From a virus: a DNA stretch of 64,000 nt. A program made the translations under genes and the position numbers. This document shows, in pieces, positions 1-64,000 of this stretch. The stretch lies in IMG/VR virus record IMGVR_UViG_3300027861_000010, one strand, 5' to 3'. The notes below the pieces were generated by a model. That model ran no database searches and had not been told where the DNA came from. It saw only the letters and a list, made by a program, of their open reading frames with translations. How positions within the stretch are numbered: the first letter of the stretch is position 1; each line of letters opens with the position of its first letter.

Positions 1-4
1 TGCA

Positions 5-1564
5 ATGGCACTGGTAGCTCTGGGTCGTGACGCCCGAACCGGGGAAGAGTCTTCAGTCTACAGCATAGTTTCTCAGCTCAAGCAGATGGCTGAAGTACGC
101 GTAGAGATCCGCGGCAGCCTCGGGGATTGGTCACCACGAGGCGGAGCCAATGGAGGCAAACAACAATGGCCAGGCGGAACCCACACACTGTTCGTCGGGT
201 ATGTTTCAGGTACGAGTTACCGTCGTTCGCTGGGTCGTGTGAGTTTGGTACTCAACATGGTCAATCAGTTAGTTGACTTGTCGATGTCCTCAGGCGGAAG
301 TACGGACGTGGTTCCAGGTGCCCCTCACGATCTGATGTTGCCGACGTTGGCGGAAGGCCCGGGAGGTGAACCGATCGGTACCGCGGCAAGTAAGTTTATT
401 GACGAGCTGCCTACAGACCTGGATGTCGATTTCAGTGAAGGCGTACTTAAGTCACTTTATGAGGTCTCTCAAAACAATCAACTCCAGGTGCACAAAGCTT
501 GGTGTGACTTAGCCCCTACCGGGCCGGTTAATGACGAGCGGGCAAATACCAAAGCAGCCAGAGTGATTGAAGGCTTTGACAAGTGGAACGGCATTGAAGG
601 ATATGCAGGCGGTGCGGACGCTGCATACGCAAAACCTTACCCTCTCAACATCCACACCAAAGGTAAAGAACATACGGCCCAACGCATTGGCGATGTGATT
701 GCAGCCTCGTTGGCAGGTACAAGTATGTGGAGCATGCTAGTTGGTTCTTTAATTCCTGAATTCGGTGTCTTCATTATTCCGATAGCTCAAACAGCTTTCA
801 TGGCACCGATCATCCCTATGAATCGAGAAGCGGCCAAAATTATTGAACCAAACGACTACGCGGACTTCAATTTGAAAACGATGTCGCAGCGTCCGCTGTA
901 CGGTGTTGGCGTCATGGGTAATTATCAGACAGCGACCATAGGCAAGCCCGCTACGGACAACAAACAATGCGTCGGAGAGACTTTCGTAGCCAAAGCTGCT
1001 GACGGTGAAGACGCCAATGACGGCATGTGGATGTTTGTTCCGGCTCCTAAGTGGATGGATGACTGGACTAACTTCGATCCTGGAGCTCTCGACGGTGATG
1101 CTGGTATTGATAAGATGCTGGGCGAAGTGTCGCACGACGCCGTTGGCGTTAAAGACGCAGCCGTAGATCGAAATCCAGACGACGAAGTTGACGACTGGAA
1201 TGACGTCATGAAAAAGTACGCTCAAATGATGTACGCTCAAAACGCGTTGCGTGGCCGAGAAGGCACCATTGTGGGCAAGCTTCGATTTGATATCTGCCCT
1301 GGAACCACGCTTCTTGTAAAATCAAAAGGTGAGTTGAAGTCAGAGGGCGTAGATGAACTCGCTTCTGACCTTTACGGGCTAGTTTCAAGAGTCACGGTGA
1401 CGATTAACTCAGAGCAGGCTTCAGCGGCCACGACGTTGGAGCTAACTAATATCCGAACGGACGTAGAGAACCAGCAAGATCGCTTCTCGCTGGCTTCGCA
1501 TCCATTCTTTGATGATAACTTTTTTGAAACCGCCCCACTCGTACCAAGCCTGGAGGTTCCGTAA
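5..1564 (+). CDS. Probable baseplate hub / tail protein (may be 5'-truncated)
   Basis: 519-aa ORF whose frame is open to the window edge. The C-terminus (GTIVGKLRFDICPGTTLLVK...GLVSRVTVTIN...TTLELTNIR) resembles hub/late-control-D proteins, and it lies upstream of baseplate genes. Confidence 0.45.
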   Translation: MALVALGRDARTGEESSVYSIVSQLKQMAEVRVEIRGSLGDWSPRGGANGGKQQWPGGTHTLFVGYVSGTSYRRSLGRVSLVLNMVNQLVDLSMSSGGSTDVVPGAPHDLMLPTLAEGPGGEPIGTAASKFIDELPTDLDVDFSEGVLKSLYEVSQNNQLQVHKAWCDLAPTGPVNDERANTKAARVIEGFDKWNGIEGYAGGADAAYAKPYPLNIHTKGKEHTAQRIGDVIAASLAGTSMWSMLVGSLIPEFGVFIIPIAQTAFMAPIIPMNREAAKIIEPNDYADFNLKTMSQRPLYGVGVMGNYQTATIGKPATDNKQCVGETFVAKAADGEDANDGMWMFVPAPKWMDDWTNFDPGALDGDAGIDKMLGEVSHDAVGVKDAAVDRNPDDEVDDWNDVMKKYAQMMYAQNALRGREGTIVGKLRFDICPGTTLLVKSKGELKSEGVDELASDLYGLVSRVTVTINSEQASAATTLELTNIRTDVENQQDRFSLASHPFFDDNFFETAPLVPSLEVP

Positions 1565-2319
1565 TGGACAGCATGAACAGCATGGGCAACTACCTGGAGG
1601 AAGAGTACCGACCAGCGTATGACGCTTGGCAGGCGGATCAGACTCCACAAGGGAATGCCACTTTCTTGAAGGCTATTGATCCTGTGGTTCAAAAGGGCGT
1701 CAAGATGTACGGCAACGAGAGCCCGTTAGCGGCCAGTCGTGCAAGGCTTATGGCGTTGGAAGCTGCTCGTAAATACGACCCAAAGCGATCCCGTCTCCAG
1801 TCTCACATGCTCAATCAACTTCAAGGGCTCCGTCGTGTCTCACGGCAACAACATCAAGTGATGCGGACACCTGAGCGAGTGTTGTTGGAAAGTAATCGGC
1901 TGCGTCAGTACTCTCAAGAGATGGAAGACGAAACTGGACGGGAGCCCACCGATGCCGAACTGTCTGACCGCCTCGGCATCTCCCTGCAACGACTGAAGAA
2001 GATTCGACAATACCAGCCCGGCATGAGTACGGGGCAGGCTGAGAATGTTGATCCAATGCAGGGTCAACCGGCCAGCACCATGCCTGGACAGCAGGAAAGC
2101 GAAGAATACTGGGCTCAGATTGTTTACATGGATATTGGTCCGATGGATCAGAAGATCATGGAGTGGACGCTCGGTATGAATGGTCACAAGAAACTATCGA
2201 ACCAGGAGATTGCCAAGAAGCTCAACCGAAGCCCCGGGGCAATCACCCAACGCAAAATGCGGATTCAGAATTTGCTGAATCAAGAGCAAGACCTTTCACC
2301 ATTTGTCGTATCGGAGTAG
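1564..2319 (+). CDS. Phage sigma-70-family sigma factor (FliA/WhiG/SigB-like)
   Basis: Region 2-like KYDPKRSRLQSHMLNQLQGLRR...MRTPERV, region 3 GREPTDAELSDRLGISLQRL and region 4 HTH LSNQEIAKKLNRSPGAITQRK. Confidence 0.8.
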   Translation: MDSMNSMGNYLEEEYRPAYDAWQADQTPQGNATFLKAIDPVVQKGVKMYGNESPLAASRARLMALEAARKYDPKRSRLQSHMLNQLQGLRRVSRQQHQVMRTPERVLLESNRLRQYSQEMEDETGREPTDAELSDRLGISLQRLKKIRQYQPGMSTGQAENVDPMQGQPASTMPGQQESEEYWAQIVYMDIGPMDQKIMEWTLGMNGHKKLSNQEIAKKLNRSPGAITQRKMRIQNLLNQEQDLSPFVVSE

Positions 2320-2322
2320 AGC

Positions 2323-2790
2323 ATGCCGCAGAAAGGACTTGTCGATCCCAACTTGGATGCCTTGATTCGTCACATTGCGAATATCAAGAAAGAAGCATTC
2401 GAGAAGCGAACGAATAACGAAGCTGTTCCGTGGTCTCGCCCGCCGCTGGAAGAATGGGACGGCGATCTGCAGACAGAGGGTGCTTTGATTGACATGCACA
2501 AGGCTTTCAATACAGACAAAGCCGAAGAAGCATTGATTGAAGCGTTCACTCCTGGAGACGCCGGGAACAGTTCAGACGGGATCGTCCTAAGCCTTCAGAT
2601 TGATTACGCTGCTCAGGCGGAACGGGCTTTTCGAGCTCGCAATACGCAAACATTCCCAAGAGCGTTGGCTCACTACTCTACTCGAGAAAAAGGTCATGGT
2701 CAGGACAATGGGGCGTTGATCGGTCAGGCTCTTGACTACTTCACCCACATCATCAAGCAAGGGTCCGAAGGATCAGGAGGATCGGTATGA
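2323..2790 (+). CDS. Hypothetical protein in baseplate operon
   Basis: 155-aa ORF tightly packed between the sigma factor and the gp25-like gene. Confidence 0.65.
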   Translation: MPQKGLVDPNLDALIRHIANIKKEAFEKRTNNEAVPWSRPPLEEWDGDLQTEGALIDMHKAFNTDKAEEALIEAFTPGDAGNSSDGIVLSLQIDYAAQAERAFRARNTQTFPRALAHYSTREKGHGQDNGALIGQALDYFTHIIKQGSEGSGGSV

Positions 2791-3272
2791 GACTTTCTGC
2801 GAGCGTGAAAGATTACGTCGGACGCACGGTCGACTACTTGGCTTTTGACGATGCTCGAGCCAGTGGCGATACGTTGTTGACACAGGCCTTGGTTCAGCCC
2901 GGCGAGTCCGGTGCCTTGATCACAGGTATTGAAAAGCTGGTGCAGCGGTTCCTGGTTGAACTATTGACCGAGCAAGGCTCACTGGACTATCAGTTATCCC
3001 GAGGCACGTTCTTTATGACGGCTCTGCGGGCAGGAACCGTGCGGACGTCACAGGAGCTGTTCTCTTTGTTCAGTTCTGCCGAGGTAGATGTACGAGACAA
3101 CCTGAAACTGGAAGAAGACTTTGCGAACGACCCTCCGGATGAACGTTACGCCAGAGCTGAATTGATTTCGGCTTCATTGTTCGGTGACTCCGCTACATTG
3201 AACATTAGAATAGATAGCGTGGCCGGAGAGTCGCGAACTGTCATTTATCCGCTGCGGGTCACGGCAATTTGA
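2787..3272 (+). CDS. Baseplate wedge subunit, gp25/gp46-like
   Basis: ITGIEKLVQRFLVELLTEQGS...RGT.F pattern, 161 aa, immediately before a baseplate J-like gene. Confidence 0.6.
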   Translation: MRLSASVKDYVGRTVDYLAFDDARASGDTLLTQALVQPGESGALITGIEKLVQRFLVELLTEQGSLDYQLSRGTFFMTALRAGTVRTSQELFSLFSSAEVDVRDNLKLEEDFANDPPDERYARAELISASLFGDSATLNIRIDSVAGESRTVIYPLRVTAI

Positions 3273-3282
3273 GGAACCAACG

Positions 3283-4944
3283 ATGACACTTACCATTTCC
3301 AACTTTGAAGTTTCCGACTTAACCCAGCTCGACAATGCTGATGTCAATCAGTTGCTCGAACGGTTGGCGGAACAACTTCAAGAGCTGAATCCAAACCTGG
3401 ACTTGAAACGCGGTGTGTTCAAAGACACCGTTGCGTACTATCACGCAATTTTGGAAACAGCGATCCGCACCAACCTGGAGCGATATCAGTCTGCTCGCAG
3501 TCTGCAACAGATTGCGGCTGACCCCACCTTGGCCGACGATGATGTCGTCAACGAGGTGTTATCGAATTGGGGAGTTACTCGTCGGATCGGAACCAAAGCC
3601 ACAGGTTCAGTCACGATCGAGTTGAGTGCTTCTCGAACGGTCACCGTACCTGAGGGTTTCATATTTGAAGCTGCCGGTCAGCAGTATGCGGCCACGGCAA
3701 CTTTTGTCGCTCGACCGGCTGCTGGACAAGTCGCGACTGTGAATGACAGACTGCTGGTCCAGCTCAACAACGGCAATTGGGCTTTCGTTGTTGACGTAGA
3801 AGCCGCAGAGGTCGGTACTGAGTACAAACTCAATGCCGGGGATCTGATTGTGCCAGATCGAACACTGGTCAACTACGTTACCAGTTACGCTACCTCAACC
3901 TTCAGTGACGGTACCAACACTGAGACCAATGCTGAGTTGATTAACGAGCTGCAACTAGGGTTGGCCGCTAAGACTCTGTCCAATCGCACAAACATGCGGT
4001 CATGGCTTCGATCTATTCCGGCCTACGAGTCAGCCACCAACCAATCAATCGTAGGTTACGGCGATCCTGAGATGTTACGGGACAAGCATACAATCTTTCC
4101 GATCAGCTACGGCGGTCGGGTGGACTGGTATGTTCGAGGGCAGTCGGCACTACAACGTTCGGCCCAACAAGTAACCGCCACCTTGATTTCAATTGTCGGG
4201 AATGTCAGTACCTGGCAGTTTTCCATCACCAAGTCAATCTTCCCGGGCTTCTATGAGGTCGAGCGTATCCGGAGACTGGCTGACTCCAGCTTAAATTCCG
4301 GATTTGAGATTGTTGCGGACAACCGCGGCAATGACCTGACCGGCGACGGGTTCGTTCCGGACATCCTCACAATAGCCGAGGGAGCCTATTCCGCGTTCCA
4401 AACCACCACAATTCAGTTTGAGGATACGGCTACGGCGGTGTCTGGTCTGACTCTTGGCGACACAGCTGAATACCTCTGCGAGATTACTGGCGTTCCTTTG
4501 ATTGCCGAACTTCAAACGGAGGTTTCGAGTCGTGATATTCGTAGTTATGCCGCAGACGCCCTGATTAAAGCTCCTGTGCCTTGTTTTGTTGACATTACCT
4601 TTACAATCAACAAAGCAGCCGGAGACGCTGCTCCTGATGTGGATGGGATCAAGGCGGCCCTAGTTTCCGAAGTCAATAACATGGGGTTCATAGGCCGTTT
4701 GGACGGGTCTCATCTGGTAGACTTGGTTCATAATTTCATTATCGACGACGTCAGTGTGACGGACCTTGATCTTTTTGGTCGTGTACGCCGACCGGACGGT
4801 TCGATACAATATCTACGTGATGCAGATTCGTTGGCGATTCCGGAACAACCGGATAAGATGGTCACCGCGAAGACAGTCCAATTCTTTACCGAAGTGTCGA
4901 GGATCTCGATCAACGTTCAATCGGTAATTCCAACAGCAAATTAA
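3283..4944 (+). CDS. Baseplate J-like / wedge protein
   Basis: GVTRRIGTKATGSVTI, VEAAEVGTEYKLNAG and DGTNTETNAEL motifs typical of baseplate J/gp6-like proteins. Confidence 0.8.
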   Translation: MTLTISNFEVSDLTQLDNADVNQLLERLAEQLQELNPNLDLKRGVFKDTVAYYHAILETAIRTNLERYQSARSLQQIAADPTLADDDVVNEVLSNWGVTRRIGTKATGSVTIELSASRTVTVPEGFIFEAAGQQYAATATFVARPAAGQVATVNDRLLVQLNNGNWAFVVDVEAAEVGTEYKLNAGDLIVPDRTLVNYVTSYATSTFSDGTNTETNAELINELQLGLAAKTLSNRTNMRSWLRSIPAYESATNQSIVGYGDPEMLRDKHTIFPISYGGRVDWYVRGQSALQRSAQQVTATLISIVGNVSTWQFSITKSIFPGFYEVERIRRLADSSLNSGFEIVADNRGNDLTGDGFVPDILTIAEGAYSAFQTTTIQFEDTATAVSGLTLGDTAEYLCEITGVPLIAELQTEVSSRDIRSYAADALIKAPVPCFVDITFTINKAAGDAAPDVDGIKAALVSEVNNMGFIGRLDGSHLVDLVHNFIIDDVSVTDLDLFGRVRRPDGSIQYLRDADSLAIPEQPDKMVTAKTVQFFTEVSRISINVQSVIPTAN

Positions 4945-4959
4945 GCAGGAGGCTTTACA

Positions 4960-5910
4960 GTGACACCCGCTAAAGGCAAGAAAGAAGCTCAACGACTTCT
5001 TCTCAAAACTTCCCTGCCCGAAGGGCAGAGTGCTCAGCAACTCAAGTTCTCGGTCGATTACTTGTCATTCTTCGGCTACATCGCTGTTGAATTGCTGAAG
5101 AACATGAACATGAAGGACCTCGAGAAGGCTGTCAAAACCTTCCAACGCTGGTTCGGATTGAAAGCTGACGGGGTTGTCGGACCCATGACGCTTCGAGCGA
5201 TGGAAATTCCTCGCTGCGGTTGTCCTGATGTTATCGACGAAGCCAACAACGTCCATAAACAGTACATGCAGATGCAGGCCGTCATCGAAGAGAACATGGC
5301 CAAGTGGAACAAGAAGGGCCTGACGTACGCCGTGCATAGCTATGTCGGAGGAATGTCCAAGACGGCTCAGCTTAAAATCTTTGCGGGAGCCTGGAAAGCG
5401 TGGGACGACGTTTGTGGTTTGAACATCCAAGCTATTGGTGATGTTGACAAAGCCGACCTGGTACTCAGTACCGGCTCTGGTTCTCGTCATAGCTTTGACG
5501 GACGTGGCGGCACTTTAGCCTGGGCTTACTTGCCCAACGGACGCGATCGCCAACTGCTGATGCGGTTCGATTTGGCAGAAACCTGGATCAGTAATCCACG
5601 GGAACGTGGTATTCTATTATTCAACGTCGCTTGTCATGAGTTCGGTCACATGATCGGTTTGACGCACTCCAAGAAAAAGGGAGCATTGATGGCTCCCTAT
5701 TACAATCCAGGGGTGGCAGTGCCGCAGTGGGATGACGATATTCCACGAGCAGAAGCCCGCTACGGGAAGGACACGGCACCGCAACCGCCAAAACCGCCAA
5801 AACCGCCAAAGCCCGATCCCGGAACTCCCGGCACGGATGATGAGGAGATATTCCATGTACAATGCAAAGGGCTCAAAGTCGATGGGTACACGCTTTTTGC
5901 AGATAAGTAG
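4960..5910 (+). CDS. Matrixin (M10A, MMP-like) zinc metalloprotease with PG-binding-like prodomain and cysteine switch
   Basis: AVKTFQRWFGLKADGVVGPMT prodomain, PRCGCPD cysteine switch (5209-5229), DGRGGTLAWA, HEFGHMIGLTH zinc motif (5635-5667) and ALMAPY Met-turn. GTG start after AGGAGG. Confidence 0.9.
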   Translation: MTPAKGKKEAQRLLLKTSLPEGQSAQQLKFSVDYLSFFGYIAVELLKNMNMKDLEKAVKTFQRWFGLKADGVVGPMTLRAMEIPRCGCPDVIDEANNVHKQYMQMQAVIEENMAKWNKKGLTYAVHSYVGGMSKTAQLKIFAGAWKAWDDVCGLNIQAIGDVDKADLVLSTGSGSRHSFDGRGGTLAWAYLPNGRDRQLLMRFDLAETWISNPRERGILLFNVACHEFGHMIGLTHSKKKGALMAPYYNPGVAVPQWDDDIPRAEARYGKDTAPQPPKPPKPPKPDPGTPGTDDEEIFHVQCKGLKVDGYTLFADK

Positions 5911-7792
5911 TCTGCTGCTGCTGTGGACTTCGAGCTTACTGGGGCAGGACAAACCGGTTGAAGGTCTCGACAAGCAATTGCAAATAGAAAAGCCAACGCC
6001 GGAGCAGGAAGCGGCGGTTCTTGATGCAGTCAAAGAGGTCGTAGATGCTGTCGCTCCAGCTCCCGCAGAGAACCAAGCAGCTGAACTGAAGATTACACTT
6101 CTTTCGACACCGGACGATGCCGTTCGGGCTGCCGCGGCTGATCTTGCGGGTTTGAAAAAGCTTGCGGAAGACAATGGAGTTGTTGATTTCGATACAACAC
6201 CTTATCGCTACGTCTGGATTCCTGACGCGAACCCAGAGGACTTGGCCTTGGTATCCTTTGTCTTGAATTCGGTAGTGTCCAGGAGTGACGTCAACTACAC
6301 GCCGAACCGACGCAACAGTCCGATCCAATTCGTTAACGGAAATAAGCTTGTCAGGGTTAACATGGCGATCTTGTCTCCGCTAAACGGCGGAGCCGGGTTG
6401 CTCGACACGTTGGCGACGTGGGATAAAATGTTCAACCCGTACTTCATGCTGGAGAAGCAGGAAGCTAATCGAGAAGTCACCACATCAATCCAGAAGCGTG
6501 TATCTGTTGAGCCTTACGTTGCTGACGACGGCAAGACGTACGATTACAAGATTCAGAATGTCGAAGTCAAAACGGAAGAGGCAGTCTTCGCTGAGGACAA
6601 GGTTTTTGGTCCGCACATTGACGTAGACAACGGGGCGTTACTCAAGACGATGACGGCAGCTAAGAACCCCATCATCTGGTGCCACACGCTTTACCAACAG
6701 GCTCTGACTACTGCTGACGGCGGACTTTATTATGAGTTCATGAATCTGCGTAAAGCTCCCAAAGCTACGGAAGGTAAACCTCAACTATCCGATCAGGCTT
6801 TCTGGTTAAGCGGGCTCGGGATTAGCGAAAAATTGATTGATCAGCTGCGGGCAGACCAGCGGGCAGCCATGACCCGATCCAATGTGACAGCAAAGCCGCG
6901 ACGAGTAGATGTGTTCAATCGCCCTAGCCGATCAAGCAACAATCAAGGTATCATTGCGATTACTCAGGATATGTTCGATGCGGACTACAAGACCGCAGCT
7001 GATCCGTTCCTGAATTTGCTGGAGTTCAAGACGTCCGGACGGGAAGTTGTCTTCGAGAGAAACAACGGCCACCTGGGTTACATCTTGTTCAACGGCGAAG
7101 GGGGTTTGGTGGACGAAGCTCCGCCGCAATTGGTTGCAGATCACACGATTCCAGCCCCGAATACTGCTCGGCTCCAGCCGGGTATTTCATGTATTCGGTG
7201 CCACGGGAAAGGAGAAGATCAAGGTTGGAAACCGTTCGAGAACCACGTACAGCAAGCGATGACTGGTTTCTTGAATGTTTACAACGACCGTCAGGGTGAA
7301 GCGGACAACCTCACAATCCCTGGTACTTTGCAGAAGCTGGCACGACTGTATGCGGGTGACTTGGATAAGCCACTGCGGCGTGCTCGCGAAGACCATACTG
7401 ATGCTATCGTGGTTTGTACAGCAGGAGTTGTGCAAACCAAAGAAGGAAAACCTTGGGGTTTTCGAGAAGTTTCTGAAGCTCTTGCTGAGCGATTCATTTA
7501 CTACTCGTACACTCCGGTTACGCCACTCAAAGCTTGTCGAGAGATGGGCTATGAAGTGACGGATGACGAAGCGGCAGTGACGTTGGTCAATCGGCTATTG
7601 GGTTTTCTGAACACAAACCCCGATGTCAATGTCACACCGGAAGATGTCCGAGTCGGACTTTTGAAACTCAACATTCCGATCAACCGTTTCCAGTGGGAAT
7701 TGATCTATGTTGATGCAATGACTCGGTCTAATGTTAATTCACAACAACTCAACCTGACTCCACAACAACCCGCGGAGAAGAAGGAAGAGTAA
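5882..7792 (+). CDS. Secreted c-type heme (CxxCH) protein, Planctomycete-type
   Basis: Start refined to ATG 5882 (MGTRFLQISSLLLLWTSSLLGQ, signal-peptide-like). Single CIRCH motif at 7190-7204 in a GHLGYILFNGEG...DEAP...D...LQPGISCIRCHG context. Confidence 0.65.
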   Translation: MGTRFLQISSLLLLWTSSLLGQDKPVEGLDKQLQIEKPTPEQEAAVLDAVKEVVDAVAPAPAENQAAELKITLLSTPDDAVRAAAADLAGLKKLAEDNGVVDFDTTPYRYVWIPDANPEDLALVSFVLNSVVSRSDVNYTPNRRNSPIQFVNGNKLVRVNMAILSPLNGGAGLLDTLATWDKMFNPYFMLEKQEANREVTTSIQKRVSVEPYVADDGKTYDYKIQNVEVKTEEAVFAEDKVFGPHIDVDNGALLKTMTAAKNPIIWCHTLYQQALTTADGGLYYEFMNLRKAPKATEGKPQLSDQAFWLSGLGISEKLIDQLRADQRAAMTRSNVTAKPRRVDVFNRPSRSSNNQGIIAITQDMFDADYKTAADPFLNLLEFKTSGREVVFERNNGHLGYILFNGEGGLVDEAPPQLVADHTIPAPNTARLQPGISCIRCHGKGEDQGWKPFENHVQQAMTGFLNVYNDRQGEADNLTIPGTLQKLARLYAGDLDKPLRRAREDHTDAIVVCTAGVVQTKEGKPWGFREVSEALAERFIYYSYTPVTPLKACREMGYEVTDDEAAVTLVNRLLGFLNTNPDVNVTPEDVRVGLLKLNIPINRFQWELIYVDAMTRSNVNSQQLNLTPQQPAEKKEE

Positions 7793-7826
7793 TTTCAAGG
7801 ACGTTCTCGAGGAAGGAGACTCACCG

Positions 7827-8939
7827 ATGCGAAGTATCATTTTCATTTTGATGACACTGTTTGCGTGCCCAGCTTTTGCGAGCGACGGGCTTTACAACGG
7901 ACTGGTTCAAGACGGTTACACATTCAACGACGGATTGTGGTACCAAGGGAACAAGGCCTTCGTTAGATCCAGGAAAACCTTTTCGTTTTTCGACGGTCAT
8001 CGACAGTGCCTGACTACCCGTTACGTGTTCCAACCTGCCCCAGCTACTTTGATTGGGAAGCCGATTGAAGGGTGGCGTAAAGAGCTGCTGGATCTGAAAG
8101 CTAACCGAGATAAGTGGGAAGCTGATATCAAGGCCAGTCAGGAGGAGCAGAAGGAGTTCCTGGAAACCGTCGAAGCTCTCGGCTTGGGCGACTATTACGG
8201 AACCGATACTTCGTATCCGAGCCCACTTGGGCAGAAGCCAGGATACGGACAGCAAGGTGCCTACGGAAATCTCGAAGGCTCTTCGATGACTTACAACGCC
8301 CCGTTGGCCGCTCAAGGTAACACCCTCTACGGCTACGATCAGTACGCTCAAACTTACCCTGACGTCAATCTTCAGGTGTTGTATAATCAAGCGAACAACC
8401 TGGCTCGTAACGCTCAGAGTTTGTCTTCGGATGCTACCGGCGACTTCTCTGCAATTGTGTTCCAGGAAGGTAGGCGACAGGAGGAGATCGCAAAGATCAT
8501 CGCCCGTGGTCGGGTAGCCGCTCAGGTATTGCAATTACTGCAGGACCCAAGAGCGGAGCTGAAAGTTGATCAATGGCGATTACAACGGCGAGGCGAAGGT
8601 GGAGATTGGGAAGTTGTCCCTGGGACAAAGACTCCTCCGCCAACCGAACCTAACGACGACGAGATCATGCTCAACCAGGAGCAAAAGGTTAAGTTGTTCG
8701 GTATCGTGACAAACAATTGTCTTGCTTGTCACAGTGCGGACAAAAAGAAAGCTGGTCTGGATATGACTAGATTCTTGTCGTTCGATAAACTTACGCGACA
8801 ACGCATCGTGAAAACGCTGACGGCAGAAAATCCGGATGATCGGATGCCGAAAGCTGAAGGCGGTGTTCCTGGCAAACCTTTGTCTAAAGAGGAAATTGAT
8901 CTGTTCTACGCGGCGGCTGGCCTGGTCCGCGAAGAATGA
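7827..8939 (+). CDS. Secreted protein with C-terminal Planctomycete cytochrome c-like domain
   Basis: Signal peptide MRSIIFILMTLFACPAFA; NNCLACHSADKKKAGLDM...RMPK with CxxCH at 8718-8732 and a distal MP ligand candidate. Confidence 0.65.
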   Translation: MRSIIFILMTLFACPAFASDGLYNGLVQDGYTFNDGLWYQGNKAFVRSRKTFSFFDGHRQCLTTRYVFQPAPATLIGKPIEGWRKELLDLKANRDKWEADIKASQEEQKEFLETVEALGLGDYYGTDTSYPSPLGQKPGYGQQGAYGNLEGSSMTYNAPLAAQGNTLYGYDQYAQTYPDVNLQVLYNQANNLARNAQSLSSDATGDFSAIVFQEGRRQEEIAKIIARGRVAAQVLQLLQDPRAELKVDQWRLQRRGEGGDWEVVPGTKTPPPTEPNDDEIMLNQEQKVKLFGIVTNNCLACHSADKKKAGLDMTRFLSFDKLTRQRIVKTLTAENPDDRMPKAEGGVPGKPLSKEEIDLFYAAAGLVREE

Positions 8940-8980
8940 AGTTTTAACAGGCTGATTACACAGCAAACACGGAGGAAGTC

Positions 8981-9430
8981 ATGAAGACGATTATTGCTGC
9001 CCTAGTCGCTATTGCGTTACTTTGGACAGGTAATGTGGCGACGGCTCAAACGTTAGGATTTTCTGGATCGAATGTGCATTCCCGGGTTCAGGCACTTGAT
9101 GCCCGAGTCCAGGCCATTCAACTCCAGCAACAAGCAAAGTTGGCTCGACAAGTGCAATTCATTCAGCAGCAACAGCTCGTGGCTGCCAATGCGGTGAACG
9201 TGCATTCTCAGTTGGCCCAGCTACGAGCCCTTCAACAGGCTCAGAATTTTAATGCCTTGGGTTTGAATAACATTTACGGCGGGGTGCATCAGTCTGCATT
9301 GATTGCTGCCCCAGGCGTACACCATCAAGCGGCCCAGGTTGTTGTTCAGCAGCCCGTTGTTGTCAGACAACAGGTTGTGAGGCGGCAAGTCTGTCAGCCG
9401 AGGTTGTTATTCAGGTCTAGGTGTAGGTAA
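8981..9430 (+). CDS. Secreted Gln/Val-rich small protein
   Basis: Signal peptide MKTIIAALVAIALLWTGNVATA, low-complexity Q-rich body, Cys/Arg C-terminus; GGAGG RBS. Confidence 0.7.
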   Translation: MKTIIAALVAIALLWTGNVATAQTLGFSGSNVHSRVQALDARVQAIQLQQQAKLARQVQFIQQQQLVAANAVNVHSQLAQLRALQQAQNFNALGLNNIYGGVHQSALIAAPGVHHQAAQVVVQQPVVVRQQVVRRQVCQPRLLFRSRCR

Positions 9431-9457
9431 GAATCCGAAGCGGTAGCCTAACCTTAC

Positions 9458-9495
9458 AAGGCTCACCGGTCCTAACCGGCTGGTGAGCCTTTTTT
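9458..9495 (+). terminator. Rho-independent terminator
   Basis: AAGGCTCACC...GGTGAGCCTT stem followed by a T-tract. Confidence 0.75.
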
Positions 9496-9509
9496 CTTAT
9501 GGAGTGAAA

Positions 9510-11069
9510 ATGTCAGTCTTCAGCTACCGAACAAATGACTTCGACGACCCTGATAAGTTGCTCGAGCTGTTGGGCAGCTTCTGGGCAACCACTTACCAAG
9601 GCAATGGATTGCTTGAGGACCTGACTCAGGTTACAGGTCAGATGGCTCAACAGACTCACCTGCAGTTTCTTGAGTTACTGTGCAGCATTTCTCGGATCGA
9701 CGTGCCTGTTTTTCACCAAGACAACTGGTACGGCCTCAGGATTCTCGAATCCGAACTGAACACTGATCAAAGCCTTATTGAAACGTACAACACACCGGCC
9801 AACGCCAATTACCAGGCCACAACTTCTCTAGCTTACGGTGAAGCGGGCGGACAGACCTACTATTCAGTCGTCAAACCTGAGGGTCTGGAAGATGTGAAGG
9901 TTATCTTCAATCGGTTAACCGCCCCTACGGTGCAGCTCACTAAAGGCGTTGATTATTGGATCCGCGATTCCGTTATTACCGTTCGGGACAATCCGTTCGA
10001 GAATCCGCTGATTCCTAAGCGAATGATCCTGAGCGGGAATGGAATTGTTACCGATCGGGAATGCGTGTTGTGGCTCTATCGAGGTCAATGGGACTGGGAT
10101 TTGATCTATGAGCAGTTCGGTTACGCCCTCCGCCTCAAGCTAAAGTCCAGTCAAGGGTACAAAGACTTCGTCAACGCAATCTTTGATGCGTTTGTGGAAG
10201 GTACGAGTATCCGCACACAACAACAGGCTCTTGCCGCGTCGTTCGGTGTGCCTTTGGTGAATGAAGCCGAGGAGGTTGTCGAGAACATCGTCAACGATGC
10301 AGACAAACTCAACGTCATCACCGATCAGCATGTCTATCAGTTCCCTCTGGGAACCACGACCATCGTTTCTGTAGGTGACACGGTACGGGCGGGTGATCCG
10401 TTGACCGACTTATTCCAGGTTTTTGAGCTGAACCGAGGCACGGAGATCGTGCCAACTGACATTTCAGCCATCTCCACCGGTCCTGGTGTACTTGGATGGG
10501 GCTTCTGGGGTGACTTGACCTGGGAGAACCAGGAACAGGCTCTCATTGTGGAGGACAACGTAGACGGGTACACGAAAGTCTCATGGGACCTCGGTGGCTT
10601 CCCTTTCGATGAAGAGAAGTTCTGGGATGACGTCCATACTGCGGGGGTAGCGGCCAACGAGACGTTGGCTATGCTGCTGGATGTTCGAGAGAACCCTGTT
10701 GGGCAACCCAAAGCGGCGTCATTACCTTCGACCGTCAATCCCTTGCAATTCCTGGCCGATAACCTCCTGCGGAACAACGCTTTCATCGTGAAAGTGAAGC
10801 CTGGAAGTCAACTTAGCGACCAATTGGCCTTCGTACCGGTCGATCAGCTCCGTAAAATCCAACCACCACACACTCTCATGATACTGATAGTTGAATTGGT
10901 TTATGCCGATTCGCCTGTTATCATGGAGGCTCCCGGGACTGACACGGAACCAGGATACGAAGAAACGGTCGGCGGGTTTCCCTGTATGGTTATTGGTGAA
11001 ACCCTGGATCCTGCCACCTACGTGGCCGAACGAGTGCGAACCAGCAAAATCGGCGGTCGCTGCATATAA
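9510..11069 (+). CDS. Probable baseplate/tail structural protein
   Basis: ~519 aa from ATG 9510 (GGAG RBS). Context between baseplate and tail-fibre genes; TSIRTQQQALAASFG resembles wedge gp7/tail-I-type segments. Confidence 0.5.
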   Translation: MSVFSYRTNDFDDPDKLLELLGSFWATTYQGNGLLEDLTQVTGQMAQQTHLQFLELLCSISRIDVPVFHQDNWYGLRILESELNTDQSLIETYNTPANANYQATTSLAYGEAGGQTYYSVVKPEGLEDVKVIFNRLTAPTVQLTKGVDYWIRDSVITVRDNPFENPLIPKRMILSGNGIVTDRECVLWLYRGQWDWDLIYEQFGYALRLKLKSSQGYKDFVNAIFDAFVEGTSIRTQQQALAASFGVPLVNEAEEVVENIVNDADKLNVITDQHVYQFPLGTTTIVSVGDTVRAGDPLTDLFQVFELNRGTEIVPTDISAISTGPGVLGWGFWGDLTWENQEQALIVEDNVDGYTKVSWDLGGFPFDEEKFWDDVHTAGVAANETLAMLLDVRENPVGQPKAASLPSTVNPLQFLADNLLRNNAFIVKVKPGSQLSDQLAFVPVDQLRKIQPPHTLMILIVELVYADSPVIMEAPGTDTEPGYEETVGGFPCMVIGETLDPATYVAERVRTSKIGGRCI

Positions 11070-11084
11070 CAAGGACAGTTTACT

Positions 11085-11678
11085 ATGGATCTACTTGGAT
11101 TACAGAACGTCCAAGGCCGCGTGCGGGCTCATGAGGTCTGGGGCGAGGAAGACTCGTCCCTCATCTGGACGCCGAAGACCAATTTCAAAAAGAACTTGGT
11201 TCTCAACCAGTGGGCAACCATTGTCGGTAAACTGCTCACCTCCGGTGATGCACGTTACCGTATCGGCGGCATGTACCTGGAGTTTGAAAACACTGCCAGT
11301 CCTGGTGACCCTGTCAGTGCTCCGACGTTCGACCGTACACGAGATGTCACCTACTACGATAACCTCGTAGCCAGCGGCGTTCGCGATTACCTCCGTGTGC
11401 CGATGACGGCCAGCCAGCTACTCGACGACGGTGCTGGGTTCGTGGGTAACCAGATCGTCTTCTTTGGCCGTAGCAGCGGAACCACTGGGGTTCACGGCAA
11501 AACCTTTTCCGATTCAGTCAACTCGACGATTTTCGGAGCTTCTCTGGTTGCATTCGTTGATAGTAACGATGCGACTCAGGACCTGCTGCTCAGCAGCTTC
11601 TACTTTGACGTTGCCGATCAACAGCAAAAGCTCTCAACCAGCCAAGTTGGCATTGAGTGGGAACTCACGCTTCAATAA
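11085..11678 (+). CDS. Probable tail/baseplate structural protein
   Basis: 197 aa; KKNLVLNQ...IGGMYLE...ASLV beta-rich pattern seen in tail-fibre-adjacent proteins; operon context. Confidence 0.45.
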   Translation: MDLLGLQNVQGRVRAHEVWGEEDSSLIWTPKTNFKKNLVLNQWATIVGKLLTSGDARYRIGGMYLEFENTASPGDPVSAPTFDRTRDVTYYDNLVASGVRDYLRVPMTASQLLDDGAGFVGNQIVFFGRSSGTTGVHGKTFSDSVNSTIFGASLVAFVDSNDATQDLLLSSFYFDVADQQQKLSTSQVGIEWELTLQ

Positions 11679-11692
11679 GGAGAAGCTCAAGG

Positions 11693-13519
11693 ATGAGCCT
11701 GGAACGATTCATCAAATTTATCAAAGAGGGAGAGCCGGTATCGCCGGGTACTCCCAACCGTCCGTTGCAACAGCTGGATCAAAACATCCAGTACCTGTGG
11801 CAGCTTATCCAAGCAGCGGAGCTTGGTTCGACGGTGTACGCCCGATCGCAAACCGTCTTATCGACAGTAGAGGAAGGTCAGCCGGTCTACCTTAACGCAA
11901 CGAACCAACAGTTCGAGCCTGCGTTTGCCTCTACTGAAACGGACGATGTCACCGGATACTTAATGGTATCTGATCAGGCTCAGGTCTGGGGTGTTGTTGC
12001 TGAAAAGCACAATGCCACGTTGGCTGACATTCTGTTGTTCGGTTACGCTCAGTTCGACATCTCAGCGGCTATTGCTGCTGACGAGTTGAATGGAGACGGA
12101 AGCGTGCCTGCAGGTACTTGGTACCTGTCCGGCAGCAGCGTAGGGTTCCTGACCCGACAACAGCCTCCCGTTTCAGTACCAGTCCTGAAGACTGATACTG
12201 CGGGCGGTGTGTTCGTTAATCCAAAGTTCGTCGACTTCCTCGAGAACCATCGGCATTACGTCTTTGACTTGGAGATGATGCCTGCAGGTAACGTAACACC
12301 TCCTGCGGTCGGCGGTACTCACGTTATTACCGGTGCTGATACCAGCCAGATCGGTTGGTTACCCGCGTCCGATGCGAGCTTTAATGGACTTGCTCCTGCT
12401 GGAGCCAAGTTCGGATACAACCTGGCTCAAAATCCGGATTTGAACAATATCTTTCCGCCGATTCCGTTGCAGTCAGCCAGCGTTCAAATGCAGCGTCCCA
12501 GTGTTTGGGATTCCGCGATGGAGCGTAAGTGGTACGGACAGCAGCTGATGGAGGACTTGGTCGTTGTTGATCGAAACGGCATCTGGTGGATGTCTGATTG
12601 TTACGACGAAGTCCCATGGGCAACCGATCTGGACACTGCCAGTTCCCTCAGTGAGAGCTTTGGCGATTGCGACCCAGGGAGTAAAGAGTACACATTGAAG
12701 CTGTACTACACCCGAGTCAATTTCGCTACGGACAACACAATCGTAAGGAGCCTCAGGTCTCTTGACGATCGTTTGGTCATTACCTGTGCAGGTAAGGACA
12801 GTGCAGCGGCTACAGGCGATCTCGAGATCGACCTGGACTTGACCTTGATGATTGGTGATCAGGATCTTCCCGGTTACATCGTCTTCAAGAGTTTCGACGC
12901 TGACACGAACACGTTCGGACTCGGCCCCGTCGCGGAAGGTATTTATGCCACGTCAGCCAACGTACTGCTTACCAGCCCTCTGCAAACCACAGACGGCAAC
13001 GGTAACGAGGTACATCATGGCCCTGTCGGTTTAGGCATTATCAATCAAGCAACACAGGAACTCTCCAGTCAACTCGTCAGGCTCGACGGAGTAACGGAAG
13101 AAGACTTCCCGGTGCTGTATCTCGGAATGCCTAACGACAACTCAACCAGTTATGTGGTGAAGTTCGAGGTTCCTGGTGACGCCCCAGCTAACTCAACATT
13201 TCAGTTCCGCCCAAGGATCATTGGTCGAGCCGCGGGAACGTTGCCGCAGCTGACCGTGACCTATTACAAGGCTACTCGACCGTCGGATGGGTTGAACACG
13301 CCGGAACTGGTGACCCAAAGCTACTCTGCAATGACAATCGTAACCGTTGCCACACTAGCTGCGGCGAACGAGTCTGTGGAGGCTCTCAGTACTGCCGTTA
13401 CGGTTGAACCTGGTGACATAGTTTACGTCAAGGTCGAACGCACCCCGGCAGACGTGAGTGACAGTTACAGTGGTGAATTGGGAATTATGCAACAAGTCGG
13501 TGTTCTGACGTCAGCCTAA
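11693..13519 (+). CDS. Probable virion structural (tail) protein
   Basis: ~608 aa from ATG 11693 (AAGGAG RBS). N-terminal GEPVSPGTPNRPLQQLDQN motif is typical of tail-fibre anchors; beta-rich. Confidence 0.5.
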   Translation: MSLERFIKFIKEGEPVSPGTPNRPLQQLDQNIQYLWQLIQAAELGSTVYARSQTVLSTVEEGQPVYLNATNQQFEPAFASTETDDVTGYLMVSDQAQVWGVVAEKHNATLADILLFGYAQFDISAAIAADELNGDGSVPAGTWYLSGSSVGFLTRQQPPVSVPVLKTDTAGGVFVNPKFVDFLENHRHYVFDLEMMPAGNVTPPAVGGTHVITGADTSQIGWLPASDASFNGLAPAGAKFGYNLAQNPDLNNIFPPIPLQSASVQMQRPSVWDSAMERKWYGQQLMEDLVVVDRNGIWWMSDCYDEVPWATDLDTASSLSESFGDCDPGSKEYTLKLYYTRVNFATDNTIVRSLRSLDDRLVITCAGKDSAAATGDLEIDLDLTLMIGDQDLPGYIVFKSFDADTNTFGLGPVAEGIYATSANVLLTSPLQTTDGNGNEVHHGPVGLGIINQATQELSSQLVRLDGVTEEDFPVLYLGMPNDNSTSYVVKFEVPGDAPANSTFQFRPRIIGRAAGTLPQLTVTYYKATRPSDGLNTPELVTQSYSAMTIVTVATLAAANESVEALSTAVTVEPGDIVYVKVERTPADVSDSYSGELGIMQQVGVLTSA

Positions 13520-13531
13520 CAGGAGGAATGG

Positions 13532-14485
13532 ATGCCACTTTCCCAATGGAATTTGGAGCTGCTGAATCATAATGCCCAACGCAGCTACCCGCTCACAGAT
13601 GATTCAACGAAAGTAGATACCACGGGATCGTTTACGATCCCTGACGACTTTCTGGTTGGTATGGACATACCTGTCTCTCCTGCAATGGACATGGAGACGG
13701 GTAAGTTTTTGATCCGCCAACTCGGGCTGTTTGCGTCAGGTATTCAGATCATTGTCGCTTACGACAACGGAACTGACCTGGTTGACGTAGGTACGGCGTT
13801 GATTCCCTCGAGCGGTGTGACTCGCAATACGGTCTTTGCTTTAGGCGGTATCGAACCGTTTGACGACATCAACGGCAAGGTAGTGATCGGCAAATTAAGT
13901 ACGATCCAGGAACAACCAACAGGGCTGTTCAACTTCACCTTGGCTAACGCCCGTATCGAACCGCAGGCGATTCGGCCAATGATTCGTGGCATCTCCGCCA
14001 TGAAGGTGTCTAATGCTTCCGGTACCCTCAGCGAGAGGTTGTACGGCGATATCGAATTGGTGGCGGGCAGTAACATTCAGTTATCGACAGTGTCGAACGT
14101 CACGGAAACCAAAATCATCATCAGTGCTCTCAACGGAGAGGGTACGATTGTTGATTGTATCTGCGAAGGGGAGGCGGCGGACGCTCCGGCCATCAAGACA
14201 ATTAACGGGATCGGCCCCACCACGGACGGCAACTTCAACTTTGTTGGCGACGACTGTATTACTTTCACAGGAATCACCAGCGGCTTGAAGGTAACAGACT
14301 CCTGCTGTACGCCGTGCTGTGGTTGCGAAGAACTGGAGGCAATTACTCGAGACCTGGAACGTTTCAATGCCCAACGAGGGGCACTGGAGTTGTTCCTTAA
14401 CAACCTGGCGGCAGAGACAGCTACCTTCGGCACAACTGTGTTGGGTGCCCGGCTTGGCGATCGCCGCTGTTTAACTTGTGAATAA
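13532..14485 (+). CDS. Cys-rich tail-associated protein, paralog 1 of 5
   Basis: N-terminal LNHNAQRSYPL; C-terminal IKTINGIGP...GNF and CCTPCCGC followed by a coiled segment. Confidence 0.55.
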   Translation: MPLSQWNLELLNHNAQRSYPLTDDSTKVDTTGSFTIPDDFLVGMDIPVSPAMDMETGKFLIRQLGLFASGIQIIVAYDNGTDLVDVGTALIPSSGVTRNTVFALGGIEPFDDINGKVVIGKLSTIQEQPTGLFNFTLANARIEPQAIRPMIRGISAMKVSNASGTLSERLYGDIELVAGSNIQLSTVSNVTETKIIISALNGEGTIVDCICEGEAADAPAIKTINGIGPTTDGNFNFVGDDCITFTGITSGLKVTDSCCTPCCGCEELEAITRDLERFNAQRGALELFLNNLAAETATFGTTVLGARLGDRRCLTCE

Positions 14486-14490
14486 TCAAC

Positions 14491-16164
14491 ATGGCAAATA
14501 CGAGAGGTCGTCAGCCCATTGGCTTGAACCAGCCACCGGGCGGCGGCACGAATTATCCGCTGGTCGATCCAAGCTCAGATATCCAGTATCTGTTTGCCGA
14601 TCTATTCGTGTCGTTCGATGACCTTGCCGATGAAATTGTGTACCCACTTCGCATCGACTGGCTCTACAACTTCGGCAATAACTCCGTTCCGGTAATTCCA
14701 GGTTATCCAACGCCTACTAATGACCGAGACATCATCATTGTGGATGCCAATGATCTTGTTGTCTTCGATTCAACTCAGTCTGACCGGTTTACCGAATCTT
14801 TCTGGGACGGCAATCGCTTGCGAATTAACGAATGGGTCGTAGGCGAAAAGGTTTGCCGTACCGTAACGCATAACGAGTGGACACAAGCCGACATAGATGA
14901 AGGTTTTGACTTTCTTTACGACGACTACCTTGAACCGACGAACGGCATCCTTAATGGAGATGCCTGGTACGAACTACCTAAGCGTGTGACTTCTCTTCAG
15001 GTGGGGTTAACCAATGTCGCACAGACTCGTGTGGTTTTGGATGAGGGCTACAACATGGCCCTCGAGTACCTGGAAACTCCTGTCACTCCGGTATTAGACC
15101 TGCCCAGTTTCAATGCAACTCAGCAAGTAATTCCAGGAACACGAGTCACCAATAGAATCTCGTTGGCTGCGGAAGTCGGAGCAGGGCTCGGTGTATTTCC
15201 CGGCTGTGTGGATGCGGAGCAATACATTCGGACAATTAACCGTGTTCGCGGCAACACTCATCAGAACTTCGGTTACGACAGCGAAGGGTGCATTCGGACT
15301 CAACGTCCCGTTGGTTTGACGAGTCTGTCACCTCGTGAGTTTGATTATGCTTCGTTCGAGCTCAAACCCGAGGATTCAGCTTCAGCCATTGAAGTGCTCA
15401 ACGATTGTCAGAATTGCTGCGAGTGCGAGTACTTCGCTCGAACCTACCAAGGCATTAAACGGCAGTGGTTCCTTCATCAGGACATTGCTGAATTGGCGGA
15501 AGCTACTCGTGACCAGTACTCCGATAACCGGGACCGCTGGTTAGTTCAGAAGGCGATCCGTGAAGCTGATACCTTGCGGTTGCGGGTATCAGTAGATGGC
15601 AACTGCAAGATCAGTTGGGGCTTTGCTCACTGCAACGCGTCCAAGTGTTGCCTGAACAATATCACGGTTCAGTTGACTTGGTTGTATTACGTCAACGGAA
15701 TACTTCAATCTCCGAGCAAGGTCGGTTACGACTGCGAGAAAACCGAACTGGATGGTTCCGCTCAGTGCGATGGGCCGGAGAAGATCGTCATCGACATGGA
15801 TGAAACCGGACGACATGCGTTTGCCTTATGGGACTACAGTGACCCGCAGACTGTTACCACCTTGCAAGGACGTCATTGTTTTCCTGACTGTGCCGACTTG
15901 GAACCCGAAGCCCTAAAGGTCAGACTACATGCTGTAATTTACTGGGGCAGCTCAGGCTTGAACCCCAACAATGACGAAGCGTGTGTTTATCCGGAGCTAA
16001 CCGAGCCGGATTACCCTGCAGATGTTGTGACGACTTGGAACGAATTGGGGATAGCCATTCCGACGGGTCGAGCTCAGAAACTTACACCGTTGCTTCCCGT
16101 GAGTGACGCGAATCCGTACTGCGACCGATGTCCTTGCACTGAACCTGGCAGCTCAATTGGATAG
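14491..16164 (+). CDS. Cys-rich tail-associated protein, paralog 2 of 5
   Basis: N-terminal NYPLVDP; IRTINRVRG...NF and DCQNCCEC. Confidence 0.55.
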   Translation: MANTRGRQPIGLNQPPGGGTNYPLVDPSSDIQYLFADLFVSFDDLADEIVYPLRIDWLYNFGNNSVPVIPGYPTPTNDRDIIIVDANDLVVFDSTQSDRFTESFWDGNRLRINEWVVGEKVCRTVTHNEWTQADIDEGFDFLYDDYLEPTNGILNGDAWYELPKRVTSLQVGLTNVAQTRVVLDEGYNMALEYLETPVTPVLDLPSFNATQQVIPGTRVTNRISLAAEVGAGLGVFPGCVDAEQYIRTINRVRGNTHQNFGYDSEGCIRTQRPVGLTSLSPREFDYASFELKPEDSASAIEVLNDCQNCCECEYFARTYQGIKRQWFLHQDIAELAEATRDQYSDNRDRWLVQKAIREADTLRLRVSVDGNCKISWGFAHCNASKCCLNNITVQLTWLYYVNGILQSPSKVGYDCEKTELDGSAQCDGPEKIVIDMDETGRHAFALWDYSDPQTVTTLQGRHCFPDCADLEPEALKVRLHAVIYWGSSGLNPNNDEACVYPELTEPDYPADVVTTWNELGIAIPTGRAQKLTPLLPVSDANPYCDRCPCTEPGSSIG

Positions 16165-16175
16165 CCTCCCGAATA

Positions 16176-17888
16176 ATGTCGATCAGAAATAACCACTGGT
16201 ACAATCTCAATGAACAACGAGATTACCCAATAGATGACACAGCTTCTGCTTTGTCTGATCTGGGTGACCGGTTGCCTGCTGCACTGATCCAGGATCTTCG
16301 ACTTCGCTGGCCGACCACTTACGGTGAATACGCATTCATCAGTTCGGCATCCGTGACACCGCACGTTGTCACGTTCATGATTGAAGCTACCAACGACCTG
16401 GACAACAATCCAAGCAGTTCAGTATTGATTGCAGGCATCAGCATACCGCTGGCCGAGTTAACCCAAGGCCGCACTTACGTTCTGGAAACTTTCAAGGATG
16501 GTGTTGGCGGTTTCGTGACGATCGGCTCTGGCGTGGATGTGCTATTCAAAGGCACATTTGCTACGCCGCGGCAAACTTTACTGACACCAAGAGTTGCTCG
16601 AGCCAACAGAGTACCTCCGATTCCAACGGTCGGAATCGAGCAGGCTGCCAGTTCACTGCAAGGAGTGGTGAACCTGACAGCGATTACTCCACTTCAGTTG
16701 TCCAAAGAGACGCGTGTCATTGACGGCGTCGAATACGACAATGTGATTGTTGTTCGACTGGTCGAAGAAACTACCGAGATCGCTACAGACACGTTCGACG
16801 AGACAGTCTTCTCTCGTTTCGCTGGTCCCTGCGGTCGCCGTGTTGGGTCTAAGTCCTGTGTCGATCCTCAACCTGTCGAAACAATTAACGGTATTGGTCC
16901 CGATTGCGATGGGGTTTTGACTCTGGAGTTTGAGGGTTGTGCCACTGTTGGTAGGAACGTCTCGGACTGCGGTTTGATTATCGACTGTAACTTAGGGCTA
17001 TCCGACAGCTGCGATCCACCATACTTGCCTACACTGGACACAGGAGAGCTGCCGTCGGAAGTGGTGCCGCCTGTGCTCATCCCGCCGCCTATTCCACCAG
17101 AACCTCCAGTGGGTCCAGACGTCAGCATCAGTGAGGTAGCCACCACAATTTTGGCTCTGCCGTACTGTGACAGTTTTGACGAGGGGTTTGCTTACAACTT
17201 CTCGCCGGTAGGCACTTCGCTGTTTGGCATTATTGCTGATGACAGTCCCGGTGAAGACTTCTGCTGTGTAGGTCCTCCCCATTCTGACGAGAATTACGGT
17301 TGCGACACTTCTCAATCGCTCTCGATCAGCAGCAGTATTTTTGAGGTTGAGCAGCTTCCAGATGTTAATGCCAGTTACGGGGCAGTTGCGACTGCTGCTC
17401 AAGCTCGTAAAAACATTTCACTGTTCGTTTCAGATGTTCAGACGCTCTACCGTAAGTTCACGACCGATGTCAAGATTACGCCAGGACAGCCTGGCAGTTC
17501 CTTGAACGGCGGCATACTGGTCAACTACCAAACCACTATCAGCGGGTTGTCAACTTACTTCCTGGTTCAGTTGGACATACAGGCCAGCACCTTTGGCGTT
17601 TATTTCTTCAACGGCGTACAACTTGTGCAACTGTCTGAAGTAACTGTCACTGACGTTCGCTCTTCAGACTGGTACCGACTCACGTTCCAGATTGTACCTG
17701 ACACAATTTCGCAAACTTCTGTAGCGTTCCAGGCGTCAGTTGAAGGCATTACTGATCCCAGCATCTCTGTTCAAATCAACACGTCAGTAAGTTCCAATCT
17801 GTGGGGTACTGATTCGGGCTTGTCCGGACTCTATGCCAATCGGTCGCGTAGTTACTTCTCATTCTGGCGAATCGACGAGGCATCTTAA
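16176..17888 (+). CDS. Cys-rich tail-associated protein, paralog 3 of 5, with C-terminal beta-sandwich
   Basis: N-terminal YNLNEQRDYPI; VETINGIGPDCDG; Pro-rich linker; lectin/concanavalin-like beta-rich C-terminus. Confidence 0.55.
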   Translation: MSIRNNHWYNLNEQRDYPIDDTASALSDLGDRLPAALIQDLRLRWPTTYGEYAFISSASVTPHVVTFMIEATNDLDNNPSSSVLIAGISIPLAELTQGRTYVLETFKDGVGGFVTIGSGVDVLFKGTFATPRQTLLTPRVARANRVPPIPTVGIEQAASSLQGVVNLTAITPLQLSKETRVIDGVEYDNVIVVRLVEETTEIATDTFDETVFSRFAGPCGRRVGSKSCVDPQPVETINGIGPDCDGVLTLEFEGCATVGRNVSDCGLIIDCNLGLSDSCDPPYLPTLDTGELPSEVVPPVLIPPPIPPEPPVGPDVSISEVATTILALPYCDSFDEGFAYNFSPVGTSLFGIIADDSPGEDFCCVGPPHSDENYGCDTSQSLSISSSIFEVEQLPDVNASYGAVATAAQARKNISLFVSDVQTLYRKFTTDVKITPGQPGSSLNGGILVNYQTTISGLSTYFLVQLDIQASTFGVYFFNGVQLVQLSEVTVTDVRSSDWYRLTFQIVPDTISQTSVAFQASVEGITDPSISVQINTSVSSNLWGTDSGLSGLYANRSRSYFSFWRIDEAS

Positions 17889-18697
17889 TGGTAGGCATCA
17901 GGCATCCCGAATTTCTGAACGAACTTGAGAACACCAAGTATCCGTTCGTACCTACCGCAGCACTGTCTAACGGGTCGGACACCTTCCTTGAAGGTACGTT
18001 CCTGGATGCTCACCTCTACACGGTGACAGGTACGAATCGGTACTACATTTCAAATGTCAACGTAGCTTCCGATCGTTTGACGATCACTATCGGCGATGCC
18101 AATGAATCTAACCGGATGACTGGTGAAGTTGCTCAACCTATCATCGACGGTAACGTCAGATTGGTTGACGTCTACGGGCGGTCAGGCGGGATCCTTGTAT
18201 CCGAGCCTGTGCGTTTATCTTTACTGGCTGCTTGGGGTGTTGGCGACCACCGCTTCGAGCAACGACAGACTGAGTTTTGTGTGACTTGTCAGGTACCTGT
18301 GCCCGACCCAGGACTGACGGCAATTCGACTGGAAACTGGGGAGATCCTTTCAGGCAAGGTGTGGTTGGTAGGTGAAGATGGTGTTGTGCTGAGGACCGAA
18401 TTGACCACAGACAAGGATGGCAATACGGTTGAAGTCTTGCGAGTCGATGTGGTTGGCGACCCGCTTTACCTTCAGAGACTCTGTACGCCGGAAGAGTTGT
18501 TTTATCCGGTCAACCCGATCCGCACGTTGCGGGTGAAACAAGGAGAATACATTTACGATTGTGTTCCTGACGAACAAGGCAACTTCACTATTCAGATGAA
18601 CGATTCGCAGGTAGCTGATGCAGCTCTGCGAATACGTACAACCCCTGAAGGCATTGTTGTCACCGTCGAAGGTTCTACAAACGCAGGGGGAACATAA
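17888..18697 (+). CDS. Tail-associated protein, paralog 4 of 5
   Basis: N-terminal FLNELENTKYPF; PIRTL...PDEQGNF. Confidence 0.55.
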   Translation: MVGIRHPEFLNELENTKYPFVPTAALSNGSDTFLEGTFLDAHLYTVTGTNRYYISNVNVASDRLTITIGDANESNRMTGEVAQPIIDGNVRLVDVYGRSGGILVSEPVRLSLLAAWGVGDHRFEQRQTEFCVTCQVPVPDPGLTAIRLETGEILSGKVWLVGEDGVVLRTELTTDKDGNTVEVLRVDVVGDPLYLQRLCTPEELFYPVNPIRTLRVKQGEYIYDCVPDEQGNFTIQMNDSQVADAALRIRTTPEGIVVTVEGSTNAGGT

Positions 18698-18698
18698 C

Positions 18699-19718
18699 AT
18701 GGCTCGACCAAACTTCTTCAATGATAATGAAAATCGAACGTTCCCGTTCCAACAAGGGTCCGCAGGGATCGACACGCCTGCTTCAGGTGCTGTTGCGATG
18801 TACCAGATTCCTGACGACTTCGTAGTCGATTGTGGTTTCATCACGGGGCCGGAGTCAGGTTTCGTGGAGGGTGAGCATACGATCTTTCTCTACAAGATCT
18901 CCAGGCCGAGCAGTAATGTGATCTTGTTGGAGTTCCGGTCGGACGCTCCAGCGTTGAGCGACACTCCGTTAATCTTTTCAAGGAATACTTCAGATGCGGA
19001 CTTCACTACCGAGTTCCTCGAGAGCGACATTCCTGAGTATATCCCCCTCAGTCAGTCCGTTTCGTTGTCGCTTTCTGAATCACAAACAGTCGAGTGTGGG
19101 GAGCCTTTTTGGTCTGGTTATCTTGTTACCGGTTCTATGCAGTCTTTTGTTGATCGACTCAGTCTGGGCGGGACGATCACGAGGGCAGATACGACGGAGA
19201 CATTGGTAGAGCCTGCCTTGGTACAGAATTTGAACGAATGTCAGGTCGTTTCGTTAAATGTTGCAAATTCCGATCGTACTCGGGCTTTGCGGCCTGCGGA
19301 TTGTCCGCCGAACGAATGGAACTTCAACACCGGGGAGGTTTATGTCAACCGCGAATGTCTTCAGGGCGATGTAAGGTTAAGGGCCGGGTACAATGTTGCT
19401 CTGAATCAGATCGCGTTATCGAATACGATTCAGTTGTCAGCGATTGTAAACGCAGGATTGGGAGAACCATGTGAAGAGGTCAAATTGTTTCCAACAGAAA
19501 CACCTCCAAACGATGCTCCCAATAACTTGTTAGCCGGAGATTTTTATTGCAACGAAGTTTTGAGGTCGATTAACGGACTGCAAGGTCCAAACCTTGTAAT
19601 CTTCGCAGGAACAGGCGTATCTGTGACTGCCAATCAGGAAACTAACACCGTGCTGGTTGACGTCGATCTCGTCGACCTGTCCGCATGTACGTTTTCAGCT
19701 GTGTCCGAGTCGATCTAA
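18699..19718 (+). CDS. Tail-associated protein, paralog 5 of 5
   Basis: Start refined to ATG 18699; FFNDNENRTFPF; LRSINGLQG. Confidence 0.55.
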   Translation: MARPNFFNDNENRTFPFQQGSAGIDTPASGAVAMYQIPDDFVVDCGFITGPESGFVEGEHTIFLYKISRPSSNVILLEFRSDAPALSDTPLIFSRNTSDADFTTEFLESDIPEYIPLSQSVSLSLSESQTVECGEPFWSGYLVTGSMQSFVDRLSLGGTITRADTTETLVEPALVQNLNECQVVSLNVANSDRTRALRPADCPPNEWNFNTGEVYVNRECLQGDVRLRAGYNVALNQIALSNTIQLSAIVNAGLGEPCEEVKLFPTETPPNDAPNNLLAGDFYCNEVLRSINGLQGPNLVIFAGTGVSVTANQETNTVLVDVDLVDLSACTFSAVSESI

Positions 19719-19724
19719 CGGAGA

Positions 19725-22700
19725 GTGGCAGGGATGGCCCCTACAACACAATGCCCGCAAGGCCCACAGGATCCGGTGTTCGACATCGTCAAGTGCGATG
19801 TTCCGTGCATCTTCCCGATCCCAGATGGCAATTGGATTGAAGATCCGCAGGTTCCTCCGGCACCGGATGACATCGCGGATTGTCCTGCTATCCCTGTGCC
19901 TTTACCGGAACCGGATCCACTCTGTCCTGAGATCACGTTTGATGGGAATCCTCAAGGTGGGCAGGCTCAAATTAGTGTTGTGCCGATTGGACAAGAACGG
20001 GCTTTCTTCCGTATCACTAAAGGTGAATGTTGCGATTACGACTTCGATCTTGAGATCGACTTTCCTTGTCCTGAACTGATTTCACTGGACTCGAATAGCC
20101 AATCAAACTCGAATTCAAACTCGAATTCGAGTAGTTACGCAGAGTGCGGTACGCCGCCGTCCGCTACGTTAGACATTACGAAGTCAGGCGACTGTACCTA
20201 CACCTTCGATCTTGAAGTCATATTTCCGTGCCCTCAAGACGGACCACAAGGCCCACCAGGCCCACAAGGCCCACAAGGCCCACAAGGACCGGGCGGACCA
20301 CAGGGACCACAGGGACCGGGCGGACCCCAAGGACCACAGGGACCGGGAGGCCCACAAGGGCCACAGGGACCAGAAGGTCCCCAAGGACCACAGGGACCAG
20401 AAGGTCCTCAGGGACCACAGGCACCAAAGAACCCAGACGGTCCACAAGGTCCCCAAGGACCACAAGGCCCGCAAGGACCGGGCGGACCACAGGGACCACA
20501 GGGTCCAGAAGGTCCCCAAGGGCCACAGGGTCCAGAAGGTCCCCAAGGGCCACAGGGACCAGAAGGTCCTCAGGGACCACAGGGACCAGAAGGTCCCCAA
20601 GGACCACAGGGACCACAGGGACCACAGGGTCCAGAAGGTCCCCAAGGGCCACAAGGGCCACAGGGACCGGACGGACCACAAGGAGCCGACGGACCACAGG
20701 GACCGGACGGACCTCAAGGGCCACAGGGACCAGAAGGTCCTCAGGGACCACAAGGGCCACAGGGACCAGAAGGTCCTCAGGGACCACAAGGGCCACAGGG
20801 TACAGAAGGACCACAGGGACCACAGGGTACAGAAGGTCCACAGGGACCACAGGGACCACAGGGTACAGAAGGTCCACAGGGACCACAGGGTACAGAAGGT
20901 CCACAGGGACCACAGGGTACAGAAGGTCCACAGGGACCACAGGGAGCCGACGGACCCCAGGGACCACAGGGAGCCGACGGACCACAGGGACCACAGGGAG
21001 CCGACGGACCACAGGGACCGGACGGACCACAAGGAGCCGACGGACCACAGGGACCGGACGGACCTCAAGGAGCTGACGGACCACAGGGACCGGACGGACC
21101 TCAAGGAGCTGACGGACCTCAAGGCCCCGATGGACCTCAAGGGGCCGATGGACCTCAAGGGGCTGACGGACCTCAAGGCCCCGATGGACCTCAAGGGGCT
21201 AAAGGCCCACAAGGAGCTGACGGCCCACAGGGACCGGACGGACCTCAAGGAGCTGACGGCCCGCAAGGGTCTAAAGGTCCACAAGGAGCTTCCGGACCTC
21301 AGGGAGCTTCCGGACCTCAAGGGTCTAAAGGCCCTCAAGGAACAGCTGGGCCTCAGGGAACAGCCGGACCTCAGGGTGACGCGGGACCTATAGGTCCTCA
21401 AGGCCCGATAGGTCCAGACGGTAATGCCGGACCACAAGGTCCGACCGGGGCAGCTGGCCCGACTGGTGACCCGGGACCTCAAGTTCAAGGAACAGGTGGT
21501 GGGACTGGACCTACAGGAGCAACTGGTCCAACAGGAGCAACAGGCCCAGACGGAGCCCAAGGTCCGGTTGGAGCAACAGGCCCAACAGGAGCAACTGGTC
21601 CAGTCGGAGCAACAGGCCCAGACGGAGCCCAAGGTCCGGTTGGAGCAACAGGCCCAGACGGAGCCCAAGGAGCAGCTGGGGCTGCTGGTGCCCAAGGTGC
21701 TGCCGGGGCTGCTGGTGCTCAAGGTGCTGCCGGGGCTGCTGGTGCTCAAGGTGCTGCCGGGGCTGCTGGTGCCCAAGGTGCTGCCGGGGCTGCTGGTGCC
21801 CAAGGTGCTGCCGGGGCAGCAGGTGCCCAAGGTGCTGCCGGGGCAGCAGGTGCCCAAGGACCAGCCGGAGCAACAGGTTCGCAAGGAGCAGCTGGGGCTG
21901 CTGGTGCTCAAGGTGCTGCCGGGGCAGCAGGTGCCCAAGGACCAGCCGGAGCAACAGGTTCGCAAGGAGCAGCTGGGGCTGCTGGTGCTCAAGGACCAGT
22001 GGGAGCAACAGGTTTTCAAGGCTTCACTGGTCCAACTGGATTTATAGGGTCACAAGGACCGGTTGGTCCAACGGGAGCACAAGGTTCGTCAGGTGCTCAG
22101 GGGCCATTCGGACCAGTCGGTCTTGACGGCACACAAGGCCCGACAGGAGAATCCGGCCCTGTTGGAGCAATAGGGGGTCAAGGACCAACTGGTCCAGCCG
22201 GAGCAACTGGGGCTCAAGGGGCTGCCGGAGCAGCAGGATCTCAAGGCTCTGCTGGAGCCCAAGGCTCTGCTGGAGCAATAGGGGGTCAAGGACCAACTGG
22301 TCCAGCCGGAGCAACTGGGGCTCAAGGGGCTGCCGGAGCAGCAGGATCTCAAGGCTCTGCTGGAGCCCAAGGCTCTGCTGGAGCAACAGGATCACAAGGT
22401 CCGATCGGAGCAACTGGTCCAACAGGAGACGCTGGAGCCGCGGGTGCTCAAGGGCCGACCGGTGCTCAGGGTGCTGACGGTGCAACTGGTCCAACAGGAG
22501 ACGCTGGAGACGCAGGTGCTCAAGGGGCAACCGGACCAACTGGTGGAACAGGGCCAACAGGATCTCAAGGGCCAACAGGATCTCAAGGTCCGACCGGAGC
22601 AACTGGTCCAACAGGAGACGCTGGAGACGCAGGTGCTCAAGGGGCAACCGGACCAACTGGTGGAACAGGGCCAACTGGTTCGCAGGGATCAATAGGTCCG

Positions 22701-24785
22701 ACAGGTCCGACAGGTGGTGCCGGTGTCCAGGGGCCAGTTGGAGTTCAAGGACCTGACGGAGCACCCGGTGCTCAAGGAGCAACAGGTGCTCAAGGTGCTG
22801 ACGGTACAACGGGAGCACAAGGCCCAACTGGTTCGCAGGGATCAACAGGTCCGACAGGTCCGACAGGCACCCCAGGTACGAACGGTTTACCGGGTTCACA
22901 AGGCCCGACCGGTGCTCAAGGTCCGTCAGGTGAGCAAGGTTTAGCTGGTGGTTGGTCGAGCTATTGGGAATTCGATAGTGCTACTGGAACCCCACCGGCC
23001 TCGACTCAACTTCGACTTAACAATGCAACGTTGAGTTCAGTTACTCGCATCTATGCGTCTGATACAAACATAGACTCAGTTGATGTTTCAGGAATGTTGA
23101 ACGCGATCGGTGTCGGCGACATCCTTCGCGTCTTCAATCCCTACGATTCCACAGAATTTGCTCACTACGAAATTGATTCCATTACGGATCAGACTTCGTA
23201 CTTCGACTTCACTGTCACTCATATCGAATCCAACGGTACGTTTACCGACGCGAATCCGATTGTGATGACGGTTTCTATGTTGGGTAATGTTGGTAACCAA
23301 GGGCCAGCCGGAATTACAGGCCCGACCGGTCCTGTTGGGGCTCAAGGAGCAGCTGGCCCAACCGGAGGAACCGGCCCCGCTGGTGTACAAGGCCCAGCAG
23401 GTACTCAAGGGAGTACGGGTCCGAGTGGTGCACAAGGTACAGTAGGTGTTCAAGGAGATACAGGTCCGAGCGGGGCACAGGGATCGGCTGGTGCCCAAGG
23501 ACCGGACGGAGCAACCGGCCCAACTGGAGGAACTGGCCCCGCGGGAGCAACCGGCCCAACTGGAGGAACTGGCCCCGTTGGTGCTCAAGGACCGGACGGA
23601 GGCACAGGACCAGCCGGACCAGCGGGCTCACAAGGACCAACCGGCCCAACTGGAGGAACTGGTCCCGTAGGCGGTCAAGGACCAACAGGCTCACAAGGTC
23701 CGACTGGTCCAACTGGAGGAACTGGCCCCGTTGGTGCTCAAGGACCGGACGGAGGCACAGGACCGGACGGAGGCACAGGACCAGCCGGACCAGCGGGCTC
23801 ACAAGGACCAACCGGCCCAACCGGCCCAACTGGAGGAACTGGTCCCGTAGGCGGTCAAGGACCAACTGGCTCGCAAGGGTCATCTGGTCCGGCTGGCGGG
23901 CAAGGCCCTACTGGTACTCAAGGACCGGACGGAGGCACAGGACCAGCCGGTACGCCAGGTCCTGCTGGTATTCAAGGTCCTGCTGGTGTTCAAGGTCCGG
24001 TAGGTGCAACAGGTTCGCAGGGGCCGACAGGTCCTACTGGAGGCGGCGGTCCAGCCGGTCCTCCTGGTGCTCAAGGCCCAACAGGAACCCAAGGTGCGAC
24101 AGGTTCGCAAGGACCAACCGGCCCAACTGGAGGAACTGGCCCAACTGGAGGAACTGGCCCCGCGGGAGCAACCGGCCCAACTGGAGGAACTGGCCCAACT
24201 GGAGGAACTGGCCCCGCGGGAGCTCAAGGCCCAACAGGAGCCGCCGGAGACGCCGGAGCCCAGGGACCAACCGGAACCGCGGGAGACACCGGCTCACAGG
24301 GTCCAACCGGAACCGCGGGAGACACCGGCTCACAGGGTCCAACTGGAGCTGCCGGGGATCAGGGACCAGAAGGTCCTCAGGGACCTCCTGGACCTCCAGG
24401 AGGAGCGGGACCGCTAACGCTCAGCGACGAGTTCAATCCTTATTTGGACTTCAGTGAGCCAGCGACTGATACATCCATGTTCCTTCGTTCTGGTGCTCAA
24501 GGAGCGACCGGTGCTCAAGGTTCGGTTGGACGCCAAGGCGGCTCCGGTAAACAAGGTTCGACAGGTAAACAAGGTCCGTCCGGTACTAACGCTACCGCCG
24601 AACGTGGTGGTTTACTTGCAGCTTCGATGCTGGATTCAGTGGCAGAGCCTGGTACGATATACTACTCTCTAACTTCGATGAGACTTGTATTCATGGATCG
24701 CAAAGGCAAGATCTTCTCGCTCACAGGTGATGTTCCGGACGGGTACGTTAAGTTCAAGGAGGACTCAGCTGGACCGCAAATTTAA
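19725..24785 (+). CDS. Giant collagen-like protein (probable tail fibre/whisker), 1686 aa
   Basis: Gly-X-Y runs at ~20241-22945 and ~23290-24410, separated by a ~115-aa globular insert. Cys/Pro-rich N-terminus and short C-terminal domain. Confidence 0.85.
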
Positions 24786-24798
24786 GTGAAGGAAAACC

Positions 24799-25173
24799 AT
24801 GCACGATACGATGGCCGTTTACATGACTGTCGAGGACCCAGAAGGTTTGGCTCCAGTGGAGAATGCTTACTGCACTCTGACAGAAGTTCATGCCAACTTC
24901 AAAACTAAGTCGTTGATTGCAATCTTCGAGTGCTGGCGAAGCCGTCAGGCTTTTGAAGCAGAGCGTAAGTCGTTCACCGCGATTCAGTTGCAATTTGAAA
25001 CAGAGAATGGCGGTAAAGAGTTTTTCGAGCGGTACGGCGTCGACGGGGCAGGCTTGTCTCTTGGCCCCAACATTAAGCAGTTCGCCCTGGAGCGGGCACT
25101 TAACGGGGCTATCTTGGTTGACGAAGGAACAACACAGGACGTAGAGAGGGAATCGACCGTTGAGCAAGCCTAA
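24799..25173 (+). CDS. Hypothetical protein (possible fibre assembly factor)
   Basis: 124-aa ORF directly after the collagen gene, AAGGA RBS. Confidence 0.6.
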   Translation: MHDTMAVYMTVEDPEGLAPVENAYCTLTEVHANFKTKSLIAIFECWRSRQAFEAERKSFTAIQLQFETENGGKEFFERYGVDGAGLSLGPNIKQFALERALNGAILVDEGTTQDVERESTVEQA

Positions 25174-27193
25174 AACGCGAATCATTATTCGACACAGGTG
25201 GGCTCTTGGCGATACGGTCTTGATGACTGCATTGGTTCGAGACATTCATCGAGCCTATCCTGGTGAATACGAAATCAAAGTAGACACGAACTTCACTAAC
25301 GTGTGGTGGAACAACCCGCACGTTACTACGTTCGAGGAAGCAGGCCTGCCTCGGCCCACCAAAATCACAGTGGAATGGGGAGACGCGATCAAGTGGAATG
25401 CGTACGCCAAGTACGGTGGTCGCAAAGAGATGAAGCACATCCTCGCTTGGTACCACTACGATTTTGAGCGTAAGACGGGACTGAAAGTTCCAGTCACCGA
25501 TCCGAAGCCCGATCTGCACCTGGATGCTCAAGAAATAAAGCGACGTATTCAGGGGCGGTACTGGATTATCCTTTCAGGCGGCAAGCTGGATCTGACCACC
25601 AAGCATTGGCACGCACACCGTGCTCAGGAGACGGTCGACAAACTAGCTGCAATGGGAATTCACTGTGTCCAGGTAGGAGCAGTCCATACCAATCACGTTC
25701 ACCCGCCGCTGAAGAACACCACGAACCTAATAGGTAAGACTGAGAATGTCCGTGATTTGTGGAACTTGATCCTCCACTCAGATGGCGTCATTTGTGGTGT
25801 GACCGGGGCGATGCACATTGCGGCTGCGTTTGACAAACCGTGCGTGGTCTATGCGGGCGGAAGAGAGGAACCTTGGTTCGAGGCTTATGTTGACAACTTC
25901 AAGGCTTTCGGACCCACAGCCAATTCAGTAAAAGTGCCGCATAAGTTTCTGCATACAATTGGTATGCTTGAATGCTGTGACGTGCAGGGCTGTTGGAAGA
26001 AGCGAACTATCCCCTTGGATCCGACGGACCTGAACCGCAAAGCTCATACTTTGTGTCGTCAGCCTGTCCGCCCCGCGGCAAGTCATCCAGTTCCGCGGTG
26101 TCAGGACCTGATTACATCCGATCACGTTATCGAGGCCGTTATGGAATACTACGAATCAGGGATGTTACCTCCCATTCAACCGCCCAAGAAAACTTACGCA
26201 GATCAAAATCCGGATTTTAAGCCGGAGCCGGAGGGTATTCAGATTCCGACGGTTGAATTGGTCAAGGTTCGAGGTAACCAAACTGAAAAGTTGGCACAAA
26301 CTCCTGAAGCTCCAGTCCAGCTACTTCGAGAACCGTCGGTTGAGGTGCGTAAGCAGAAGGCGTACCAGAAGGTCCACCCGAAAGAGCTTGTACAGGCCAA
26401 GCCTGCTGGAATCAAACGTAAATTGGCGATCATGGATGACCCGATTATTGGCGGCAAAATTACAGTCTGCGTGCTTTGCTACGGTCCACACACAGACTTA
26501 GCCAAGCGGTGCTTGTCCAGCATTCTAGGTACGATTCCAAAGGAACGACTCGATCTTCGCGTTGCAACTAATCAAGCCGCTCAATCGACGATTGATTATT
26601 TGAAGACGCTGCCGATCGACAAGCTCTACATCAACAGCGAGAATCGGCACAAGTATCCAGTCATGCGGGAAATGTTTTGGGACCAGTCGAAACCCATCGA
26701 GACCAACTATCTTGTTTGGTTTGATGATGATACTTGGATCGTGAAACCGCAATGGATCGACGACCTGTGCACCACGATCGTCGGCAACCACCCGTATAAC
26801 TTCCGCATGTTCGGCAACATCATGTATCACGACTTGGCGATTTACGCTAAAGGCGGTGGTCGACCGGATGCTTGGTTCAGGACTGCTCCTTGGTACAAGG
26901 GTCGAAATTTCAGAGCTAAAAGCAGCCAACAAGAGACGCCAAACGGCAGCATGATTGATTTTGCTGTTGGATGGTGTTGGGCCTTGAGTGTTGAAGCCAT
27001 GCGAACCGCCAACATGCCTGACCCAAGACTAGGACACAACGGCGGCGACATCACGTTAGGCGAGCAGATACATCAAGCTGGCTTTGCCATCAAACAATGG
27101 AACCGCGGTAAGAGCTTGGTTGCTTGTCCGTCAAGGGAGCAGGGCGGACGCCGTGGTTACTCGGAGAGATTTCCATGGGATCCCAAGCGTTAG
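25160..27193 (+). CDS. Bifunctional glycosyltransferase: GT9 (heptosyltransferase-like) + GT2-like
   Basis: N-terminal ALGDTVLMTALVRDIHRAYPG...SDGVICGVTGAMHIAAAFDKPCVVYAGG (GT9). C-terminal ITVCVLCYG...VWFDDD (GT-A fold DXD). Confidence 0.8.
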   Translation: MSKPKTRIIIRHRWALGDTVLMTALVRDIHRAYPGEYEIKVDTNFTNVWWNNPHVTTFEEAGLPRPTKITVEWGDAIKWNAYAKYGGRKEMKHILAWYHYDFERKTGLKVPVTDPKPDLHLDAQEIKRRIQGRYWIILSGGKLDLTTKHWHAHRAQETVDKLAAMGIHCVQVGAVHTNHVHPPLKNTTNLIGKTENVRDLWNLILHSDGVICGVTGAMHIAAAFDKPCVVYAGGREEPWFEAYVDNFKAFGPTANSVKVPHKFLHTIGMLECCDVQGCWKKRTIPLDPTDLNRKAHTLCRQPVRPAASHPVPRCQDLITSDHVIEAVMEYYESGMLPPIQPPKKTYADQNPDFKPEPEGIQIPTVELVKVRGNQTEKLAQTPEAPVQLLREPSVEVRKQKAYQKVHPKELVQAKPAGIKRKLAIMDDPIIGGKITVCVLCYGPHTDLAKRCLSSILGTIPKERLDLRVATNQAAQSTIDYLKTLPIDKLYINSENRHKYPVMREMFWDQSKPIETNYLVWFDDDTWIVKPQWIDDLCTTIVGNHPYNFRMFGNIMYHDLAIYAKGGGRPDAWFRTAPWYKGRNFRAKSSQQETPNGSMIDFAVGWCWALSVEAMRTANMPDPRLGHNGGDITLGEQIHQAGFAIKQWNRGKSLVACPSREQGGRRGYSERFPWDPKR

Positions 27194-27519
27194 TTTTCGA
27201 TCATCACCTGGCAGTACAGTTGTGGGCTGATCCGTTCTTCTGGGAAAATGCCCCAAGCTGGGAGGATGACCGTGAAATGGCAGAAGCTGAAGCTGAAGCG
27301 GCAGCAGAGGATAAAAGTAGCCTCAGTGTCAGGCACAGCGATCTGTATAATGCATGGGCGAATCGCTTAGAGTACTGTGCTAGCACCGATCCAGCAGTGG
27401 TTCGTCAGATTACGGATTACATCCACAAGAAACGAAAATATCGGCGGGAGCAAATTGTGCTGCCCGCCACTAAGACCAGAAGGACAATGGTTCTTCTCTC
27501 TAATGGAGTAGAGACATGA
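27175..27519 (+). CDS. Hypothetical protein
   Basis: ORF filling the gap between the GT and the next gene; start uncertain. Confidence 0.45.
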   Translation: MGSQALVFDHHLAVQLWADPFFWENAPSWEDDREMAEAEAEAAAEDKSSLSVRHSDLYNAWANRLEYCASTDPAVVRQITDYIHKKRKYRREQIVLPATKTRRTMVLLSNGVET

Positions 27520-27959
27520 CACGACGCATCCGGTTGACTCGTTACGCCGCTAACACGGTCAACTTCAACAACTATGGAGCCTACCGGCTGCGTATTGAAG
27601 TGACGTCCGTTGAAGGTGCTGACCTGGACGAGCACATCTTCATTTACAAGCGGAACCCTCCAAGTGCGTACACCAACTTGAGTTGTGATACGTTCGAGGC
27701 TGTTGCTGGACCTCCCCAGTTGGCCCTGTATCCGGCGGGGGAGCCTAATGCTGATCAAGGTTGGCCGTATTATCGACTGAACTATGTCGAGCTGGATTTA
27801 CCGTCCACAAAACAGGCTGATCAAATTTGGCAAGAGATTCAGAGGGAAGTCTGCGTCTTGATTTCCGCGATGGACCGGCTCGATCAATTACAAGCTATCG
27901 AAGACATCTGGTGCCCTGGTCCGCCAGATACAGGATCGCAGTCTTCTCAAAGCGTTTAA
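27516..27959 (+). CDS. Hypothetical protein
   Basis: 147-aa ORF with overlapping start/stop coupling. Confidence 0.65.
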   Translation: MTRRIRLTRYAANTVNFNNYGAYRLRIEVTSVEGADLDEHIFIYKRNPPSAYTNLSCDTFEAVAGPPQLALYPAGEPNADQGWPYYRLNYVELDLPSTKQADQIWQEIQREVCVLISAMDRLDQLQAIEDIWCPGPPDTGSQSSQSV

Positions 27960-27968
27960 GGATAAACC

Positions 27969-28268
27969 ATGGCTTTGCATAAATTATTGGTCATAGAGGA
28001 GGCCGTGCTGATCTCCATGGCCGGGAACCCAAACTTCGTTCGCGAATTCGGATTTTTGAAGGGCTTACAGCAACTTCGCAAATCACGAACTGGTTGTGGT
28101 CGTTGCAACAAGGGAGCAGGCAAACGCGTGCAACTGGTCAACGCAGCTAAACAATCTTTGGTCAGCATGGGGGCTGAAAAGAAGCGTAGACTTAAGGCAT
28201 TGCTCAAGGCGGAGAAGGTTCGCATACGTGCTGCGAACGGAGGCAAAGTCACGGAGTACACATTCTAG
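27969..28268 (+). CDS. Small basic hypothetical protein with CxxC
   Basis: 99 aa, CGRC motif, Lys/Arg-rich; last gene of the structural block. Confidence 0.6.
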   Translation: MALHKLLVIEEAVLISMAGNPNFVREFGFLKGLQQLRKSRTGCGRCNKGAGKRVQLVNAAKQSLVSMGAEKKRRLKALLKAEKVRIRAANGGKVTEYTF

Positions 28269-28299
28269 CGATAAACCTAAAGAAAAGCGAAATTCGTGT

Positions 28300-28323
28300 C
28301 ATTATTGTATGAAGGAAACCTTA
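28300..28323 (+). promoter_or_regulatory. Promoter/leader motif copy 1
   Basis: CATTATTGTATGAAGGAAACCTTA, 21/24 identical to 29785-29808; intergenic. Confidence 0.55.
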
Positions 28324-28341
28324 TGGTTTCCCCTCTCGAGG

Positions 28342-28372
28342 CCTCGGTTGGACTTTCCAATCGAGGTTTTTT
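28342..28372 (+). terminator. Terminator-like hairpin in the leader
   Basis: CCTCGGTTGGA...TCCAATCGAGG followed by T6. Confidence 0.6.
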
Positions 28373-28397
28373 ATTAGTTCTTACTGGAGGCAAGACA

Positions 28398-28907
28398 ATG
28401 ACTGAGAAGAAATTACCCGCAGCTACCGGACCCATCAATCAGTTTGAAGCTGTACCGCACAACCAGTGCGTTTCCGATAGTTTGTCGTTTGGCATGCGGG
28501 ATGCCGTCGACCCTGAGGCATATAAGGCATATACCGCTGACGATGTCGTCTTCGTCACGGCCTGCAATTTCGAGACTGAAGAGCAGCTCGAAGAGATTAT
28601 TGCTCGTTACCTGGAAGTCTACTGGAAGAAATGTCCAGAGGCTGCTGACGCCGCCCGCAAAGCCTGGCGGGAAGGACGTATCATCGTGCCCCGGGCACAC
28701 GGCTACTGCTGCCCTATTGGTGCTCCCGGGCAGCCGCTTTGGGTTAATTTTGAAGAATGGAAAACCGAAGTTGCCAATCACGCTCCTGAGTGGAGCATGG
28801 GTTGGTGTCCTCGCAACTGTGAAGTTACTCGCGAACAAGTGCTCGCGACACAGACCATTCAAGAACTGTACCAGCTCTTCCCCAAGGGCGATGAAAACTG
28901 GAGATAA
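28398..28907 (+). CDS. Hypothetical protein
   Basis: Start refined to ATG 28398 (GGAGG RBS). Confidence 0.65.
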   Translation: MTEKKLPAATGPINQFEAVPHNQCVSDSLSFGMRDAVDPEAYKAYTADDVVFVTACNFETEEQLEEIIARYLEVYWKKCPEAADAARKAWREGRIIVPRAHGYCCPIGAPGQPLWVNFEEWKTEVANHAPEWSMGWCPRNCEVTREQVLATQTIQELYQLFPKGDENWR

Positions 28908-28908
28908 C

Positions 28909-29769
28909 ATGAGCATTAAAATCGTTACCCACACCGGCCAAGCTCATCGGGATGAGTTCATGGCTTGTTGTTTGATTGTCGCAACGCATGAAGGTTGCCG
29001 TATTGAGCGACGAAGTGTTCGACCGGAGGATTTGCTGGATCCCGCAACGTTGGTACTTGATCAAGGTATGGAGCACGACCCAAACCTGTACAACTTTGAT
29101 CATCACCAATTTGAGCGTGACGCTCCAGCGGCCTGCAGTATCACTTTGATTTTGGAGTTGGTTGGTGTCGAAGATGCTGACGCGGCTCGAAAGATCTGGC
29201 AGTGGTTGGAGTTCAGCGAATGGTTGGACGCAAAGGGACCGTACCAGACAGCAGAGCGGTTCAAAATGGATCCTGATACTCTGATCAATTCCATGTCTCC
29301 TGTCGAAACGTCCGTGCTACGTTGGTTTGCATCCAAGAAGGTTGTTCAGCCGGACCATGAACTTTGGCAGCTGATGCATCGCATCGGCAGCGACAAGCTC
29401 GATTACTACAACCAAGTGAGCGAGCGACTCGAACGGCTGGAGCGGGAAGTGGTGTTTCACGACTTGTACAGTTACAAAGTCTGTGACGCTACTTCAATTG
29501 ACCGGACTGAAGGTCCTCTACTGGCCTTGGAGTTGTACCTACGTCAGCTCAACCTTGATTGCCCAATTACGGTCACACAAGATGATCGAGGTGATGGCCT
29601 GTGTTTGTTCCGCCGCGGTAACGACATCCGAACTGACTTCAGTAAGGTTGAGAATGACGACGGCGTGGTCTTTGCACACAAGAATGGCTACGTTGCTAAG
29701 CTCCATGCGGATGTCCCATGGCAGGGCATTCTTGAGGCTTCGCAGGTCAAGTTTTTGGCACCTAAATAA
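28909..29769 (+). CDS. MYG1-like (UPF0160, DHH-superfamily) metal-dependent hydrolase/exonuclease
   Basis: Start ATG 28909. IVTHTGQAHRDE, LDQGMEHDP...FDHHQF and VFAHKNGYVA match the MYG1 motifs THxG.FH.DE, D.G, FDHHQ and F.H..GF. Confidence 0.7.
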   Translation: MSIKIVTHTGQAHRDEFMACCLIVATHEGCRIERRSVRPEDLLDPATLVLDQGMEHDPNLYNFDHHQFERDAPAACSITLILELVGVEDADAARKIWQWLEFSEWLDAKGPYQTAERFKMDPDTLINSMSPVETSVLRWFASKKVVQPDHELWQLMHRIGSDKLDYYNQVSERLERLEREVVFHDLYSYKVCDATSIDRTEGPLLALELYLRQLNLDCPITVTQDDRGDGLCLFRRGNDIRTDFSKVENDDGVVFAHKNGYVAKLHADVPWQGILEASQVKFLAPK

Positions 29770-29784
29770 ACTGGTTTTTGGTGG

Positions 29785-29808
29785 CATAATTAGATGAAGG
29801 AAACCTTA
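29785..29808 (+). promoter_or_regulatory. Promoter/leader motif copy 2 (extended -10 TGgCATAAT)
   Basis: GTGGCATAATTAGATGAAGGAAACCTTA; matches 28300-28323. Confidence 0.6.
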
Positions 29809-30340
29809 GCACTTTCAGCTGGGGTTTTTGGCTTAGTTCAGGTGCGATTCCTGGACTGAGTCCTTAACGGTCGAGTCTTCCCTCGGCTAAAGGCAAACAA
29901 ACGAGTCCCTCTTTTGTGGGCTCAAGTATTGTTCGCAGGCGGGTTGCCTACTATGCCCGTCTCTAGCTCACTGCGACTCTATCGCATAGTAAATCTCTTT
30001 GACTCTTTGCAGCCCCGTGGCAGGACACCACGGACTGTAGGAAGTGAGTCAAAACAAGCTGGAGTGATGTTCCAGCTGACAATAGTAAACCGTTGCAAGG
30101 CTCTGGTGGCTTAATTCCAGAGAGTCCACTTGCAATCGGAATCCATCCTGTAACCGAACAGCTCGGCTGTAATTTCACGGGGAAGTTCCGTGACGCTGTG
30201 ACCAGCGGACAAGGGCTTCGGCCTGGGTCAACGACACCATGAAACAGCCTCCCCGTGGCGGTGTTGGATAATCAACCAATGTTTCATTCCCTGTTTTTCA
30301 ATAGCCCGGCCAGGTTGCACCACCTGGTCGGGCTTCTCCA
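29795..30340 (+). ncRNA. Candidate large structured non-coding RNA
   Basis: No credible ORF for ~600 nt downstream of a promoter motif. At least nine hairpins with G-U pairs and a UUCG loop (coordinates in findings). Confidence 0.5.
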
Positions 30341-30365
30341 TTGGTGCATTCACAAGGGTATCGTC

Positions 30366-30668
30366 ATGAATACGATCAAGTCTCTCTTGCAGTTGGTTAT
30401 CAATGTTTCCGTTTGTGCGTTGATCTGCACCGCGTTGATGTTCACTTTTCTTAACCCTCCGCCCAAGTCTGCCCCGACGATCGGGACGGTCGAGTGGAAG
30501 GAAGACGCTTCCGCTTCAACGCAAGCACTGGCTTGGTCGGCGTTCGCGATGACCAGCTGGAAAGTCAACTCCTTTGGCCCCATCGCGTTGGCTGAAGGTC
30601 AGGTCCCACTGACTAACGAAAAGCTTCGTTTCGTCGGTGTCGGTGGCCGCTGGTACATCGTCGAGTAA
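30366..30668 (+). CDS. Hypothetical membrane-anchored protein
   Basis: Start ATG 30366; N-terminal hydrophobic helix. Confidence 0.55.
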   Translation: MNTIKSLLQLVINVSVCALICTALMFTFLNPPPKSAPTIGTVEWKEDASASTQALAWSAFAMTSWKVNSFGPIALAEGQVPLTNEKLRFVGVGGRWYIVE

Positions 30669-30743
30669 CCTTCAATTCCCATTACGGGCATGCAATGGGG
30701 CATGCCCGTCTCCCTTACACATCTTCTCGAGAGGAAGAAAACG

Positions 30744-31436
30744 ATGAGTGATCAGATTAAGGAGATCGAAGCAACGATCTCGCAGCAGATGCACAAACAA
30801 CTGGCCGCAGTTGGTGGTGAAGTTCGAGGTTCGCGAGCTAAGCGAAACAAGCAGGTGATTCAGGAGGGCAAGTTGTGTTTGGACTTCCTAAACATCTGCC
30901 TGAGTTACGGGCGTACGCGTACGGCTATTTTGTCGTACGCAAAGTCCCACATGGGGATGACAGCAGGACTGTTCGACAAGATGTGCAACATCGGTCGGTA
31001 CATGGTTGGACCGCCATCTCAACCAGCGATCAATCCGAAGCTGCTGCCATTCTGCGACCCAGCGGTGTTCCTGTACATCGCTCGATTGCCGGAAGAGGAG
31101 ATCCCGGGAAAAGACGGTGCCTTGCGTGCTTACACCGATGCGATTTGGTCGCACATGGAAAAGCGACACGGCGTTTACCTGCGTGGAAAGATTGTTGACC
31201 TGGCCACCTACCGTTGGACTGAGTGGCACAGACGATACGTCCAGCGTAAGCAGCAGGACAGTGCTGAAAATGCCGTGCAATGTCGTACTGGCAGGATCGA
31301 AGCCAAGGATGCAACCTGCGGTGACGTCACGATCACGTTCAAAGTGATTGGGGCTGTCGGTAAGAAACCAACGGCTGCTCAGGCTCGAAAAGCCGTCAAC
31401 TGTTTGTTCAACAAAGGTGAGATCGTTTTTGACTAA
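30744..31436 (+). CDS. Hypothetical protein
   Basis: Start ATG 30744 after GAGGA. Confidence 0.65.
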   Translation: MSDQIKEIEATISQQMHKQLAAVGGEVRGSRAKRNKQVIQEGKLCLDFLNICLSYGRTRTAILSYAKSHMGMTAGLFDKMCNIGRYMVGPPSQPAINPKLLPFCDPAVFLYIARLPEEEIPGKDGALRAYTDAIWSHMEKRHGVYLRGKIVDLATYRWTEWHRRYVQRKQQDSAENAVQCRTGRIEAKDATCGDVTITFKVIGAVGKKPTAAQARKAVNCLFNKGEIVFD

Positions 31437-31448
31437 AGGAGAAATACA

Positions 31449-31622
31449 ATGCGTCGGATCGCATTTATTATTGGTGTGACTTTACTGTTGTCCGGTTGCG
31501 TGAGTCCCTCACACAAGCAGACGTTGTCAATCGCATCGCAGGTTAGAGGCATGGAGCTTCGAGACCTGCAAACCTCTCCAGGTACAGCTGAATGTGGCTG
31601 CACCTATTCCGTAACCTGGTAG
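31449..31622 (+). CDS. Small lipoprotein (57 aa; absent from the ORF track)
   Basis: MRRIAFIIGVTLLLSGC signal peptide II with lipobox LSGC; AAGGAG RBS. Confidence 0.65.
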   Translation: MRRIAFIIGVTLLLSGCVSPSHKQTLSIASQVRGMELRDLQTSPGTAECGCTYSVTW

Positions 31623-31659
31623 CGGCCTTCGCCACTGCCACCATTTGAAGGAGTCTATT

Positions 31660-31935
31660 ATGGCTAACTTTATCTCGATTGCCGAGTCGGCAAATCTGGA
31701 TTTCGAGGCTCGTTTGGCATTGAACCGTTGGGGGGCTTACGCTGAACGCGGTCGCAACCTGCAGGCTGAGCCCGCGACATTGAAGTTGTTCCAGCCGGAA
31801 CCGGAAGTTCCAGCGGAAGTTGGTATGCACGAGTTGATCAGTGACGAGTTCACTCCGGAAGAGCTCGTTGAGATGTTCAATCGTGAACCCCTGGTCATCG
31901 ACTGGGACGAACACCAGGAGAAGGCGTACGCTTAA
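31660..31935 (+). CDS. Hypothetical protein
   Basis: ATG 31660 after AAGGAG. Confidence 0.6.
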   Translation: MANFISIAESANLDFEARLALNRWGAYAERGRNLQAEPATLKLFQPEPEVPAEVGMHELISDEFTPEELVEMFNREPLVIDWDEHQEKAYA

Positions 31936-32010
31936 CTGCGGCGTACGTCCTGGGCAGGACACAAAACTGCCCTTCTATTACAACCACACACTTCAAGAGG
32001 AAGTAATAAC

Positions 32011-32205
32011 ATGCTCGTACTATCGAGAAAACGAGACGAGAAACTTACCTTAACTGTACCGCCAAGCGATCAACCCACCATAATCGAAGTAACCGTGGTG
32101 GAGGTGCAAAAGTCGAAGGTTCGTCTCGGAATGCAAGCCCCCAAAGAAGTCGCGATCGCTCGCAACGAATTGTCGACTGGTGGTCGGCTTATCAAGACGG
32201 GGTAG
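32011..32205 (+). CDS. csrA: Carbon storage regulator CsrA/RsmA homolog
   Basis: MLVLSRKRDE...IEVTVVEVQKSKVRLGMQAPKEVAIARNEL is the canonical CsrA pattern. Confidence 0.9.
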   Translation: MLVLSRKRDEKLTLTVPPSDQPTIIEVTVVEVQKSKVRLGMQAPKEVAIARNELSTGGRLIKTG

Positions 32206-32450
32206 CCCGTTGGTCACATTAGGTGATTTTGATGAACGATGAACAGCAATCAAATTGCTCTCACGTTTGTCTTAATTCACCTGATGGGGCCGAGAACTTG
32301 CGTGGGATCCTCCTTGGGGTTCTCACGCTTCTCTTTACCTATTGGAGAAGGAGGTACAATTGGTCGACCGCTTATTGGAAATCCTGTTGGTTTTCCTTAT
32401 GATTGACGGGACGTGTTTACTCGCAGCAACTCTTTTTGGAAGAATGACAC

Positions 32451-32780
32451 ATGGCCGTAGAAGCAATCGAAGTCAAACTCGACGGCGACGGAAGTCGCGG
32501 TAGCGTACTCATTGAATCAGATCTGCCGGAACTTTCCGCACAGATCGAAGAACTTGGCTCAGCTAAGGCTCGTGAGCATGTGCTCATGGCTGCGGTCAAG
32601 GAAGGCATCAAAGGACAGCCTGGCATCTCCAGAACGGTGGAACCAGCCTATCCGCTCAATTCGTCCGGCGAGACGATTGAGAACCTCAAAGGAGAAGATG
32701 GTGAGCCCTTGCCGCCCACTTCCCCGCGAATGCAACCCCAGAAGTACCGAGCACGGTACGAGGTGACAGCTCGCCAATGA
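32451..32780 (+). CDS. Hypothetical protein
   Basis: 109-aa ORF, coupled to the next gene. Confidence 0.6.
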   Translation: MAVEAIEVKLDGDGSRGSVLIESDLPELSAQIEELGSAKAREHVLMAAVKEGIKGQPGISRTVEPAYPLNSSGETIENLKGEDGEPLPPTSPRMQPQKYRARYEVTARQ

Positions 32781-33217
32781 CCACAGAACTCGTCGTTCTG
32801 AACGAAGCAGCCGTCCAGCGGCTTAAAAAGGCTGTGAAAACTGATTCAGACCTGGTGGTTTGGGTCGGTGACTGGCTTTCGCATTTGAATCTGTTCTCTG
32901 ACGCACAGATATACGATATCCTTAGGTTTGTTCAGCCGCAGGTTGAGGAGTTCGAGAAGCAGGTCTCAGACGGAGTCGATCGACAGATAGCCACCTTGGT
33001 CGTCTGCGATTCTCGTTGGGTTTCCTTTACGAACATACCCATGTTCTGGGACACTGAGGTTTCGGACATGATCCCCGAACTCGGAAATTATGCAGTGACT
33101 CACATCATGTGTGATGTGGCTGCCCTGCGAGCCAGAATGCTCTACCGACAAGGACGTTTCAATGCAAAACCAGACCGCGACTCGGATACTGCAACACTTC
33201 ACGAAGCAAAGCAGTAG
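32777..33217 (+). CDS. Hypothetical protein
   Basis: 146-aa ORF, ATGA overlap with the previous stop. Confidence 0.6.
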   Translation: MTTELVVLNEAAVQRLKKAVKTDSDLVVWVGDWLSHLNLFSDAQIYDILRFVQPQVEEFEKQVSDGVDRQIATLVVCDSRWVSFTNIPMFWDTEVSDMIPELGNYAVTHIMCDVAALRARMLYRQGRFNAKPDRDSDTATLHEAKQ

Positions 33218-33926
33218 CCAGCTGAGCGGGGTAGCCCCGAAGACCATTCATCGAGCAATGTTGCTCTCTGAGGACACCTTCACGACCCCCTTATTCTTGT
33301 TGCTGATGGACCGTTACGGACTCGAAGCCCTTCAGTGGGCACCCGAAACGATTCGACGTGAGCTGGAAGATGACTTTCAACTTCAGCTTCCGAAGTACAC
33401 GCTTGATAAACTCATGGCCGCAATCAGCATCGTCACGACCAACTACTTCTATAAAGATGTGACGAGATTCATTGAGCTGTGCAACATCCTGGCCGGTGAT
33501 GAATTTCAACCGGACGAATTCGAGCCCGCTGACGCGAGCGAGATTTTACTGGCTATGACGGAAGCCCTCCTGTTATGGCCGCCTGACGAAGACTCTGAAG
33601 ACACTGAATTTTCAGAGGAAATACGCGAGTACATCAGTCAGGTGCTCCAAGATGAGGGCATCATTAAACCGTTTGACATACTGCGGCTGGCCTTTGACAA
33701 TGATCAAGGTCCTATTGTTGATGCAGAGTACGCCGATGACCCTGAAATGTTCGCGGCGATCTACGACACCCAGCAAAGCAAACAGAACGATATGCAAGCA
33801 ATGCTGATGGAAAACGTAGGGGCTTTGACGCAACAATTGCGATTGTTACCATTGAAGAACGGTCAAGCTTCGGCTGTAATCGAACAGCTGCACGGACTGG
33901 TAAATCGGGCTAACGCGGCCCAGTAA
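33162..33926 (+). CDS. Acidic hypothetical phage protein
   Basis: Start likely ATG 33162; helical, acidic. Confidence 0.65.
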   Translation: MQNQTATRILQHFTKQSSSQLSGVAPKTIHRAMLLSEDTFTTPLFLLLMDRYGLEALQWAPETIRRELEDDFQLQLPKYTLDKLMAAISIVTTNYFYKDVTRFIELCNILAGDEFQPDEFEPADASEILLAMTEALLLWPPDEDSEDTEFSEEIREYISQVLQDEGIIKPFDILRLAFDNDQGPIVDAEYADDPEMFAAIYDTQQSKQNDMQAMLMENVGALTQQLRLLPLKNGQASAVIEQLHGLVNRANAAQ

Positions 33927-33946
33927 TTAACTCTAAGGAGAATTAG

Positions 33947-34327
33947 ATGCGTACTATTTTGATGGCCCTGGTGCTTGGCCTACTTTGCACCAATTTCGCT
34001 TTCGCACAGCCTGAGGTGATTAAGACCGCCACGGCCCCGCCCGCTCCCCCGACTCTGGAAAGCGTGGTGCAGGATGCAACCCCGGCTCCAGTTGTCGCCG
34101 CCCCAGCTCCCGCAGTGGTTGTCGAACAAGCTGCTGCGGCCCCTGTCTGTGTCAACGGACAATGCAGGATTCAGCCGATCCGGACCTTGGTAGTCAAACC
34201 AATTGCCAACGTCATGGGCAACACGGTTGAAAGGGTTCAACAGGTGCGATGCAATGTGCGGCAAAGGACTCAGTGTCGAGTACAGCGAGTTCGCGTACGA
34301 CTCTTCCAACGAAGGTGTTGTCGCTGA
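33947..34327 (+). CDS. Secreted Ala/Pro-rich, Cys/Arg-tailed small protein (Planctomycete-style)
   Basis: Signal peptide MRTILMALVLGLLCTNFAFA; CVNGQC and RVRLFQRRCCR ending; AAGGAG RBS. Confidence 0.7.
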   Translation: MRTILMALVLGLLCTNFAFAQPEVIKTATAPPAPPTLESVVQDATPAPVVAAPAPAVVVEQAAAAPVCVNGQCRIQPIRTLVVKPIANVMGNTVERVQQVRCNVRQRTQCRVQRVRVRLFQRRCCR

Positions 34328-34356
34328 CTTCAACCCCCAACGGAATTTTATTCGCT

Positions 34357-34388
34357 AAGGATCGGCACAATCGTGTCGGTCCTTTTTT
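34357..34388 (+). terminator. Rho-independent terminator
   Basis: AAGGATCGGCAC-AATC-GTGTCGGTCCTT followed by a T-tract. Confidence 0.65.
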
Positions 34389-34408
34389 CGTTTTATAAAG
34401 GAAGACTC

Positions 34409-35119
34409 ATGTCACATGTGGACAGCGGTTTCTGCGTTACGGACATCGCAGCCCTGGCATTGACCGTTAAAGAACAATGCCCTGACCTTGAACTGGTCAA
34501 ACAAAAGTCATACCGCACCTGGATTGCGGACCACGGTCGCCTCGTTGGCGATTACCCGTTGCCGGGCATCTACCAAATCAAACTGATGGCGGCACTGAAG
34601 CGACAGGACATCGACGTACACGCTCGTGCCGCGGCACAAGGTGTCGAACTGCCCAAGAATCTCCTCGACTTGGAGAAGCAGCCTTGGGACCTGGCTACAC
34701 AGAAGAAGCTTTTCCAGGATGCGACATTCAAGAAAGGTTACGAGAAGATCTGCCAGGATGTTGTCGGTAAAGATGCTGAGTACGTCATCAAGTACAAGGC
34801 AGGCAAAGGCAATAAAGGTGCTTACGAGATCGGACTTGTGCCACACCCTGTCAACAAGGGTGAGTACGTGATGATGGCCGACTTCTACGCACAGGGTAAT
34901 GGCATCCTGGAAGCCGCGGGCGTAGGTAAACATGTCCGCAAAGGTCCCAAGGACACCTGGGGCGGTGAACTTAAGCAAGCGTACGCTGTCAAGGCTGCTG
35001 AGCGGAAGATCATCGGTGAGATCCAGGCTGGGAACCCTGAGTTCGGTAGCTACAAAAAGGTGACTTTGCCCGACGGTCGGGTGAAAATTGAAGTGACACC
35101 TCGTGGAGGGAACGTGTAA
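34409..35119 (+). CDS. DUF1257 (Ycf35)-like protein with internal insertion
   Basis: MSHV...VTDIAALALTV N-terminus; YEIGLV...MMADFY...LKQAYAVKAA C-terminus; adjacent to DUF2997-like and AAA genes. Confidence 0.55.
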   Translation: MSHVDSGFCVTDIAALALTVKEQCPDLELVKQKSYRTWIADHGRLVGDYPLPGIYQIKLMAALKRQDIDVHARAAAQGVELPKNLLDLEKQPWDLATQKKLFQDATFKKGYEKICQDVVGKDAEYVIKYKAGKGNKGAYEIGLVPHPVNKGEYVMMADFYAQGNGILEAAGVGKHVRKGPKDTWGGELKQAYAVKAAERKIIGEIQAGNPEFGSYKKVTLPDGRVKIEVTPRGGNV

Positions 35120-35316
35120 TGACCGGACGCAAAATCGAAATCACGATCGACACCGAAGGGGAAACCACAGTTGAAGCCATCGGCTACAAAGGCGGTAAGT
35201 GCATGCAGGCAACTGCCCCACTGACTAAGGCCCTGATCGGAACTCCCACCACGCACATGAAAAAGCCCGACTACTATCAGGGCGACCACGCAACCAAAGT
35301 GAGAGAGACGGAATGA
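35119..35316 (+). CDS. DUF2997-like protein
   Basis: KIEITIDTEGETTVEAIGYKGGKCMQATAPLTKALIG...KKPDYY. Confidence 0.7.
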   Translation: MTGRKIEITIDTEGETTVEAIGYKGGKCMQATAPLTKALIGTPTTHMKKPDYYQGDHATKVRETE

Positions 35317-35594
35317 ACAAACCTGAATTGCAGCAGCGTATCCAAGATGCGTTGCCGCAAATGCGAGACGAAGACTTCGACTATCACGCCACGGATCTCT
35401 ATGTGCGGGCTCGTCCCGGCCTAGTTCGGTGGTTGATTCAAAATTACGAGTTCTGGACCAACGTGACCCGCTTCACATGCAAGGTCAATGATCCGGAGCT
35501 TCAAAGGCTGGGGGTGCGTGAGCTGTGGCTCGACATCCCTTTCGCTGGTTACTGGCCCAATGACAAGAAAGTGAAAAAACATGAGCACAACTGA
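35313..35594 (+). CDS. Hypothetical phage protein
   Basis: 93 aa, DYHATDLYV motif, translationally coupled. Confidence 0.6.
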   Translation: MNKPELQQRIQDALPQMRDEDFDYHATDLYVRARPGLVRWLIQNYEFWTNVTRFTCKVNDPELQRLGVRELWLDIPFAGYWPNDKKVKKHEHN

Positions 35595-37437
35595 AAAACT
35601 GACCGGCTACTTTTACAGTGGCCAAGCTGGCTTGGTGTTGACGAGCGTCGAGCCTGAAGAGTGCTTGCAAGAGCTGGCCGAGACCGCCCGGGCCTCCCAA
35701 GGTACGGATGAGCCGTACGAATTGGCCTTCTGGGACTGTGCAGACGGTCTCACGGACATGTACGGCAACACCATGTCGATTGGCGAAGGAGACGTTCCTG
35801 ACGAGGACCTGGCCGCTCTGGGGCTCACAGGTGGGCAATCCCAGAAGCTCGGACTTCACGAGACGCTGGAGACGGTGCTGGGAACGGCTCGTCAGCGTCA
35901 GTACCGTGAAGAGACTGGTGAGATGGATGAGGGCGACGATACCATGCGTATCCTCGTCATCCGCAACTTTGACCGGCACTTGTGTCCTTCTGGACCCCAA
36001 GGGCCGGTGGATGCTGCTTTGCTGATGCTGGCACAGAAGATCGTCAACGAAGGTCAGGGCACCAAGGTGTTCCTGATCATGCAGACCACTCCAGGATTCG
36101 AGCTGCCACCTGAACTGGCTGAGCACTGTGAGTACATCGAGCACGATCTGCCGGAAAGCGAAGAGCGACTGAGCATCATCACCGACCTTGGTGTTGAGTT
36201 GGAGAGTGCCGACAAGAAGGTGCTGGAAGCAACTGCAGGATTGTCCCGAGCCAAGACAGCTCAGTACGTTGCCGAGACGCTGGCATCCTTTGGTTACCTG
36301 AACCCCATGGCCGTCTTCAAGAAGAAGGCATTGCACCTGGGTCGCAGCTCCAAGCTGGCTGTCTGGTCTCCGGACTTCGTGGAACGTGTCAAGCTGTGGC
36401 CTTCACCAAAGGTTGAAGAACTGGCCGGAGCCACCGACGTGAACGTCATTCACGAAGAGACTCACATCAACAACCGTGAGTTGGGTGAAGATGAAGTCCG
36501 TGCTCGTCTTCAGTACATCGAAGGCGACAAGATGGTTGAGCGTTGGTTGGATCCGATGCCAAAGGCTGAGTTTGAGAAGCTGTACCGACCTGACCGGGAC
36601 TTCTACTCGTTCAAGTCCGTCATCGGGCTGGATGGTCTCAAGGAGTTCTTGTCGAACGGCTTCCGTGAGAATGTGCCTTTGCGTGCTCGACTGAAGCACA
36701 TCCTGATGCTTGGCGTTCCAGGTACAGGCAAGAGTCACATGATGCGTTGCACCAGTGGTGAGTTCAGCGAGCCGATCTGTGAGATGCAGGTCGATCAGCT
36801 GTACTCCAAATGGCTGGGCGACACCGACAAGATTCTCGCTCGTATGTTGCGTACCGCTGGAATGATCGGCGGCATCCTGGCCATCGACGAGTTTCAGCGG
36901 TTCCTTCCCAAGTCGGGAGGAGACACTGAAGGCAGCGGCGTGGAGAATCGAATGGGTGGCTCCATTCTGACGTGGTTGAATGACCAGAACAGCAACCTGG
37001 TCATGTCGGCTGCTAACAACATCAGCAACTTGCCTGACGAGTTCACTCGATCTGGTCGTTGCGATGTCACGATGTTCGTTGGTTTCCCTGGTCAAGCCGC
37101 CAAGGAAGCAGCGTGGAAGATGTACATTCGGATCCACGAACTGGAAGATCAGGAGTTGCCGCAGGACGAGTACTGGACTCCTGCTGACATCATGAACTGC
37201 TGCCGTCTGGCTGAGCAACAACGAGAAACGTTGAAGCGTTCGGCTCGTTTCGTGACACCCAGTTACGAGAAGAACCGCAAACAGATGGACACGTTGATGG
37301 AGTGGGCTGAAGGTGCCGGTTGCGTCTGTGCTGAGACCGGTGAACGCTTTGTGCATCCACGCAAAGTGAAAGCTGTCAGTTCGACACCGAAGAAGGTCAC
37401 CCGCAAGGTCCGCGGCAAGAAGGAAACCGATGGGTAA
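35581..37437 (+). CDS. AAA+ ATPase, Ycf46-like
   Basis: Walker A GVPGTGKS, Walker B ILAIDE, sensor SAANNI, arginine finger RSGRCD; degenerate N-terminal AAA-like domain. Confidence 0.85.
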   Translation: MSTTEKLTGYFYSGQAGLVLTSVEPEECLQELAETARASQGTDEPYELAFWDCADGLTDMYGNTMSIGEGDVPDEDLAALGLTGGQSQKLGLHETLETVLGTARQRQYREETGEMDEGDDTMRILVIRNFDRHLCPSGPQGPVDAALLMLAQKIVNEGQGTKVFLIMQTTPGFELPPELAEHCEYIEHDLPESEERLSIITDLGVELESADKKVLEATAGLSRAKTAQYVAETLASFGYLNPMAVFKKKALHLGRSSKLAVWSPDFVERVKLWPSPKVEELAGATDVNVIHEETHINNRELGEDEVRARLQYIEGDKMVERWLDPMPKAEFEKLYRPDRDFYSFKSVIGLDGLKEFLSNGFRENVPLRARLKHILMLGVPGTGKSHMMRCTSGEFSEPICEMQVDQLYSKWLGDTDKILARMLRTAGMIGGILAIDEFQRFLPKSGGDTEGSGVENRMGGSILTWLNDQNSNLVMSAANNISNLPDEFTRSGRCDVTMFVGFPGQAAKEAAWKMYIRIHELEDQELPQDEYWTPADIMNCCRLAEQQRETLKRSARFVTPSYEKNRKQMDTLMEWAEGAGCVCAETGERFVHPRKVKAVSSTPKKVTRKVRGKKETDG

Positions 37438-37786
37438 CAGGCTGATACGCAAGGGACGAAAGTTCATTGAGTATTGCATCTGCCCAAACGCCGGGAATCA
37501 CGGGGAGGCTACCAAAGTTCGCTTTGGTCCTCGTGACCGGTGGGTGGGTGACCACTATTGGCAATTCGTCCGCGAATATGAGCCCTCTCGAAAAGAGAGG
37601 GCTTTTTTATTGATGTCTCGGCTCGAGAACCGTGGCCGCACCGATTCGCTGCCGTACCAGGTAGCTCGTTGTGTGGTGCTCACGGCAATGGGGTACGGAG
37701 ACATCGCTCAATTACATTTCAAACAGTGGAGGGAAAAACGTGGATCAAATGACACTGGAGTTCACCGAGAGTCAGGTCAAAGCTGA
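37430..37786 (+). CDS. Hypothetical protein
   Basis: 118 aa, coupled to the ATPase. Confidence 0.55.
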   Translation: MGNRLIRKGRKFIEYCICPNAGNHGEATKVRFGPRDRWVGDHYWQFVREYEPSRKERAFLLMSRLENRGRTDSLPYQVARCVVLTAMGYGDIAQLHFKQWREKRGSNDTGVHRESGQS

Positions 37787-39062
37787 CGGGGAGGTTATTT
37801 TGGATGCAGAAAAGAAAGTCCCGAAGCCGGAAAACCAGGTCACTTACTGCACCGTGAAGTTCACGGTCGGTTGGCTTCCTGGTTCAGTCGGTTTCACTGA
37901 TGCGGCCAAGTCGGCCTTGGCTGCCGCCCGTGGGACGGACAAGAAAGCGATCCGCGGATCGTATGCGATTTTGGGTGCGTCCCGGGATCCACTCATCAAA
38001 GAGGGTGCCGCCCTCAAGCGATTGCTGTCGGCAGTTCGTGACGAGTACACCATTCCGGAGTACACGCTGCGAGCCTCGGCCAACAGCTCAGAAGAGAAGC
38101 CTGAAAAGGTCAAGGGCAGCCACCTGATCGAGTCGATCCGCATTGAGGAGTTCCTCAAGCGGTTCAATGAGTTTCGGCAGCAGTACCTGGCCTGGGGCAA
38201 ACGGGTTGCCGAGGCTGGCAATTACAACCGCATCCGTTCAGCGGATCAGGAAGCCTTGAGCAAGGACTGGGAGATTGTTGAGAAGCGATATCCCAGTGCA
38301 GCTCAAATGGCGGACAGCGTGGCCTGCGATCAACCGAAGATCGAGCCCTTTGACGCCAGCTTCACGTTGGCTGACGTTGCTCCTGAGACGTCCAAGATGC
38401 TGCGAGAGCAAGCTGAGGCTCGTTTGGCTGCATCTGTCGAGGGAGCGACCGCTGAGCTGGTCCTGGAGTTCAAGGACATGGTGGAAGCCGTGGCCCGTAA
38501 CTGCGGCAAGCGGATTCGTCTGCTGCCTCCGATGGGGCCGAAGCAAGACCTGCGTCATGCTGAGGTGATGCAGATCCTACGAACCAAGGACACTGAAGAA
38601 GTGCCCGAAGGTTCCCTGCTCATCACGGTCCAACGGGCCAAGCCCAAGGACGACAATTCCGATCGCTTCATCAACATCGGCAAGAAGGAAGACATGCTGC
38701 TGACTGAAGCGGAGTACAAGGAGCTGCGTCCTTACGAAACCGAGGAGTATCGTCAGTTGGCTCAGTCCAGCTTCGATAACCTGCTGTGGCTGGCTAAGAA
38801 GATATCCACAATCAAGAGCATGCTCGGAAATGATTGCGGAGTCGATGACCTAACGTGTCTCGCCCAGGAGGTAGAATCCACTCTGGGTGAACTTGGCGGT
38901 TCGGCTTCGGCCATCACTCAAGAGCTGAAGGGATCTGGCTATGCTCGTAGCATGGCGAAGCAGACCTTCAACGGTTTCTTCAGTCGCCTTCAGGATCAGG
39001 AGCTGGAGATCAAGAAACGCAGCCGTACGCGGCGGAAGATCAAGGTCGGAGGCAATGGATAA
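37749..39062 (+). CDS. Hypothetical protein, possibly DUF3150-like
   Basis: Start ATG 37749; helical, RYPSA...F pattern; follows the AAA ATPase as DUF3150 genes often do. Confidence 0.5.
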   Translation: MTLEFTESQVKADGEVILDAEKKVPKPENQVTYCTVKFTVGWLPGSVGFTDAAKSALAAARGTDKKAIRGSYAILGASRDPLIKEGAALKRLLSAVRDEYTIPEYTLRASANSSEEKPEKVKGSHLIESIRIEEFLKRFNEFRQQYLAWGKRVAEAGNYNRIRSADQEALSKDWEIVEKRYPSAAQMADSVACDQPKIEPFDASFTLADVAPETSKMLREQAEARLAASVEGATAELVLEFKDMVEAVARNCGKRIRLLPPMGPKQDLRHAEVMQILRTKDTEEVPEGSLLITVQRAKPKDDNSDRFINIGKKEDMLLTEAEYKELRPYETEEYRQLAQSSFDNLLWLAKKISTIKSMLGNDCGVDDLTCLAQEVESTLGELGGSASAITQELKGSGYARSMAKQTFNGFFSRLQDQELEIKKRSRTRRKIKVGGNG

Positions 39063-39402
39063 GTTCACCATCTTCATCGACGATGACGGGATGACTCAAG
39101 GTTTGAAGAGTCCCGTCACCGAAGCCCTCGGTCTGCGTGAGCGTAAACGGGTGAGTCACGTAGAACCTGTGAACCGGGTTCTGCGTTGGCTCTTCCACTT
39201 CATCCGTAGCCGAGTTGCGGATGATTCCAGAGTGGCGGGCTTTACCCGCCGCTGGCCTGTCAAATGGCAGGCCAATCTTTTCGAGGGACCAACCCTGGGA
39301 CCTTTTAATGTGCGACAGGAAGCAATTGATGCCGAAGTCGCGTGGATCAATGAAACCTTTGAAGAAGGAATGAGAACGAATGAGCAAGTTGACATTGGTT
39401 GA
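39055..39402 (+). CDS. Hypothetical protein
   Basis: Start ATG 39055; RKRVSHVEP...W.A.L..GPTLGPF..RQEAIDAEVAW. Confidence 0.6.
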   Translation: MDKFTIFIDDDGMTQGLKSPVTEALGLRERKRVSHVEPVNRVLRWLFHFIRSRVADDSRVAGFTRRWPVKWQANLFEGPTLGPFNVRQEAIDAEVAWINETFEEGMRTNEQVDIG

Positions 39403-39865
39403 AGCGGAAGCGTTGTCTCGATTGGCTGGCAAACTGGTTGACGCCGCCAAGAAGGACGGCAAGAAAATGTCGCCCGGCAACTACACCTACGACTTCACTG
39501 TCAAGTGTGATGGCAGTATCGGTCGTGGCGACACGACGAAGGTCACTCCGCAGTTCAAGATCGAGAGCCTGCTCAAGGCTGTCATCTTGCTGTACGCCTC
39601 GGAGCTGGGGGAAGAGGAAGGCCTGGAGTGGCTTGAGGCTGTGATGGATGCTGACGGTGTGGCCGGTGCTGTGGTTCAGCTCGGTTCGTCCGCAGCTCTC
39701 AGCAAGGTGGATGACAAGTTCACCGCTGTCTTCGAGCGGGCAGCCAAGGCCCTGAAAGAGAAGCACACCAAGACGGCTACCAAGGTGGATCGTGCCGGTA
39801 ACACCAGCGTGGTCGGTGCTGTCGAGAAGGTGCCGAACTACGAAGGCGATCTCGCCGGTCGGTAA
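39380..39865 (+). CDS. Hypothetical protein
   Basis: 161 aa, overlaps the previous stop. Confidence 0.65.
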   Translation: MSKLTLVEAEALSRLAGKLVDAAKKDGKKMSPGNYTYDFTVKCDGSIGRGDTTKVTPQFKIESLLKAVILLYASELGEEEGLEWLEAVMDADGVAGAVVQLGSSAALSKVDDKFTAVFERAAKALKEKHTKTATKVDRAGNTSVVGAVEKVPNYEGDLAGR

Positions 39866-39888
39866 CATAAATGTTACCAACCTCCAGT

Positions 39889-39919
39889 ACCCTGCACCCT
39901 TCGGGGTGCGGGGTTTTTT
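39889..39919 (+). terminator. Rho-independent terminator
   Basis: ACCCTGCACCC-TTCG-GGGTGCGGGGT followed by a T-tract. Confidence 0.85.
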
Positions 39920-39948
39920 GTTTCGATCAACACACAAGGAATTAGACA

Positions 39949-40833
39949 ATGGGATGCGACATCCACGAGCATTACGAAGTCAAGAACGAGGCGGGCAAAT
40001 GGGAACGACTGATCACTCGACGTGAAGAGTTGCGTGATTCACTGTACGGCCACAACAGTGACCAGGAAGACGAGCACCGCACACAGGAAGAATGGGACGC
40101 GATGCTGAACGAGATGTGGGAACAGCCTCTGTACATCAGACGCAACTACGGCCTGTTCGCCATCTTGGCCGACGTTCGCAACGGTCGCGGCTTTGCTGGC
40201 ATTCCGACCGGCAGCGGGTTCGAGCCAATCTCCGAGCCGCGTGGACTTCCTGATGGCTTGTCTCAGGAAGTGCTGAAAGAGAACGCTACCAGTCATGACC
40301 CTGATGACGAGTCCTACGAAGAGTGGACACAGCAGGCAAGGTCTTGGGTAGATAAGGGTTACTCCACGATCTTGCAGGAAGAGCCGCTGCTGGTGTCTTG
40401 TCGGGACTGGCACTCTCACTCCTGGTACACGCTCAAGGAGCTGCTGGATTACGACTGGGATGCCAAGACCACGACTCGTCGCGGCGTCGTCTGTCAATCG
40501 GCTTACGCCACCTGGGACCGGGACAAGCCTGGGTTCCCCGACAGTATGTCCCGCATGGTGTCCGGTGCCTTCGTCGAACACATCTCTGAAGAAGAGATGC
40601 AGCGACGTATCAAAGAAGGTCTGCCGGATGCGGAGACAGCCAAAAGAGAGGTGAACGGCGAAGAGATGGAGGGCAATGTCCGTTTCTTCTGCGAAGTCAA
40701 CTTCGAGATGCGTTACAGCGACTGCTGTCGTCACTTCGTTGACAAATCGTTGCCATTTCTCAAGCAGTACGCTGACGAGCACCTCGGTGGTGACTACGAG
40801 CGTCTGCGTTTCGTGTTCTGGTTCGACAACTAA
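39949..40833 (+). CDS. Conserved hypothetical phage protein
   Basis: MGCDIH...RNYGLFAILADVRNG...EPRGLP...HSHSWYTLKEL...RFVFWFDN, a family common in phages. Confidence 0.75.
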   Translation: MGCDIHEHYEVKNEAGKWERLITRREELRDSLYGHNSDQEDEHRTQEEWDAMLNEMWEQPLYIRRNYGLFAILADVRNGRGFAGIPTGSGFEPISEPRGLPDGLSQEVLKENATSHDPDDESYEEWTQQARSWVDKGYSTILQEEPLLVSCRDWHSHSWYTLKELLDYDWDAKTTTRRGVVCQSAYATWDRDKPGFPDSMSRMVSGAFVEHISEEEMQRRIKEGLPDAETAKREVNGEEMEGNVRFFCEVNFEMRYSDCCRHFVDKSLPFLKQYADEHLGGDYERLRFVFWFDN

Positions 40834-40842
40834 GGAGAAGCC

Positions 40843-41181
40843 ATGCTTCCTGCAGACGTTTCAAGATGCCGAGGCGAGCACTGCTCTGTCAGGGAGCACT
40901 GCATCCGGTACACCACACCACCAGTCCCTGACCATCCGTGGCAGGTATGGATGGAAAGTCCGCACACTGCTGAATCTGAAGTGGAGTGCGGGTTGTTCAT
41001 GTACGACCTGAAGCCTGGTGATCGGGCGAAGTTTTTTCACCCCGGCACCGTAGGTGTTATGCATCCTGCTGTTGTGTTGAAAGTGATCGACAATGGGCGG
41101 GTTCAAGTTCGCTTCGACACGCCCCATCCAACCAACGGTCGCCGGATCTTTGAAGTTCCACCGAACCACAATCCGGAGTAG
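40843..41181 (+). CDS. Hypothetical protein with N-terminal Cys cluster
   Basis: DVSRCRGEHC...HCIRY; AAGGAG RBS. Confidence 0.6.
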   Translation: MLPADVSRCRGEHCSVREHCIRYTTPPVPDHPWQVWMESPHTAESEVECGLFMYDLKPGDRAKFFHPGTVGVMHPAVVLKVIDNGRVQVRFDTPHPTNGRRIFEVPPNHNPE

Positions 41182-41183
41182 CC

Positions 41184-41660
41184 ATGGGAATGCAAAACCT
41201 GACGCCCGACCAACGGGCGATGCCGAAGAACATCATCAAACAGGCTTTCCAGGAGATTCCTGAGAGTTGTCATCGCATACGTTCGATCCTCACTGAGGCG
41301 ACAACGGCTATCATGAATGACCTCAACATCCCCCTGGAAGATCACCCCACGATCGACGCCGCGATGAGTCACGCATTTCAGAGGATACGGGACGAGGTAT
41401 CTCACCCGTTCCGTACCCGACAGATGCAACTTCTCAAGAAAGTCTTGCGACCGAAGGCGTCACGAAAGTGGGTAAATCAACCATCCACACTTCAGCCCTA
41501 CCACAAGTTCCACGGCATGGAAGTCGTCGCCATTCAGATTGACGACAAAACCAGCCAGGTGTACTTCAACTCAAGTAGTTGGGTGGGCATGGAGATGGAC
41601 AACCTCGCGTTGTCAGATGGTTGGCCCAAAACCAATACCAATACCTGGCCTGGAGAATAA
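41184..41660 (+). CDS. Hypothetical protein
   Basis: 158-aa ORF in a packed operon. Confidence 0.6.
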   Translation: MGMQNLTPDQRAMPKNIIKQAFQEIPESCHRIRSILTEATTAIMNDLNIPLEDHPTIDAAMSHAFQRIRDEVSHPFRTRQMQLLKKVLRPKASRKWVNQPSTLQPYHKFHGMEVVAIQIDDKTSQVYFNSSSWVGMEMDNLALSDGWPKTNTNTWPGE

Positions 41661-41664
41661 AATC

Positions 41665-41889
41665 ATGGTTCAAGTGAAACCCTGTCCTCCTAAGATGATT
41701 GAGGAGATGAAGAAGGCGTACAAACGCAATCCGATTCAACACTTCGTTATCTGGGACACAACGTACTACCTCAATGAGGAGGGAAGTTGTCAGGTGATTG
41801 ACCACCTCAAATTCCGGAATTTAAGGCGATGCGACGGATACGATCCAGAACGATACGAGACGCTCGCCTTCATTGGAGACCCCCCGTAA
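41665..41889 (+). CDS. Hypothetical protein
   Basis: ATG 41665 after GGAG. Confidence 0.5.
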   Translation: MVQVKPCPPKMIEEMKKAYKRNPIQHFVIWDTTYYLNEEGSCQVIDHLKFRNLRRCDGYDPERYETLAFIGDPP

Positions 41890-42221
41890 TGAAAATCGCA
41901 GACTGGCTGGCCTTGGACAACAAGGCTGACACAGGCGGCTTCCGAAACCGCCTACCTCGCCGACAAGCAAGACGTCCACTCCACACCATGCCTCGTGGAC
42001 CTGGGTTCTTGTGGGATCCGAAAGAAGTAGGTGAGGCACGGAAGCGGGTAGCGGCGAAGACATTCCTTCGTCGTAACTCAACCGTGCCGCCCGTCGACAT
42101 TCGTGACGTTTCAACGCCAGTGCTTGTCACGCTGTGCCAGACGGTACAGGAGCTGATCCTGCACCAGAAAACCCTCAACAAACAGAAAGATCCACATGCA
42201 GAAACTGCCAGTTTGGACTAA
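41889..42221 (+). CDS. Hypothetical basic protein
   Basis: ATG overlaps the previous TAA. Confidence 0.5.
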   Translation: MKIADWLALDNKADTGGFRNRLPRRQARRPLHTMPRGPGFLWDPKEVGEARKRVAAKTFLRRNSTVPPVDIRDVSTPVLVTLCQTVQELILHQKTLNKQKDPHAETASLD

Positions 42222-42531
42222 GGCCTACCGGCCATTCATGCTGGGCGGCAACGTTAACGCCCCTATCGCCACTGAAGTTGAAGTGGGCGAAGCTACCGAG
42301 TTGGCTCCAGGCATTAGCGTTCATGTTGTGGTTTCTCCTACCGGGACCACTCACGTCGCTGAAGCTACAACCGGTGCGTTCGTCGGAACTGATATTGAGC
42401 AGGTCCGTAAAGACGTTCAGGATGCTGATCCGGAAATTATCAAGGATCAACTGAAAAAGGCAAAGGCGGAACTCGACGGCGTTGATCACCTCGATCCAGC
42501 TGTATTTTGGGGGCTATTCAAAAATGAGTAA
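42196..42531 (+). CDS. Hypothetical protein
   Basis: 111-aa ORF in operon. Confidence 0.55.
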   Translation: MQKLPVWTKAYRPFMLGGNVNAPIATEVEVGEATELAPGISVHVVVSPTGTTHVAEATTGAFVGTDIEQVRKDVQDADPEIIKDQLKKAKAELDGVDHLDPAVFWGLFKNE

Positions 42532-42775
42532 CAAAGTCCTTCCGACTGTTGATCCCGGGCACAACATCAGTGCCACAACTGGAATCGCCAATCGTGTTGG
42601 CGACTACCGCGGTCCTGTGAAGAACCACGCACCAAATCCGGGAGGATACTGGTGGGGCCAAGTGCTCACGCTATACGGCTGGAGCCACATCCAAGAGATT
42701 GGGCGAGAGAAGACCGAAAAGAAAATGCTCGAGTTAGGAGCCAAACCCTGTGAGAACAAACCCCCTAGCAACTGA
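42524..42775 (+). CDS. Hypothetical protein
   Basis: ATG 42524 overlapping the previous gene end. Confidence 0.5.
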   Translation: MSNKVLPTVDPGHNISATTGIANRVGDYRGPVKNHAPNPGGYWWGQVLTLYGWSHIQEIGREKTEKKMLELGAKPCENKPPSN

Positions 42776-42956
42776 CACCTGCTGCCCACATCGCGACACT
42801 CCTCGATCAAATCCCTGCCGTGGCGACTTGGTTCGTCCGGACGATGGTGCTGATCGAATCAGTGAGCGGCTGGGTCGTATCGTGTTGGTCTGTCTCAAGT
42901 GTGGACAGCGATGGAGCTGCTCCACTTCCGAAGGTGAATACAAACGAAAGGTTTAA
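42750..42956 (+). CDS. Possible small zinc-binding protein
   Basis: CCPH...CLKCG pattern; fills the operon gap. Confidence 0.4.
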   Translation: MRTNPLATDTCCPHRDTPRSNPCRGDLVRPDDGADRISERLGRIVLVCLKCGQRWSCSTSEGEYKRKV

Positions 42957-42957
42957 G

Positions 42958-43584
42958 ATGGGAATCGACGCCTACTACAACGGCGGCAACAATTGTGAAA
43001 ACCAAGAGATCCCTCCGTTTCAAAGCGGTGGGATCTTTTTTGTTATGCGTGTAGGCACTGCACACAAGTCAGTCGACAAGCCCACCTGCGGCATCAGCAA
43101 GACATACATCGTCCCTGGTGAATCAGAGCAGCAAGCTGCCAAGGCATTCCTTCAGTGGTGCCGTGCAGTTGTCGACGACGTCCGCAGCAACATGCAGAAA
43201 CATGACCTCGATGAGGTTACATGGTTGATCGAAGTTGACGCATTCAATCCTCAGGCTAAAGAAGCCAAGAAGATTCAGAAAGAGATCGAGGAGATCGAGA
43301 AAAAGCTCGACACCGATTACGTCTCAGACGGCTGGTGGCACTCTCGCCTCAACCGACTGCGAAAGCGAAAGAAAGAACTGCTCACACCAGAGACCGAAGT
43401 TGAATCTCGATTTGAGCAAATCGTAAGTCCTGTTCGCGAACTGATCAGTTGGCTTGAGCAGGGCTGGTACGAGATCGAACCGGTCCCAACTGACCGGCCT
43501 ACTACCGTCTCTTACTTTGACGATTGGCGTGGGTTCACTTCTTACATGAGAGCCGAGGATCCAGATGGAACAACTATTACGTGA
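42958..43584 (+). CDS. Hypothetical protein
   Basis: Start refined to ATG 42958. Confidence 0.6.
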   Translation: MGIDAYYNGGNNCENQEIPPFQSGGIFFVMRVGTAHKSVDKPTCGISKTYIVPGESEQQAAKAFLQWCRAVVDDVRSNMQKHDLDEVTWLIEVDAFNPQAKEAKKIQKEIEEIEKKLDTDYVSDGWWHSRLNRLRKRKKELLTPETEVESRFEQIVSPVRELISWLEQGWYEIEPVPTDRPTTVSYFDDWRGFTSYMRAEDPDGTTIT

Positions 43585-43673
43585 AATGAAAGCGTATGTG
43601 GAACCATGCCACACGATGGTTCCGAAGGGCGTTTTGAAAGACTGGATCGAACGGCTAACAAAGGCAATAGAAA

Positions 43674-43862
43674 ATGAGGACGATCAAAAACCCAAACCAA
43701 CGAGTCAAGTGCCCTAAATGCAACGCAGAGCTGGAGATCGAACGCGACGACATTCGGCTGGACGACACCGGGATGTACCCCGCGTTCCACGTTCTCTGCC
43801 CACATTGCAGTAAGGCAATTGACGTCTCGCAGGAAGCCAAAGTGTTAGGAGCATCCGCATGA
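43674..43862 (+). CDS. Zinc-ribbon protein
   Basis: KCPKC...LCPHC. Confidence 0.65.
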   Translation: MRTIKNPNQRVKCPKCNAELEIERDDIRLDDTGMYPAFHVLCPHCSKAIDVSQEAKVLGASA

Positions 43863-44116
43863 AGTACGTCAAAGGCTGGGTGGCCTGCATTGAGAACAAA
43901 GACAAGTCACGGTTTCCGAACGGTAGCTTGTACTTGTACTCAGAGCCGCACCCCACAGAGCAGCAGGCCCACGACTGGGTCTGGGCTCACGATTCAATTA
44001 CGAAGGGCGGCGTCACACTTCTGAGAATGGAGTGCAACGACGTTCCCGAGGGGCGACTTGTGCAGCCTCTCGATCGCAAAAAATACGAAGCCCTATCGAG
44101 AAAAGGAGGTAGTTGA
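43859..44116 (+). CDS. Hypothetical protein
   Basis: 85 aa, ATGA coupling. Confidence 0.55.
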   Translation: MKYVKGWVACIENKDKSRFPNGSLYLYSEPHPTEQQAHDWVWAHDSITKGGVTLLRMECNDVPEGRLVQPLDRKKYEALSRKGGS

Positions 44117-44502
44117 TGTTTCTTGATATCTGGGTTCACCACCATCGTCACGGCTTCGACACTTACGACATGTTCCGACCAGAAGATGAACCTGTCCATA
44201 CCGTTGAGGAAGTGATCGAAGCTAATGACATTGATTTCGAGACGGATCGTGAAGACGAGTATATCGAAGTACGCCTCACGTCAATCGAAGTCCCATCCAA
44301 CTTCACGCCCAGCGAGCTTGGTGACCTGCAGTTTGCTATGCGAGCTCAGCGTAACCGCCTCGACCGGGCCATTTTCAAGAAAGATGCGGCTAGTAGCAAG
44401 CACTTCGCTGCCAACAGCAAGAAGTTCAAACGCTACGAGAAGCTGCTTAACAAACTCAAGAAACAGGAGAAACTCTGTGTCAGTCCAAAAGAAAACGTTT
44501 GA
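44113..44502 (+). CDS. Hypothetical protein
   Basis: AAGGAGG RBS; acidic N-terminus and basic C-terminus. Confidence 0.6.
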   Translation: MMFLDIWVHHHRHGFDTYDMFRPEDEPVHTVEEVIEANDIDFETDREDEYIEVRLTSIEVPSNFTPSELGDLQFAMRAQRNRLDRAIFKKDAASSKHFAANSKKFKRYEKLLNKLKKQEKLCVSPKENV

Positions 44503-44887
44503 GGAAGTCGACAAGCTCGTCGGCGACCCTAAGACCAAGAAGCACAACGAAGCAATCGTCTTCATTGGTACCGGAGGCGATCTCAACGAGTGGGTCGACG
44601 GCATCACTGGAATGCTAACAGATGAGTCAATCATGACTCCTGGTGACGAGTGGTACCACATGACCACAACCGGTGGCCGACACGAGTTGGTGATGCCGTT
44701 ACCCGCAGAGGGTGTCGACCTTGGCAAGATGGCCGTCTGGAAGTTCAAGTTCGGTGACTGCTCATGGTGGAGCGACTACCGCGTTAATTACTATGGTCAG
44801 CATGGAGCTGAACGGCCTGTCGAGGCAAACGACCAGGACGAGATTGACGAGTACGAAGAAGAGTCTGGAGTGACGTATGAGTGCTGA
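44477..44887 (+). CDS. Hypothetical phage protein
   Basis: GTG 44477 after AGGAG; GGDLNEWVDGI...TTTGGRHEL...WWSDY. Confidence 0.6.
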   Translation: MSVQKKTFEEVDKLVGDPKTKKHNEAIVFIGTGGDLNEWVDGITGMLTDESIMTPGDEWYHMTTTGGRHELVMPLPAEGVDLGKMAVWKFKFGDCSWWSDYRVNYYGQHGAERPVEANDQDEIDEYEEESGVTYEC

Positions 44888-45287
44888 CTACGAACGCGTC
44901 GTACCTCGCGATCTCTTCCGCGAGAGCTTGTTGTTGAAGTGTCTCGGCAGGCTTTGTTTGTTGATTCACGACGGGAAACTTCCTTGGTTGAAGTTCTACC
45001 ATAATTCTGAGTTCAACACTGAACTAGAATTCAAAGGCTTTGAAATCTCTTGTCGAGATTCAGATGGCGGACTGGAGTGTTGTACTGTCAAGTTCTATCC
45101 AGCAAACACACCAGAAGACTCCGAAATGTGGCAATACGAGCTGGATATCTATACCGGCTTGGCCCGTCAAGGCGATCACTGGCCTCTCCACTTCACTGAC
45201 GAAGGTGAAGAGATCGAGGTCTTCGACAACGAAGGCAATATCACGTCTGAATTTCAGGAGGCAGTCACATGCGAAAGTTCCAAGTGA
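44877..45287 (+). CDS. Hypothetical phage protein
   Basis: YERVVPRDLFRESLLLKCLGRL; coupled. Confidence 0.6.
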   Translation: MSADYERVVPRDLFRESLLLKCLGRLCLLIHDGKLPWLKFYHNSEFNTELEFKGFEISCRDSDGGLECCTVKFYPANTPEDSEMWQYELDIYTGLARQGDHWPLHFTDEGEEIEVFDNEGNITSEFQEAVTCESSK

Positions 45288-45646
45288 CTCTGGCTGACAA
45301 CAACCCAGAGTTCAACACGAAGATTCCGATCGCCGTCTCGGTAGGTCAGAACTTCATTCAGTTCGAGGCCGAAGGCTTCAATGCCTGCGGTGCTGCGGAC
45401 GAGCAACCGATTGGTGACGGCAACCGATCAATTGTTGCGTTCGAGATCTGGGAAGGCCGACTGCGTTTGCTGGTCTGGGCTGACATCAACCAGGAAGATC
45501 CGACGCATACCATCGACCTCGAAGAGGCTCGAACTTCCAACCGCGATTGCTATTACTGTGGCGGTAACTGTCATCGAGACCCTGAACACGCTTGTGACGG
45601 GTACCTCGGTGACATCGACAATCTTTACAAAAAGGAAAAGAAATGA
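45269..45646 (+). CDS. Hypothetical protein with Cys-rich tail
   Basis: CYYCGGNC...HACDG; stop overlaps the RAMP gene start. Confidence 0.6.
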   Translation: MRKFQVTLADNNPEFNTKIPIAVSVGQNFIQFEAEGFNACGAADEQPIGDGNRSIVAFEIWEGRLRLLVWADINQEDPTHTIDLEEARTSNRDCYYCGGNCHRDPEHACDGYLGDIDNLYKKEKK

Positions 45647-46296
45647 AAAACATCAAAATCCAAGTAACTGGACTGACTCCACTACTGATGAACGCCTTCA
45701 AAGGCGACGACAACAACGGATCATCCAAGTCCTCGGCTGCTAAGGATTATGGCACTCCGTTGCAGCAAGCACAGGAGAAGCTGTACATCGGAACGGATGG
45801 CGAAACGCTCGTTATCCCGCAACCGAACATCTTCAGTTGCATCATTGAAGGCGGCAAGTTCTTTAAGAACGGGAAGTCAAAGGTCACGACCATGAAGACC
45901 TCGCTGATTCCCTCGTGCGTTTTCTTCCACGACATCGAGTACCCGCTGGAGTACAACGGCGTAGTAGGGGTGTGGACGACGGCGTTACCGGATCCAAGCT
46001 GCTGGTCGGTTGATAGCAGGCCGATTCGCAACCCTTCAACAGGCGGTCGAATTATGCGTCACCGCCCGATCATTCACGATTGGCGATTCACGTTCGCCGT
46101 TACTCTCGATACCGATGAAATGGCGGTTAGTTTGTTCCGTGACATTGTTGACGCTGCGGGCAGTAAGATCGGACTCGGCGACTTCCGTCCTGGCTGCAAA
46201 GGCTCATTCGGTCGTTGGAAAGTCACCAGTTGGGTCGTTACTGATGAAGAAGAAGAACAAGAAGTAGACGAGGAGGAAGAACTCCTCGAAGTCTGA
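45643..46296 (+). CDS. Stand-alone RAMP / Cas7-like RNA-binding protein
   Basis: RAMP hallmarks: beta1 IKIQVTGLTPLLM, LVIPQPNIFSCIIEGG helix motif, thumb RPIRNPSTGGRIMRHRP, WRFTFAV strand and Gly-rich loop IGLGDFRPGCKGSFGRWKV. Acidic tail. No other cas gene seen in the window. Confidence 0.75.
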   Translation: MKNIKIQVTGLTPLLMNAFKGDDNNGSSKSSAAKDYGTPLQQAQEKLYIGTDGETLVIPQPNIFSCIIEGGKFFKNGKSKVTTMKTSLIPSCVFFHDIEYPLEYNGVVGVWTTALPDPSCWSVDSRPIRNPSTGGRIMRHRPIIHDWRFTFAVTLDTDEMAVSLFRDIVDAAGSKIGLGDFRPGCKGSFGRWKVTSWVVTDEEEEQEVDEEEELLEV

Positions 46297-46307
46297 TTCC
46301 ATTTCAT

Positions 46308-46920
46308 GGAGCGGCTGCGTGTCGCAAGGCTGTGCCAGCTTAGGTCGGGCTTGGCGGGGTCAGGCAGGGTGCGGCAAGGCAAGGTTCCCGTCGTCATCAG
46401 AAATGGTGGCGACGGGCTTCCCGTGGTGGGGCGAGCTTAGGTATGGCAATGCCAGGCAGGGCGGTGCAAGGTACGGCAAGGCAAGGTTCCCGTCGTCATC
46501 AGAAATGGTGGCGGTGGGCTTCTCACGGTCAGGCACTGCTAGGTCGGGCGGGGCGGGGCGTGGCACGTCCGGGTGTGGTTAGGCAAGGCAAGGTTCCCGT
46601 CGTCATCAGAAATGGTGGCGGCGGGCTTTTACGCGGCGAGGCGAGGCGTGGCCGGGCGAGGCATGGCCGGGAGCGGCAATGCAGGGTGCGGCAAGGCAAG
46701 GTTCCCGTCGTCATCAGAAATGGTGGCGGCGGGCTTCTCAGGGCGAGGCGGGGCGACGCTCGGCATGGCTATGCCTGGCCGTGCTCGGCGTGGCTAGGAG
46801 CGGCAAGGCAAGGTTCCCGTCGTCATCAGAAATGGTGGCGGCGGGCTTTTACGCGGCGAGGCGAGGCCATGCAAGGCAGGGCGATGCAAGGTACGGCATG
46901 GAGTGGCGAGGTTTTTATTT
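46308..46920 (+). repeat. Guide-RNA-like array: five 30-nt hairpin repeats separated by GGY-NN pentamer tracts
   Basis: Hairpin CCCGTCGTCATC-AGAAAT-GGTGGCGRYGGG at 46387, 46489, 46596, 46704 and 46816, each preceded by GGCAAGGCAAGGTT. Periods are 102/107/108/112. Six tracts of 15, 12, 13, 13, 14 and 11 pentamers; ends in GGTTTTTATTT. Confidence 0.92.
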
Positions 46921-46951
46921 ACACAGGAGAAAAAAGAATGGAGGAACAAAG

Positions 46952-47386
46952 ATGTCAACGTCAAGACACCTGATTGATGCGGCGGAGTTGTTTGTGTCGA
47001 TGCCGGTTACGGTGTTGGCTCAAGCCGTCGAAGCACTGGGGTACGAGAACCCGCAGTACGAGATGTCGCGTGTGCTTTCACTTCAGCAGGCACTGAAGCA
47101 GGACTTCGAGAGTCGGAACAACATGGCTCCCGACCTGGCCGAAGCCCTCTACAACCTGGCTGACGAAGCTTACGCCAACGAAGACGACATGCAGACGAAC
47201 GTCGATCCACTTGAGATGCCGTTCGACATGTCCGAAGCAGACGAAGGTACCTGGGCTCATGCGTGGGTTTGGGTGCCTAACGATGAACTCGAAAAGGAGG
47301 TCTGGCGGATTCAGGAGGAACGGCGACAACAGAAACTTCGAGAGAAGGAGAAACCTAGTGGCTATAGACTGGGACGACGAATTTGA
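46952..47386 (+). CDS. Hypothetical protein
   Basis: ATG 46952 after GGAGGA; the upstream extension in the ORF track is array sequence. Confidence 0.65.
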   Translation: MSTSRHLIDAAELFVSMPVTVLAQAVEALGYENPQYEMSRVLSLQQALKQDFESRNNMAPDLAEALYNLADEAYANEDDMQTNVDPLEMPFDMSEADEGTWAHAWVWVPNDELEKEVWRIQEERRQQKLREKEKPSGYRLGRRI

Positions 47387-47558
47387 GGGGTTCTGTGAGC
47401 AGGCAACTGATGCCCAGCTCGCGGCCATTTACTGGAAAGAAACTGACAACGAACGTCCTGCTTACGCAGCCATCGCCAAGGCGGTGGCCAAGGGCCGCGG
47501 GCTACCCGACCCGTCGCTTGAGCGTGTGCAGTGGCGTGAAGACAACGAGAGGAGATAA
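47358..47558 (+). CDS. Hypothetical protein
   Basis: GTG 47358 after AAGGAG. Confidence 0.5.
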   Translation: MAIDWDDEFEGFCEQATDAQLAAIYWKETDNERPAYAAIAKAVAKGRGLPDPSLERVQWREDNERR

Positions 47559-47561
47559 CCA

Positions 47562-48329
47562 ATGGGTGCGTGTTTCAAAAATGTCGTCTGGGATGGGAAA
47601 CTGACCTACGACGAGGTGAAGAAGAAGTACCAGGACATGGTCAACGAACTTCTTCACATGCATGGTGCGGATGCCTACAACGGCACCTTCACAACGTGTA
47701 GTGGGCTGGCGATTCAGAACGGTAAGGCTCACGGCAGTGAGCACGAAGCCTACGAGTGGCTTTGCGAGAACGCTCAGAAATGGGAGAACGCGATCGCAGT
47801 CAAGTTCAGGGACGTGAAGAAGGTCGTACCGAAGCCTCCGAGCTTTGGCGGCAAAGTGATCAACTCTTCGTCGGACTTTGGTTATCGCTTCGTGGGGTTC
47901 GGTGATTTTCTGGGACGCTCGGCACCGAAGACCGGCATGAAGTCATGCATGATCTACGAACACCGGGACTGGAAGACTGACAAGTACACGTTCAAGATCC
48001 TGCCAGCCGACGCGTTGACCGCCCTTCAGCAGGAACGTCTGCAGAAGACTGTGGGTGAGTACGTGGAGGCCCGCAAGGATCACAAGAAGAAGCTCGTCGA
48101 GTTCAACAGCCTGATCGACAGCATCAAGAGTTACACTCAGGCGATTCCCGAGTCCGCTTTCACCCAGATGAAAAAGCTTCGTAAATCGTTGGTCACTTCT
48201 CACAACAAAGGCATTCGCCTTGCAGAGAAACTGCTCAAGATCGACGAGAAGTATGAAGACAGGCTTTGGAAGACCAAAGAGGTCGACGAAGGCGAGAAAT
48301 GGATGATCGGCGGCTGGTGTTCCGAATAG
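47562..48329 (+). CDS. Hypothetical phage protein
   Basis: 255 aa; HGADAYNGTFTT...KWENAIAV...W.IGGWCSE. Confidence 0.7.
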   Translation: MGACFKNVVWDGKLTYDEVKKKYQDMVNELLHMHGADAYNGTFTTCSGLAIQNGKAHGSEHEAYEWLCENAQKWENAIAVKFRDVKKVVPKPPSFGGKVINSSSDFGYRFVGFGDFLGRSAPKTGMKSCMIYEHRDWKTDKYTFKILPADALTALQQERLQKTVGEYVEARKDHKKKLVEFNSLIDSIKSYTQAIPESAFTQMKKLRKSLVTSHNKGIRLAEKLLKIDEKYEDRLWKTKEVDEGEKWMIGGWCSE

Positions 48330-48337
48330 GAGGTCCC

Positions 48338-48814
48338 ATGTTTCTCGAGTACCTGCCAGGAAGTATCCCATACAAGAACCCGCTCGAAGCGGGCGATCGT
48401 GCCCGGGAACTGGCAAAGCTTTACTGGCGTCCGTTCGTCGTCGTCTCAGCGACGGATAACCGATACCATGTGGAAGTGTTCCACCCGCCGCCCGGTCACG
48501 ATGACCGGACGCAATGTTACTACACCGTGGTCGGATGTAGAAAGGAAATCTATTACCCACCTAAAGAGCCCGAAGGGGCTTGGAGAGCACAGACTATGGC
48601 TGACACGATTGAAGTTGAAGTTACTGTGAAGAGGATCACAGAGAAAGCGTACCTCGTTGAACTCGAGAACTTGGAGAACAAGACCGAGGAGATGTGGATC
48701 CCAAAAAGCCAAGTCAAAGACACTGACTGCCTGGCTGAGGGCGACGAAGGGACGATGGAGATTACGGCATGGATCGCTAAACAGAAAGGACTGGTGGACG
48801 AAGATGACAATTGA
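48338..48814 (+). CDS. Hypothetical protein
   Basis: ATG 48338 after AGGAGG; C-terminal TEKAYLV...WIPKSQV module. Confidence 0.6.
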   Translation: MFLEYLPGSIPYKNPLEAGDRARELAKLYWRPFVVVSATDNRYHVEVFHPPPGHDDRTQCYYTVVGCRKEIYYPPKEPEGAWRAQTMADTIEVEVTVKRITEKAYLVELENLENKTEEMWIPKSQVKDTDCLAEGDEGTMEITAWIAKQKGLVDEDDN

Positions 48815-49235
48815 TACAGCCAACAAATTGGAAAAGGTTCGCGTTGGTCACTTTCCTGGTGTGATCTCAAAACGAATTAGAAAGCTATACCAAGAGCGAC
48901 GAGAGGAAAACGATCTCGGCGGTTTGAGGCACCTGCAACCGCGTCAGTTGATCAACAAATTGATCATTCAATACGGGCTTATCCACGGACGAGACGACGT
49001 TCTCGTCGGTGACCGTATTTTGGATCATTGGGGTTCGATTGAAGGCGGCGTGACGCTCGTAACTGAGCCTTACATGTACTCAAGCGTCTGGACAGCAGCT
49101 GAAACATTTGCAGAAGCAGCCGGTCTAGACATGGAGTTTATTGATAACTCCACCTGGAACCCCAAACAACCAGATGATGAAAATCATCGACACTGTTCTC
49201 GAATCTGTTTCCGGATAAAGGAGGAAGATAAATAA
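48804..49235 (+). CDS. Hypothetical protein
   Basis: ATG 48804; LDHWG...LVTEPY...STWNP. Confidence 0.6.
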   Translation: MTIDTANKLEKVRVGHFPGVISKRIRKLYQERREENDLGGLRHLQPRQLINKLIIQYGLIHGRDDVLVGDRILDHWGSIEGGVTLVTEPYMYSSVWTAAETFAEAAGLDMEFIDNSTWNPKQPDDENHRHCSRICFRIKEEDK

Positions 49236-49636
49236 TGGGTGCTGACTTCATGTTTGCGGTTTCACCGCAGCCGTCACTGGAGGACGACAACCGAAAGAAA
49301 GCAGTGAAAGAACTGCTTCAACAAATCTCGTACGAAGATCTGCTTGATGTTGAAGAGAACTATGGTGGTTTTGATGACACCAGTTCTGCCGAGGCAATGA
49401 GAAAGGAGTTGTACGACACCATTGAGAAAGTTTGCGATCTGGATTCTCGCGAATCGTCCTGCATCCAATTGGACGGTATGGACTGGATGGGCGTCATCAC
49501 TGGAGGCATGAGTTGGGGTGATGTGCCCACGGACTGCTTTGAAACTATTGCAACCATTGGAAGGTTCGAGCCCGTCTGGGACCTTCTCAAACATTTCGCC
49601 CAGGAGGATCTTCGTGCCACTAAGACCGGGAAATAA
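49235..49636 (+). CDS. Hypothetical protein
   Basis: MGADF...ITGGMSWGDVP; coupled. Confidence 0.65.
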   Translation: MGADFMFAVSPQPSLEDDNRKKAVKELLQQISYEDLLDVEENYGGFDDTSSAEAMRKELYDTIEKVCDLDSRESSCIQLDGMDWMGVITGGMSWGDVPTDCFETIATIGRFEPVWDLLKHFAQEDLRATKTGK

Positions 49637-50333
49637 CAAGCTCGGACTTCTTGTGCACCAATGGTCCATACCATCCGGCTTGCGGCACATCTGCGTCGGG
49701 GCATCAGAAATCTGTCTGATGCTTTGCTACGCCATGCGGCATCACTACTGTCGTGACAGTGTGAAGGATGCACTGCAAGCTAATTACAAAGAGTCACTGC
49801 GAAAGGATTTCGTGGCGATCATGTGTGGATGGATCCGATCGTTATTTGCACGAGTAGTTCGAGTCCACGCCAGTGGAGAGTTCTACAGTGAAGAGTATGT
49901 CAGGAAGTGGATCAGAATAGTAAAGCAGAACCCACGCATTGTGTTCTACGCTTACACTCGAAGCTGGTCTGATCCTGACATTTACCTAGCCCTCAAAGAG
50001 TTGGCCAAGCTGCCAAACTTCATCATGTGGTGGAGCTGTGACCGGGCAACCGGTGCTCCGCCGCGGAACCGTGGGATACGTCGAGCGTATCTCATGATCT
50101 CGGACGAAGACATTCCGAAGTTCAAGGTAGATCTTGTCTTCAGGAACAAACCGAAAACCGTCATGAAGTGGGTCAAAGGTGCTTTAGTTTGTCCGCCTGA
50201 AAACGGAGTGACTGAGACTACCTGCAGTTTGTGTCAGCTTTGCTTCAAACGGGACGCGATTCCCGAAAGGAAGGAAGATGTCCAAACAACTCGAGAAACA
50301 CGGGATCGAAGTCGACGCTTACCGGTCGCCTGA
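49614..50333 (+). CDS. Gp88-like (radical-SAM-like) phage protein
   Basis: GTG 49614 after AGGAGG; GNNKLG, C...C...CYA, RVHASGEF, FYAYTRSW. Confidence 0.7.
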   Translation: MPLRPGNNKLGLLVHQWSIPSGLRHICVGASEICLMLCYAMRHHYCRDSVKDALQANYKESLRKDFVAIMCGWIRSLFARVVRVHASGEFYSEEYVRKWIRIVKQNPRIVFYAYTRSWSDPDIYLALKELAKLPNFIMWWSCDRATGAPPRNRGIRRAYLMISDEDIPKFKVDLVFRNKPKTVMKWVKGALVCPPENGVTETTCSLCQLCFKRDAIPERKEDVQTTRETRDRSRRLPVA

Positions 50334-50691
50334 GGATGACATCCTGGTGATCTACGTCGACACGCCCGGTATTGATGAGAATGAGAAAGGGCCGCTACTG
50401 CGTCTCTACCTCAACGATGACCCTGCCTTTGAGAACCCGGCTTACCCTGGAAGCAAGGAAGAACGTTGGAGGCCGGTGGAAATCGAACCAGTGGATCGTT
50501 TCGCAAAGCTGGCCTGGTGTGCTGGCGATGTAACGTCGCTGGACGAGTGGAATAACGACTGGGGCGACGAAGCCGCAGTAAAATTCCTGGAGCAAAACGG
50601 CAAAGCTCTGCAAGATCGGCTATGTCAGGTTGGTTTCGAGGTCATAGGAGATCTACTTTCCAGCTGGAGTCCGGAGGATCCCGATGAGTGA
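50278..50691 (+). CDS. Hypothetical protein
   Basis: 137 aa, AAGGA RBS. Confidence 0.6.
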   Translation: MSKQLEKHGIEVDAYRSPEDDILVIYVDTPGIDENEKGPLLRLYLNDDPAFENPAYPGSKEERWRPVEIEPVDRFAKLAWCAGDVTSLDEWNNDWGDEAAVKFLEQNGKALQDRLCQVGFEVIGDLLSSWSPEDPDE

Positions 50692-51337
50692 GTTCGAGAA
50701 GAAGTACCTAGAGTCAGCTCAGCGTCGGTTCGCTGAGCACATCGAGAAGACTCCTGAGTATGTCGTCCAGCAAATCCACCGGGACGACGATATTGTCAAA
50801 CTCTGGCGATGCGGCAAGCCTCAGTCGTCTACCTACATGTTCTACATCTGCTCAGCTCCAAACTGCCTGATGGTGTACGGAGACATGGGTGAGTACATGT
50901 GGCAGTACATGCGGCAGCGGCACTACGACATGCTCCCGTTCATTCGAGGTGCCATCGGCTCGTTGAGTTACTTCAGCGAAAAAGTTCCCAACGGGATCAA
51001 GATTAAGGATGACCAACCGGAACTCGTAGAGGAATGGTTCGCAACAGTCAAACAAGAACGTATCGACTACGGTGAAGAGTGGACGGATAAGAAAGAGGAA
51101 GCTCTCTCTGAACTCCGCGACACTTGGAGCTGCAACGAAGATGTGACTCAATTCAAGTGGGCACTATACGATTCGGATCTCTACAACGATCACGAAGACG
51201 TGCCCCGCACTGAGTTCTACACGTTCCACTACCTGTGGACGATCGAAGGACTCAAGTGGTTCATCAAACAGTTAGACGAAGGGAAAGTGCTTCCGTATGT
51301 CGAAAAAGAAAAAGAAGCAAAAACCGATGATACTTGA
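50684..51337 (+). CDS. Hypothetical phage protein
   Basis: LWRCGKPQSSTY...LMVYGDMGE...YFSEKV. Confidence 0.65.
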   Translation: MSEFEKKYLESAQRRFAEHIEKTPEYVVQQIHRDDDIVKLWRCGKPQSSTYMFYICSAPNCLMVYGDMGEYMWQYMRQRHYDMLPFIRGAIGSLSYFSEKVPNGIKIKDDQPELVEEWFATVKQERIDYGEEWTDKKEEALSELRDTWSCNEDVTQFKWALYDSDLYNDHEDVPRTEFYTFHYLWTIEGLKWFIKQLDEGKVLPYVEKEKEAKTDDT

Positions 51338-51512
51338 AAGTCACTGGGATGTGTGCTCTGAGTATCCGCCTGAAGATTGGCGAGACGAAGTCGCCAATGA
51401 TGATACCCGGCTTGGTTACCGGGAGTGGGTCGAACATCAGATCGAATCGAATGACGACTCTGATCTGACTGAAGCTGAGGAGGAGGCGATGCGGATAAAT
51501 AAGAAAGGCTGA
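51327..51512 (+). CDS. Hypothetical protein
   Basis: YPPEDWRDEVANDDTRLGYREWVEHQ. Confidence 0.6.
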   Translation: MILESHWDVCSEYPPEDWRDEVANDDTRLGYREWVEHQIESNDDSDLTEAEEEAMRINKKG

Positions 51513-51534
51513 CCCGTTTCCGAGTCAGCCTTTC
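51503..51534. terminator. Bidirectional terminator between convergent genes
   Basis: GAAAGGCTGAC...GTCAGCCTTTC 11-bp stem at a +/- convergence. Confidence 0.7.
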
Positions 51535-51564
51535 CAGTCAGGATCCCGAGGAGGAGGGAGCTGA

Positions 51565-52734
51565 TCACTGATACGCTTCGGCCAAAGCCTCTAGCGTTGC
51601 GTTGTCGATTGGATCAAAGGATGCGTCCTTGTTCATTTGTGGATGCTGCCCTGATTCCCCAAGTAGGGTTTCGAGTAGCTCCGCATCTGGACGAGGTAAG
51701 GTGTGGGCGACTTCGGCCAACTTCTCGGCATCAACATCGAGCCCTGTGCAGACCTCATTTGCGAAATCAGTTCCAAACAAGCCCTCAACATCATTTCTCG
51801 CGAGCTTGGAGAGCTGCTCTTTGTCGTAAATGCTGCCCGTCTGTAGGGCACACAGTTGGGCGTGATCGGACGCCGCTTTCGTGTACGTCACTTTGAAGAT
51901 CACGTCTTCGGGCCGAGGTAGGATTTCTGTGTATTTCCCCTTGAGCCCGATGGCGTGGTCAATCATGTCGACCGTGGTTGCCAACTTAACGAGTTCGTTA
52001 GGTTGCAGAGCAACTCGTGGAGTGTTCTTGACAGCTTCTGCCAACTTCATGATTTCCGAAGCATGCTTTTCGCTGGCCAGCTTGGCTCGGCGTTCCAGCA
52101 TAGTGTAAACCTCAGGAGGATCAGGAATGCCCCGGCCAGCCTGTTGTTCAACAAAGTCTGTCAGATGTTCGCCGAGGGCTGCACCCTTAGCCGCTGCTTT
52201 TTCAAGGATCTTGTTGGCGATCGTGTTGCGGTTGTGGAACGGAATCGCATCGCGTTCTTTGTGCAACCATTCAGCAGCAACTTTGATGTTTGCAGTTGTG
52301 TCGAGTGGATAGTACCGTTCTTTGGTACCATCATTGGCTTGCCAGACATAAGCGTAACTACTGTCCGGCAAGGCGTTGTCGGCTCGAAGTTCATCGGCTC
52401 GTTTTACGATCGCGTCGTAAGCAGGGCGGATCGCGAAGTAGTCGGCAAGCTTTTCAAACCGTTCACAAATGTGTGTTCGGTCTTTAATATGGTATTCTGC
52501 AGACTTCTCATGGAAGTAAACGGCAGAAAGCCAGGTCGCCGCAGCATTGTGACAGGCGTACTTTTTTCTCACTGGATCAGCGTAAGCTGTAACAGCGATT
52601 TGGCCTGGCTCCGTTGTTGCATCAAGATCAGCTTCTTTGACGAACTGTGGAAAATCATATCGTTGAGCCAACTTGACGAGTTCGACGCGGTTGCGGTCGT
52701 CAGTCGGGTCCAGAATAACAGAAGGTGAAGGCAT
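51565..52734 (-). CDS. Hypothetical protein (possibly virion/head-associated)
   Basis: ATG at 52734 with GAGGAG 7 nt upstream; ~389 aa with internally repeated AYADP.RKKY / YAYVW...RYYP segments. Confidence 0.65.
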   Translation of the reverse strand: MPSPSVILDPTDDRNRVELVKLAQRYDFPQFVKEADLDATTEPGQIAVTAYADPVRKKYACHNAAATWLSAVYFHEKSAEYHIKDRTHICERFEKLADYFAIRPAYDAIVKRADELRADNALPDSSYAYVWQANDGTKERYYPLDTTANIKVAAEWLHKERDAIPFHNRNTIANKILEKAAAKGAALGEHLTDFVEQQAGRGIPDPPEVYTMLERRAKLASEKHASEIMKLAEAVKNTPRVALQPNELVKLATTVDMIDHAIGLKGKYTEILPRPEDVIFKVTYTKAASDHAQLCALQTGSIYDKEQLSKLARNDVEGLFGTDFANEVCTGLDVDAEKLAEVAHTLPRPDAELLETLLGESGQHPQMNKDASFDPIDNATLEALAEAYQ

Positions 52735-52735
52735 C

Positions 52736-54985
52736 GTGAGTCTCCTCGACATCCATGCGAATATCACGTATTCGACAATCGCTCCCCTAATTGGGATGGA
52801 GCCGATCTCGAAATACACAGTGGCTGCAAAATGCCCGTACTGCGGGGCACACGCTTGGGCCATCCAACAGGATAACAGAAACCTTGAAGAATGGCATTAT
52901 TGTTCCCAGTGTAAAGCCTCAGGAAGCATCATTGCAATGGCAGCTGAGCGACTTGAGATGACAGAAGTCGAGGCTGTGGAGTATTTTGCAGAGCAGCTGG
53001 ACACGCCATTTTCGTTCAAAGACATGCAAGCCTACCGCAAGTCGCTTGACTTCGTCCAGAAGCATAAACAGTTTTGGCAGTACGCCAGTGAGAACCTTCG
53101 CAAGCCTACCCAGGACCAGCTGATATATCTCAACCGCATTGGCTGGCACAAACGCTCACCAATGAGCGACGAAAGGCTGATGAACGGTCCTGCTCAGCTC
53201 TACGGCTTGGCTGACCCTCGTGTAGCTCAAAAGTACCTAAAGAAGCAGTTTCGACGCCGTGAAGTCCTGGCTGTCGTACCGTTCTTCCGCACACCGACGG
53301 CGATTGGCGGATTTGCTTGCTTGTCGCCGACTCAGGACATCCACACCAATACTGGTCGGGGCCGAGCAGAGGCAAGTAAAGGCGAACCAGGCTTTGCTGG
53401 ATTACAGTTTTTGAGCCGCATGCCGTCAGACGTATTGGTCGCCACGTCCATGCTGAAAAACATGATTCAACTCCAGATGCACCACTTTTCGTCGAGTGAC
53501 TCGCCACTGCCGATTGTGAGCTGGAGGTTGCACGGCACGTCAGAGCTGCATAAACAGTGGTCGTCTCTGGAGGGTAGGCAGGTTGTTATCTGGGAGCGAG
53601 AACCCACAGCACCGATGCTGCATCAGGCCATGATGTGTAATGCGAACATTTCATTCGTCGGCCCTGAGACCAAGAGGCAAAAACCTAAAGAGGTAAAAGG
53701 TGCTCGCTGGAAAGCCTGGGTCAGTCACGATCCGGCCATAGACATCTGGCGAAGGATCGTTCGCACGTCGAGGCCTTATGAGCAGGCTCTGAAAAACTGG
53801 GCCAGGCTGGCTACCCCGCAACAACAAGTCAAACTGCTACAGGATGCTGAACAATACGAGGTAGAAACAGCCCGGTTGGTACGCAGCGTGCTGAAGCCGA
53901 AGGTCAGTGTCAAAGTTGGAAAAAAGATTACAGTTGGTACCAGTTCCACTCGCGAACGACCTCGAACCACGACCGGTAAAACTACCGTAATTGAACGAGA
54001 CGGTAAGTGGTACAGCCGGGAAGGTCGAATTCGACTGTCTGGCGTGGTGCGAGTAACTCACGTCGTTGCCCGTCCGTCCGGTCATCAGGATTATGTCGGT
54101 TTCCTGGAAGCTGACGGTCAGAAGTTTGACTTTCAGGTTCCAGTTAAAAAGGCAACAGCCCAGTGGCTACGAGACTTCGGACTAGGCAATGGTGTTTACC
54201 TTTACGAACACCATGGAGCTCATCGCAACCAGAATGACCTGTCGTCTCGCTTCAACCCGTTCGAGGCTGCTATTCAGTTTCAGATACCCGAAGTAGTGAA
54301 AGGTGTTGACTCCGTCGGCTGGGACGGCACTGGGTTTCAATTCCATGGAGCTCACTTAGAGAACGGGGTGTTCCATCAAAATCCAGATTTTAAGCTGCCA
54401 GTCAAAGCTCCAGGCCCTAAGCAGAACTATTGTCGAATGCGAGAGGAGGTTAAAACGGCTCTCGCCAAAGAAGGGAAAGAGATGTCGATCGTGTGGGCAA
54501 CCGCTATCGCCGTCTGTGCTCAAGTGACCGCTCCAGTGGTCGAGCTGCATCCGTTTGGCATTTGGATCCATCGTAAGCAATGCGATTTGTTCCTTCAGAC
54601 GCTTTACAATCGCTTTGATATTTACCGCGGTGACTATACGGCCTGGAAGCACCGTTGGCCGCGACGGCTGGATAAGTGGCATCAAGCTATCAAGAAGGAC
54701 GACACAGGTTTCTTTGTCACACACTACCAGTCGCAGCCTACAAAAGAGATTCAAGAGCTGTTGGTAGTAGAAGCCAATGACGAGGACTTACAGCCTCGAA
54801 TGATCACACACAGTGCTGACAAGATCGTGCTCAACTACCTGCGACACTTCAGTCAACTCGACCACAAGTTCCCAGGTGACTGGAAGACTTGGGTTGAGCA
54901 CACTGTTGCAGGCATGCATGAAGTGTTTGACTTCGTAGATACCGCAGCATTCCGCCAGGCTCCTGAACGAGTGAAAGTTGTTTAA
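52736..54985 (+). CDS. Primase-like replication protein with N-terminal CHC2-type zinc finger
   Basis: GTG 52736 with AGGTGA 7 nt upstream; KCPYC...HYCSQCKASGSIIAMAAERLEMTEVEAVEYF. The rest is divergent. Confidence 0.55.
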   Translation: MSLLDIHANITYSTIAPLIGMEPISKYTVAAKCPYCGAHAWAIQQDNRNLEEWHYCSQCKASGSIIAMAAERLEMTEVEAVEYFAEQLDTPFSFKDMQAYRKSLDFVQKHKQFWQYASENLRKPTQDQLIYLNRIGWHKRSPMSDERLMNGPAQLYGLADPRVAQKYLKKQFRRREVLAVVPFFRTPTAIGGFACLSPTQDIHTNTGRGRAEASKGEPGFAGLQFLSRMPSDVLVATSMLKNMIQLQMHHFSSSDSPLPIVSWRLHGTSELHKQWSSLEGRQVVIWEREPTAPMLHQAMMCNANISFVGPETKRQKPKEVKGARWKAWVSHDPAIDIWRRIVRTSRPYEQALKNWARLATPQQQVKLLQDAEQYEVETARLVRSVLKPKVSVKVGKKITVGTSSTRERPRTTTGKTTVIERDGKWYSREGRIRLSGVVRVTHVVARPSGHQDYVGFLEADGQKFDFQVPVKKATAQWLRDFGLGNGVYLYEHHGAHRNQNDLSSRFNPFEAAIQFQIPEVVKGVDSVGWDGTGFQFHGAHLENGVFHQNPDFKLPVKAPGPKQNYCRMREEVKTALAKEGKEMSIVWATAIAVCAQVTAPVVELHPFGIWIHRKQCDLFLQTLYNRFDIYRGDYTAWKHRWPRRLDKWHQAIKKDDTGFFVTHYQSQPTKEIQELLVVEANDEDLQPRMITHSADKIVLNYLRHFSQLDHKFPGDWKTWVEHTVAGMHEVFDFVDTAAFRQAPERVKVV

Positions 54986-56982
54986 CCTTCCCAGTCCAGG
55001 ATCTGTTTGCCGCGTGTTGACATTATGACTTCCTCGCTAATCTGAATGTCTTCGTAAGCAGACAAATCAGGCCAACGACCGTGCATTTGGAACAGCATCA
55101 TAGTTCCCATGGTCACAGCTTGAGCGAAGTCATCTGGCCCTGCCGGGTCTCGAAGAATTTTATAACTGTCGCGACCTCCCCCTGACTCTCCTTTGTCTTC
55201 AATCAAGTTCAAGAAGTCGTGCAGTAAGCCAACATCTTCGCCACCTCTGTAGTCGTACTTAAAGAATCGTACGATATTGGACTTTATGAACTGGCAGGTG
55301 TAGTTAATAGCCCGGTTACGGTCCATTGTGTAATGGGCTCGAGGGTGGTTGTCTGTTGGTGGCTTGAAAATGATCAATCCACCCTTGGCTGGACCGGTAT
55401 AGGCTACGGGCAGGATGTTGTTCATCCCCAGGCCAGCTTGACGCATGATCGTCTCGCGAACAGTACCAGCACCAGTGTAATCGTGAACCAGGTGACTGCA
55501 TTTGAATGTGGACATCACGCCCATGACAACCTTGGCTTCACGAACGTGGTCATGCGGGTTCATGCTGCGGTAACCATAAATTACATCTACCCGTCCGTCA
55601 GGCCGCAAACCACAAACAGCGATCGAAGTGTATGACTGCAGGGCCAAGTCGCTTTTGCCTTTGCTCACACCGCCACCACCCCAGTCAACCGAACAGAAGC
55701 GAAACAGGTAGCCGTCAATATGATCTCGGGCTTGGTCGACAGTGCGTTTCCAAGGCAAACAGGCGGCTTTCTTCAGATCAGTTACTGTGACTAACTTGGA
55801 TCCGCTGTCCCAGGATTCTCCGCAGACTTCGTTATAAAAAACGTGAACTGGAGTGTTGCCTTTACCGATCATCTTGTCGTTGAGCTTCTGCCACTTTTCC
55901 GGATCAGCATAATGCATCGGCATGATGATCTGAGGGACGTGGTAGCCAGCAAACGACCAACGTTTATCCTGATGGCGATGTACCCAGCGGCCTGTGCCTC
56001 CCTGGTAAGGTGGTCGCGGATTGATTGGCTTCGCACATTTGGCACAAATCACGCCAGGCCGAAACTCACTGATATCTGGATGCGGTGGCCCGATCATCTT
56101 CATCAGGTCGTATTCCAGTGCCGGAATGTTCCAGTGGCGACAACCAGGGTGGTGGCATTTGACCATCCACTCCGCCATGGAGGAGTCAGTCCACAGTCGC
56201 TCGATTGTGTTATCGAGCGTCTTGGGAGTACCGGCATATTGAATAAGCCCCCAGTCCCGAGACGCTGAGACAGTCTCGTGAATAATCGGCAAGAACGAGA
56301 TATCCATATCCTGGATCTCGTCGATGACATTCTTGTCCGCCGAAATACCGCGAGTACGTTCCGCATCCAGATATGCGAACGAGAAAATCATCTGGCTGCG
56401 ATTCTTAAAGGACCGCTGCAAGACATTGTTGATCGTCGAAGTCCCTGAGAACAGCTTCCCGACGGGGCTGGTTTCGATGAAGGGAGCGACGTAGTTCTGA
56501 GAAAAACGTCGGATCATCTCAAACAGAGGAGTGATGAATAATGTGGAAAAGTAAGGGATGCAATTGGAAAAGAGGACCCCCTGTGACGCCAGCGACGTGG
56601 ACTTGGAGACCTGGCGACCGGTCTTCAACAAAGTCATTCGTGGCATCCGCGTCCTAAAAAAAGGAGCAAATGGAAAGTGGTCGTGTAAGTGATATGGCTT
56701 ACCGCGAATCGACAACAATAAAGGGAGGATTGGTTTCAGTGTCGTGTTGCCCGATTGGTGCATCACGTACTGAGCCGCCCGTAGGCGTTGAATGATTGGG
56801 TCGTCTGTTGGAGCAGGTCTAAAGTCCTTCAACAGCGGCGTATCAAGCAACTCCTCGATCTTGACGTTGTACGGATCGTGAGCCTTTTCTTCTGCCAGGA
56901 CCTGACTGGAAGTACGCCTGGCTTTTTTAATATCTTCGTAACTTGTCATCAAGGAGTGCCAAATGAAGTACGAAACTGACAA
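54982..56982 (-). CDS. terL: Terminase large subunit (GpA-like)
   Basis: KTGRQVSKST P-loop, RTRGISAD..VIDE Walker B, GTPKT coupling motif, Cys pairs, SVDWGGG nuclease motif and PDDFAQA. Start may be 56949. Confidence 0.85.
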   Translation of the reverse strand: MSVSYFIWHSLMTSYEDIKKARRTSSQVLAEEKAHDPYNVKIEELLDTPLLKDFRPAPTDDPIIQRLRAAQYVMHQSGNTTLKPILPLLLSIRGKPYHLHDHFPFAPFFRTRMPRMTLLKTGRQVSKSTSLASQGVLFSNCIPYFSTLFITPLFEMIRRFSQNYVAPFIETSPVGKLFSGTSTINNVLQRSFKNRSQMIFSFAYLDAERTRGISADKNVIDEIQDMDISFLPIIHETVSASRDWGLIQYAGTPKTLDNTIERLWTDSSMAEWMVKCHHPGCRHWNIPALEYDLMKMIGPPHPDISEFRPGVICAKCAKPINPRPPYQGGTGRWVHRHQDKRWSFAGYHVPQIIMPMHYADPEKWQKLNDKMIGKGNTPVHVFYNEVCGESWDSGSKLVTVTDLKKAACLPWKRTVDQARDHIDGYLFRFCSVDWGGGGVSKGKSDLALQSYTSIAVCGLRPDGRVDVIYGYRSMNPHDHVREAKVVMGVMSTFKCSHLVHDYTGAGTVRETIMRQAGLGMNNILPVAYTGPAKGGLIIFKPPTDNHPRAHYTMDRNRAINYTCQFIKSNIVRFFKYDYRGGEDVGLLHDFLNLIEDKGESGGGRDSYKILRDPAGPDDFAQAVTMGTMMLFQMHGRWPDLSAYEDIQISEEVIMSTRGKQILDWEG

Positions 56983-57136
56983 ACCCAGTGAGGTGATCTA
57001 TGCGTTTTTGCACGCGATAGCAACCATCTGTACCAACATAGTCAAGCTCATCTTCGGATGTCTCTGGCTGGTTGGCGACCGGGTGGTTAAACTGATAACC
57101 AGTGAATCAGCAAAGGCTGACTCAGAAAACAGCTGA
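56963..57136 (+). CDS. Small hydrophobic protein (57 aa; absent from the ORF track)
   Basis: AAGGAG RBS; MKYETDKPSEVIYAFLHAIATICTNIVKLIFGCLWLVG... Confidence 0.5.
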   Translation: MKYETDKPSEVIYAFLHAIATICTNIVKLIFGCLWLVGDRVVKLITSESAKADSENS

Positions 57137-57160
57137 CATTCTACTCGTGGGGAGGCCAAC

Positions 57161-57376
57161 ATGCCATCTCGTAGTCCTTTCGCGTTCCAACGCCGAAAAC
57201 AAATGCGACCGCTAGATTGGCCGTCGCCGAGGTTTTCTCCGAGCCAATTACTCGTACATCAGTACCCCGATCCTGAGGGTAAATCTACGAAAGAATTGGT
57301 TGCAGGCGAAGGGGCACCTCCCTCTGATAGAGTACAGCTGAATGACTGGTCTCCTCCGATACAATCGGAGGAATAA
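57161..57376 (+). CDS. Hypothetical protein
   Basis: GGGGAGG RBS. Confidence 0.5.
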   Translation: MPSRSPFAFQRRKQMRPLDWPSPRFSPSQLLVHQYPDPEGKSTKELVAGEGAPPSDRVQLNDWSPPIQSEE

Positions 57377-57378
57377 GT

Positions 57379-57513
57379 GTGGACCGTGGTATTGCCCTCT
57401 GGTCCCTGTGTTTTCTGATCGCCTTTGTAGTGATGCTGATAATGGGAGAGGTAGGCCTCAGCCTGCTTGTTCTCCTGTTGTTGTTCATCGGGCTAGATTT
57501 TAACGGTCATTGA
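57379..57513 (+). CDS. Small two-helix membrane protein (44 aa; absent from the ORF track)
   Basis: GGAGGA RBS; IALWSLCFLIAFVVMLIMG and VGLSLLVLLLLFIGL. Confidence 0.5.
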   Translation: MDRGIALWSLCFLIAFVVMLIMGEVGLSLLVLLLLFIGLDFNGH

Positions 57514-57526
57514 TACTGGGATTAGA

Positions 57527-57877
57527 ATGAACTTGATTGTTGCCGCTCTGGCTACCTGGCAGATCATCGAAATCTGGCACCATTCTCTACTAATGGCCCC
57601 GTTACGTTCTCGAACTGAGATGTGGACGGGTAAGTTGGGAGAGCTTCTGAGCTGTCCGTTCTGTTTGTCTCCCTGGGTCGCATTGCTTTGCACTGCGGCA
57701 CTTGGATTGGCAGAGTATGGGTTGGCGGGTCGATGTGGTAGCGTAATCATCTACGCCTTTGCCGCTGCTCGACTCGCCAACCTGGGCAACGATTTTTTCA
57801 AGCAATACGACCTAACCCCGAAGGTAACCTTCGATTATGACGACGAATCAGACGGATACGGAGACTCCGTTGGATGA
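57527..57877 (+). CDS. DUF1360-like membrane protein
   Basis: LATWQI...LGELLSCPFCLSPWVA...FAAARLANL. Confidence 0.65.
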   Translation: MNLIVAALATWQIIEIWHHSLLMAPLRSRTEMWTGKLGELLSCPFCLSPWVALLCTAALGLAEYGLAGRCGSVIIYAFAAARLANLGNDFFKQYDLTPKVTFDYDDESDGYGDSVG

Positions 57878-58226
57878 CGAGCAACAAAAGCTCATGTTCG
57901 ACGAGAATCTCAATCAAGTATTTCGCGAAGCGTGCCAGAAGGCTTTCCTTCAGGTGCCTGAGCTTCGCAGCGTGGTTGTAGTCTACGACTACTACCGCAA
58001 TTTGAATGACATGGAGGGCATCAGCAAAGGACTTTGGTTGCATACGGAAGGCGGTAAAACCAAGCCTTCCGATTCAGTAGCTGGTTCGCTTGGAGCGACA
58101 TTGCAGGCAGCTGCTCACATCCTGGATGAGCAAATGCAGCTGTACGTGACGCTGACAAATCAACTGACTGAAGTTTCCAAAGCCCTGATGGAGAAACAGA
58201 ATGAGCTCGAAGCCAGCCAAGAATGA
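57837..58226 (+). CDS. Hypothetical protein
   Basis: 129 aa, C-terminal coiled coil. Confidence 0.6.
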   Translation: MTTNQTDTETPLDDEQQKLMFDENLNQVFREACQKAFLQVPELRSVVVVYDYYRNLNDMEGISKGLWLHTEGGKTKPSDSVAGSLGATLQAAAHILDEQMQLYVTLTNQLTEVSKALMEKQNELEASQE

Positions 58227-58800
58227 GGCACTCCAGGAGTCCCTCGATCAGTTGCTGGATAGGCTTGGTATCGAGAAATGGGATCTGCTCCTGATTGGAG
58301 ACGGTTCCGGCTCTAATTGGAATTTTGAATGTGGCTGGGGTTGTGTGTCGATTGAGCATGCAACCTTGGCACGAAAATCCTGGCACGGAGCCATGAGTGC
58401 TGGTACAGTTAACTTCGCAGAGATGATGGCTTATTTGCAGCCACTCTGCTGGTATGTGAATCGAGAAATGTTGCGGCGGAAGAAGGCCACTTATCAGGCC
58501 AAAGTCCGACACATCCACATCATCACCGATTCGCAATACGCGAAAAACAAGGGATCTAGTAAAGATCTTCTCTCAGGGAGGAACGGAGCCCTTTGGCAAG
58601 TGTTCAAACAATTCGGTGCCCAAGGTATGATGTTGCACTGGCACTGGATCAGACGAGAAACCGTCGCGTTGAATCAATTTGCCGATCAACTCAGCAAGAC
58701 TGCGAGGTTGAACCTTAAAGGCAAGGACTTGCCGACACGAGTCGAGGAAAAGTCCTTTGACCCCTCGAGGACAATCTACCAGTTTAACCCTTGTGAGTAG
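58201..58800 (+). CDS. RNase H-like (RNase HI fold) protein
   Basis: LIGDGSG, TVNFAEMMA, HIITDS and LNQFADQLS provide the D-E-D-D catalytic pattern. Confidence 0.75.
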   Translation: MSSKPAKNEALQESLDQLLDRLGIEKWDLLLIGDGSGSNWNFECGWGCVSIEHATLARKSWHGAMSAGTVNFAEMMAYLQPLCWYVNREMLRRKKATYQAKVRHIHIITDSQYAKNKGSSKDLLSGRNGALWQVFKQFGAQGMMLHWHWIRRETVALNQFADQLSKTARLNLKGKDLPTRVEEKSFDPSRTIYQFNPCE

Positions 58801-58803
58801 ATC

Positions 58804-59385
58804 ATGAACCAGTGGTGGCAGTATTGGCCTGGCTATTTCAAAGCCGAAGAGTGCAAAAAGATCATCGAGCTGGCAGAGACCCTGCCCGCTATTGATGGAA
58901 AAATCGGCCACTCTGCGGACCTTGTCGAAACGAACCATAACGTCAGGCGGAGCACAATCAGATGGCTGCCTCGATACGATGGTCGTTTCTTCAATCTCTT
59001 CGGGGCTATGGAGATGCTCTTCAATGAGGGCAACCGTAATGCCTTTGGTTTCGATCTCTCAATGTTTACTGAGATTCAATTCACAGAGTACGCCTCGGAA
59101 AACGAAGGCAAGTACGACTGGCACCACGATACCACCTGGGTTTCATCAAAGCTCCAACGTCGCAAGCTTAGCATGGTCATCCAACTTACTGATCCAGCCG
59201 CTTATGAAGGTGGTCGGTTTGAGCTGAGCAAGGCAGACTGCGACGAAGTCCCTGATCCAGAAAAAATTCTGCCGCAAGGCACTGTAATCGTATTCCCTGC
59301 ATTCTTGCGTCATCGCGTGACATCGGTGACCAAAGGCACCAGGCACTCCCTGGTTAGTTGGATGGAGGGTCCTTACTTTAGATAA
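58804..59385 (+). CDS. 2OG-Fe(II) oxygenase (PKHD/P4Hc-like)
   Basis: YDWHHD (HxD), RKLSMVIQL, YEGG, VIVFPAFLRHRVTSVTKGTRHSLVSW. Confidence 0.9.
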   Translation: MNQWWQYWPGYFKAEECKKIIELAETLPAIDGKIGHSADLVETNHNVRRSTIRWLPRYDGRFFNLFGAMEMLFNEGNRNAFGFDLSMFTEIQFTEYASENEGKYDWHHDTTWVSSKLQRRKLSMVIQLTDPAAYEGGRFELSKADCDEVPDPEKILPQGTVIVFPAFLRHRVTSVTKGTRHSLVSWMEGPYFR

Positions 59386-59397
59386 AGGAGAAACTAT

Positions 59398-59730
59398 GTG
59401 ATTGATCCGTTAGACGAACTGATCAGCGACATCTTGGAAGATTCACCGAAGCCTCAGCCCTCAAAAGCTGAGGCTTCTGTCGTTGACACTCAAAGCGAAG
59501 AACCTCACGAGGAGGAAGATACGGACTTAACTTGGAAGAGAGTCCCAGCAAGGAAGCGAAATCCAACCTGCGGCACATGCCGAGCTAAACTCAAAGGCGG
59601 CACCTGGCATTGGTACTACAAGGACGACGATGGCGACATCTCCTGGTGGTGCTACAAATGTATGGCTTCCATTGACTGTCTACCTACAGAGGAGGAAATG
59701 AAACGTGCAGAAAAAAGTACCAAAGTTTGA
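59398..59730 (+). CDS. Hypothetical protein with two CxxC
   Basis: CGTC...CYKC; AAGGAG RBS. Confidence 0.6.
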   Translation: MIDPLDELISDILEDSPKPQPSKAEASVVDTQSEEPHEEEDTDLTWKRVPARKRNPTCGTCRAKLKGGTWHWYYKDDDGDISWWCYKCMASIDCLPTEEEMKRAEKSTKV

Positions 59731-59911
59731 CGTCAAGTCTGAGAGGAATGACATCAGCACTCAGGTACGAGTGCAGCAACTCGAAAACGGGTTTGTCGTG
59801 AAGACCGGCAACAAACCTATCCATTATCCAACAATCGAAGAAGCCGCTGACGCTATAAAAGCCGGTCTGATTGCAGCAAAGTGGCCCAACGGAGAAAAAC
59901 GACATGACTGA
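59705..59911 (+). CDS. Hypothetical protein
   Basis: 68 aa, VQQLENGFVV. Confidence 0.55.
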   Translation: MQKKVPKFDVKSERNDISTQVRVQQLENGFVVKTGNKPIHYPTIEEAADAIKAGLIAAKWPNGEKRHD

Positions 59912-60434
59912 GTCGGACATGAGTGAAACCTTGCGTCATTGGGAACAGGAAATCAAGGATCGTAAAACACTGGCAGTGAAGTTCGTGCTGATGGCAATGA
60001 AGCTTCACAACGTCAAATGTGTGGTCTGTGAGTATTCCGGCAGCGGCGACAGTGGTTGCGTTGAGGAGACACACATCCTCGAAAAACCCGTCGAACCTGA
60101 TGATTTTCACTGTGCTGATGTGGGCGTCGACGAGACTGGAAAGACTGCGTTGGAGACGTCACCTCTTGGCGAACTGCTCAACACGTTTGAAGACACCCTG
60201 TTTGAATCCCACTTCGGAAACGCACCCACCACACTGCTCGAGGCGATCAATTGGGCCGCGGAGTACATGACGACTTCAGGTTTCGAGATCAACGACGGCG
60301 GACAGGGTGTGATTGTCTTTGATGCCGTCAACAACGAATGTCGTTGTGAGCACGGTTCCAACATCGTTGAAGTCAACTACGAGACTGAAACGATCGAGTT
60401 TGAGGAAGGTGAAAATGCTGCCTCATCGGATTGA
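59904..60434 (+). CDS. DUF6878-like protein, copy 1
   Basis: EYSGSGDSGCVEE...GFEINDGGQGVIVFD. Confidence 0.6.
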   Translation: MTESDMSETLRHWEQEIKDRKTLAVKFVLMAMKLHNVKCVVCEYSGSGDSGCVEETHILEKPVEPDDFHCADVGVDETGKTALETSPLGELLNTFEDTLFESHFGNAPTTLLEAINWAAEYMTTSGFEINDGGQGVIVFDAVNNECRCEHGSNIVEVNYETETIEFEEGENAASSD

Positions 60435-60588
60435 CTTTGACGTGTGGCGGAACCTGTATGTCTCCACGCTGCTCGGCGGGGAGTTCGCCAACTGTCACGG
60501 TCAAGGTCCAACTCCTGAAGTGGCATACATCAGCCTGTTACTAACTGTCAGAGCAAAGAGGAGGCAAAATGCCAAAGTACAAAGTTGA
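60415..60588 (+). CDS. Possible small hypothetical protein
   Basis: ATG 60415 after GGAAGGTGA; fills the gap. Confidence 0.35.
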   Translation: MLPHRIDFDVWRNLYVSTLLGGEFANCHGQGPTPEVAYISLLLTVRAKRRQNAKVQS

Positions 60589-60982
60589 GTACGGGTTCGA
60601 TGTACCAGCCTATGGCGAAGTTGAAATCGAACTCGATACCGAAGACCAGGAGAAGGTCATCAAGCACATCAAGGAGCTCTACAACAAGGACGAGCTCATT
60701 GACGGCTGGGATACCGCTCCGGATGTCGGTTGTGAGAATCACAGGGTGGTCCATGTCTTCCGCGAACATGGCGACCCCAAAGGCGACTTCCACAACTGGC
60801 AGAATCTCGACTGGGGTTACTTTGACCTCACCGAGGACGACTATTACGAAAACGACCCGGCTCTCTGGATCGTCTATGACGACGATTCGGGAAGCATCAT
60901 GGGTCATGCAACCAAACGTGAGGACGCCGTGGCTATCGCGGAACAGCTCAGCGACGTCCGTATTCTCAAAGCGAGGATGTGA
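60569..60982 (+). CDS. Hypothetical acidic protein
   Basis: GAGGAGG RBS. Confidence 0.6.
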   Translation: MPKYKVEYGFDVPAYGEVEIELDTEDQEKVIKHIKELYNKDELIDGWDTAPDVGCENHRVVHVFREHGDPKGDFHNWQNLDWGYFDLTEDDYYENDPALWIVYDDDSGSIMGHATKREDAVAIAEQLSDVRILKARM

Positions 60983-60983
60983 T

Positions 60984-61391
60984 ATGGCGATCATCAGACA
61001 CAAACTGAACGACTACGAGTCCGTTACGGACAAAGCCGCGAAAAAAGGCGGAGCAAAAGAACGTAAATCGGAAGACTTTGACCTCGGTTGGGGAGAAACC
61101 CGCGTCTACGTGCTCGATGAGCACGAGTGGTGGGATCCGCATACCAGTACCAAGTACGACGGCCAGGGCATGTCGCGTCATGCGATGTATGGTCCTGCCG
61201 TCATCGTCTACGACTTTGCAGGCGGCGGCAGCAGTTCACATGAATTCCACGTGAACGATCCCCGTGCTTGGTCGTACGTCCGCCGGTGTATTGACGAAGG
61301 GCATGCTGCTCCAGGCAAAATGCCCTTAGGCCCTTCGTACAAGGAAGACCTTGTGACTATCCGAAGTGCAGGGGAGAAGGAGAATACATGA
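60984..61391 (+). CDS. Hypothetical protein
   Basis: ATG 60984 after GAGG. Confidence 0.55.
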   Translation: MAIIRHKLNDYESVTDKAAKKGGAKERKSEDFDLGWGETRVYVLDEHEWWDPHTSTKYDGQGMSRHAMYGPAVIVYDFAGGGSSSHEFHVNDPRAWSYVRRCIDEGHAAPGKMPLGPSYKEDLVTIRSAGEKENT

Positions 61392-61807
61392 GTCACCCGT
61401 ACCACCACGCTCTTAGCAGCGTGAAGAAGTGGGGTGGAGAGCCTGAAGATTACCAGGCAATCCATAACTGGTTCGACGAGACCAAGGCCCACTTCGCTGA
61501 CTTCCGGCACCGAGCCGCCCGTCATCATTCCGAAGGCATCTTCATGGCCGAACAGATCTTTGGGAAGACGATCACCATCAGTACCGGGCGGGTCGTTCCT
61601 GTCCGGTTCATCGGAGAACAGCACGTTATGGAGGACTGCGGCTGGATTCCAACCCTGGCTGACTGGCTCAAGAACATTCAGGCTCAACCCTGGATGAAGC
61701 GAGTGGGCCGTCAACTGTCCAAAGAACTCGAACAGGAGAATTTCTGTGCCACCGCATCCCCTTCCGAAGAAGCTCTACGATCGTGCGAAACAGTTGGGGC
61801 TGGTTGA
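61388..61807 (+). CDS. DUF6915-like protein
   Basis: MSHPYHHALSSVKKWGG.PEDY..IHNWFDETK...RHRA.RHHSEGIF...IGEQHVMEDCG.IPT.ADW. Confidence 0.7.
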   Translation: MSHPYHHALSSVKKWGGEPEDYQAIHNWFDETKAHFADFRHRAARHHSEGIFMAEQIFGKTITISTGRVVPVRFIGEQHVMEDCGWIPTLADWLKNIQAQPWMKRVGRQLSKELEQENFCATASPSEEALRSCETVGAG

Positions 61808-62129
61808 AATCATTCTGGAGTTTTCAGGTGGCAGCGACGAAGGTTACCTGACTGTCCTGACGGGTGAGAACCCGCCGCAGGCTCCTGAAAAGCATTACAA
61901 TGATCCCAATCTCAAGGCCTTTCACCAGGAGGTGGAAGACTGGGCCTGGTCAGTGTACGATTACAGCGGGACCGGTGACGGTTCCGACTACGGTGATGAC
62001 ATCACCTACGATCTCGAACACGACAAGGTAACGTACTCAGAGTGGTGCATGGTTCGTGAGGACCAGCCCACCGAAGAGATGAAACTCGAATGTGACAATG
62101 AAGAGAATGAGGAGAATGAAGATTCATGA
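61746..62129 (+). CDS. DUF6878-like protein, copy 2
   Basis: EFSGGSDEG...WSVYDYSGTGDG.DYG..ITYDL. Confidence 0.55.
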   Translation: MPPHPLPKKLYDRAKQLGLVEIILEFSGGSDEGYLTVLTGENPPQAPEKHYNDPNLKAFHQEVEDWAWSVYDYSGTGDGSDYGDDITYDLEHDKVTYSEWCMVREDQPTEEMKLECDNEENEENEDS

Positions 62130-62464
62130 CTACCAAAGTTAAACTTGGAGGAGTTGCGAAGTTCAAGGATGATGTCAAGAAGTGGGAAGCCCTGAGTCGC
62201 AAATTTGCGAAGTTCGGAGCTTCCGACACGGAACCTGATGCAGTGTTCCAGTGGTGCCTTAGGGATAAGGTAAACGGCGTGGACGTAAGAATCCCGCAAT
62301 CCGCCCGCGACTGGCAATTGTATTCCAGTATGCAGGGCGTCGGTTTGGCTGCCTCTCACCTGACAAAAGCATTGGTGCGTTGTCTGGACTCGCTTGGGCA
62401 GGTCACCGTCTCGGAGCAAAAGGAACTTCGAGAATTCTTGAACGGATACCTGTGGCGTTGCTAG
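62126..62464 (+). CDS. Hypothetical protein
   Basis: 112 aa, ATGA coupling. Confidence 0.55.
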   Translation: MTTKVKLGGVAKFKDDVKKWEALSRKFAKFGASDTEPDAVFQWCLRDKVNGVDVRIPQSARDWQLYSSMQGVGLAASHLTKALVRCLDSLGQVTVSEQKELREFLNGYLWRC

Positions 62465-62688
62465 TGCAGAGCCACCATGAACATCCCCGAAACTCACGAG
62501 AACTCTGTAATGGTTGCCAACAAAGTCTGGTTTCTTTGTTGCGAGGGTAATTCTAGCGACTTCATGTGAGCGGATAAGCTGTAGCCGGTGGAGATTCGGA
62601 TAAACCAGTTACTCCGATGGATCAGGGTGAAACCGGGCAGTGGGGATGTTCTTTTTTCAACAACCTTTTAGTAAGAGGAATTCAAACG

Positions 62689-63213
62689 ATGGCAAGACGT
62701 AAAAAGAGTCCGAGCAAGACGGTTCGTAAGGAAGTCCGAAGTGGGCAGGGTCGCGTCAACAAGGCGGCACAGATTCGGGAGTTCCTTCGGATCAACCCTA
62801 CCCTGACTTTCGCACAAATGACGAGCAAGTTCGAGGCTCTCGGATTGACGGTAACGTCCGCCCAGTTCTATTCGTTGCGTAACGAGATGAAGAGTGGCGG
62901 GTCGAACAAGAGTCCGAGGAGAAAGACAAAAACGCAAGCGAAGCAACGGCGTAAGAAGATCACTCCAGCTCGTGCTCCTGTTGTGACGGCCAAGCAAGGC
63001 TGCACGATGGAACCGCAGACGGCTGCTGAGATCTACGGCGATCCGTCATTGTCGCTGGAAGCCAGTACGCAACCGCCGAACGTGGAACGGGTGCTTCAAG
63101 CCCGCAACATTCTCGAGCGGGCGTACTTGGAAGCCTGGCAGATTGTTGGTCAGAACTATGACCTGGTTGATATCATCGTGGATGACATTCAGGAGAAACA
63201 TAAGGCCCACTGA
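62689..63213 (+). CDS. Basic putative DNA-binding protein (Planctomycete-style NKxxxIR motif)
   Basis: ATG 62689; K/R-rich; VNKAAQIREFLRINP...GLTVTSAQFY. Confidence 0.55.
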   Translation: MARRKKSPSKTVRKEVRSGQGRVNKAAQIREFLRINPTLTFAQMTSKFEALGLTVTSAQFYSLRNEMKSGGSNKSPRRKTKTQAKQRRKKITPARAPVVTAKQGCTMEPQTAAEIYGDPSLSLEASTQPPNVERVLQARNILERAYLEAWQIVGQNYDLVDIIVDDIQEKHKAH

Positions 63214-63233
63214 TCTGCGGCGAAACTACAGAT

Positions 63234-63271
63234 AGCAGGACGAGGTGCACAACACACCTCGTCCTGCTTTT
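63234..63271 (+). terminator. Rho-independent terminator
   Basis: Perfect 14-bp stem AGCAGGACGAGGTG / CACCTCGTCCTGCT followed by TTT. Confidence 0.8.
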
Positions 63272-63302
63272 CACGCGTGGGGCGACATGGGAGGTAAAGG
63301 GC

Positions 63303-63533
63303 GTGCGGTACTATATTTTAACGATAGGCGGCGTCTGGTTTTTGTTTTCACTCGTTTTCACTCGTTTTCACTCGTTTTCACTCGTTTTCACTCTCGCACT
63401 CTGTAAGGCAGCATCAGACGCGGACGACTGGAATGAGGAGATGTTTAGAAAATTAAAAGAAAAGGAGGAAGCTAGTGCTTTTAACGAGAAGTGGGATCTT
63501 GAAAGCGATTCAGGATGGCTACATCGGAATTGA
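63303..63533 (+). CDS. Small membrane protein containing a 10-bp tandem repeat
   Basis: GGAGG RBS; hydrophobic N-terminus, ALCKAASDADD. Confidence 0.55.
   Translation: MRYYILTIGGVWFLFSLVFTRFHSFSLVFTLALCKAASDADDWNEEMFRKLKEKEEASAFNEKWDLESDSGWLHRN
63344..63393 (+). repeat. (GTTTTCACTC)5 tandem repeat
   Basis: Five exact copies. Confidence 0.95.
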
Positions 63534-64000
63534 ACCTTTCAATGAGAATCAACTCAACCCGAACAGCTATGATCTCCGGTTGGGTCGTCAGGTCTTGCTT
63601 TATGAGCCCGGTGAGATTGACGCGGCGAAACCTCATCAAATAATCTCACAAGAGATCACCGACGAAGGCATCCTGCTTCAGCCAGGAGAGCTGTATTTGA
63701 TGGCGACCGAAGAAGTAACAACTTCTGCGAATCACGTACCGGGCATTGAAGGGCGTTCGTCGGTCGGGCGTCTTGGTGTGAATGTTCATGCCACAGCAGG
63801 CTTTGGTGACGTCGGATTCCACGGAACCTGGACTCTCGAAGTATCCTGCGTTCGCCCTGTTCGATTATATGCAGGCATGCGTATTTGCCAGATCTATTAC
63901 ACAACCTGCTCCGAAATTGAGGAAGGCGATCTCTACGCAGGCAAATACCTTGGACAACACGAGCCCTGTGCAAGTCGCATCTATAGGGAATGCGACGAAT
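63475..64000 (+). CDS. dcd: dCTP deaminase (3'-partial; absent from the ORF track)
   Basis: GTG 63475 after AAGGAGG; QLNPNSYDLRLG, EGRSSVGRLG, HATAGFGDVGFHGTWTLE, GMRICQI, YAGKY. Confidence 0.92.
   Translation, partial: MLLTRSGILKAIQDGYIGIEPFNENQLNPNSYDLRLGRQVLLYEPGEIDAAKPHQIISQEITDEGILLQPGELYLMATEEVTTSANHVPGIEGRSSVGRLGVNVHATAGFGDVGFHGTWTLEVSCVRPVRLYAGMRICQIYYTTCSEIEEGDLYAGKYLGQHEPCASRIYRECDE

What the first reader, a model, noticed from the sequence alone, without database searches (positions are those of the whole stretch)
45643..46920. Minimal phage RNA-guided system: lone RAMP/Cas7-like gene plus a hairpin/pentamer guide array
Seen: a 217-aa protein with RAMP motifs (TGLTPLLM; IPQPNI; G-loop IGLGDFRPGCKGSFG). 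Its stop is followed 11 nt later by a 610-nt non-coding array of five conserved hairpins and six variable GGY-NN tracts. No cas1/2/3/5/6/8/10 is visible in the 64 kb. Established: Cas7-family RAMPs polymerise along crRNA with a fixed nucleotide period. Inference: each subunit grips a constant GGY and presents the variable NN, giving multiple guides that silence or block DNA/RNA of competing phages or host defence genes without a nuclease. The architecture matches my recollection of recently reported VIPR-type (RAMP + GGY/NN repeat RNA) viral systems, which I cannot verify here. The 12-bp hairpin separators and the host lineage may define a distinct variant.
Basis: partly seen in the sequence, partly recalled or inferred. 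Interest (0 to 1): 0.97.

Follow-up and report, generated by a model that had tools for sequence, protein, structure and literature searches.

The report
Marine phage VIPR guide-RNA system
A marine phage carries a small CRISPR-like protein gene followed by six five-base-repeat guide RNAs; this is a further, accessory-less example of the VIPR RNA-guided DNA-silencing systems first described in 2026 preprints, so it is real but not new in kind.

Summary
ORF 45643-46296 (217 aa) is followed 3 nt after its stop by six tracts of 12-15 YNNGG pentamers. Five identical-length 13-bp hairpins with a GAAA loop separate them.

The interpretation also holds. VIPR is a published system (bioRxiv 10.64898/2026.04.26.720920, .720927 and 2026.10.15.759431).
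- The protein is a homologue of the solved SUSP1 Vipr (PDB 36pp: profile E 1.4e-12, hhalign 98%).
- In 124 homologous loci, 86 carry same-strand YNNGG tracts next to the gene.

Differences from the type II reference:
- only 25% identity to SUSP1 Vipr;
- no vap gene;
- a plain GNRA hairpin tail instead of a pseudoknot;
- two constant CAAGG units before each tail;
- a tail-less last guide;
- a vipr+array cassette that sits at another position in a related phage.

No cas genes were found in 65 ORFs. There is no self-target, and no natural target above chance. Expression could not be tested.

This scan has already found VIPR loci on other DNA several times. Verdict: new member of a known kind, moderate-to-low interest.

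The parts
45643..46296 (+). vipr gene: 217-aa Vipr-family RAMP. Its ATG overlaps the stop of the upstream ORF (ATGA). Clade-specific ~15-aa insertion near residues 104-118 and an acidic C-terminal tail (residues ~199-217).
46300..46384 (+). vrRNA 1 tract: 17 pentamer positions. The 5' eight are degenerate and the 3' nine are good YNNGG. It ends in the constant units CAAGG CAAGG.
   Evidence: The NN code is largely conserved in relative L081, and several changes are C<->T at position 1.
46387..46416 (+). Tail hairpin 1 (13 bp, GAAA loop).
46417..46486 (+). vrRNA 2: 5-nt linker, 11 variable units and 2 constant units.
46489..46518 (+). Tail hairpin 2.
   Evidence: + strand -17.3 kcal/mol, - strand -5.7 kcal/mol.
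46519..46593 (+). vrRNA 3: linker, 12 variable units and 2 constant units.
46596..46625 (+). Tail hairpin 3.
   Evidence: + strand -22.1 kcal/mol, - strand -8.1 kcal/mol.
46627..46701 (+). vrRNA 4: linker, 12 variable units and 2 constant units. It shares its first units with vrRNA 6.
46704..46733 (+). Tail hairpin 4.
46734..46813 (+). vrRNA 5: linker, 13 variable units and 2 constant units.
46816..46845 (+). Tail hairpin 5.
46847..46911 (+). vrRNA 6: linker and 12 units, with no hairpin tail. It runs straight into a T-run (46912-46919) ahead of the next gene's ribosome-binding site.
   Evidence: In relative L082 the last tract also lacks the tail and is followed by an intrinsic terminator.

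Best explanation
This is a VIPR (Viral Interference Programmable Repeat) system carried by an uncultured marine tailed phage.

Shown here:
- The 217-aa protein is a Vipr-family RAMP.
- The 612-nt region after it encodes six vrRNAs on the + strand.
- Each vrRNA is a 5-nt linker, 11-13 variable YNNGG units, and (in five of six) two constant CAAGG units plus a 13-bp GNRA hairpin as the 3' tail.

Inferred by homology to the SUSP1 system:
- The array is transcribed with or just after vipr and cut into ~100-110-nt vrRNAs.
- One Vipr protomer binds each pentamer. It holds G1 and G2 with N17, D180, R141 and F181, and holds the pyrimidine in a pocket made by R182 and the PQPN start of helix 1.
- The filament presents the NN dinucleotides, which pair with double-stranded DNA by the 'NNx' rule (one target base skipped per unit).
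- Binding represses transcription of the bound gene without cutting.

Inferred about targets: the likely targets are genes of competing phages or satellites in the same host. The NN composition fits sense-strand codon positions 1-2 best. The actual targets are unknown.

No accessory (vap) gene belongs to this cassette.
For: Protein
- phmmer to PDB 36pp_D 'SUSP1 Vipr protein' gives E 1.1e-5. A 30-sequence family profile gives E 1.4e-12 over the whole length.
- tblastn hits the SUSP1 gene and 124 other phage records. Pairwise BLASTP gives 25% identity, E 2e-13. hhalign gives 98.2%.
- SUSP1 GGY-contact residues H17, R138, D177, W178 and R179 (paper .720927) align with N17, R141, D180, F181 and R182. 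The last four are invariant in A1.

RNA
- The tracts sit in a perfect 5-nt register, 77% of units are YNNGG against 3.1% background, and entropy is high only at the NN positions.
- The tracts are unique in the window.
- Across 18 tails from 4 loci the hairpin is 98.9% paired, has 4 pairs with compensatory changes and an invariant U.G pair. It is stable only on the + strand.

Family linkage
- 86 of 124 homologous loci have same-strand tracts within 700 nt. 272 of 275 tracts are on the vipr strand.
- An 87%-identical Vipr (L082) has a homologous array with different guides.

Context and targets
- The window carries baseplate, tail fibre and terminase genes and no Cas genes.
- No self-target reaches 80% NN match, as the paper reports for other systems.
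- NN dinucleotides fit codon positions 1-2 by +6.1 bits, at least 5.5 bits better than the other five registers.
Against: - No natural target was found, so nothing here shows that the guides are used.
- The last tract has no tail.
- There is no vap gene, whereas the paper calls a vipr+vap pair typical.
- Identity to the only experimentally studied Vipr clade is 25%. Transfer of dsDNA binding, the 1-nt skip rule and silencing is therefore an inference.
- The tail is a plain hairpin, not the pseudoknot that caps SUSP1 vrRNAs.
- The codon-composition fit is modest. It could also reflect constraints of the RNA or the protein.
Confidence: 0.88

Rival explanations
1. It is the same system with the opposite unit polarity. 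The hairpin would be a 5' handle, so each guide is hairpin then tract. The first tract after vipr would be the handle-less one, and the last tract would be a complete guide.
For: There are five hairpins for six tracts, so one tract is incomplete under either model. The first tract has a degenerate 5' half. A conserved CTTYT follows every hairpin.
Against: Published vrRNAs carry the constant structured part at the 3' end. The two constant CAAGG units lie 5' of every hairpin. In L082 they also end the last tract, which has no hairpin but does have a terminator. This ties the constant part to the 3' end of a tract.
Confidence: 0.07
2. The array is a relic or a decoy. The guides would no longer direct silencing. 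They would persist by drift, or serve to soak up or redirect a competitor's Vipr, as satellite 'solo' vrRNAs do.
For: No target was found. The third VIPR paper shows decoy and solo vrRNAs in SUSP1 satellites and relatives.
Against: The cognate vipr gene is intact and adjacent, with all key residues. Tails are invariant over 45 columns within the array. Relatives keep the architecture with different guides. The locus recurs in seawater metagenomes of 19 studies from 2016 to 2025.
Confidence: 0.04
3. It is a Cas7-like filament that targets RNA rather than DNA, as its closest structural relatives Csm3 and Cmr4 do in type III CRISPR.
For: The best structural matches are type III and type VII Cas7 proteins that bind target RNA.
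Against: Homology by sequence is to Vipr, which was shown to bind dsDNA by a gapped code. The pentamer GGY/NN design matches that code, not the 6-nt periodicity of type III. No Cas10 or other type III partner is present.
Confidence: 0.03
4. It is not a guide array at all. It would be a G-rich structural DNA element (G-quadruplex-prone repeats, a recombination or packaging site) or a repetitive Arg/Gly-rich coding region.
For: GG runs spaced by 3 nt could form two-tetrad quadruplexes. ORFs of 74-235 aa can be read through the array.
Against: Unit lengths of 102, 107, 108 and 112 nt put the conserved block in different frames, so it is not coding. The strand-specific G.U hairpin points to RNA. 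The tracts are linked to vipr in 86 of 124 loci across phyla.
Confidence: 0.01

Closest known systems
VIPR systems in general (Vipr protein + vrRNA; bioRxiv 10.64898/2026.04.26.720920, seven types)
   Same: - A lone ~20-kDa RAMP with no cas genes, in a viral genome.
- Guides of 9-16 YNNGG units with hypervariable NN and a constant structured end.
- Arrays directly flanking vipr on the same strand.
- No self-targeting.
   Different: The type could not be assigned, because the paper's tables and figures are not held. No vap gene is present. The paper names six vap genes for types II-VII, so a vap-less type I is possible, but that is my inference.
Type II VIPR of Escherichia phage SUSP1 (YP_009199429.1; PDB 36pp; cryo-EM in 10.64898/2026.04.26.720927)
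   Same: - The protein is homologous over its full length.
- The G1, G2 and Y contact residues are conserved (R141, D180, F181, R182; N for H17).
- The array lies downstream in units of ~100 nt.
   Different: - Only 25% identity.
- SUSP1 has vap1 directly after vipr and one vrRNA upstream. Here there is no vap1 homologue (best tblastn E 0.057) and all guides are downstream.
- The SUSP1 tail is a ~40-nt hairpin plus pseudoknot. Here it is a 30-nt GNRA hairpin preceded by two constant CAAGG units.
- SUSP1 units are mostly TNNGG. Here they are mostly CNNGG.
- This protein has a ~15-aa insertion and an acidic C-terminal tail.
Cas7 family RAMPs of class 1 CRISPR (Csm3 of type III-A, e.g. 6xn5_H, 6ifn_F)
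   Different: 9-14% identity. There is no CRISPR repeat-spacer array and there are no partner Cas proteins. The periodicity is 5 nt with three bases sequestered, against 6 nt with one base flipped.
Hairpin-tailed VIPR array of IMG/VR contig IMGVR_UViG_3300028908_000005 (L045)
   Same: The 13-bp stem and 4-nt loop tail is alignable with this one and shows compensatory changes. It has a long downstream array. Both proteins belong to the same Vipr family (44% identity).
   Different: The tail sequence and loop differ, the array has about 15 guides, and the phage is different.

Membership tests
VIPR system | Protein homologous to an experimentally characterised Vipr | tested here: met
   36pp_D: E 1.1e-5 (single sequence) and 1.4e-12 (profile), full length. 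BLASTP E 2e-13 and hhalign 98.2% to SUSP1 YP_009199429.1.
VIPR system | Residues that grip GGY (SUSP1 H17, R138, D177, W178, R179) | tested here: met
   They align with N17, R141, D180, F181 and R182. R141, D180, F181 and R182 are invariant in 30 family members. Position 17 is N or H across the family.
VIPR system | vrRNAs of 9-16 tandem YNNGG units with conserved GGY and hypervariable NN | tested here: met
   Six tracts of 12-15 units, 65 of 84 perfect. Entropy is 1.85-1.87 bits at NN and 0.26-0.94 elsewhere.
VIPR system | Invariant structured 3' tail after the repeat tract | tested here: met
   Five of six tracts end in an invariant block with a 13-bp GNRA hairpin. Covariation is seen across 4 loci. 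The sixth tract has none. [quoted passage not shown]
VIPR system | Minimal locus without cas genes or a CRISPR array, mostly viral | tested here: met
   No Cas family in 65 ORFs. Phage structural and packaging genes are present.
VIPR system | vrRNAs expressed, processed and bound by Vipr | not testable with these tools
   No RNA run holding the locus was listed, so expression could not be examined here. It needs small-RNA sequencing and a pull-down.
VIPR system | DNA targets that match the NN code with one skipped base (>= 80% NN) | tested here: inconclusive
   No hit above chance in 0.9 Mb of held loci, in six IMG/VR pattern scans, or in 301 Planctomycetota genomes. The scans needed exact 9-10-unit blocks, so sensitivity was low.
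Type II VIPR (SUSP1 / P. fulva clade) | vap1 DNA-binding accessory gene next to vipr | tested here: not met
   The array starts 3 nt after the vipr stop. Neighbours have no family hits and are not conserved next to vipr in L082. There is no vap1 homologue in the window.
Type II VIPR (SUSP1 / P. fulva clade) | ~40-nt tail with hairpin plus pseudoknot | tested here: not met
   The tail is a 30-nt hairpin with a 4-nt GAAA loop, which leaves no loop bases for a pseudoknot. It has no sequence likeness to the SUSP1 tails printed.
CRISPR-Cas class 1 (type III/IV Cas7 effector) | CRISPR repeat-spacer array and partner Cas proteins (Cas5, Cas10/Cas8, Cas6, Cas1-2) | tested here: not met
   PADLOC and Pfam found none in 65 ORFs. 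The 'spacers' here are pentamer-periodic.

The most novel reading that the evidence does not exclude
The window's clade may be a distinct, accessory-free VIPR subtype of uncultured marine phages. No relative above 52% identity was found in IMG/VR or in 185,579 species genomes, apart from one 60% segment. No cultured phage is above 27%.

In this subtype a plain GNRA hairpin plus two constant CAAGG units, often preceded by a purine-first AGCGG unit, would cap each guide and set the end of the filament. The vipr+array pair would move as a self-contained cassette between positions in related phage genomes. If the constant AA-AA units also pair with DNA, every target would need an AAxAA end, which would be a PAM-like constraint absent from SUSP1.
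Probability: 0.3. Interest if true: 0.4.

Novelty: new member of a known kind. Interest (0 to 1): 0.3.

Why it matters
This adds a clean, compact example of VIPR: 654 nt of gene plus 612 nt of guides, with no accessory gene. It comes from an abundant but uncultured marine phage lineage, far in sequence from the only clades studied at the bench.

If it works on its own, it is a candidate minimal one-protein programmable DNA binder with a simple hairpin-capped guide.

It also shows that the hairpin-tail architecture is conserved by covariation across distant Vipr clades. The biology, meaning what the six guides silence in the sea, stays open.

Tried and rejected
- Pfam and Rfam gave nothing for the protein or the array. 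The sigma-70 promoter and terminator scan gave nothing useful in the array.
- No whole genome is held for the window, and it has no tRNA genes.
The closest relatives (P0003, P0005, P0006, 78-86% identity) could therefore not be fetched by that route. Only L081 and L082 came from the metagenome scan.
- The paper's supplementary tables are not held, so no VIPR type could be assigned.
- Target search, held sequence: ~0.65 Mb of held loci plus the window under skip rules 0-3, then 0.9 Mb under the 1-nt rule. Only chance-level hits came up, for example vr2 on L021 at 21/26 and L082_vr4 on the window at 16/20.
- Target search, IMG/VR: exact scans with 9-10-unit blocks of vr1, vr3, vr4, vr5 and vr6 gave 0 hits.
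- The vr2 block hit one locus on two related AT-rich T4-like contigs (L126, L127), with 20 of 22 variable NN matched. The skipped base falls on codon position 1, the GC content is about 35% against 52% for this phage, and the expected chance rate is about one hit per scan. I do not count it as a target.
- vr4 with up to 2 mismatches found nothing in the 301 Planctomycetota genomes searched.
- A scan for the tail sequence in IMG/VR found no copy.
- Sequencing runs: no RNA holder was listed.
- Laying contigs of four DNA runs showed that assemblies break inside the array, so nothing can be said on expression or RNA ends. One 143-nt contig (run X18) carries a different tract between conserved tails.

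Full report
WHAT IS THERE

ORF 45643-46296 on the + strand encodes 217 aa. Its ATG overlaps the TGA of the upstream ORF 45269-45646.

Three bases after its stop, a 612-nt non-coding stretch begins (46300-46911). It holds five copies of a ~47-nt block that is invariant over 45 columns. Start-to-start spacing is 102, 107, 108 and 112 nt. The copies are separated by G-rich tracts.

The block contains a 13-bp hairpin with a GAAA tetraloop. The stem carries three or four G.U pairs. As RNA it folds at -22.1 kcal/mol on the + strand and -8.1 kcal/mol on the - strand. This points to a + strand RNA.

When each tract is read back in fives from the GG next to its hairpin, all five fall into a perfect register of YNNGG units that reaches the end of the previous hairpin. 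The sixth tract, after the last hairpin, does the same up to a T-run.
- After a 5-nt linker (CTTCY or TTTTA) there are 12-15 units per tract.
- 65 of 84 units are perfect YNNGG, against 3.1% of pentamers elsewhere in the window.
- Entropy is 1.85 and 1.87 bits at the two N positions, and 0.94, 0.71 and 0.26 bits at Y, G and G.

A simple run scanner finds these six tracts and nothing else on either strand of the 64 kb. The same scanner recovers exactly the one upstream and three downstream vrRNAs of phage SUSP1.

WHAT THE PROTEIN IS

Pfam has no model for it. PHROGs places it in phrog_4652, of unknown function (E 6e-19).

Against PDB sequences the only real hit is 36pp chain D, 'SUSP1 Vipr protein'. 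The single sequence gives E 1.1e-5 over the G-loop half. A profile of 30 homologues gives E 1.4e-12 over the whole length. tblastn against cultured phages finds the SUSP1 gene and 124 other records, all at 27% identity or less. Against SUSP1 YP_009199429.1, direct BLASTP gives 25% identity and E 2e-13, and hhalign gives 98.2%.

The cryo-EM paper names the residues that hold the GGY bases: H17 and D177 for G1, R138 and W178 for G2, and R179 with the start of helix 1 (E71, M72) for the pyrimidine. In the alignments these correspond to N17, D180, R141, F181, R182 and the PQPN motif. R141, D180, F181, R182, P59 and N62 are invariant in the 30-member alignment.

The window's close clade differs from the rest of the family by a ~15-residue insertion near residues 104-118 and an acidic C-terminal tail.

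WHAT IS KNOWN

VIPR systems were described in bioRxiv 10.64898/2026.04.26.720920, with structures in 10.64898/2026.04.26.720927 and infection biology in 10.64898/2026.10.15.759431. In brief:
- A ~20-kDa Vipr RAMP polymerises, one protomer per unit, on vrRNAs of 9-16 YNNGG repeats capped by an invariant 3' tail.
- The NN dinucleotides pair with dsDNA while skipping one target base per unit.
- Binding represses transcription.
- Natural targets are competing phages, prophages and satellites.
- There are seven types with varied arrays and six vap accessory genes.

LINKAGE ACROSS THE FAMILY

The metagenomic protein database holds 756 relatives. I fetched 80 loci from IMG/VR, 43 from species genomes and 2 from metagenomes.

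Of 124 loci with the gene, 92 have YNNGG tracts. In 86 a same-strand tract lies within 700 nt of the gene. 272 of 275 tracts are on the gene's strand.

Separators differ by clade:
- 13-bp hairpins in L045;
- a T-run followed by a promoter-like box in L044;
- 7-8-nt separators in L016 and L033;
- 65-nt structured separators in L022.

The L045 hairpins align with the window's. Over 18 tails from four loci, 98.9% of cells pair, four pairs change on both sides, and one U.G pair is invariant.

CLOSE RELATIVES

L082 (Vipr 87% identical) has three of the same hairpin tails with other guides. Its fourth tract ends in the constant CAAGG CAAGG and then runs into an intrinsic terminator instead of the tail.

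L082 shares many neighbouring genes with the window, but there the cassette lies upstream of the homologues of window genes 43859-45646. In the window it lies downstream of them. Nucleotide homology between the two cassettes starts 11 nt before the ATG. The gene plus its array therefore behaves as one self-contained module, and no neighbour travels with it.

The neighbours have no family hits. No vap1 homologue exists in the window.

L081 (86% identical) keeps the first guide with most NN unchanged, and several of its substitutions are C<->T at the Y position. That is what a pyrimidine-only constraint predicts.

CONTEXT

The window is phage DNA. It carries a baseplate wedge/J protein, a 1686-aa collagen-like tail fibre, terminase gpA, GP88, an AAA ATPase and other phage genes. 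None of 65 ORFs hits a Cas model.

The locus is present in about 20 seawater and marine metagenome runs from 19 studies, 2016-2025. The host is unknown. The nearest genome-borne relatives (about 50% identity) are in Planctomycetota, Magnetococcales, Victivallales and other MAGs. One phage ORF has a weak planctomycete cytochrome domain hit.

TARGETS

No site in the window reaches 80% NN match. This agrees with the reported lack of self-targeting.

Searches found nothing above chance in held loci, in IMG/VR (six pattern scans that needed exact 9-10-unit blocks) or in 301 Planctomycetota genomes. The one vr2 hit, on AT-rich T4-like contigs, is at the expected chance rate and is out of codon register.

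Indirectly, the 74 variable NN fit the dinucleotide usage of codon positions 1-2 of this phage's genes. The fit is 6.1 bits better than background and at least 5.5 bits better than the five other registers. This is in line with the reported wobble-skipping, but it is only modest evidence.

MECHANISM AND RIVALS

Shown here: homology, fold, conserved contact residues, guide anatomy, tail structure, strand and family-wide linkage.

Inferred from SUSP1: transcription and processing into ~100-110-nt vrRNAs, filament assembly, dsDNA recognition by the NNx code, and silencing without a nuclease.

Rivals: reversed unit polarity (hairpin as 5' handle), a relic or decoy array, RNA targeting, or a non-RNA G-rich element. 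Each is weaker, for the reasons given under the rival entries.

VERDICT

This is a genuine VIPR locus and a new member of a known kind. It is not the type II of SUSP1, because it has no vap1, no pseudoknot tail and only 25% identity. Its type among the seven could not be assigned because the tables are not held.

Earlier notes of this scan already describe VIPR loci, including hairpin tails, on other DNA. That does not change the evidence here, but it confirms that the kind is no longer a surprise.

Noticed in passing
window 46690-46701, 46802-46813; L082 arrays: A purine-first unit AGCGG (AGTGG in the last tract) recurs as the third-last unit before CAAGG CAAGG. It is seen in vr4, vr5 and all four L082 guides. 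The SUSP1 structure says the Y pocket excludes purines, so this unit might mark the 3' end of the filament. Untested.
   Followed up: partly
window 46626-46647 and 46846-46867: vrRNA 4 and vrRNA 6 share the linker and their first three units (CTTTTACGCGGCGAGGCGAGGC). Repeat copies 3 and 5 are 86% alike over 97 nt. This suggests a recent duplication of one unit followed by divergence of the guide.
   Followed up: partly
window 46246-46293: The acidic C-terminal tail of the protein is encoded by a GAA-rich run (TRF period 3, 12 copies). It attracts many unrelated metagenomic contigs, which causes a false depth spike when reads are laid. The tail is shared only by the closest clade (78-86% identity).
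   Followed up: partly
L126:7948-7985 and L127:4087-4124: vrRNA 2 matches 20 of 22 variable NN positions by the 1-nt skip rule inside a 148-aa ORF of two related AT-rich T4-like IMG/VR contigs. The two contigs differ at a skipped base. The match is at about the chance rate for the scan, and the skipped base is codon position 1, so I do not claim it as a target.
   Followed up: partly
L044 (= L105) 354-2038: This is an array of 14 vrRNA tracts upstream of vipr. Each tract is followed by a T-run, GAGGGG and an ATAATATA-like box. Each guide may have its own terminator and promoter rather than being cut from one transcript.
   Followed up: no
L016 5560-6085, L023 3134-4299, L033 3142-3943: These are long arrays whose tracts are separated by only 7-8 constant bases (CATAGTAG or ATTTTAG), with no structured tail. 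They may be the 'staggered' arrays mentioned in the paper.
   Followed up: no
L082 7058-7700: Downstream of the L082 array, a small ORF is flanked by two near-identical intrinsic terminators (GGCCGTACATCC...GGTGTGCGGCC followed by a T-run). It looks like an inserted moron.
   Followed up: no
window 19725-24785: A 1686-aa collagen-like tail fibre gene has 62% GC against ~52% for the rest of the window. It has a long overlapping antisense ORF, which is an artefact of the Gly-X-Y repeats.
   Followed up: no
window, ORF not located (one of the 65 in alignment A4): Single-member Pfam hits to PSCyt1 (planctomycete cytochrome C domain, E 6.6e-5), Sigma70_r3, RNase_H, HTH_24, matrixin, a 2OG-Fe(II) oxygenase and a heptosyltransferase. 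The PSCyt1 hit, together with Planctomycetota MAGs among the nearest genome-borne Vipr relatives, is a weak host clue.
   Followed up: no
window 46582-46719, run X18 record 22: A 143-nt contig from a 2025 seawater run has the two conserved tails with a different tract between them (20 substitutions, 7 gaps). Guides therefore seem to differ between populations of this phage.
   Followed up: partly

What the first reader, a model, noticed from the sequence alone, without database searches (positions are those of the whole stretch)
46308..46914. Information sits only in every 4th-5th base: a non-contiguous dinucleotide code
The array parses into 78 in-register pentamers. 59 start with GGY and the other 19 are single-base variants (TGC x9, GGA x4, CGY x3, GCT x2, GTC x1). 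NN strings, excluding the invariant terminal AA-AA: T0 GC TG GT AA TG CA TA CG TT GG CA AG GC; T1 GG GA TA AT AA CA AG GG AA AC; T2 CA AC TA CG GG GG GT AC CG GT TA; T3 GA GA GT CG GA AT CG GC AA AG GC; T4 GA GG GA TC AT TA CT CG TC GT TA GC; T5 GA GA CA AA AG GA AA AC AT GT GA. Each tract holds 20-26 informative bases, comparable to a CRISPR spacer. If the target is read as NN-skip1-NN, the period is 3, so recognition could ignore codon wobble positions and resist synonymous escape (inference).
Basis: partly seen in the sequence, partly recalled or inferred. Interest (0 to 1): 0.9.

Follow-up and report, generated by a model that had tools for sequence, protein, structure and literature searches.

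The report
Phage VIPR guide-RNA array (known class)
This stretch is a guide-RNA array of a VIPR system, a CRISPR-like phage weapon first described in 2026 preprints, sitting next to its Cas7-like protein gene in a marine phage; it is a genuine new example of a known class, and its targets remain unidentified.

Summary

In those systems a Vipr RAMP protein coats GGY/NN repeat RNAs, and the NN bases pair with DNA while skipping every third base.

The locus passes the membership tests I could run:
- **Protein:** the gene directly upstream (45643-46296) is a homologue of SUSP1 Vipr. It has a Cas7 fold and keeps the GGY-binding residues.
- **Tail:** each tract ends in a conserved handle and a 13-bp hairpin that pairs only on the + strand.
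- **Relatives:** 58 of 80 IMG/VR loci with related proteins carry same-strand pentamer arrays.
- **Variability:** among close relatives, triplets stay 72% identical while NN falls to 31%.

Not shown here are expression, processing and targets. Gapped-pattern scans gave one perfect 20/20 match, in a head-completion gene of a T4-like marine phage, but it is compatible with chance. I found no conserved accessory (vap) gene.

This scan has already reported VIPR-type arrays in at least 245 other genomes. Verdict: real, correctly read, a new member of a known kind.

The parts
45643..46296 (+). vipr gene: 217-aa stand-alone Cas7-like RAMP protein with an acidic C-terminal helix (residues ~200-217)
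   Evidence: phmmer hit to PDB 36pp_D 'SUSP1 Vipr protein', E 1.1e-5. tblastn to phage SUSP1: 24.9% identity over 89% of the query, E 3e-6. hhalign of the family profile against SUSP1 Vipr: probability 98.3%, E 1.6e-14, 169 columns. AF2 model pLDDT 90.6. Foldseek and VIA top hits are all Cas7-family proteins (Csm3 and the like), Z 11.7. R141, D180 and R182 are invariant and F181 nearly so; they correspond to SUSP1 R138, D177, R179 and W178.
46297..46307 (+). short leader between the vipr stop codon and the first tract, conserved in relatives L084 and L086
   Evidence: Sequence read.
46308..46382 (+). vrRNA 1 repeat tract (T0): 13 variable pentamers plus the invariant GGCAA-GGCAA handle. The 5' half has several degenerate triplets.
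   Evidence: The orthologous tract in L084 keeps NN 27/30 while triplets are 35/45.
46383..46419 (+). tail 1: GGTT, then a 13-bp stem (46387-46399 with 46404-46416) closed by a GAAA tetraloop, then CTT
   Evidence: Fold of the + strand z -8.3, against +1.6 for the - strand. Nine copies are 100% paired, and the three variable pairs change only G-U to A-U or G-C to G-U.
46425..46484 (+). vrRNA 2 tract (T1): 10 variable pentamers plus handle
46485..46521 (+). tail 2 (hairpin copy with a G-C to G-U change)
46527..46591 (+). vrRNA 3 tract (T2): 11 variable pentamers plus handle
46592..46628 (+). tail 3
46635..46699 (+). vrRNA 4 tract (T3): 11 variable pentamers plus handle
46700..46736 (+). tail 4
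46742..46811 (+). vrRNA 5 tract (T4): 12 variable pentamers plus handle
46812..46848 (+). tail 5
46855..46919 (+). T5: 11 pentamers with no handle and no hairpin, running into a T-rich stretch. It is probably a truncated unit. Its start copies the start of T3, and its middle is a paralogue of part of T1.
   Evidence: In relative L085 the last tract instead ends with the handle and a classic terminator hairpin.

Best explanation
The region is the guide-RNA (vrRNA) array of a VIPR system carried by an uncultured marine phage.

Shown here:
- A stand-alone Cas7-like protein gene homologous to SUSP1 Vipr lies directly upstream on the same strand.
- Five units follow, each made of 10-13 variable GGY-NN pentamers, an invariant GGCAA-GGCAA handle and a 13-bp GAAA-tetraloop hairpin that pairs only in the + strand RNA.
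- A sixth, truncated tract ends the array.

Inferred from the published homologous systems:
- The array is transcribed, probably with vipr, and cut into roughly 100-nt vrRNAs.
- One Vipr protomer binds each pentamer. It flips out and holds G1, G2 and Y3 through the thumb arginine and the D-aromatic-R glycine loop, both conserved here.
- The NN pairs are thereby presented. The filament binds double-stranded DNA whose sequence reads NN-x-NN-x, skipping one base per unit, forms an R-loop triplex and blocks transcription of a competing phage, satellite or prophage gene.

My own inference: the hairpin, or in a relative a terminator, caps and protects the 3' end in place of the SUSP1 pseudoknot.

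Each guide carries 20-26 specifying bases. New guides seem to arise by duplication of units followed by changes concentrated in NN.
For: - **Protein homology:** PDB 36pp_D 'SUSP1 Vipr protein', E 1.1e-5. tblastn to SUSP1 covers 89% of the query, E 3e-6. Profile comparison gives probability 98.3%, E 1.6e-14.
- **Fold:** pLDDT 90.6. Every top structural match is a Cas7-family RAMP, Z up to 11.7 over residues 1-208.
- **Residues:** SUSP1 R138, D177, W178 and R179, which hold the GGY bases, align to R141, D180, F181 and R182, invariant or nearly so in 119 relatives. The non-target-strand clamps K82, G87 and K88 align to K72, G77 and K78.
- **RNA:** 59 of 78 pentamers are GGY in register, against 13.2 in shuffles. 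Tract lengths of 12-15 repeats fall within the published 9-16.
- **Tail:** it folds only on the + strand, and all substitutions in nine copies keep pairing.
- **Family association:** 58 of 80 IMG/VR loci with a related protein carry arrays of at least 6 in-register GGYNN on the vipr strand, mostly abutting the gene. Only 2 carry one on the other strand.
- **Array statistics in relatives:** 173 distinct arrays, median 11 repeats, NN entropy 3.84 of 4 bits.
- **Close relatives (Vipr 84-87% identical):** they have the same tail and handle but different guides. Triplet identity is 72% against 31% for NN.
- **One orthologous guide:** window T0 and L084 conserve NN 27/30 while triplets drift to 35/45.
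- **No self-target:** no site in the window scores above 73%, the same as shuffled guides. The preprint reports the same for its systems.
Against: - Nothing here shows transcription, processing or binding. No RNA data set holds the region.
- No convincing target was found for any guide.
- No conserved accessory (vap) gene accompanies vipr in this lineage, whereas published loci 'typically' have one.
- The tail is a plain hairpin, not the pseudoknot of the SUSP1 clade.
- About a quarter of the pentamers (19 of 78) have imperfect triplets, and the published work found that perturbing GGY abolishes silencing.
- T5 lacks handle and tail.
- The excess NN conservation in the T0 orthologue pair is not statistically significant on its own: 3 of 30 against 10 of 45 differences, roughly p 0.2 by my own estimate.
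Confidence: 0.88

Rival explanations
1. A protein-sponge or scaffold RNA. The GGY triplets bind an oligomeric RNA-binding protein, as the GAG/UAG repeats bind TRAP, and the NN bases are mere spacers that specify nothing.
For: The layout of a triplet plus a 2-nt spacer repeated 11-15 times resembles the TRAP binding site (my own knowledge). This was my first reading, before I found the literature. No target was found for any guide.
Against: The adjacent protein is a Vipr homologue, not a TRAP-like ring. In the homologous system NN changes reprogram the target. NN is near maximal entropy between guides yet 90% conserved in the one orthologous guide pair, where triplets drift. Pure spacers would not behave so.
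Confidence: 0.04
2. A VIPR-type array that no longer works as a weapon. It could be decaying, or it could be a set of decoy guides that redirect a rival phage's Vipr, as published for satellite-encoded solo vrRNAs.
For: 19 of 78 triplets are degenerate and T5 is truncated. No targets were found. A population contig lacks three units. Decoy and orphan vrRNAs are documented.
Against: The array sits next to an intact vipr with all key residues. The tails are near identical and pairing-preserving in nine copies across three phages, and the handle is conserved clade-wide, which argues for purifying selection. Internal degeneracy of vrRNAs is described as common in working systems.
Confidence: 0.05
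3. A DNA-level element on the G-rich strand, such as protein-binding iterons, a packaging or replication site, or a run of two-tier G-quadruplexes.
For: Strong GC skew of 0.18 in this 2-kb bin. GG every 5 nt fits a (GGN3)n quadruplex motif (my own knowledge).
Against: The hairpin contains four G-U pairs and pairs only as + strand RNA. In relatives the arrays are strand-locked to vipr, 58 loci against 2. The conserved pyrimidine after GG is unexplained by quadruplexes.
Confidence: 0.02
4. Protein-coding sequence: the mechanical ORFs 46443-46973 or 46679-47386 would encode a repeat protein.
For: Open frames exist across the array.
Against: A 5-nt period is incompatible with a conserved reading frame. 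Unit lengths of 102-112 nt shift frame between units. The downstream gene has its own ribosome-binding site and an ATG at 46952. G-rich sequence is poor in stop codons by composition.
Confidence: 0.01

Closest known systems
Type II VIPR system of Escherichia phage SUSP1 (Vipr + vap1 + vrRNAs; bioRxiv 10.64898/2026.04.26.720920 and .720927; PDB 36pp)
   Same: Both are phage-borne and have a lone Cas7-like Vipr with the same thumb arginine and D-aromatic-R glycine loop. Both have GGY-NN pentamer tracts of about 12 repeats followed by an invariant structured 3' tail. Several vrRNAs lie in tandem on the vipr strand.
   Different: - Only about 25% protein identity.
- GGC-dominated rather than GGT-dominated triplets.
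- The tail is a 13-bp GAAA hairpin preceded by an invariant two-pentamer handle, not a pseudoknot.
- The array follows vipr directly, with no vap gene between and no upstream solo vrRNA.
- The protein has an extra acidic C-terminal helix.
- The host is marine and unknown.
Other published VIPR array architectures (staggered arrays, hammerhead-interspersed arrays, single-vrRNA loci; seven types)
   Same: Same repeat code and the same protein family. Relatives of this protein in IMG/VR show many layouts, including closely packed multi-tract arrays and single tracts.
   Different: Rfam found no hammerhead in the window or in 13 related loci. I could not assign the locus to one of the seven types, because the type tables and figures are not held as text.
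Class 1 CRISPR-Cas backbone (Cas7/Csm3 filament on crRNA)
   Same: Same RAMP fold, Z 11.7 to Csm3. One protomer binds per fixed RNA step, with thumb-driven base flipping at regular intervals.
   Different: There is no CRISPR repeat-spacer array, no other cas genes and no adaptation module. The step is 5 nt with three bases flipped out, not 6 nt with one. The guide is non-contiguous.
TRAP-trp leader RNA (11 GAG/UAG triplets with 2-3 nt spacers)
   Same: Triplet-plus-spacer periodicity bound by a protein oligomer, one subunit per repeat (my own knowledge).
   Different: The protein fold is unrelated. In TRAP the spacers carry no information and no second nucleic acid is recognised.

Membership tests
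VIPR system | A stand-alone Vipr protein (minimal RAMP with RRM core, glycine-rich loop and thumb) encoded next to the repeat RNA | tested here: met
   Sequence homology to SUSP1 Vipr. Cas7 fold, Z 11.7 and Foldseek probability 1.0. The gene ends 11 nt before the array, on the same strand.
VIPR system | Residues that hold the flipped GGY bases (SUSP1 R138, D177, W178, R179, H17) | tested here: met
   They align to R141, D180, F181 and R182, invariant or nearly invariant in 119 relatives, and to N17 in place of H17. The pyrimidine-pocket residues E71 and M72 are not conserved: they align to P61 and N62.
VIPR system | vrRNA tract of 9-16 tandem YNNGG units with conserved GGY and hypervariable NN | tested here: met
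   12-15 units per tract. Triplet entropy is 0.27-0.98 bits against 1.8-1.9 for NN. Across related phages, triplet identity is 72% against 31% for NN.
VIPR system | Invariant, structured 3' tail capping each tract | tested here: met
   Five near-identical 37-nt tails, each a 13-bp hairpin with a GNRA loop. All substitutions keep pairing. The form differs from the SUSP1 pseudoknot.
VIPR system | Arrays co-occur with vipr on the same strand across the family | tested here: met
   58 of 80 related IMG/VR loci, against 2 on the opposite strand.
VIPR system | Accessory vap gene in the locus ('typically', not always, per the preprint) | tested here: inconclusive
   Flanking ORFs have no Pfam or PHROG function. 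None stays next to vipr in close relatives, and no neighbour family is found in more than 19 of 87 loci. A fast-evolving or unrecognised vap is not excluded.
VIPR system | Viral or mobile-element context | tested here: met
   Genes are almost all on one strand. Hits include a baseplate wedge PHROG and Pfam GP88. Relatives lie on IMG/VR viral contigs. The stretch is held by seawater metagenomes of 22 studies.
VIPR system | Guides match natural targets under the 1-nt skip rule and not their own genome | tested here: inconclusive
   There is no self-target in the 64-kb window. Exact scans gave one 20/20 match for T1 and chance-level seeds for T0. The other guides gave none.
VIPR system | vrRNAs are expressed as ~100-nt RNAs and co-purify with Vipr | not testable with these tools
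   No RNA data could be examined for this stretch, so expression and co-purification remain untested.
CRISPR-Cas | Array of identical repeats separating unique contiguous spacers, with cas operon and adaptation genes | tested here: not met
   The 'spacers' are pentamer tracts. The only Cas-like gene is the lone RAMP, and the neighbours have no Cas families.
Catalogued RNA families (Rfam 15) | Match at or above a family's gathering score | tested here: not met
   The best match is Cupriavidus-1 at 22 bits against a 45.5-bit cut-off, E 2. Nothing reached gathering score in the window.

The most novel reading that the evidence does not exclude
This marine lineage would be a distinct, vap-less VIPR subtype. 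Its vrRNAs would end in a clade-wide GGCAA-GGCAA handle plus a simple GNRA hairpin (or a terminator) instead of a pseudoknot. Vipr would carry an acidic C-terminal helix. The two-part vipr-array cassette would move between positions in large phage genomes. One guide (T1) would truly silence the head-completion gene of co-occurring T4-like marine myoviruses, which would be the first natural VIPR target outside enterobacterial, Pseudomonas and defence-island systems.
Probability: 0.12. Interest if true: 0.5.

Novelty: new member of a known kind. Interest (0 to 1): 0.3.

Why it matters
VIPR is a months-old discovery, so each well-documented natural locus widens the picture of how these systems vary. 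This locus shows three things:
- The protein and the array can form a self-sufficient two-part cassette in an abundant marine phage.
- A plain hairpin and a fixed two-pentamer handle can replace the pseudoknot tail.
- Relatives swap guides while keeping scaffold and tail.

It does not change the concept.

Tried and rejected
- **My first reading was wrong.** I took the array for a TRAP-like protein sponge with meaningless spacers and gave the code under 3%. I dropped this after the literature search and the protein match.
- **Rfam.** Nothing significant. No hammerhead in the window or in 13 related loci.
- **BLAST of the array and of 7 kb around it against GenBank phages.** No useful match.
- **Exact tail/handle pattern and the single-protein search in IMG/VR.** Nothing.
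- **No whole genome is held for this window**.
- **Single-sequence AF2 model.** Useless at pLDDT 38. It was redone with an alignment.
- **Target scans in IMG/VR (1-nt skip, tail-proximal nine NN, 18 specified bases).**
  - T0, T2, T3 and T4 gave no hit.
  - T1 gave two homologous contigs that extend to 20/20. The match lies in a phrog_218 head-closure gene of a 36% GC T4-like myovirus. Its nearest cultured relatives are Methylophilales phage Melnitz and cyanophages.
  - I rate this hit as probably chance. The pattern is A-rich. I estimate roughly 0.1-0.5 such matches by chance, assuming a collection size that I do not know. The skipped base falls on codon position 1, not wobble. The handle does not match (2 of 4). 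No other guide hits those contigs.
- **Genome-contig scans.** T4 with 11 NN gave no hit. T0 with ten NN gave 4 hits where about 4 were expected. None extends, and they lie in ordinary chromosomal genes.
- **Register test with skip 0-3 and shuffled guides.** I could run it only on 0.6 Mb of local loci. It shows nothing beyond the preselected hits.
- **Sequencing runs.** No RNA holder is listed.
- **Laid contigs.** They break inside the array. The 318-nt skip in one contig may be a real shorter array or an assembly collapse.
- **Supplementary tables of the preprint.** Not held, so no VIPR type was assigned.
- **Complex prediction.** Not used, because a protein-only test would not address an RNA-dependent filament.

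Full report
**What is in the sequence**

Between the stop codon of a 217-aa ORF (45643-46296, + strand) and the ribosome-binding site of the next gene (ATG at 46952) lies a 650-nt G-rich stretch.

It holds five copies of a 37-nt element, starting at 46383, 46485, 46592, 46700 and 46812. These separate six tracts that parse, without internal frame slips, into 78 pentamers.

In-register GGY occurs 59 times, against 13.2 ± 1.9 (maximum 22) in 2000 shuffles of the tracts. A nine-unit GGYNN pattern occurs once in the window and never in shuffles. Nothing similar exists elsewhere in the 64 kb.

Positions 1-3 of the pentamer carry 0.74, 0.27 and 0.98 bits of entropy. Positions 4-5 carry 1.87 and 1.81.

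Each of the first five tracts ends with the same two pentamers, GGCAA twice. The sixth tract (T5) does not.

**The separator is an RNA hairpin on the + strand**

The 37-nt element folds into a 13-bp stem closed by a GAAA tetraloop. Four of the pairs are G-U, so the structure exists only in the + strand transcript. The region folds with z = -8.3 on the + strand and +1.6 on the - strand.

I aligned nine copies: five from the window, three from L085 and one from L084. All 104 pair cells are standard pairs. The three pairs that vary change only between U-G and U-A or between G-C and G-U, and one loop is GAGA, still GNRA. No pair changes on both sides, so this is conservation with pairing-compatible drift, not full covariation.

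**Finding the literature**

My first reading was a TRAP-like protein-binding RNA with meaningless spacers, and I gave the code reading very low odds. A title in the scan's own notes used the word 'VIPR-like', so I searched the paper library.

Three 2026 preprints from one laboratory describe Viral Interference Programmable Repeat systems:
- A stand-alone RAMP protein, Vipr, binds vrRNAs made of 9-16 YNNGG repeats followed by an invariant structured 3' tail.
- One protomer binds each repeat and flips out G1, G2 and Y3.
[quoted passage not shown] - The skipped base usually falls on codon wobble, which blocks escape by synonymous mutation.

**Membership tests**

*Protein.*
- By sequence, the upstream ORF matches PDB chain 36pp_D, 'SUSP1 Vipr protein', at E 1.1e-5.
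- It matches the SUSP1 genome over 89% of its length, 24.9% identity, E 3e-6.
- A profile of 119 relatives aligns to SUSP1 Vipr with hhalign probability 98.3%, E 1.6e-14, over 169 columns.
- An AlphaFold model built with that alignment has pLDDT 90.6.
- Its structural neighbours are exclusively Cas7-family RAMPs, with Csm3 best: Foldseek E 5e-6, VIA Z 11.7 over residues 1-208.

*Residues that hold the GGY bases.* The SUSP1 residues are thumb R138 and glycine loop D177, W178 and R179. They align to R141, D180, F181 and R182. R141, D180 and R182 are invariant, and F181 is nearly invariant, in the 119 relatives. H17 aligns to N17. The strand clamps K82, G87 and K88 align to K72, G77 and K78. The pyrimidine-pocket residues E71 and M72 are replaced by P61 and N62, yet the arrays still show C or T at position 3.

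*Family-wide association.* A scan of IMG/VR with the family alignment returned 80 loci at 40-52% protein identity. Arrays of at least six in-register GGYNN units occur on the vipr strand in 58 of them, mostly abutting the gene, and on the opposite strand in only 2. The 173 distinct arrays have a median of 11 repeats and an NN entropy of 3.84 of 4 bits. Half of them end with GCAAGG, so the terminal handle is a clade-wide feature and not part of the variable guide.

*Close relatives.* The metagenome scan found three phages with 84-87% identical Vipr.
- L085 carries a homologous array with the same hairpin and handle but different guides. Its last vrRNA ends with the handle and a classic terminator hairpin in place of the usual tail. 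This supports the order 'tract, then 3' cap'.
- Anchoring tracts at their 3' ends, mean triplet identity is 72% and mean NN identity 31%, close to random.
- The first tract of L084 is the orthologue of window T0. It keeps NN at 27/30 while triplets are 35/45. That is the direction expected if NN is what selection reads, but by my estimate (p about 0.2) it is not significant alone.
- Within the window, T1 and T5 share a paralogous block with triplets at 87% and NN at 55%. Tandem Repeats Finder reports a 215-nt period across the array. Both fit growth by unit duplication followed by NN change.

**What differs from the published exemplar**
- The tail is a plain hairpin, not a pseudoknot.
- The array follows vipr directly.
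- No accessory gene is evident. The flanking ORFs have no recognisable function.
- In L085 and L086 the homologues of the window's upstream genes lie elsewhere relative to vipr, so vipr plus array behaves as a movable two-part cassette.
- In the wider clade the commonest neighbours are replication-module genes, in at most 19 of 87 loci.
- The window's subclade has an acidic C-terminal helix that SUSP1 Vipr lacks.
- T5 has no handle or hairpin and is probably a truncated unit.

I could not assign one of the seven published types, because the tables are not held.

**Targets**

No guide matches the window itself above 73% in any register, the same as shuffled guides. The preprint likewise reports no self-targeting.

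Only exact-match, capped scans were available.

*IMG/VR.* The nine tail-proximal NN of T0, T2, T3 and T4 gave nothing. T1 hit two homologous contigs and extends to all ten NN, 20/20. The site lies in a head-closure gene (phrog_218) of a 36% GC T4-like marine myovirus. Its nearest cultured relatives are Methylophilales phage Melnitz and cyanophages.

I rate this as probably chance:
- The pattern is A-rich. I estimate roughly 0.1-0.5 such matches by chance, but this assumes a collection size that I do not know.
- The skipped base is codon position 1, not wobble.
- The handle does not match.
- No other guide hits those contigs.

*Prokaryote genome collection.* T4 gave nothing. A ten-NN T0 pattern gave four hits where about four were expected, and none extends.

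*Register test.* A test with skip 0-3 and shuffled guides on 0.6 Mb of local loci shows nothing beyond the preselected hits.

So the target question stays open.

**Occurrence**

The stretch is held by seawater and marine metagenomes of 22 studies. Assembled contigs break inside the array. One contig joins 46535 to 46854, skipping 318 nt, which is either a shorter natural array or an assembly collapse.

**Verdict**

The element is a new member of the VIPR class, not a new kind of system. This scan has already reported VIPR-type arrays in at least 245 other genomes.

Noticed in passing
window 20001-24000 (inside ORF 19725-24785, 1686 aa): A sharp composition anomaly: GC 0.60-0.64 against about 0.51 elsewhere, and AT skew up to 0.42. 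It is probably a low-complexity or repeat-rich part of a very large structural protein.
   Followed up: no
window 45643-46920 compared with L085:3501-7281 and L086:301-980: Vipr plus array sits at different positions relative to homologues of the same neighbouring genes in three related phages. The two-part cassette seems to move as a unit.
   Followed up: partly
window 46535-46854: One seawater-metagenome contig joins these two points and skips 318 nt (three units). This is either an array length variant in the population or a repeat collapse in assembly. Another run has variants at 46367 (an NN base) and 46370 (GGT to GGA).
   Followed up: partly
window 46243-46293 (protein residues ~200-217): The Vipr of this subclade ends in a strongly acidic helix (runs of E and D). 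It is absent from SUSP1 Vipr and from most of the wider family. It may mimic nucleic acid or act in auto-inhibition.
   Followed up: no
window 46404-46424, 46506-46526, 46721-46741: The 3' arm of the hairpin and the short linker are themselves in pentamer register with the tract that follows in three of five units. The hairpin may have evolved out of repeat sequence, or units may overlap as in published 'staggered' arrays.
   Followed up: no
window 46338-46342 and 46435-46439; also L084 and L085 tracts: An irregular pentamer, GCTTA, recurs at an internal position in several tracts of the window and of two relatives. Its meaning is unknown. It could be a relic of duplication or a functional mark.
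   Followed up: no
L024, L034, L046, L047, L064 (IMG/VR relatives): Some related phages carry very large arrays, with 12-14 tracts in a row, some only 9-13 nt apart. One has a single uninterrupted run of 46 pentamers. No Rfam ribozyme was found between the tracts.
   Followed up: partly
window 49518-50333: An ORF with a clear Pfam GP88 domain (E 5.6e-27) and a phrog_1392 hit. It is one of the few recognisable genes near the locus.
   Followed up: no

What the first reader, a model, noticed from the sequence alone, without database searches (positions are those of the whole stretch)
46387..46845. Conserved 12-bp hairpin separators vary only by G-U-compatible substitutions
The 5' arm CCCGTCGTCATC and loop AGAAAT are invariant. 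The 3' arm is GGTGGCGACGGG (copy 1), GGTGGCGGTGGG (copy 2) and GGTGGCGGCGGG (copies 3-5). Every difference keeps pairing via G-U, which points to selection on RNA structure. The hairpins are flanked by GGCAAGGCAAGGTT upstream and a pyrimidine linker (CTTCCCGT, CTTCTCAC, CTTTTACGC, CTTCTCAG) downstream. They are candidate processing sites or caps that end filament growth and define unit guides. The last tract ends in a U-rich run instead.
Basis: partly seen in the sequence, partly recalled or inferred. Interest (0 to 1): 0.75.

Follow-up and report, generated by a model that had tools for sequence, protein, structure and literature searches.

The report
Hairpin tails of VIPR guide RNAs
The five conserved hairpins are real, are kept by selection on RNA pairing, and are the 3' end-caps ("tails") that separate six five-base-coded guide RNAs of a phage VIPR system, a CRISPR-related RNA-guided DNA silencer first described in 2026 preprints; this is a new example of a known kind.

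Summary
Observation confirmed. Five copies of one hairpin lie at 46387-46845, and a 25-mer of it is exact in all five (0 expected by chance). The two in-window substitutions keep pairing, but they are weak evidence alone (chance about 0.02-0.17). Relatives settle it. In 22 distinct tails from seven related metagenomic phage loci plus the window, 99.7% of stem cells pair. Three pairs show compensatory double changes, and the match is strand-specific.

The stem has 13 bp, not 12, and closes a GAAA tetraloop.

The gene directly upstream (45643-46296) is a Vipr homologue. Its family profile matches PDB 36pp "SUSP1 Vipr protein" at E 7.9e-13, and its model has a Cas7/Csm3-like fold. The hairpins separate six tracts of 11-15 GGY-NN pentamers. 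They are therefore the vrRNA 3' tails of a VIPR array, as published for phage SUSP1, where the tail is a pseudoknot.

Three local features differ:
- Only 8-9 nt separate a tail from the next guide, with no room for promoters, which implies co-transcription and processing (untested).
- The two pentamers before each tail are constant (AA-AA).
- The last guide has no tail, and this holds across relatives.

This scan has already found VIPR tail hairpins on other DNA several times. Verdict: new member of a known kind, moderate to low interest.

The parts
45643..46296 (+). vipr gene (217 aa, RAMP/Cas7-like; P0001)
   Evidence: phmmer to PDB 36pp_D 'SUSP1 Vipr protein' gives E 1.1e-5. A profile of 32 relatives gives E 7.9e-13 over the full length. 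BLASTP to SUSP1 YP_009199429.1 gives 2e-13 at 25% identity. The AF2 model has pLDDT 83 and its top Foldseek hits are Csm3/Cas7. The protein also matches phrog_4652.
46308..46384 (+). guide tract T1: 15 GGY-NN pentamers, starting 12 nt after the vipr stop codon
   Evidence: Pentamer register and detector.
46387..46416 (+). tail hairpin 1: 13 bp plus GAAA loop, 3' arm ...GCGACGGG. Followed by linker CTTCCCGT (46417-46424)
46425..46486 (+). guide tract T2 (12 pentamers, last two GGCAA GGCAA)
46489..46518 (+). tail hairpin 2 (3' arm ...GCGGTGGG; G.U at pair 4). Followed by linker CTTCTCAC
46527..46593 (+). guide tract T3 (13 pentamers)
46596..46625 (+). tail hairpin 3 (consensus). Followed by linker CTTTTACGC
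46635..46701 (+). guide tract T4 (13 pentamers)
46704..46733 (+). tail hairpin 4 (consensus). Followed by linker CTTCTCAG
46742..46813 (+). guide tract T5 (14 pentamers)
46816..46845 (+). tail hairpin 5 (consensus). Followed by linker CTTTTACGC
46855..46920 (+). terminal guide tract T6 (11 pentamers). It has no AA-AA units and no hairpin, and ends GG+UUUUUAUUU directly before the ribosome-binding site of the next gene
   Evidence: The same tail-less end occurs in relatives L002, L006, L012, L013, L077 and L133.
46952..47386 (+). conserved small acidic helical protein (144 aa, P0122) downstream of the array; possible accessory (vap-like) gene, function unknown
   Evidence: Syntenic homologues lie after the arrays of L002, L006, L012 and L013. 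It has no Pfam or PHROG hit, no similarity to SUSP1 vap1, and only a low-confidence model.

Best explanation
The hairpins are the conserved 3' tail modules of the guide RNAs (vrRNAs) of a phage-encoded VIPR system. The locus is vipr (45643-46296), then six GGY-NN pentamer tracts, then a small conserved gene.

Each of the first five tracts ends in a constant module: GGCAA-GGCAA-GG, 2 U (2-6 in relatives), a 13-bp GNRA-capped hairpin, then CUUYU.

Proposed mechanism:
- Shown by homology: Vipr protomers bind one pentamer each, holding GGY and presenting NN for gapped pairing with target DNA.
- Inferred from the published SUSP1 structures: the folded tail offers no single-stranded GGY at 5-nt spacing, so it ends the filament and caps the RNA 3' end.
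- Inferred: only 8-9 nt separate a tail from the next tract and no promoter fits, so the array is transcribed as one RNA with vipr.
- Hypothesis: the transcript is cut in the conserved pyrimidine linker just 3' of each stem, by a host endonuclease such as RNase E, or less likely by Vipr or an accessory protein. The stem then blocks 3' exonucleases. This would give unit guides of the form 5'-linker, tract, hairpin-3'.

The tail sequence is specific to its Vipr clade, which suggests it is also recognised by sequence.
For: Vipr identity. The residues that hold GGY in SUSP1 (R138, D177, W178, R179; paper .720927) align with R141, D180, F181 and R182, which are invariant among 32 relatives.

Pentamer tracts: six in the window and none elsewhere on either strand. 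Over 169 sequences there are 385 tracts on the vipr strand and 1 on the opposite strand. The tracts have 11-15 units, within the published 9-16.

Structure: all five hairpins appear in both the MFE and the centroid fold of the whole array (z -9.6). Across relatives 99.7% of cells pair, with three compensatory pairs. The model hits only the + strand, and only the clade with Vipr identity of 60% or more.

Conservation: the hairpin is 83-100% identical where the vipr gene DNA is 63-85% identical.

Polarity: conservation runs from the hairpin upstream into the last two pentamers and only 5-6 nt downstream. Among 316 distinct tracts, the last NN is AA in 60% and the second-last in 52%, against 11-12% at first or middle units.

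SUSP1 and LESphi2 loci show tract-then-tail directly.

No sigma-70-like promoter lies in the array. No Rfam family, including hammerhead, matches.
Against: There are no RNA-end data, so the unit boundaries, the cut site and the enzyme are all inferred.

The array has six tracts but five hairpins. The anatomy alone therefore cannot exclude that the hairpin serves the downstream tract.

The tail-less last guide, conserved in architecture, shows that a hairpin is not needed after every tract. Otherwise that tract is not functional.

The U spacer between the last GG and the stem varies from 2 to 6 nt in relatives. This argues against a rigid docking of the last protomer on the stem.

No natural target was found for three guides tried as exact gapped patterns, and no self-target lies in the window.
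Confidence: 0.8

Rival explanations
1. The hairpin is a 5' handle or nucleation element for the tract that follows it, and the first tract (in the vipr 3' UTR) is the odd one out.
For: There are six tracts and five hairpins, so either end tract could be the exception. A duplication in the array copies hairpin, linker and the start of the following tract together: 46582-46678 against 46802-46898, 86% identity.
Against: In the experimentally mapped SUSP1 vrRNAs the structured element is 3' of the tract (paper .720920). Conservation extends upstream into two constant pentamers but only 5-6 nt downstream. Constant AA-AA at the 3' end of tracts is family-wide. In L010 and L075 the last tract is also followed by a hairpin, of another kind.
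Confidence: 0.08
2. The hairpins are leaky intrinsic terminators that give graded 3' ends along the array.
For: The stem is G+C-rich, -17 to -23 kcal/mol. It is followed by CUUUU in copies 3 and 5, and by CUUUUAUUU in L006.
Against: The terminator scan calls none of them. Three of five copies have CUUC(C/U)C instead of a U run. Termination alone would give nested multi-guide RNAs with a common 5' end. The stem sequence is conserved far beyond what a terminator needs. The end of the array has a U run but no stem.
Confidence: 0.06
3. The array is not cut. One long RNA carries several Vipr filaments, and the hairpins act only as insulators between them.
For: No processing enzyme or ribozyme was identified. 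The downstream gene appears to be co-transcribed, since its ribosome-binding site directly follows T6.
Against: Published vrRNAs are discrete species of about 100 nt, and other array types are processed (paper .720920). A conserved CUUYU linker sits right after the stem.
Confidence: 0.05
4. The hairpin is a DNA-level element (protein-binding inverted repeat or cruciform), or merely recently duplicated DNA without function.
For: It is a perfect direct repeat within the window.
Against: Three of 13 pairs are G.U in the consensus, which are A.C mismatches on the other strand. Every variant keeps RNA pairing on the + strand only. The hairpin is conserved in phages whose vipr gene is only 63-72% identical, while the tracts between hairpins are unrelated.
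Confidence: 0.01

Closest known systems
vrRNA 3' tail of the type II VIPR system of Escherichia phage SUSP1 (bioRxiv 10.64898/2026.04.26.720920 and .720927; PDB 36pp)
   Same: An invariant structured element directly follows a GGY-NN tract of 9-16 units, next to a homologous Vipr gene, in a phage. [quoted passage not shown] The tail sequence is clade-specific and marks which RNAs a given Vipr can use (10.64898/2026.10.15.759431).
   Different: SUSP1 tails are about 40-nt H-type pseudoknots; this one is a simple 13-bp GNRA-capped hairpin. SUSP1 vrRNAs are separated by 40-70 nt of conserved, promoter-like spacer and one lies upstream of vipr. Here six guides abut with 8-9 nt linkers, all downstream of vipr. 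Vipr identity is only 25%. No vap1 homologue is present. The last guide has no tail.
Hairpin tails of Pseudomonas prophage VIPR loci (e.g. phage LESphi2, a relative of the published P. fulva clade)
   Same: Each tract ends ...GGCAAGG or ...GGCGAGG and runs straight into a small hairpin.
   Different: The LESphi2 stems are short, 4-6 bp. Its vrRNAs lie upstream of vipr and are about 60-70 nt apart. There is no sequence similarity to the tail studied here.
CRISPR repeat hairpins of type I-E/I-F, cut by Cas6e/Cas6f at the 3' base of the stem (established knowledge)
   Same: The layout looks alike: a conserved repeat with a stem-loop, which would yield units with a short 5' handle (here CUUYUNNN), a variable part and a 3' hairpin. 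The partner protein is a RAMP.
   Different: The variable part is a phased GGY-NN code, not a contiguous spacer. There is no Cas6, Cas1 or Cas2, and no Pfam hit in ten neighbouring genes. Cleavage at the stem base is not shown.
Other VIPR array architectures named in the discovery paper (staggered arrays; hammerhead-interspersed arrays)
   Same: These are compact arrays in which neighbouring vrRNAs abut and must be processed.
   Different: No hammerhead or any other Rfam family matches here, even at E<=1. Relatives with 10-11 nt CATAGTAGC separators (L042, L056) lack hairpins and may be the staggered type. The figures of the paper could not be seen.

Membership tests
VIPR system | Vipr protein: minimal RAMP (RRM core, G-loop, thumb) homologous to SUSP1 Vipr | tested here: met
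   PDB 36pp_D matches at E 1.1e-5 with the single sequence and 7.9e-13 with the profile, over the full length. BLASTP gives 2e-13. The AF2 model's top fold hits are Csm3/Cas7. The G-loop GDFRP and the thumb Arg are invariant.
VIPR system | vrRNA made of tandem GGY-NN pentamers (9-16 units) beside vipr, on the same strand | tested here: met
   Six tracts of 11-15 units lie at 46308-46911 and none elsewhere in the window. In relatives 385 tracts are on the vipr strand against 1 on the opposite strand.
VIPR system | Invariant structured 3' tail after the tract | tested here: met
   Five of six tracts are followed by the covarying 13-bp hairpin. The sixth has none.
VIPR system | Accessory vap gene | tested here: inconclusive
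   A conserved 144-aa gene follows the array in five loci. It has no family hit and no similarity to SUSP1 vap1.
VIPR system | Mostly viral or proviral location | tested here: met
   The window carries a baseplate wedge (phrog_6), GP88 (PF17338) and other PHROG hits. 82 relatives of the Vipr occur on IMG/VR contigs.
VIPR system | vrRNA expression, Vipr binding, and DNA recognition by the 1-nt-skip rule | not testable with these tools
   Exact gapped patterns of T4, T6 (viral contigs) and T5 (genomes) found nothing.
SUSP1-clade pseudoknot tail | H-type pseudoknot with sequence similarity to the SUSP1 tail | tested here: not met
   The fold is a simple hairpin. The only candidate loop-to-linker pairing (AGAA with UUCU) is sterically impossible across a 12-13 bp stem with a 1-nt connector (reasoning). 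The SUSP1 locus L001 gives no hit with model R1.
CRISPR array | Repeats separated by contiguous unique spacers, with cas1/cas2 and effector genes | tested here: not met
   The variable parts are phased pentamers. No Cas family appears in ten neighbouring genes.
Intrinsic terminator | G+C-rich stem followed at once by a U run (5 or more U in 8) | tested here: not met
   None of the five is called by the scan. The tails are CUUC(C/U)C or CUUUUAC.
Hammerhead-interspersed VIPR array or any Rfam family | Match to a curated covariance model | tested here: not met
   There are 0 hits at gathering score over the window, and 0 hits at E<=1 over 45600-47400.

The most novel reading that the evidence does not exclude
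In this Vipr clade the conserved module (two constant pentamers, hairpin, CUUYU) works like a CRISPR repeat. The vipr-array transcript would be cut at the 3' base of each stem by Vipr itself or by a dedicated factor. That would yield crRNA-like units with an 8-nt 5' handle and a 3' hairpin, an organisational intermediate between VIPR and class 1 CRISPR arrays. The conserved tail-less terminal guide would then show that the tail serves processing rather than Vipr loading.
Probability: 0.15. Interest if true: 0.7.

Novelty: new member of a known kind. Interest (0 to 1): 0.3.

Why it matters
The finding adds a well-defined, covariation-supported tail type to the very young VIPR field: a 13-bp GNRA-capped hairpin, specific to one clade of marine and environmental phages.

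It also documents a compact, promoter-less array embedded between vipr and a downstream gene. That layout makes two open questions directly testable:
- How are vrRNA arrays matured when they carry neither ribozymes nor individual promoters?
- Is the tail needed for Vipr loading? The naturally tail-less last guide is a ready-made control.

For the scan it closes the case: the hairpins are explained by known biology.

Tried and rejected
- **Known RNA family:** Rfam gave no hit at gathering score over the window or at E<=1 over the locus, and there are no tRNAs.
- **Coding region:** ORFs of 87-235 aa overlap the array. They are artefacts of G-rich DNA with few stop codons. Unit spacings of 102, 107, 108 and 112 nt and the 5-nt period are not compatible with coding.
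- **Pseudoknot like SUSP1:** loop AGAA could pair with linker UUCU or UUUU. However, the linker starts 1 nt after a 12-13 bp stem and cannot reach the loop, so this was rejected.
- **Separate promoters or terminators per unit:** none was found.
- **DNA relatives:** the locus has no match in INPHARED phages and the hairpin has none in IMG/VR. A single-protein search of IMG/VR found nothing. An alignment query was needed.
- **Remote homologues of the tail:** model R1 found none outside the close clade. Other clades use unrelated tails.
- **Guide targets:** there is no self-target in the window above shuffled guides. Exact 1-nt-skip patterns of T4 and T6 in viral contigs and T5 in GTDB genomes found nothing. 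Exact matching is insensitive, so this says little.
- **Downstream 144-aa protein as processing enzyme:** it has no family hit. The AF2 model is helical and of low confidence (pLDDT 69), so no fold search was run.
- **Whole genome:** none is held for this window.

Full report
**Observation.** The region 46300-46930 holds five tandem units spaced 102-112 nt apart. Each unit has a constant block: GGCAAGGCAAGG, TT, CCCGTCGTCATC, AGAAAT, GGTGGCG(G/A)(C/T)GGG, CTT. A 25-mer of this block is exact in all five copies, lies only on the + strand, and is found nowhere else in the 64 kb; 0 matches are expected by chance. RNAfold adds a 13th pair, A-U from the supposed 6-nt loop, which leaves a GAAA tetraloop. 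Stabilities are -17 to -23 kcal/mol on the + strand and -6 to -13 on the reverse complement. All five hairpins survive in both the MFE and the centroid fold of the whole 631-nt array, at z -9.6.

**Is the G-U argument significant?** Not by itself. In the 3' arm only 5 of 12 transitions and 0 of 24 transversions keep pairing. Two compatible changes therefore have a chance probability of roughly 0.02-0.17.

**What the locus is.** My first guess was a phage non-coding RNA that binds an oligomeric protein through its 5-nt rhythm. A sibling note of this scan named VIPR, and the literature search found three 2026 preprints. They describe a small RAMP protein, Vipr, that polymerises one protomer per GGY-NN pentamer along a vrRNA. 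The NN dinucleotides read DNA with one skipped base. [quoted passage not shown]

I tested membership in four ways.
- The 217-aa product of 45643-46296 matches PDB 36pp 'SUSP1 Vipr protein' at E 1.1e-5. A profile of 32 relatives matches it at E 7.9e-13 end to end.
- BLASTP against SUSP1 YP_009199429.1 gives 2e-13 at 25% identity.
- The SUSP1 residues that hold GGY (R138, D177, W178, R179) align with R141, D180, F181 and R182, which are invariant in the family.
- An AlphaFold model (pLDDT 83) is closest to Csm3/Cas7 subunits.

A simple pentamer detector finds exactly six tracts in the window, of 11-15 units, and none elsewhere on either strand. Over 169 sequences around Vipr homologues it finds 385 tracts on the vipr strand and 1 on the other. 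The window is phage DNA: it has a baseplate wedge, GP88 and other PHROG hits.

**Relatives and covariation.** The protein family is large, with 756 hits. I fetched loci by exact protein look-up and by alignment-based scans. The same hairpin occurs only in the clade whose Vipr is at least 60% identical: L002-L010, L012 and L013. I aligned 24 tails, 22 of them distinct.
- For the 13-bp stem, 99.7% of cells are standard pairs, against 27-76% when the partner is slid by 1-3 columns.
- Three pairs show changes on both sides: C-G to U-A twice, and the loop-closing A-U to G-C.
- Six pairs vary on one side through G.U, and there is one unpaired cell in 286.
- Loops are GAAA or GAGA (GNRA) in most tails, and GACA together with the G-C closing pair in three.

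A covariance model scores 57-71 bits on the + strand and about 12 bits on the - strand. It finds nothing in more distant loci or in SUSP1. The hairpin is 83-100% identical where the vipr gene DNA is only 63-85% identical. Selection on an RNA structure, and also on its sequence, is therefore well supported.

**Which tract does the hairpin belong to?** The array has six tracts and five hairpins, so the count alone does not decide. Several observations favour a 3' tail.
- Conservation extends from the stem upstream through a U spacer (2 nt here, 2-6 in relatives) into two constant pentamers (NN = AA, AA). Downstream it covers only CUUYU, after which the NN positions are free.
- Over 316 distinct tracts of the wider family, the last NN is AA in 60% and the second-last in 52%, against 11-12% at first and middle units.
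- SUSP1 and LESphi2 loci show the tract running straight into the tail.
- In L010 and L075 even the last tract is followed by a hairpin, of another kind.

**Local peculiarities.**
1. Tails and following tracts are separated by only 8-9 nt. No sigma-70-like promoter lies in 44800-47600, and the hairpins are not called as terminators. SUSP1, by contrast, has 40-70 nt conserved spacers before each vrRNA. The array is therefore most likely transcribed with vipr and then cut. No ribozyme is present.
2. T6 lacks both the AA-AA units and the hairpin. It ends GG+UUUUUAUUU right before the ribosome-binding site of a conserved 144-aa gene. The same tail-less ending recurs in L002, L006, L012 and L013, and in unrelated hairpin-type arrays L077 and L133. 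The NN letters of these last tracts differ between relatives.
3. The 3' arm is itself GGU-GGC-GGC-GGG, so the stem may also hide GGY triplets from Vipr. This last point is speculation.

**Mechanism proposed.** Two steps are shown by homology: Vipr binds the pentamers, and the tail ends the filament and caps the 3' end. Three steps are inferred: the array is co-transcribed; an endonuclease cuts in the conserved pyrimidine linker, where GC/UUY resembles the RNase E preference as I recall it; and the stem protects the new 3' end from exonucleases. A 13-bp stem is short for RNase III (my own knowledge). The enzyme and the cut site are unknown.

**Comparison and novelty.** This is the vrRNA tail of a VIPR system. 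It is a hairpin rather than the SUSP1 pseudoknot, in a compact array with a tail-less last guide. Hairpin tails also occur in the Pseudomonas clade. This scan has already reported VIPR tail hairpins on other DNA several times. I class it as a new member of a known kind.

**Limits.** There are no RNA-end data. The type assignment within the seven published VIPR types was not possible, because the figures and data were not available. Guide targets were not found by exact gapped patterns.

Noticed in passing
window 46952-47386: A small acidic, mostly helical 144-aa protein follows the array directly, with its ribosome-binding site abutting the last guide. Homologues lie downstream of the arrays of L002, L006, L012 and L013. 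It has no family hit and no similarity to SUSP1 vap1. It may be this clade's accessory (vap) gene.
   Followed up: partly
window 45269-45646: A 125-aa ORF overlaps the vipr start by 4 nt. It is present at about 80% identity in L004, L005, L007 and L008. It is absent upstream of the identical Vipr in L002 and L003, so it is a variable neighbour rather than a core part.
   Followed up: partly
316 distinct tracts in loci L002-L168: Family-wide, the last two pentamers before the tail are usually GGCAA (NN = AA in 60% and 52% of tracts, against 11-12% elsewhere). This looks like a constant 3' handle inside the 'programmable' tract. If these units pair with DNA, targets would need a fixed TTxTT-like end, which would act somewhat like a PAM.
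   Followed up: partly
L002 3594-3723: The last two guides of this relative are near-identical copies, and the terminal one is a pentamer longer and tail-less. In the window, hairpin, linker and tract start at 46582-46678 are duplicated at 46802-46898 (86% identity). Arrays seem to grow by block duplication.
   Followed up: no
L042, L056-L059, L062, L068, L081, L104, L111, L116, L121: More distant Vipr loci carry long arrays in which tracts are separated only by a 10-11 nt CATAGTAGC-like motif with no hairpin. These may be the 'staggered' arrays of the discovery paper.
   Followed up: no
L031-L033: Single uninterrupted pentamer tracts of 47-93 units flank a Vipr gene. This is far longer than the published 9-16 units.
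   Followed up: no
window 19725-24785, especially 20001-24000: A 1686-aa ORF has unusual composition: G+C 0.60-0.64 against 0.51 around it, and AT skew up to 0.42.
   Followed up: no
window 45643-46296: The Vipr protein matches phrog_4652 (E 6e-19), which PHROGs lists as 'unknown function'. That PHROG family is evidently Vipr.
   Followed up: no
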